This document shows, piece by piece, positions 1 to 27,739 of a stretch of 27,739 bases of DNA. Below the pieces are notes generated by a model. That model was not told where the DNA came from and did not search any database. It saw only the letters and a list, made by a program, of their open reading frames with translations. Where the stretch lies: positions 1 through 27,739 of the forward strand of contig CATOCA020000037.1 in the NCBI GenBank assembly GCA_951406725.2. Direction: 5' to 3'. The translations under genes and the position numbers were made by a program. Source of the stretch: Octopus vulgaris. Its lineage: Eukaryota. The stretch's first letter is position 1; each line of letters starts with the position of its first letter.

Positions 1-30
1 AGAAAAACAGGTGTATATAACAATTTGTAG

Positions 31-84
31 TTAAATATAAACATATACATATATATATATACATATACATATATATACATATAC

Positions 85-118
<34 letters not shown>

Positions 119-140
119 ATACATATACATATATCTATAC

Positions 141-207
<67 letters not shown>

Positions 208-326
208 CATATACATATACATATATACATATATATATATATATACATATACATATACATATATATATACATATACATATACATATATACATATATATAT
301 ATACATATACATATACATATACATAT

Positions 327-360
<34 letters not shown>

Positions 361-425
361 ATACATATATATATACATATACATATATATATACATATAT
401 ATATATAATATATATATATATATAT

Positions 426-510
<85 letters not shown>

Positions 511-654
511 ATACATATACATATATATATATATACATATATATACATATATATATATATAAAGATATACATATATATATACATATACAATATATATATA
601 TACATATATATATACAATATATATATATATGTACATATACATATATATATATAC

Positions 655-700
<46 letters not shown>

Positions 701-706
701 ATATAC

Positions 707-752
<46 letters not shown>

Positions 753-786
753 ATACATATATATATATATATACATATATATATAC

Positions 787-819
<33 letters not shown>

Positions 820-900
820 CATATACATATATATATACATATACATATATATATACATATACATATATATATATATACATATATATACATATATATATAT
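31..900. repeat. (TA)n microsatellite, heavily interrupted by CA (TACATA-type units)
   Basis: Direct reading: alternating TA with frequent TACA interruptions. Confidence 0.97.
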
Positions 901-1369
901 AAAACGGAACATATATATGTTCCGTTTTCAGCAGAGAAAGACGTGATTGCCTTTGCTCTGTGAAAAAGTCTGCATAGAACGGCGAAATAACCCACTGTAG
1001 TTGCAAAACGTAAAACTCTAAGTCATAGAGATCAGTACAACACTTTGGTTAAAAATATTTTTAAAAATATATATATAAATATATACATATACACAGTAAT
1101 TTTCATTTTCGCCGAAACGCACATGGTGCAAAAATAACTGAACCAAGTTATCTCCTGCAAGAAAGAAAAAAGAAGCATCTCTCCCGAAAAAAATCCCGTA
1201 AACCAAAAAAATTATCCAGACCACATTGTTGGATTAGGTATCAATTTCATCTATTTCATATTTTATTTATTATTCTATTTTATCTTTCACTTAGGCCCAC
1301 ATCTTAGTTAAAGTTGCGATCGTCATTTTGTTTGTTTACATTTTCAATATCTGTTCTCGATATAATAAT

Positions 1370-2430
1370 TTTCCAGATACTCTATCTTCTAATTAGCCTT
1401 AAGATTAAATTAAATAACGTTTAATATTGATACCGTCAAATTAGCCTTAGGATTAAATTAAATAACGTTTAATATAGTTTAATATTGTTAATAATTATTG
1501 TTAATTAGCCTTAAGATTAAATTAAATAACGTTTAATATTGTTTTAATATTGTTAATAATTTTTCAGATACTCTATCTTCTAATTAGCCTTAAGATTAAA
1601 TTAAATAACGTTTAATATTAATAACGTCTAATTAGCCTTAGGATTAAATTAAATAACGTTTAATATTGTTAATAATTATTGTTAATTAGCCTTAGGATTA
1701 AATTAAATAACGTTTAATATTGTTTAATATTGTTAATAATTACTGTTAATTAGCCTTAAGATTAAATTAAATAACGTTTAATATTGTTTTAATATTGTTA
1801 ATACTTCTTCAGATACTCTATCTTCTAATTAGCCTTAAGATTAAATTAAATAACGTTTAATATTACCCACACTCTAATATAATATTAACATTGCTAATAT
1901 ATTTTCACATACTCTATCTCCTGATTAGCCTTAAGATTAAATAACGTTTTTATCCACACTCTAATATAATATTAATATTGCTAATATATTTTCAGATACT
2001 CTATCTTCTAATTAGCCTTAAGATTAAATTAAATAACGTTTAATATTAATAACGTCTAATTAGCCTTAAGATTAAATTAAATAACGGTTAATATTGCTTA
2101 ATATTGTATATATAATTTTTCAGATACTCTGTCTTCTAATTAGCCTTAAGATTAAATTAAATAACGTTTAATATTACCCGCACTCTAATATAATATTAAT
2201 ACTGCTAATATATTTTCAGATACTCTATCTCCAAATTAGCCTTAAGATTAAATAACGTTTTTTTACCCACACTCTAATATAATATTAATATTGCTAATAT
2301 ATTTTCAGATACTCTATCTCCTAATTAGCCTTAAGATTAAATAACGTTTTTACCCAAATAACGTTTTTACACAAACTTTAATATTGTTAATATTTCTTTT
2401 TCAAGTACTCTATCTTCTAATTAGCCTTAA
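1370..2430 (+). repeat. AT-rich tandem monomer array in the 5' UTR of A1 (core AATTAGCCTTA[A/G]GATTAAA(TTAAA)TAACGTTT, ~15 cores by manual count)
   Basis: The core recurs every ~50-100 nt with alternative spacer modules (CAGATACTCTATCTTCT, AATAATTATTGTT, ACCCACACTCTAATATAAT). Confidence 0.92.
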
Positions 2431-2491
2431 TATCTTCCTGTCTTCTCTCGAACATAATTAGATAGATAAACGGATAGACGGATTATCCAGC

Positions 2492-3406
2492 ATGTCCAGA
2501 GCATGGAGACGTGACGAGCTGGATTTATTTGTACGAGCATGGGAGTGCGCCGGCGGAGATAGCCCTAGCGAGGTGATTGCGGCTGCGCTGAAGAGCAGAG
2601 GCTACAAGAGGACAGCGGCTCAGATGGAGCGAAAGAGACAGGAATTCGTGCGCTCATATGCGCTTGTACGGTCGCACATTGGCGCACTTGATGCCATCTT
2701 TGAGAACGAGCGGAGCAAAGATGGCAAGAATGGAGACGATGAAAGAAGTCACCCCCACCTGGTGGACGCCCAGGAGGAGGTTTTGAATGAGAAACCTGCC
2801 CGGGAAGTGAACCCAGGTGCAAGTTCTCCAACCGGCAGCAAGGGCCATGGAGACGGAGAACCCGGTGAAGAGGTAGAGGGAGGAAGAAGAACTAAAAGAA
2901 GGACTGGAAGAGCTAAAGGAAAAGAAAAAGCTGAAGCAGGACCAAAGAGAGAAACAACCAGGAGTAGAAGTGGAACCGCAAAGGATGGAACCAAACAGCG
3001 CACACGGGTGTGTATGTTCTACCTGAGAGGTTCCTGCTGGCACGGAAAGGAAGGTGCAGGCTGCCGCTTTGCACATCGGGGACCCTGCCACAGAGACACG
3101 AGGCAGATGGACAAACCATCAACACAAAGAAAAGGGATGGACTACGCACCACCTGCCCCAAAGCGGAGGTACGCAGATGTTGTGCGCGCCACAAACAGCC
3201 AACATGATGTTGTCGAAAGAGCAGCTGCTGAGCAACAATCTTTTTTGTGCATGGCACAAAAGATCGTACAGCAGCTGACCTGGCTTCATCAAACCCAAGC
3301 CCGCAGGTGGGACTACCCACTATATACCAGACCACCACAGCAAACAGACACAGGATGGACACCGCCGGCAACAACAACGTACACCTCACCTCGATACTCC
3401 TACTGA
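2492..3406 (+). CDS. LINE ORF1 protein (304 aa): N-terminal Myb/SANT(trihelix)-like motif, charged low-complexity linker, CCCH zinc finger
   Basis: ATG-initiated ORF upstream of and overlapping ORF2, conserved in A2 and A3. Motifs are W-x3-E...W...IAAALKSRGYKRTAAQMERK and C-x7-C-x8-C-x3-H (3011-3076). Confidence 0.88.
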   Translation: MSRAWRRDELDLFVRAWECAGGDSPSEVIAAALKSRGYKRTAAQMERKRQEFVRSYALVRSHIGALDAIFENERSKDGKNGDDERSHPHLVDAQEEVLNEKPAREVNPGASSPTGSKGHGDGEPGEEVEGGRRTKRRTGRAKGKEKAEAGPKRETTRSRSGTAKDGTKQRTRVCMFYLRGSCWHGKEGAGCRFAHRGPCHRDTRQMDKPSTQRKGMDYAPPAPKRRYADVVRATNSQHDVVERAAAEQQSFLCMAQKIVQQLTWLHQTQARRWDYPLYTRPPQQTDTGWTPPATTTYTSPRYSY

Positions 3407-6354
3407 ACATCAGAGGACTGCAAACACTCAGTAACAGGACAAAGATCCCGTTCCTGAGAGACTTTGTTGCATGCAATCAAGCCTTATGCATAGCACTTAC
3501 AGAAACGCACCTGAAACCGGACATAGCAGATGCGGAGTTACACATACCACAGTATGCTGTACTACGGACCGACAGGAAAGAAAGGAGTCATGGAGGTGTT
3601 GCTATGTACATCCGTGAGGACCTCACACCCCAGGTCCTCTTGTCATACTCAAACTCGGTGTGTGACACACTAATTGTACATATTAGGCAACTTGATGTAG
3701 TTGTGTGTGCTACATATCGCCCTCCAGATGCCCCAAGCCATGTGGGCAAGTTCGAAGACTGCCTTATAAAAATAGAAGAAATTCTAACCACATTAGAACA
3801 ACACATAGGTGTGCTTCTTATGGGAGACTTCAATCTGCCCAATGTCAGATGGCCCGAGGGCCTTTCTCTCCCAGGAATGACAAGATGTGAACGAGGACAG
3901 GCGAGGTCCCTCCTGAACCTCATCAACACCCTGTACATGGAGCAGGTAATACTCCAACCAACCAGGGCAGGTAACACACTGGATCTCTGCTTCACAAATG
4001 ACATGGATCTCATCCATAATGTGAAAGTGACACCGACACTACTCTCGGATCACAACATGGTAGAGCTGACCATGTACGGGCCAAAAGAGAGCACGGACAT
4101 GCAGCCTACAAGAAACCCTCAAAATCTTTCCAGCTTGAACTACCATAAGGCAAACTGGAAACAAATTGAGAAAGAGATCCTCAAACAAAACTGGCCTGAA
4201 TGTCTCTCCTCGCCAGACATCGACGTGAAACTTCAACAATTCATGTCTGTAATGCAAGCCATATGCTACAAATGTGTCCCAGAGAGAAAGGCCACTGTAC
4301 ACAAGAACAAAATCCCCAGAGAGAGGAAAATTTTAATGAGACGGCGTACGAAATTTTCAAATCGCCTAAACAAACAGATTGAAAGCAGTGAAAAGTCCCG
4401 CCTAAAAATAAAACTGTTGGAAATCGAAAAATGTCTGCAACTCTCCCATGAAAAAGAAAGAGCAGACAAAGAAGCCTGGGCTATAGAAAACATAAAATCT
4501 AACCCCAGAGCTTTCTACAGGTATGCCAAAGAAACAGCTACAGTGCACTGTAGAATAGGGCCACTCCTCGAAAAGGATGGCACACTTACAGGAAAACCAA
4601 TGAGGGTAAGTGAAATACTGAATGAGCAATTCAAGAGTGTTTTCACTCCACCCCTTGGGCATCTCCAAATCACCAATCCAACTGACTTTTTTACCACTGC
4701 AGATATAAAATCAGAGGCGGCGACGATAGATTACATCGATATAAATGAAGACGATGTAACCAAGGCTATAGATGAAATGAAAACAGACTCAGCTACTGGC
4801 CCCGATGGATTCCCGGCAATCCTCCTAAAAGCATGTAAGAGAGTCCTAGCAAGACCACTGCAGTTCCTCTTTCAGAGCTTCCTTGCAGCTGGCAAACTTC
4901 CAGGAAAACTGAAGGAAGGTAAAATATGCCCCATTCATAAAGGAGGTAGCAGAGCGGAAGCCAAGAACTATAGACCTATCTCTCTGACCTCACACATCAG
5001 CAAGGTCATGGAACGAATAGTCAGAAGGAAGCTGATCACCTTCCTTGAAGAGAATGACCTGCTGCCCGACACCCAACATGGTTTCCGACCAGGGAGAAGC
5101 TGTTTAACTCAGCTCCTACAACACTATGACTGGGTGCTGAAACGGCTGCTCAACCACTCAAATGTGGAAGTGATATATCTCGACTTTGCAAAGGCCTTTG
5201 ATAAAGTCGATCATGGAATGATATGTCACAAACTGCGTGATCTCAACATAGTTGGAAAACTGGGAGAATGGCTTCATGACTTTCTGAAGGATAGAAGTCA
5301 GGTGGTAGTAGCCAATGGGGCCACCTCCATTAACACACAAATAGTGAGCGGTGTTCCGCAGGGCACTGTTCTGGGACCACTACTGTTCATAATGGCCCTC
5401 TCAGACATGCCCTCAGCCACGCAGAGAGCCACGATCACAAGTTATGCAGATGATACAAAAGTTTCACAGGCAATACAGAACCCTGAGGACACTAAACACC
5501 TGCAATGTGAGCTAGACGAAATATACAAGTGGGCTGAAAAGAATAGCATGCAGTTCAATGCTGGAAAGTTTCAAGCTTTATACTATCAGCATGCAAAACT
5601 GAATGCAATACCCAATGAATACACTGGACCCGGAGGGATTGCAATCCCAGAGGCACAATCAGTGCGTGACCTGGGTATTCACATGAGTGATGACGCGACC
5701 TTTCATGTACATGTTGCTAAACTGACAATGAAATGTAGACGGCTGGCTGGATGGATTCTTAGAACCTTTAGAACAAGAGAACAAGAAACCATGATGGTCC
5801 TCTGGAAGACACTTGTCCTAAGCCACTTTGACTATTGCTCTCAGCTATGGTCACCATCCAGTGTCAAGTTGATCACAGAACTTGAGGCGATCCAACGAAG
5901 CTACACAAAGAAGATAGCCTCTATGCAGAATGTAAGCTACTGGGAAAGACTCAAGAGATTAAAATTATATTCCCTGGAGCGTAGGCGGGAAAGATATGCC
6001 ATAATATACATCTGGAAGATCCTGGAGGGAAGTGTCCTGAACTTTGGCATCGAGAGTTACGCAAATGCCAGAACTGGGCGCCACTGCGTGGTGCCTAGGA
6101 CTCCAAACCTGCCATCAAGATGTAGGACAAGATACTGTGATAGCCTGGGCTTCCGAGGCCCACAGCTCTTCAATATCCTCCCGAAGAACCTGAGAGACCT
6201 GCATGGGGTGGATACAGATGTCTTTAAAATGAAGCTGGATCTCTTCCTGTCAGGTGTCCCAGATGAACCAACTTCACGGCAGGAGGGGCAGATGAGGGCA
6301 GCTGCATCGAACTCTCTCATGCACCAAATAGCAGTTGCTAGAAAGCCTCCATGA
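3355..6354 (+). CDS. LINE ORF2 protein: apurinic-like endonuclease + reverse transcriptase (999 aa from first ATG; frame open from 3232)
   Basis: APE motifs: NIRGL, LTETHL, YRPP, GDFNLP, LDL, SDH. RT motifs: [39 protein letters not shown]1-type C-terminus [10 protein letters not shown]...WKIL with no CCHC knuckle. The track start at 3247 is a GTG. Confidence 0.96.
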
Positions 6355-6379
6355 AGTGAAACCAAGTAGCAACACCAAA

Positions 6380-6419
6380 TGGCGGTGCCCCAGCATGGCC
6401 ACAGCTCATAAGCTGAAAC
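6380..6419 (+). other. 3' UTR tandem stem-loops of family A (putative ORF2p recognition signal)
   Basis: TGGCGGTGC-CCCA-GCATGGCCA, then CAGCT-CATA-AGCTG, then AAAC. Covarying equivalents occur in families B and C. Confidence 0.7.
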
Positions 6420-6422
6420 TAG

Positions 6423-6446
6423 AATCAATCAATCAATCAATCAATC
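6423..6446 (+). repeat. (AATC)6 3' tail of A1
   Basis: Direct reading. A short tandem-repeat tail instead of poly(A) is typical of CR1/L2 elements. Confidence 0.95.
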
Positions 6447-7841
<1,395 letters not shown>

Positions 7842-8488
7842 GACACTGATGGTCCTATGGAAAACATTTGTCCTCAGCCGCTTGGACTACTGCTCCCAAC
7901 TTTGGTCACCACACAATATAAAACAAACAGCAGAACTCGAAGCAACTCAGAGAAGCTACAAAAAGAAAATCGTCTCAATGCAAAATGTCAGCTACTGGGA
8001 AAGACTGAAGGTATTAAACCTCTTCTCCCTGGAGCGGAGGCGGGAGAGATATGCAGTGATATACATCTGGAAAATCCTGGAGGGTCTTGTCCCAAACTTT
8101 GGCATTCAAAGTTACTCCAACCGCAGAACGGGGCGCCGCTGCGTGGTGCCAAGGATTCCAACATCACCATCAAAATACAGGTCCAGATACTGCAACAGCT
8201 TGGGTTTCAGAGGACCACAACTCTTTAACATCCTCCCTAAATGCCTGTGAGACTTACATGGTGTGGATGTGGGTTTCTTTAAAACTAAACTGGATCTCTT
8301 CTTGTTGGGAGTCCCAGATGAACCTACCTCACGACAGGAGACACGGATGCGGGCAGCAGCATCGAACTCCCTTGTTGATGAAGTGCCACGTATCAGAGGT
8401 GGATTCACAAACTAGTGTAGCTCATTCAGCGGTGGTGCCCCAGCATGACCGCGGCCTTCGGGCTAAAACATTTTTAAGGATTTAAGGA
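7842..8488 (+). mobile_element. 5'-truncated CR1-group LINE, family B (closer to A than to C), tail (TTTAAGGA)2
   Basis: Encodes an ORF2 C-terminus colinear with A ([21 protein letters not shown]...[12 protein letters not shown]) but with a different 3' UTR and tail. Flanked by (TA)n. Confidence 0.92.
7843..8415 (+). pseudogene. ORF2 C-terminal fragment of family B with a premature stop at 8248-8250
   Basis: TGA replaces the Arg codon of A's NLRDLHG. The frame continues [29 protein letters not shown]...GFTN to TAG at 8413-8415. Confidence 0.88.
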
Positions 8489-8583
8489 TATATACATATA
8501 TATATATACATATATATATATATACATATATATAAATATATACATAAATATATATATATACACATATATATATATATATATGC

Positions 8584-8614
<31 letters not shown>

Positions 8615-8625
8615 CATATATATAC

Positions 8626-8658
<33 letters not shown>

Positions 8659-8663
8659 CATAG

Positions 8664-8696
<33 letters not shown>

Positions 8697-8702
8697 CATA
8701 TA
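8489..8702. repeat. (TA)n microsatellite tract, interrupted
   Basis: Direct reading. Confidence 0.96.
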
Positions 8703-9368
8703 TTGGGAGTAATTGTGGACAACAACGTAAGCTGGGCCACTCATATAAACACCAAAGTTGACATGGCCCGCAGAATGTGTTCCTGGATTCTCAGAACTTC
8801 CCAGTCGAGAGATATCCACACCATTATCCTTCTCTTCTCCACTTTTGCCCGACCCCAGCTTGAATACTGTTGTCCACTGTGGTCTCCCCACACAATACAA
8901 GGTATCATAAAAGTCGAAGCACCTCAAAGGGCAATCACAAAAAAGATAGATGGCATGACAGGCCTCGACTATTGGGGTCGACTAGAAAAGCTAAAACTCT
9001 ATTCTCTCCAACGTCGTCGTGAGCGCTACATCATCTGCATGATGTGGAAAATATTCCATCAGCATTGCCCAAATGATGTTGGCATCCCCTTTAAGGTACA
9101 TCCAAGGCTTGGGCCCCGTGCCATCCGCCCAAAACAAAAATCGCACTCTCATCTCATAACAGCAATACGGCACAATTATTTCACCTCAATTGGCCCCGCT
9201 CTCTTTAACATTACACCAAAACACATTAAAACAGAAAAGGACCCTATAGGGTTCAAGAAGTCTTTGGACAGATTCCTTCAAGAAATCCCGGATAAACCCC
9301 CTACACCCGGATATGTCTCTGTAAACAATAACTCTCTACTTGAGTGGAAAATAGTGCCCAAATTCTGA
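8703..9368 (+). pseudogene. ORF2 C-terminal fragment of C1 (no start, no internal stop)
   Basis: Track ORF of 221 aa; begins mid-RT at the (D)LG motif. Confidence 0.88.
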
Positions 9369-9458
9369 CTTGAAAGACTTCACCAGGTGGTGCTATTAAT
9401 TTAGACATGGCCTGGGCCAATAATGGCCGAAACCTATCAAAGTATCAAAGTATCAAAG
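8703..9458 (+). mobile_element. 5'-truncated CR1-group LINE, family C, copy C1, tail (TATCAAAG)3
   Basis: Encodes an ORF2 C-terminus (LGVIVD...[11 protein letters not shown]...DKPPTPGY). Nearly identical to C2 but truncated at a different point. Confidence 0.93.
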
Positions 9459-13542
<4,084 letters not shown>

Positions 13543-13634
13543 GATTGATTGATTGATTGATTGATTCTAGTTTCAGCTTATGAGCTGTGGCCATGCTGGG
13601 GCACCGCCATTTGGTGTTGCTACTTGGTTTTACT

Positions 13635-16631
13635 TCATGGAGGCTTTCTAGCAACTGCTATTTGGTGCATGAGAGAGTTCGACGCAGCTGCCCTCATCTG
13701 CCCCTCCTGCCGTGAAGTTTGTTCATCTGGGACACCTGACAGGAAGAGATCCAGCTTCATTTTAAAGACATCTGTATCCACCCCATGCAGGTCTCTCAGG
13801 TTCTTCGGGAGGATATTGAAGAGCTGTGGGCCTCGGAAGCCCAGGCTATCACAGAATCTTGTCCTACATCTTGATGGCAGGTTTGGAGTCCTAGGCACCA
13901 CGCAGTGGCGCCCAGTTCTGGCATTTGCGTAACTCTCGATGCCAAAGTTCAGGACACTTCCCTCCAGGATCTTCCAGATGTATATTATGGCATATCTTTC
14001 CCGCCTACGCTCCAGGGAATATAATTTTAATCTCTTGAGTCTTTCCCAGTAGCTTACATTCTGCATAGAGGCTATCTTCTTCGTGTAGCTTCGTTGGATC
14101 GCCTCAAGTTCTGTGATCAACTTGACACTGGATGGTGACCATAGCTGAGAGCAATAGTCAAAGTGGCTTAGGACAAGTGTCTTCCAGAGGACCATCATGG
14201 TTTCTTGTTCTCTTGTTCTAAAGGTTCTAAGAATCCAGCCAGCCAGCCGTCTACATTTCATTGTCAGTTTAGCAACATGTACATGAAAGGTCGCGTCATC
14301 ACTCATGTGAATACCCAGGTCACGCACTGATTGTGCCTCTGGGATTGCAATCCCTCCGGGTCCAGTGTATTCATTGGGTATTGCATTCAGTTTTGCATGC
14401 TGATAGTATAAAGCTTGAAACTTTCCAGCATTGAACTGCATGCTATTCTTTTCAGCCCACTTGTATATTTCGTCCAGCTCACATTGCAGGTGTTTAGTGT
14501 CCTCAGGGTTCTGTATTGCCTGTGAAACTTTTGTATCATCTGCATAACTTGTGATCGTGGCTCTCTGCGTGGCTGAGGGCATGTCTGAGAGGGCCATTAT
14601 GAACAGTAGTGGTCCCAGAACAGTGCCCTGCGGAACACCGCTCACTATTTGTGTGTTAATGGAGGTGGCACCATTGGCTACTACCACCTGACTTCTATCC
14701 TTCAGAAAGTCATGAAGCCATTCTCCCAGTTTTCCAACTATGTTGAGATCACGCAGTTTGTGACATATCATTCCATGATCGACTTTATCAAAAGCCTTTG
14801 CAAAGTCGAGATATATCACTTCCACATTTGAGTGGTTGAGCAGCCGTTTCAGCACCCAGTCATAGTGTTGTAGGAGCTGAGTTAAACAGCTTCTCCCTGG
14901 TCGGAAACCATGTTGGGTGTCGGGCAGCAAGTCATTCTCTTCAAGGAAGGTGATCAGCTTCCTTCTGACTATTCGTTCCATGACCTTGCTGATGTGTGAG
15001 GTCAGAGAGATAGGTCTATAGTTCTTGGCTTCCGCTCTGCTATCTCCTTTATGAATGGGGCATATTTTACCTTCCTTCAGTTTTCCTGGAAGTTTGCCAG
15101 CTGCAAGGAAGCTCTGAAAGAGGAACTGCAGTGGTCTTGCTAGGACTCTCTTACATGCTTTTAGGAGGATTGCCGGGAATCCATCGGGGCCAGTAGCTGA
15201 GTCTGTTTTCATTTCATCTATAGCCTTGGTTACATCGTCTTCCTTTATATCGATGTAATCTATCGTCGCCGCCTCTGATTTTATATCTGCAGTGGTAAAA
15301 AAGTCAGTTGCATTGGTGATTTGGAGATGCCCAAGGGGTGGAGTGAAAACACTCTTGAATTGCTCATTCAGTATTTCACTTACCCTCATTGGTTTTCCTG
15401 TAAGTGTGCCATCCTTTTCGAGGAGTGGCCCTATTCTACAGTGCACTGTAGCTGTTTCTTTGGCATACCTGTAGAAAGCTCTGGGGTTAGATTTTATGTT
15501 TTCTATAGCCCAGGCTTCTTTGTCTGCTCTTTCTTTTTCATGGGAGAGTTGCAGACATTTTTCGATTTCCAACAGTTTTATTTTTAGGCGGGACTTTTCA
15601 CTGCTTTCAATCTGTTTGTTTAGGCGATTTGAAAATTTCGTACGCCGTCTCATTAAAATTTTCCTCTCTCTGGGGATTTTGTTCTTGTGTACAGTGGCCT
15701 TTCTCTCTGGGACACATTTGTAGCATATGGCTTGCATTACAGACATGAATTGTTGAAGTTTCACGTCGATGTCTGGCGAGGAGAGACATTCAGGCCAGTT
15801 TTGTTTGAGGATCTCTTTCTCAATTTGTTTCCAGTTTGCCTTATGGTAGTTCAAGCTGGAAAGATTTTGAGGGTTTCTTGTAGGCTGCATGTCCGTGCTC
15901 TCTTTTGGCCCGTACATGGTCAGCTCTATCATGTTGTGATCCGAGAGTAGTGTCGGTGTCACTTTCACATTATGGATGAGATCCATGTCATTTGTGAAGC
16001 AGAGATCCAGTGTGTTACCTGCCCTGGTTGGTTGGAGTATTACCTGCTCCATGTACAGGGTGTTGATGAGGTTCAGGAGGGACCTCGCCTGTCCTCGTTC
16101 ACATCTTGTCATTCCTGGGAGAGAAAGGCCCTCGGGCCATCTGACATTGGGCAGATTGAAGTCTCCCATAAGAAGCACACCTATGTGTTGTTCTAATGTG
16201 GTTAGAATTTCTTCTATTTTTATAAGGCAGTCTTCAAACTTGCCCACATGGCTTGGGGCATCTGGAGGGCGATATGTAGCACACACAACTACATCAAGTT
16301 GCCTAATATGTACAATTAGTGTGTCACACACCGAGTTTGAGTATGACAAGAGGACCTGGGGTGTGAGGTCCTCACGGATGTACATAGCAACACCTCCATG
16401 ACTCCTTTCTTTCCTGTCGGTCCGTAGTACAGCATACTGTGGTATGTGTAACTCCGCATCTGCTATGTCCGGTTTCAGGTGCGTTTCTGTAAGTGCTATG
16501 CATAAGGCTTGATTGCATGCAACAAAGTCTCTCAGGAACGGGATCTTTGTCCTGTTACTGAGTGTTTGCAGTCCTCTGATGTTCAGTAGGAGCATCGAGG
16601 TGAGGTGTACGTTGTTGCCGGCGGTGTCCAT
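13635..16631 (-). CDS. ORF2 (APE endonuclease + RT) of A2
   Basis: Intact frame. About 8 substitutions and one 1-aa indel relative to A1 over the track ORFs. Catalytic motifs are retained. Confidence 0.95.
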
Positions 16632-17494
16632 CCTGTGTCTGTTTGCTGTGGTGGTCTGGTATATAGTGGGTAGTCCCACCTGCGGGCTTGGGTTTGATGA
16701 AGCCAGGTCAGCTGCTGTACAATCTTTTGTGCCATGCACAAAAAAGATTGTTGCTCAGCAGCTGCTCTTTCGACAACATCATGTTGGCGGTTTGTGGCGC
16801 GCACAACATCTGCGTACCTCCGCTTTGAGGCAGGTGGTGCGTGGTCCATCCCTTTTCTTTGTGTTAATGGTTTGTCCATCTGCCTCGTGTCTCTGTGGCA
16901 GGGTCCCCGATGTGCAAAGCGGCAGCCTGCACCTTCCTTTCCATGCCAGCAGGAACCTCTCAGGTAGAACATACACACCCGTGTGCGCTGTTTGGTTCCA
17001 TCCTTTGCGGTTCCACTTCTACTCCTGGTTGTTTCACTCTTTGGTCCTGCTTGAGCTTTTTCTTTTCCTTTAGCTCTTCCAGTCCTTCTTTTAGTTCTTC
17101 TTCCTCCCTCTACCTCTTCACCGGGTTCTCCGTCTCCATGGCCGTTGCTGCCGGTTGGAGAACTTGCACCTGGGTTCACTTCCCGGGCAGGTTTCTCATT
17201 CAAAACCTCCTCCCGGGCGTCCACCAGGTGGGAGTGACTTCTTTCATCGTCTCCATTCTTGCCATCTTTGCCCCGCTCGTTCTCAAAGATGGCATCAAGT
17301 GCGCCAATGTGCGACCGTACAAGCGCATATGAGCGCACGAATTCCCGTCTCTTTCGCTCCATCTGAGCCACTGTCCTCTTGTAGCCTCTGCTCTTCAGCG
17401 CAGCCGCAATCACCTCGCTAGGGCTATCTCCACCGGCGCACTCCCATGCTCGTACGAATAAATCCAGCTCGTCAGGTCTCCATGCTCTCGACAT
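16583..17494 (-). CDS. ORF1 (Myb/SANT-like + CCCH) of A2, 303 aa
   Basis: Colinear with A1 ORF1. Confidence 0.88.
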   Translation of the reverse strand: MSRAWRPDELDLFVRAWECAGGDSPSEVIAAALKSRGYKRTVAQMERKRREFVRSYALVRSHIGALDAIFENERGKDGKNGDDERSHSHLVDAREEVLNEKPAREVNPGASSPTGSNGHGDGEPGEEVEGGRRTKRRTGRAKGKEKAQAGPKSETTRSRSGTAKDGTKQRTRVCMFYLRGSCWHGKEGAGCRFAHRGPCHRDTRQMDKPLTQRKGMDHAPPASKRRYADVVRATNRQHDVVERAAAEQQSFLCMAQKIVQQLTWLHQTQARRWDYPLYTRPPQQTDTGWTPPATTYTSPRCSY

Positions 17495-17555
17495 GCTGGA
17501 TAATCCGTCTATCCGTTTATCTATCTAATTATGTTCGAGAGAAGACAGGAAGATA

Positions 17556-18670
17556 TTAAGGCTAATTAGAAGATAGAGTACTTGAAAAAGAAATATTAAC
17601 AATATTAAAGTTTGTGGGTAAAAACGTTATTTAATCTTAAGGCTAATTAGGGGATAGAGTATCTGAAAATGTATTAGCAATATTAATATTATATTAGAGT
17701 GTGGGTAAAAACGTTGTTTAATCTTAAGGCTAATTAGGACAAAGAGTATCTGAAAATATATTAGCAATATTAATATTATATTAGAGTGTGGGTAATATTA
17801 AACGTTATTTAATTTAATCTTAAGGCTAATTAGAAGGCAGAGTATCTGAAAAATTATTAACAATATTAAGCAATATTAACCGTTATTTAATTTAATCTTA
17901 AGGCTAATTAGACGTTATTAATATTAAACGTTATTTAATTTAATCTTAAGGCTAATTAGAAGATAGAGTATCTGAAGAATTATTAACAATATTAAAACAA
18001 TATTAAACGTTATTTAATTTAATCTTAAGGCTAATTAACAATAATTATTAACAATATTAAACAATATTAAACGTTATATAATTTAATCCTAAGGCTAATT
18101 AGACGTTATTAATATTAAACGTTATTTAATTTAATCTTAAGGCTAATTAGAAGATAGAGTATCGGAAAAATTATTAACAATATTAAAACAATATTAAACG
18201 TTATTTAATTTAATCTTAAGGCTAATTAACAATAATTATTAACAATATTAAACAATATTAAACGTTATTTAATTTAATCCTAAGGCTAATTTGACGGTAT
18301 CAATATTAAACGTTATTTAATTTAATCTTAAGGCTAATTAGAAGATAGAGTATCTGAAAAATTATTAACAATATTAAACAATATTAAACGTTATTTAATT
18401 TAATCTTAAGGCTAATTAACAATAATTATTAACAATATTAAACAATATTAAAGGTTATTTAATTTAATCTTAAGGCTAATTAGACGTTATCAATATTAAA
18501 CGTTATTTAATTTAATCTCAAGGCTAATTAGAAGATAGAGTATCTGAGAAATTATTATATCGAGAACAGATATTGAAAATGTAAACAAACAAAATTTATA
18601 TTAGAGTGTGGGTAATATTAAACGTTATTTAATTTAATCTTAAGGCTAATTAGAAGATAGAGTATCTGAA
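17556..18670 (-). repeat. 5' UTR tandem monomer array of A2 (~16 cores, different module order from A1)
   Basis: Recurrent TAAGGCTAATT on the + strand. Confidence 0.9.
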
Positions 18671-19121
18671 AAATTATTATATCGAGAACAGATATTGAAA
18701 ATGTAAACAAACAAAATGACGATCGCAACTTTAACTAAGATGTGGGCCTAAATGAAGGATAAAATAGAATACTAAATACAATATGAAATAGATGAAAGTG
18801 ATACTTAATCCAACAATGTGTTCTGGATTTTTTGGTTTACGGGATTTTTTTCAGGAGAGATGCTTCTTTTTTCTTTCTTGCAGGAGATAACTTAATTCAG
18901 TTATTTTTGCACCATGTGCGTTTCGGCGAAAATGAAAATTACTGTGTATATGTATATATTTATATATATATTTTTTTAAATATTTTTAACCAAAGTGTTG
19001 TAGTGATCTCTATGACTTAGAGTTTTACGTTTTGCAACTACAGTGGGTTATTTCGCCGATCTATGCAAACTTTTTCACAGAGAAGAGGCAATACGTCTCT
19101 AACTGTTGAAAACGGAACCGG

Positions 19122-20819
<1,698 letters not shown>

Positions 20820-20910
20820 ATTGATTGATTGATTGATTGATTCTAGTTTCAGCTTATGAGCTGTGGCCATGCTGGGGCACCGCCATTTGGTGTTGCTACT
20901 TGGTTTCACT

Positions 20911-23906
20911 TCATGGAGGCTTTCTAGCAACTGCTATTTGGTGCATGAGAGAGTTCGATGCAGCTGCCCTCATCTGCCCCTCCTGCCGTGAAGTTGGTTC
21001 ATCTGGGACACCTGACAGGAAGAGATCCAGCTTCATTTTAAAGACATCTGTATCCACCCCATGCAGGTCTCTCAGGTTCTTCGGGAGGATATTGAAGAGC
21101 TGTGGGCCTCGGAAGCCCAGGCTATCACAGAATCTTGTCCTACATCTTGATGGCAGGTTTGGAGTCCTAGGCACCACGCAGTGGCGCCCAGTTCTGGCAT
21201 TTGCGTAACTCTCGATGCCAAAGTTCAGGACACTTCCCTCCAGGATCTTCCAGATGTATATTATGGCATATCTTTCCCGCCTACGCTCCAGGGAATATAA
21301 TTTTAATCTCTTGAGTCTTTCCCAGTAGCTTACATTCTGCATAGAGGCTATCTTCTTTGTGTAGCTTCGTTGGATCGCCTCAAGTTCTGTGATCAACTTG
21401 ACACTGGATGGTGACCATAGCTGAGAGCAATAGTCAAAGTGGCTTAGGACAAGTGTCTTCCAGAGGACCATCATGGTTTCTTGTTCTCTTGTTCTAAAGG
21501 TTCTAAGAATCCATCCAGCCAGCCGTCTACATTTCATTGTCAGTTTAGCAACATGTACATGAAAGGTCGCGTCATCACTCATGTGAATACCCAGGTCACG
21601 CACTGATTGTGCCTCTGGGATTGCAATCCCTCCGGGTCCAGTGTATTCATTGGGTATTGCATTCAGTTTTGCATGCTGATAGTATAAAGCTTGAAACTTT
21701 CCAGCATTGAACTGCATGCTATTCTTTTCAGCCCACTTGTATATTTCGTCCAGCTCACATTGCAGGTGTTTAGTGTCCTCAGGGTTCTGTATTGCCTGTG
21801 AGACTTTTGTATCATCTGCATAACTTGTGATCGTGGCTCTCTGCGTGGCTGAGGGCATGTCTGAGAGGGCCATTATGAACAGTAGTGGTCCCAGAACAGT
21901 GCCCTGCGGAACACCGCTCACTATTTGTGTGTTAATGGAGGTGGCCCCATTGGCTACTACCACCTGACTTCTATCCTTCAGAAAGTCATGAAGCCATTCT
22001 CCCAGTTTTCCAACTATGTTGAGATCACGCAGTTTGTGACATATCATTCCATGATCGACTTTATCAAAGGCCTTTGCAAAGTCGAGATATATCACTTCCA
22101 CATTTGAGTGGTTGAGCAGCCGTTTCAGCACCCAGTCATAGTGTTGTAGGAGCTGAGTTAAACAGCTTCTCCCTGGTCGGAAACCATGTTGGGTGTCGGG
22201 CAGCAAGTCATTCTCTTCAAGGAAGGTGATCAGCTTCCTTCTGACTATTCGTTCCATGACCTTGCTGATGTGTGAGGTCAGAGAGATAGGTCTATAGTTC
22301 TTGGCTTCCGCTCTGCTACCTCCTTTATGAATGGGGCATATTTTACCTTCCTTCAGTTTTCCTGGAAGTTTGCCAGCTGCAAGGAAGCTCTGAAAGAGGA
22401 ACTGCAGTGGTCTTGCTAGGACTCTCTTACATGCTTTTAGGAGGATTGCCGGGAATCCATCGGGGCCAGTAGCTGAGTCTGTTTTCATTTCATCTATAGC
22501 CTTCGTTACATCGTCTTCCTTTATATCGATGTAATCTATCGTCGCCGCCTCTGATTTTATATCTGCAGTGGTAAAAAAGTCAGTTGGATTGGTGATTTGG
22601 AGATGCCCAAGGGGTGGAGTGAAAACACTCTTGAATTGCTCATTCAGTATTTCACTTACCCTCATTGGTTTTCCTGTAAGTGTGCCATCCTTTTCGAGGA
22701 GTGGCCCTATTCTACAGTGCACTGTAGCTGTTTCTTTGGCATACCTGTAGAAAGCTCTGGGGTTAGATTTTATGTTTTCTATAGCCCAGGCTTCTTTGTC
22801 TGCTCTTTCTTTTTCATGGGAGAGTTGCAGACATTTTTCGATTTCCAACAGTTTTATTTTTAGGCGGGACTTTTCACTGCTTTCAATCTGTTTGTTTAGG
22901 CGATTTGAAAATTTCGTACGCCGTCTCATTAAAATTTTCCTCTCTCTGGGGATTTTGTTCTTGTGTACAGTGGCCTTTCTCTCTGGGACACATTTGTAGC
23001 ATATGGCTTGCATTACAGACATGAATTGTTGAAGTTTCACGTCGATGTCTGGCGAGGAGAGACATTCAGGCCAGTTTTGTTTGAGGATCTCTTTTCAATT
23101 TGTTTCCAGTTTGCCTTATGGTAGTTCAAGCTGGAAAGATTTTGAGGGTTTCTTGTAGGCTGCATGTCCGTGCTCTCTTTTGGCCCGTACATGGTCAGCT
23201 CTATCATGTTGTGATCCGAGAGTAGTGTCGGTGTCACTTTCACATTATGGATGAGATCCATGTCATTTGTGAAGCAGAGATCCAGTGTGTTACCTGCCCT
23301 GGTTGGTTGGAGTATTACCTGCTCCATGTACAGGGTGTTGATGAGGTTCAGGAGGGACCTCGCCTGTCCTCGTTCACATCTTGTCATTCCTGGGAGAGAA
23401 AGGCCCTCGGGCCATCTGACATTGGGCAGATTGAAGTCTCCCATAAGAAGCACACCTATGTGTTGTTCTAATGTGGTTAGAATTTCTTCTATTTTTATAA
23501 GGCAGTCTTCGAACTTGCCCACATGGCTTGGGGCATCTGGAGGGCGATATGTAGCACACACAACTACATCAAGTTGCCTAATATGTACAATTAGTGTGTC
23601 ACACACCGAGTTTGAGTATGACAAGAGGACCTGGGGTGTGAGGTCCTCACGGATGTACATAGCAACACCTCCATGACTCCTTTCTTTCCTGTCGGTCCGT
23701 AGTACAGCATACTGTGGTATGTGTAACTCCGCATCTGCTATGTCCGGTTTCAGGTGCGTTTCTGTAAGTGCTATGCATAAGGCTTGATTGCATGCAACAA
23801 AGTCTCTCAGGAACGGGATCTTTGTCCTGTTACTGAGTGTTTGCAGTCCTCTGATGTTCAGTAGGAGTATCGAGGTGAGGTGTACGTTGTTGCCGGCGGT
23901 GTCCAT
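20911..23906 (-). pseudogene. ORF2 of A3 split by a 1-bp deletion near 23094
   Basis: GATCTCTTTTCAA versus GATCTCTTTCTCAA in A2. The 325-aa and 709-aa track ORFs join across this point. Confidence 0.85.
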
Positions 23907-24768
23907 CCTGTGTCTGTTTGCTGTGGTGGTCTGGTATATAGTGGGTAGTCCCACCTGCGGGCTTGGGTTTGATGAAGCCAGGTCAGCTGCTGTACAATCT
24001 TTTGTGCCATGCACAAAAAAGATTGTTGCTCAGCAGCTGCTCTTTCGACAACATCATGTTGGCTGTTTGTGGCGCGCACAACATCTGCGTACCTCCGCTT
24101 TGGGGCAGGTGGTGCGTAGTCCATCCCTTTTCTTTGTGTTGATGGTTTGTCCATCTGCCTCGTGTCTCTGTGGCAGGGTCCCCGATGTGCAAAGCGGCAG
24201 CCTGCACCTTCCTTTCCGTGCCAGCAGGAACCTCTCAGGTAGAACATACACACCCGTGTGCGCTGTTTGGTTCCATCCTTTGCGGTTCCACTTCTACTCC
24301 TGGTTGTTTCACTCTTTGGTCCTGCTTGAGCTTTTTCTTTTCCTTTAGCTCTTCCAGTCCTTCTTTTAGTTCTTCTTCCTCCTCTACCTCTTCACCGGGT
24401 TCTCCGTCTCCATGGCCCTTGCTGCCGGTTGGAGAACTTGCACCTGGGTTCACTTCCCGGGCAGGTTTCTCATTCAAAACCTCCTCCTGGGCGTCCACCA
24501 GGTGGGGGTGACTTCTTTCATCGTCTCCATTCTTGCCATCTTTGCCCCGCTCGTTCTCAAAGATGGCATCAAGTGCGCCAATGTGCGACCGTACAAGCGC
24601 ATATGAGCGCACGAATTCCTGTCTCTTTCGCTCCATCTGAGCCGCTGTCCTCTTGTAGCCTCTGCTCTTCAGCGCAGCCGCAATCACCTCGCTAGGGCTA
24701 TCTCCGCCGGCGCACTCCCATGCTCGTACGAATAAATCCAGCTCGTCACGTCTCCATGCTCTGGACAT
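23858..24768 (-). pseudogene. ORF1 of A3 split by a 1-bp deletion near 24381
   Basis: TTCCTCCTCTACC versus TTCCTCCCTCTACC in A2. The 177-aa and 131-aa track ORFs join across this point. Confidence 0.83.
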
Positions 24769-24828
24769 GCTGGATAATCCGTCTATCCGTTTATCTATCT
24801 AATTATGTTCGAGAGAAGACAGGAAGAT

Positions 24829-26320
24829 ATTAAGGCTAATTAGAAGATAGAGTACTTGAAAAAGAAATATTAACAATATTAAAGTTTGTGTAAAAACGTT
24901 ATTTGGGTAAAAACGTTATTTAATCTTAAGGCTAATTAGGAGATAGAGTATCTGAAAATATATTAGCAATATTAATATTATATTAGAGTGTGGGTAAAAA
25001 AAACGTTATTTAATCTTAAGGCTAATTTGGAGATAGAGTATCTGAAAATATATTAGCAATATTAATATTATATTAGAGTGTGGGTAATATTAAACGTTAT
25101 TTAATTTAATCTTAAGGCTAATTAGAAGACAGAGTATCTGAAAAATTATATATACAATATTAAGCAATATTAACCGTTATTTAATTTAATCTTAAGGCTA
25201 ATTAGACGTTATTAATATTAAACGTTATTTAATTTAATCTTAAGGCTAATTAGAAGATAGAGTATCTGAAAATATATTAGCAATATTAATATTATATTAG
25301 AGTGTGGATAAAAACGTTATTTAATCTTAAGGCTAATCAGGAGATAGAGTATCTGAAAATATATTAGCAATATTAATATTATATTAGAGTGTGGGTAATA
25401 TTAAACGTTATTTAATTTAATCTTAAGGCTAATTAGAAGATAGAGTATCTGAAGAAGTATTAACAATATTAAAACAATATTAAACGTTATTTAATTTAAT
25501 CTTAAGGCTAATTAACAATAATTATTAACAATATTAAACAATATTAAACGTTATTTAATTTAATCCTAAGGCTAATTAATAATAATTATTAACAATATTA
25601 AACGTTATTTAATTTAATCCTAAGGCTAATTAACAATAATTATTAACAATATTAAACGTTATTTAATTTAATCCTAAGGCTAATTAGACGTTATTAATAT
25701 TAAACGTTATTTAATTTAATCTTAAGGCTAATTAGAAGATAGAGTATCTGAAAAATTATTAACAATATTAAAACAATATTAAACGTTATTTAATTTAATC
25801 TTAAGGCTAATTAACAATAATTATTAACAATATTAAACTATATTAAACGTTATTTAATTTAATCCTAAGGCTAATTTGACGGTATCAATATTAAACGTTA
25901 TTTAATTTAATCTTAAGGCTAATTAACAGTAATTATTAACAATATTAAACAATATCGAGAACAGTTATTGAAAATGTAAACAAACCAAATGACGATCGCA
26001 ACTTTAACTAAGATGTGGGCCTAAGTGAAAGATAAAATAGAATAATAAATAAAATATGAAATAGATGAAATTGATACTTAATCCAACAATGTGGTCTGGA
26101 TAATTTTTTTGGTTTACGGGATTTTTTTCGGGAGAGATGCTTCTTTTTTCTTTCTTGCAGGAGATAACTTGATTCAGTTATTTTTGCACCATGTGCGTTT
26201 CGGCGAAAACTATATTAAACGTTATTTAATTTAATCCTAAGGCTAATTTGACGGTATCAATATTAAACGTTATTTAATTTAATCTTAAGGCTAATTAGAA
26301 GATAGAGTATCTGGAAAATT
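24829..26320 (-). repeat. 5' UTR tandem monomer array of A3 (~18 cores) including part of a ~375-bp tandem duplication
   Basis: Recurrent TAAGGCTAATT. 25835-26206 is repeated at 26207-26585. Confidence 0.88.
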
Positions 26321-26772
26321 ATTATATCGAGAACAGTTATTGAAAATGTAAACAAACCAAATGACGATCGCAACTTTAACTAAGATGTGGGCCTAAGTGA
26401 AAGATAAAATAGAATAATAAATAAAATATGAAATAGATGAAATTGATACTTAATCCAACAATGTGGTCTGGATAATTTTTTTTTTGGTTTACGGGATTTT
26501 TTTTCGGGAGAGATGCTTCTTTTTTCTTTCTTGCAGGAGATAACTTAATTCAGTTATTTTTGCACCATGTGCGTTTCGGCGAAAATGAAAATTACTGTGT
26601 ATATGTATATATTTATATATATATTTTTTAAATATTTTTAACCAAAGTGTTGTAGTGATCTCTATGACTTAGAGTTTTACGTTTTGCAACTACAGTGGGT
26701 TATTTCGCCGTTCTATGCAGACTTTTTCACAGAGCAAAGGCAATCACGTCTTTCTCTGCTGAAAACGGAACC

Positions 26773-26870
26773 ATATATATACATATATATATATATACAT
26801 ATATATATATACATATATATATATACATATATATATATACATATATATATACATATACATATATATATAC

Positions 26871-26925
<55 letters not shown>

Positions 26926-26982
26926 CATACATATACATATATATACATATATATATACATATACATATATATATACATATAC

Positions 26983-27015
<33 letters not shown>

Positions 27016-27028
27016 CATATATATATAC

Positions 27029-27075
<47 letters not shown>

Positions 27076-27140
27076 TATATACATATATATATACATATAT
27101 ATATACATATACATATATATATATATACATATATATATAC

Positions 27141-27213
<73 letters not shown>

Positions 27214-27234
27214 TATATACATATACATATATAT
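26773..27234. repeat. (TA)n/(TACATA)n microsatellite tract between head-to-head A3 and A4
   Basis: Direct reading. Confidence 0.96.
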
Positions 27235-27739
27235 ATCCAACTGACTTTTTTACCTATCCAACTGACTTTTTTACCACTGCAGATATAAAATCAGAGGCGG
27301 CGACGATAGATTACATCGATATAAATGAAGACGATGTAACCAAGGCTATAGATGAAATGAAAACAGACTCAGCTACTGGCCCCGATGGATTCCCGGCAAT
27401 CCTCCTAAAAGCATGTAAGAGAGTCCTAGCAAGACCACTGCAGTTCCTCTTTCAGAGCTTCCTTGCAGCTGGCAAACTTCCAGGAAAACTGAAGGAAGGT
27501 AAAATATGCCCCATTCATAAAGGAGGTAGCAGAGCGGAAGCCAAGAACTATAGACCTATCTCTCTGACCTCACACATCAGCAAGGTCATGGAACGAATAG
27601 TCAGAAGGAAGCTGATCACCTTCCTTGAAGAGAATGACTTGCTGCCCGACACCCAACATGGTTTCCGACCAGGGAGAAGCTGTTTAACTCAGCTCCTACA
27701 ACACTATGACTGGGTGCTGAAACGGCTGCTCAACCACTC
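27235..27739 (+). mobile_element. 5'-truncated family A LINE, copy A4 (continues beyond the window); ORF2 fragment [11 protein letters not shown]...RLLNH
   Basis: 27256-27739 matches A1 4676-5159 almost exactly. The first 20 nt are duplicated at the junction. Confidence 0.93.

What the first reader, a model, noticed from the sequence alone, without database searches (positions are those of the whole stretch)
2501..2665. ORF1 begins with a Myb/SANT-like (trihelix-type) putative DNA-binding domain, atypical for a LINE ORF1
Seen: AWRRDELDLFVRAWECAGGDSPSEVIAAALKSRGYKRTAAQMERKRQEFVRSY. By eye this fits the Myb_DNA-bind_4/trihelix pattern W-x3-E-x3-L-x3-W...IA-x2-L-x3-GY-x-RT-x2-Q-x3-K-x3-(L/F)-x3-Y. 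Known: CR1/L2 ORF1s typically carry PHD, RRM, esterase or zinc-knuckle domains. Myb-like domains contribute to target recognition in R2 proteins and occur in PIF/Harbinger accessory proteins. Inference: a captured DNA-binding module that could tether the RNP to AT-rich or (TA)n DNA, a possible new targeting mechanism. Speculative aside: the 5' UTR array contains GTGTGGGTAATATT (minus strand of A1), which resembles plant trihelix GT boxes and hints at autoregulation.
Basis: partly seen in the sequence, partly recalled or inferred. Interest (0 to 1): 0.75.

Follow-up and report, generated by a model that had tools for sequence, protein, structure and literature searches.

The report
Myb-type domain heading a LINE ORF1
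A jumping gene, probably from an octopus, starts its first protein with a DNA-binding-type fold (Myb/SANT-like) where similar proteins carry a histone-reading finger; this is an undescribed design, but nothing shows that it steers the element into TA repeats.

Summary
The domain is real. ORF1 (2492-3406) of an APE-RT LINE begins with a three-helix Myb/SANT-like module (residues 3-58). Its best Pfam match is PF13837 (E 6e-4, 20.5 bits, below the cut-off of 27). Both AlphaFold models are confident (pLDDT 82 and 86). Fold searches rank Myb/GARP/SANT/trihelix domains first, at modest scores (Z 7-8). All three full-length copies carry the domain. So do 20 diverged relatives (median 37% identity); every one with a name is from Octopus. 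PHD+3xCCCH proteins share this layout, so the Myb module most likely occupies the PHD slot (a domain swap). Helix 3 is basic in 21 of 21 sequences, which fits nucleic-acid binding. It lacks the usual aromatic residue after the Lys, and no donor gene was found. All 7 insertions sit in (TA)n. A targeting role for the domain is untested; the endonuclease is the usual determinant. The GT-box aside is not supported. A possible -1 slip site that would fuse ORF1 to ORF2 is a weak lead. Verdict: a new ORF1 architecture in a known kind of element.

The parts
2498..2665 (+). Myb/SANT-like three-helix domain, ORF1 residues 3-58 (copy A)
   Evidence: Pfam PF13837 E 6.4e-4; AF2; fold searches; family conservation
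2666..2707 (+). Conserved amphipathic extension of helix 3 (residues 59-72)
   Evidence: H62 16/21, L66 16/20, D67 15/20, I69 15/20; helix continues to residue 79 in both models
2492..3406 (+). ORF1, 304 aa: Myb - charged low-complexity linker - CCCH - FL helix - stop
3011..3076 (+). Single CCCH zinc finger (residues 174-195), same type as the first finger of PHD+3xCCCH proteins
   Evidence: Pfam Torus E 1.5e-5, zf-CCCH E 0.0068, both below cut-off; 13/26 and 14/26 identical to P0034 and P0027; hhalign 96.6%
3200..3301 (+). Conserved C-terminal helix with the Q-x-S/N/A/D-F-L-x-M motif (residues 237-270)
   Evidence: 15-23 of 31-34 identical in six relatives; motif list
3241..3247 (+). Slippery-type heptamer T TTT TTG in the ORF1 frame; the -1 frame (ORF2 frame) opens three codons upstream
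   Evidence: no stimulatory structure found; weak lead
3355..6354 (+). ORF2 (APE endonuclease + reverse transcriptase), from its first ATG, overlapping the ORF1 end in the -1 frame
   Evidence: PF14529, PF03372, PF00078 above cut-off
919..2491 (+). 5' UTR with an AT-rich tandem array (about 1363-2430); GT-box-like 14-mer at 1859-1872 (-)
6423..6447 (+). 3' tail (AATC)n running into the (TA)n tract
17321..17488 (-). Same domain in full-length copy B (ORF1 17494-16583, open; R7P, A42V, Q50R)
24595..24762 (-). Same domain in copy C (identical in residues 1-72; this ORF1 is frameshifted near codon 129)

Best explanation
This is the ORF1 protein of a CR1-group LINE lineage of octopuses. Its body is a CCCH finger (inferred RNA binding), a conserved C-terminal helix (inferred self-association) and an end that overlaps the ORF2 start. 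A related protein type has the same body with an N-terminal PHD finger and three CCCH fingers. In this lineage the PHD slot holds a diverged Myb/SANT-like helix-turn-helix and one finger remains. The module most likely does the job proposed for the PHD: it docks the ribonucleoprotein on genomic DNA or chromatin through a basic third helix, with loose sequence preference. The exact (TA)n site is then chosen by the APE endonuclease and pairing of the (AAUC)n tail. Shown: the domain's sequence, predicted fold, conservation, basic helix, shared layout, TA-flanked insertions. Inferred: direction of the swap, LINE identity of the PHD-type proteins, DNA binding, the docking role.
For: Fold and family. 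Selection on the domain: identity to the four full-length relatives with a whole domain in alignment A2 is 19-27 of 56 in the Myb core, against 7/80, 9/61, 10/70 and 28/91 in the linker; O. vulgaris P0050 has the same whole architecture at 40% identity. Basic helix: residues 34-60 have net charge +1 to +7 in 21 of 21 rows; R40 19/21, Q44 19/21, R47 16/21, K48 20/21, R54 15/21. Shared body: P0034 has PHD (E 0.0035) plus CCCH; hhalign of Myb-type against PHD-type proteins 96.6%, E 6.4e-10, driven by the finger; FL-to-Trp distance 35-37 in five Myb-type and 36 in two PHD-type proteins. PMC4120745 reports PHD gain and loss by domain shuffling and suggests PHD serves general genome targeting. Endonuclease as the specificity determinant: PMC3812793, PMC5537684.
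Against: Every Myb score is below a formal threshold (Pfam cut-off, Foldseek E, Z under or near 8). Position 49 is K/R in 20 of 21 rows where Myb-like domains usually have an aromatic residue (recalled), and E46 (16/21) and E51 (16/21) put acid on helix 3. The C-terminal FL helix does not align significantly between the two types (hhalign 1.4%). P0034 and P0027 come without genomic context, so that they are LINE ORF1s is recalled, not shown. No ORF2 tree was built, so the clade and the direction of the swap are untested. No binding data.
Confidence: 0.55

Rival explanations
1. One reading: the Myb module reads (TA)n or AT-rich DNA directly and is what confines insertions to TA arrays.
For: 13 of 13 visible junctions of 7 insertions abut alternating-AT tracts. 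No insertion is nested in another although LINEs fill 20.2 of 27.7 kb; chance 0.002-0.07 by insertion order under uniform insertion. TRAS elements carry a Myb domain in ORF2 with a suggested telomere-targeting role (PMC5537684); R2 uses Myb (PMC13708176).
Against: Two other families (77% and 40% identical over the aligned ORF2 parts) use the same target and their ORF1s are unknown. APE specificity is credited to the endonuclease. One window is not a genome-wide sample, and TA tracts may have grown after insertion. No binding evidence.
Confidence: 0.15
2. A -1 ribosomal slip at the conserved FL motif makes a minor ORF1-ORF2 fusion (Myb-CCCH-EN-RT), fixing the Myb module to the endonuclease in an R2-like arrangement.
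For: T TTT TTG at 3241-3247 lies in the ORF1 frame; the -1 frame opens three codons earlier and runs through ORF2. Only 2 such heptamers occur in ORF1 and none in ORF2. The F-L pair is preceded by S, N, A or D in all eight proteins with the motif, of both ORF1 types, and all four can end in U.
Against: No stimulatory structure: z +0.5 to +1.9 for four downstream windows. ORF2 has its own ATG (3355) inside a Trp codon context conserved in relatives. About 57 of 304 codons lie in the overlap, so one of two heptamers falling there is not rare. The helix after FL is conserved in the ORF1 frame. No DNA of relatives was available.
Confidence: 0.15
3. The fold is Myb-like but no longer binds DNA; it serves as an RNA-binding or self-association module of the ribonucleoprotein, as other LINE ORF1 domains do.
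For: Non-canonical helix 3 (K/R49, E46, E51) and a conserved hydrophobic helix extension (59-72) with no partner in the monomer model. Fold neighbours include SANT and spliceosomal Cdc5 domains.
Against: Helix 3 is basic in 21 of 21 rows and is the best-conserved part; the top-ranked fold matches are DNA-binding domains.
Confidence: 0.2
4. The resemblance is a chance three-helix arrangement, not a Myb/SANT relative.
For: Below the Pfam cut-off; P0050, P0003, P0005 and P0020 give no PF13837 hit; no PDB sequence hit to a Myb chain; Z 7-8 is common for small helical models (notes).
Against: Sequence profile, language-model neighbours and two fold searches point to the same superfamily; W5, E9, W17, I29, L33, G37, F/Y38, R40, T41, Q44, K48, Y56 follow the pattern in order.
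Confidence: 0.07
5. ORF1p regulates its own promoter by binding GT-box-like sites in the 5' UTR array.
For: 12 of 14 bases match pea box II (sequence from PMC4267404); 2 of 400 UTR shuffles give such a match; the degenerate GT core occurs 24 times against 16 +/- 3.9 in shuffles.
Against: The five matches in the window are copies of one site; at 3 mismatches 9 are found against 5.7 expected. One mismatch is in the GGTTAA core. The motif was picked after the fact. The array's commonest 14-mers (11-13 copies) are different. Shuffles destroy the tandem repeats and so overstate significance. Identity to GT-1 is 13-16%.
Confidence: 0.04

Closest known systems
CR1/L2 ORF1 types I-V (Khazina and Weichenrieder scheme as extended in PMC4120745), especially PHD-led types IIIA and V
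   Same: N-terminal small module, disordered linker, ORF1 upstream of and overlapping an APE-RT ORF2; modular, shuffled domains.
   Different: Myb/SANT-like HTH in place of PHD; CCCH rather than CCHC; no RRM, Tnp22 or esterase. The paper has 0 occurrences of Myb, SANT or CCCH in its main text.
PHD + 3xCCCH proteins (P0034 cluster, P0027; taken as LINE ORF1s from recall)
   Same: Same first CCCH finger, FL-x-M helix motif and FL-to-Trp spacing.
   Different: PHD instead of Myb; three fingers instead of one; genomic context not seen.
Pfam PF13837 Myb_DNA-bind_4 (plant trihelix, animal MSANTD/Zeste-like, PIF/Harbinger accessory proteins; membership list recalled)
   Same: Best Pfam match; long third helix; GT-1 and Zeste among fold neighbours (Z 7.4 and 6.9).
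   Different: Below the cut-off; shorter first loop (profile positions 2-72 against residues 3-62); K/R at the usual aromatic position; no member of these families found as a relative.
TRAS (R1 clade) ORF2 Myb domain; R2 N-terminal zinc finger plus Myb
   Same: Myb module in a target-selective non-LTR element.
   Different: There the Myb is part of the catalytic protein; here it is in ORF1 (unless a frameshift fusion exists).
HTH_1 ORF1 of Coccomyxa L1/Zepp (PMC5203782)
   Same: Precedent for a helix-turn-helix domain called in a LINE ORF1.
   Different: LysR-type HTH, L1 clade, green alga.

Membership tests
Pfam PF13837 Myb_DNA-bind_4 | Score at or above the gathering cut-off (27 bits) | tested here: not met
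   Best 20.5 bits; relatives 15.6-19.2
Myb/SANT-like superfamily | Three-helix helix-turn-helix fold | tested here: met
   Predicted, not solved; top VIA-align rows are Myb/GARP/SANT types, Z 7.4-8.4, rmsd about 2 over 55-58 residues for the best
Myb/SANT-like superfamily | N-terminal Trp and helix-1 core pattern | tested here: met
   W5 13/16, E9 13/16, W17 15/18
Classical Myb repeat / trihelix | Aromatic residue after the Lys of helix 3 (feature recalled) | tested here: not met
   Position 49 is K 17, R 3, M 1 of 21
DNA-binding Myb-like domain | Basic, conserved recognition helix | tested here: met
   Net +1 to +7 in 21 of 21; R40, Q44, R47, K48 conserved
DNA-binding Myb-like domain | Binds double-stranded DNA | not testable with these tools
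   No protein-DNA modelling or assay available
Histone-binding SANT domain | Acidic helix-3 surface (feature recalled) | tested here: not met
   Helix-3 region is basic in all 21 rows
PIF/Harbinger accessory protein or host MSANTD gene as donor | Detectable homology to such a protein | tested here: inconclusive
   None among 33 hits in 1.84 billion representatives; word-based profile searches were insensitive
CR1-group (Jockey superfamily) LINE | ORF2 with N-terminal APE and RT | tested here: met
CR1-group (Jockey superfamily) LINE | Short tandem-repeat 3' tail, 5'-truncated copies (feature recalled) | tested here: met
CR1-group (Jockey superfamily) LINE | RT phylogeny places it in the CR1 or L2 lineage | not tested
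   No reference RT set was at hand
ORF1 types I-IV | RRM, CCHC knuckle, Tnp22, PHD or esterase domain | tested here: not met
   None among the 6 Pfam families reported for ORF1 at E up to 10

The most novel reading that the evidence does not exclude
An octopus LINE lineage swapped its histone-reading PHD finger for a Myb-type DNA reader and, by a -1 slip at the conserved FL motif, attaches it to the endonuclease-RT. That gives an APE element an R2-like Myb/zinc-finger targeting arm that reads (TA)n, a route to microsatellite targeting not found in the searched literature.
Probability: 0.08. Interest if true: 0.85.

Novelty: new variant of a known kind. Interest (0 to 1): 0.55.

Why it matters
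It adds a domain to the ORF1 repertoire of CR1/L2-type LINEs and gives a natural pair (PHD against Myb on one body) for asking what the N-terminal ORF1 module does, a question PMC4120745 says had no functional study at its date. The copies are nearly identical and two have both ORFs open, so the element is probably recently active and testable. If the module sets target choice, it would explain microsatellite targeting by an APE element, which PMC3812793 calls not well understood, and would be a swappable targeting part.

Tried and rejected
Donor search: the single-protein word search found 1 relative among 1360 candidates. Profile searches found 0 of 7806 (651-2000 aa) and 2 of 6726 (37-650 aa, both already in the alignment); they missed known members, so their blanks are weak. 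The whole-ORF1 Atlas search gave no usable hit. PDB sequence searches gave no Myb chain. NCBIfam gave one chance hit among 13 members. Viral fold library: no match at E<=0.001. Plasmids: no match. Prokaryotic genome contigs, scanned for stray LINE contigs that might show ORF1 in context: 45 and 63 pattern matches, none confirmed. The Octopus protein P0002 seemed to lack the domain, but it starts at residue 59 and its cluster mate P0050 has the whole domain. LisH_WDR26 (E 0.008) was rejected: 20 residues, 1 of 21 members. The domain tree was mostly unresolved (3 of 19 branches supported) and is not used. P0012, P0028 and P0032 match only through CCCH fingers, and P0011 only through the linker; they were left out of the family alignments. 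mis-anchored copy B and was redone. One review (10.1266/ggs.18-00024) is not held. Viral and metagenome contig collections stayed unchecked.

Full report
Setting. The window is a cluster of non-LTR retrotransposons separated by seven alternating-AT tracts totalling 7,522 bases. Family A has three full-length copies (about 919-6447 +, 13542-19119 -, 20817-26772 -) and a 5'-truncated one from 27237. Two other families occur only as 3' pieces: D (7843-8487 +) and E (8704-9458 +, 11937-13136 -), 77% and 40% identical to A over their aligned ORF2 parts. ORF2 has an APE endonuclease and an RT and the tail is (AATC)n. I read this as a CR1-group LINE from recalled features; no RT tree was built. Of 30 proteins looked up from the hit list, 9 carry a name and all 9 are Octopus vulgaris or O. 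sinensis. The host is therefore probably an octopod; this is inferred.

Observation. The quoted peptide is residues 4-56 of a 304-aa ORF1 starting at 2492. PF13837 is the best Pfam match (E 6.4e-4, 20.5 bits, below the cut-off of 27), and 6 of 21 aligned members hit it at E<=0.1. AlphaFold2 gives three helices with pLDDT 81.7 (single sequence; the other four models 60-68) and 86.3 (21 sequences; all five models 83-86). VIA-align ranks ARR1, LUX and PHR2 (GARP Myb), RAD Myb, TEAD, GT-1, the DNAJC2 SANT, Zeste and TRF1 at the top, Z 6.8-8.4. These scores lie in the range the tool calls common for small helical models. Foldseek gave nothing at E<=0.001, and PDB sequence searches found no Myb chain. 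Atlas neighbours with a family were mostly Myb_DNA-bind_3/4 at 0.79-0.83. No single test passes a formal threshold; their agreement is the evidence. I put a Myb/SANT-like fold at about 0.9. A profile built without the window sequence finds exactly three hits in the six frames of the window, copies A, B and C.

Family. A search of 1.84 billion representatives gave 33 hits at E<=0.001; 20 with the N-terminal region were aligned with the window domain. Pairwise identity in the domain is 21-82%, median 37% (189 pairs). It is conserved well above the linker: 19-27 of 56 identical in four full-length relatives, against 7/80, 9/61, 10/70 and 28/91. O. vulgaris P0050 has the whole architecture at 40% identity. 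The domain is therefore an old, selected part of this ORF1 lineage, not a recent passenger. No host or Harbinger protein appeared as a donor (the last two are insensitive). 'Captured' is plausible but not shown.

Residues. Conserved: W5, E9, W17, P25, I29, L33, K34, G37, F/Y38, R40, Q44, I45, E46, R47, K48, K/R49, E51, F52, R54, S55, Y56, then an amphipathic extension to about residue 70. Residues 34-60 are net basic in 21 of 21 rows, which fits nucleic-acid binding better than an acidic histone-binding SANT (distinction recalled). Position 49 is never aromatic, and E46 and E51 are acidic, unlike the usual Myb and trihelix pattern (recalled). Sequence preference cannot be read across from GT-1 or c-Myb.

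The rest of ORF1. Two weak hits, P0034 and P0027, have three CCCH fingers; P0034 also has an N-terminal PHD. Their first finger is 13/26 and 14/26 identical to ours, hhalign gives 96.6%, and the FL-to-Trp distance is 36 in P0034 and P0039 (the pattern failed to parse P0027 and P0016, 2 of 11). The FL helix itself does not align significantly (1.4%). I recall PHD+CCCH proteins as CR1-like ORF1s of marine invertebrates; their context was not seen and search found no paper on them. The simplest reading is one ORF1 body with interchangeable heads, PHD or Myb. This fits the domain shuffling described in PMC4120745, whose authors suggest the PHD serves general genome targeting.

Targeting. All 13 visible junctions of the 7 insertions abut alternating-AT sequence, in both orientations as expected for a self-complementary target. 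No insertion is nested in another; under uniform insertion that has a chance of 0.002-0.07 depending on order (ignores later tract growth, one window only). TA preference is likely real and is shared by three families. Whether D and E have a Myb-type ORF1 cannot be seen. Reviews credit the endonuclease with specificity in APE elements and call microsatellite targeting not well understood (PMC3812793); a Myb domain in TRAS ORF2 is only suggested to help (PMC5537684). I give direct TA reading by the domain 0.15, and loose DNA or chromatin docking 0.55.

Possible fusion. A slippery-type heptamer lies at 3241-3247 in the FL motif, and the -1 frame opens three codons before it and continues through ORF2. 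ORF1 has two such heptamers and ORF2 none. No downstream structure stands out, and ORF2 has its own ATG. This is a weak lead (0.15), but it would tie the Myb module to the endonuclease.

GT box. The 14-mer matches pea box II at 12 of 14 bases and 2 of 400 UTR shuffles do as well. It is one site copied, is mismatched in the core, is not the array's dominant motif, and was chosen after the fact. Not supported.

Literature. Ten full-text searches found no report of a Myb/SANT domain in a LINE ORF1; two returned no papers at all. Seen: PMC4120745, parts 2-4 of 6 and passages; PMC10294476, passages and section 9; passages only of PMC11203168, PMC3812793, PMC4267404, PMC5537684, PMC5203782, PMC9115989, PMC8967140, PMC12750867, PMC13708176; PMC13343379, term count only (0 hits); other papers as search listings only. 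No supplements were read; those of PMC4120745 and PMC10294476 list elements and may bear on clade and ORF1 type. Repbase, Dfam and subscription journals were not searched, so a database note on this family may exist. Precedents found: Myb in TRAS ORF2 and R2, and an HTH_1 call in an algal L1 ORF1.

Verdict. Observation confirmed; interpretation partly supported. A new ORF1 architecture (Myb/SANT-like head, one CCCH finger) in an otherwise ordinary CR1-type LINE. Interest 0.55.

Noticed in passing
window 3233-3357: Slippery-type heptamer at the conserved FL motif with the -1 (ORF2) frame opening three codons upstream; possible ORF1-ORF2 fusion. No stimulatory structure found.
   Followed up: partly
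window 2492-3406 against 16583-17494: ORF1 differs between copies A and B about four times more than ORF2 (19 of 909 against 14 of 2948 bases), with 14 replacement and 5 silent codon changes against 6 and 8 in ORF2. Fast ORF1 evolution or a 5' swap between subfamilies.
   Followed up: partly
window 901-928: The 5' end of copy A has a 10-base inverted duplication around four AT units, a hairpin-like junction absent from copies B and C.
   Followed up: no
window 13085-13136 and 27237-27275: Two 5'-truncated copies start with short direct duplications (one with AT units between the repeats), suggesting template jumps at the end of reverse transcription.
   Followed up: no
window 1363-2430, 17553-18717, 24827-25955: The 5' UTR array differs in monomer number and order among three otherwise 98-99% identical copies; its commonest 14-mers (11-13 copies) contain short palindromes.
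   Followed up: partly
window 26209-26350: Copy C has a duplication of about 400 bases in its 5' UTR, and single-base frameshifts in ORF1 (near codon 129) and ORF2.
   Followed up: no
window 6423-6447, 8469-8487, 9435-9461: The three families have different 3' tails (4-base, 8-base and another 8-base unit), each ending in bases that can pair with alternating AT.
   Followed up: no
P0011 (XP_036355764.1): An O. sinensis protein named lipin LPIN3 ends in a stretch 65% identical to this ORF1's linker: probably a gene model that absorbed a LINE piece, or exonisation.
   Followed up: no
P0034 cluster, P0027: PHD+3xCCCH proteins with this C-terminal layout do not appear in the ORF1 survey either (0 occurrences of CCCH in PMC4120745; search), so that type may itself be undescribed in the open literature.
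   Followed up: partly
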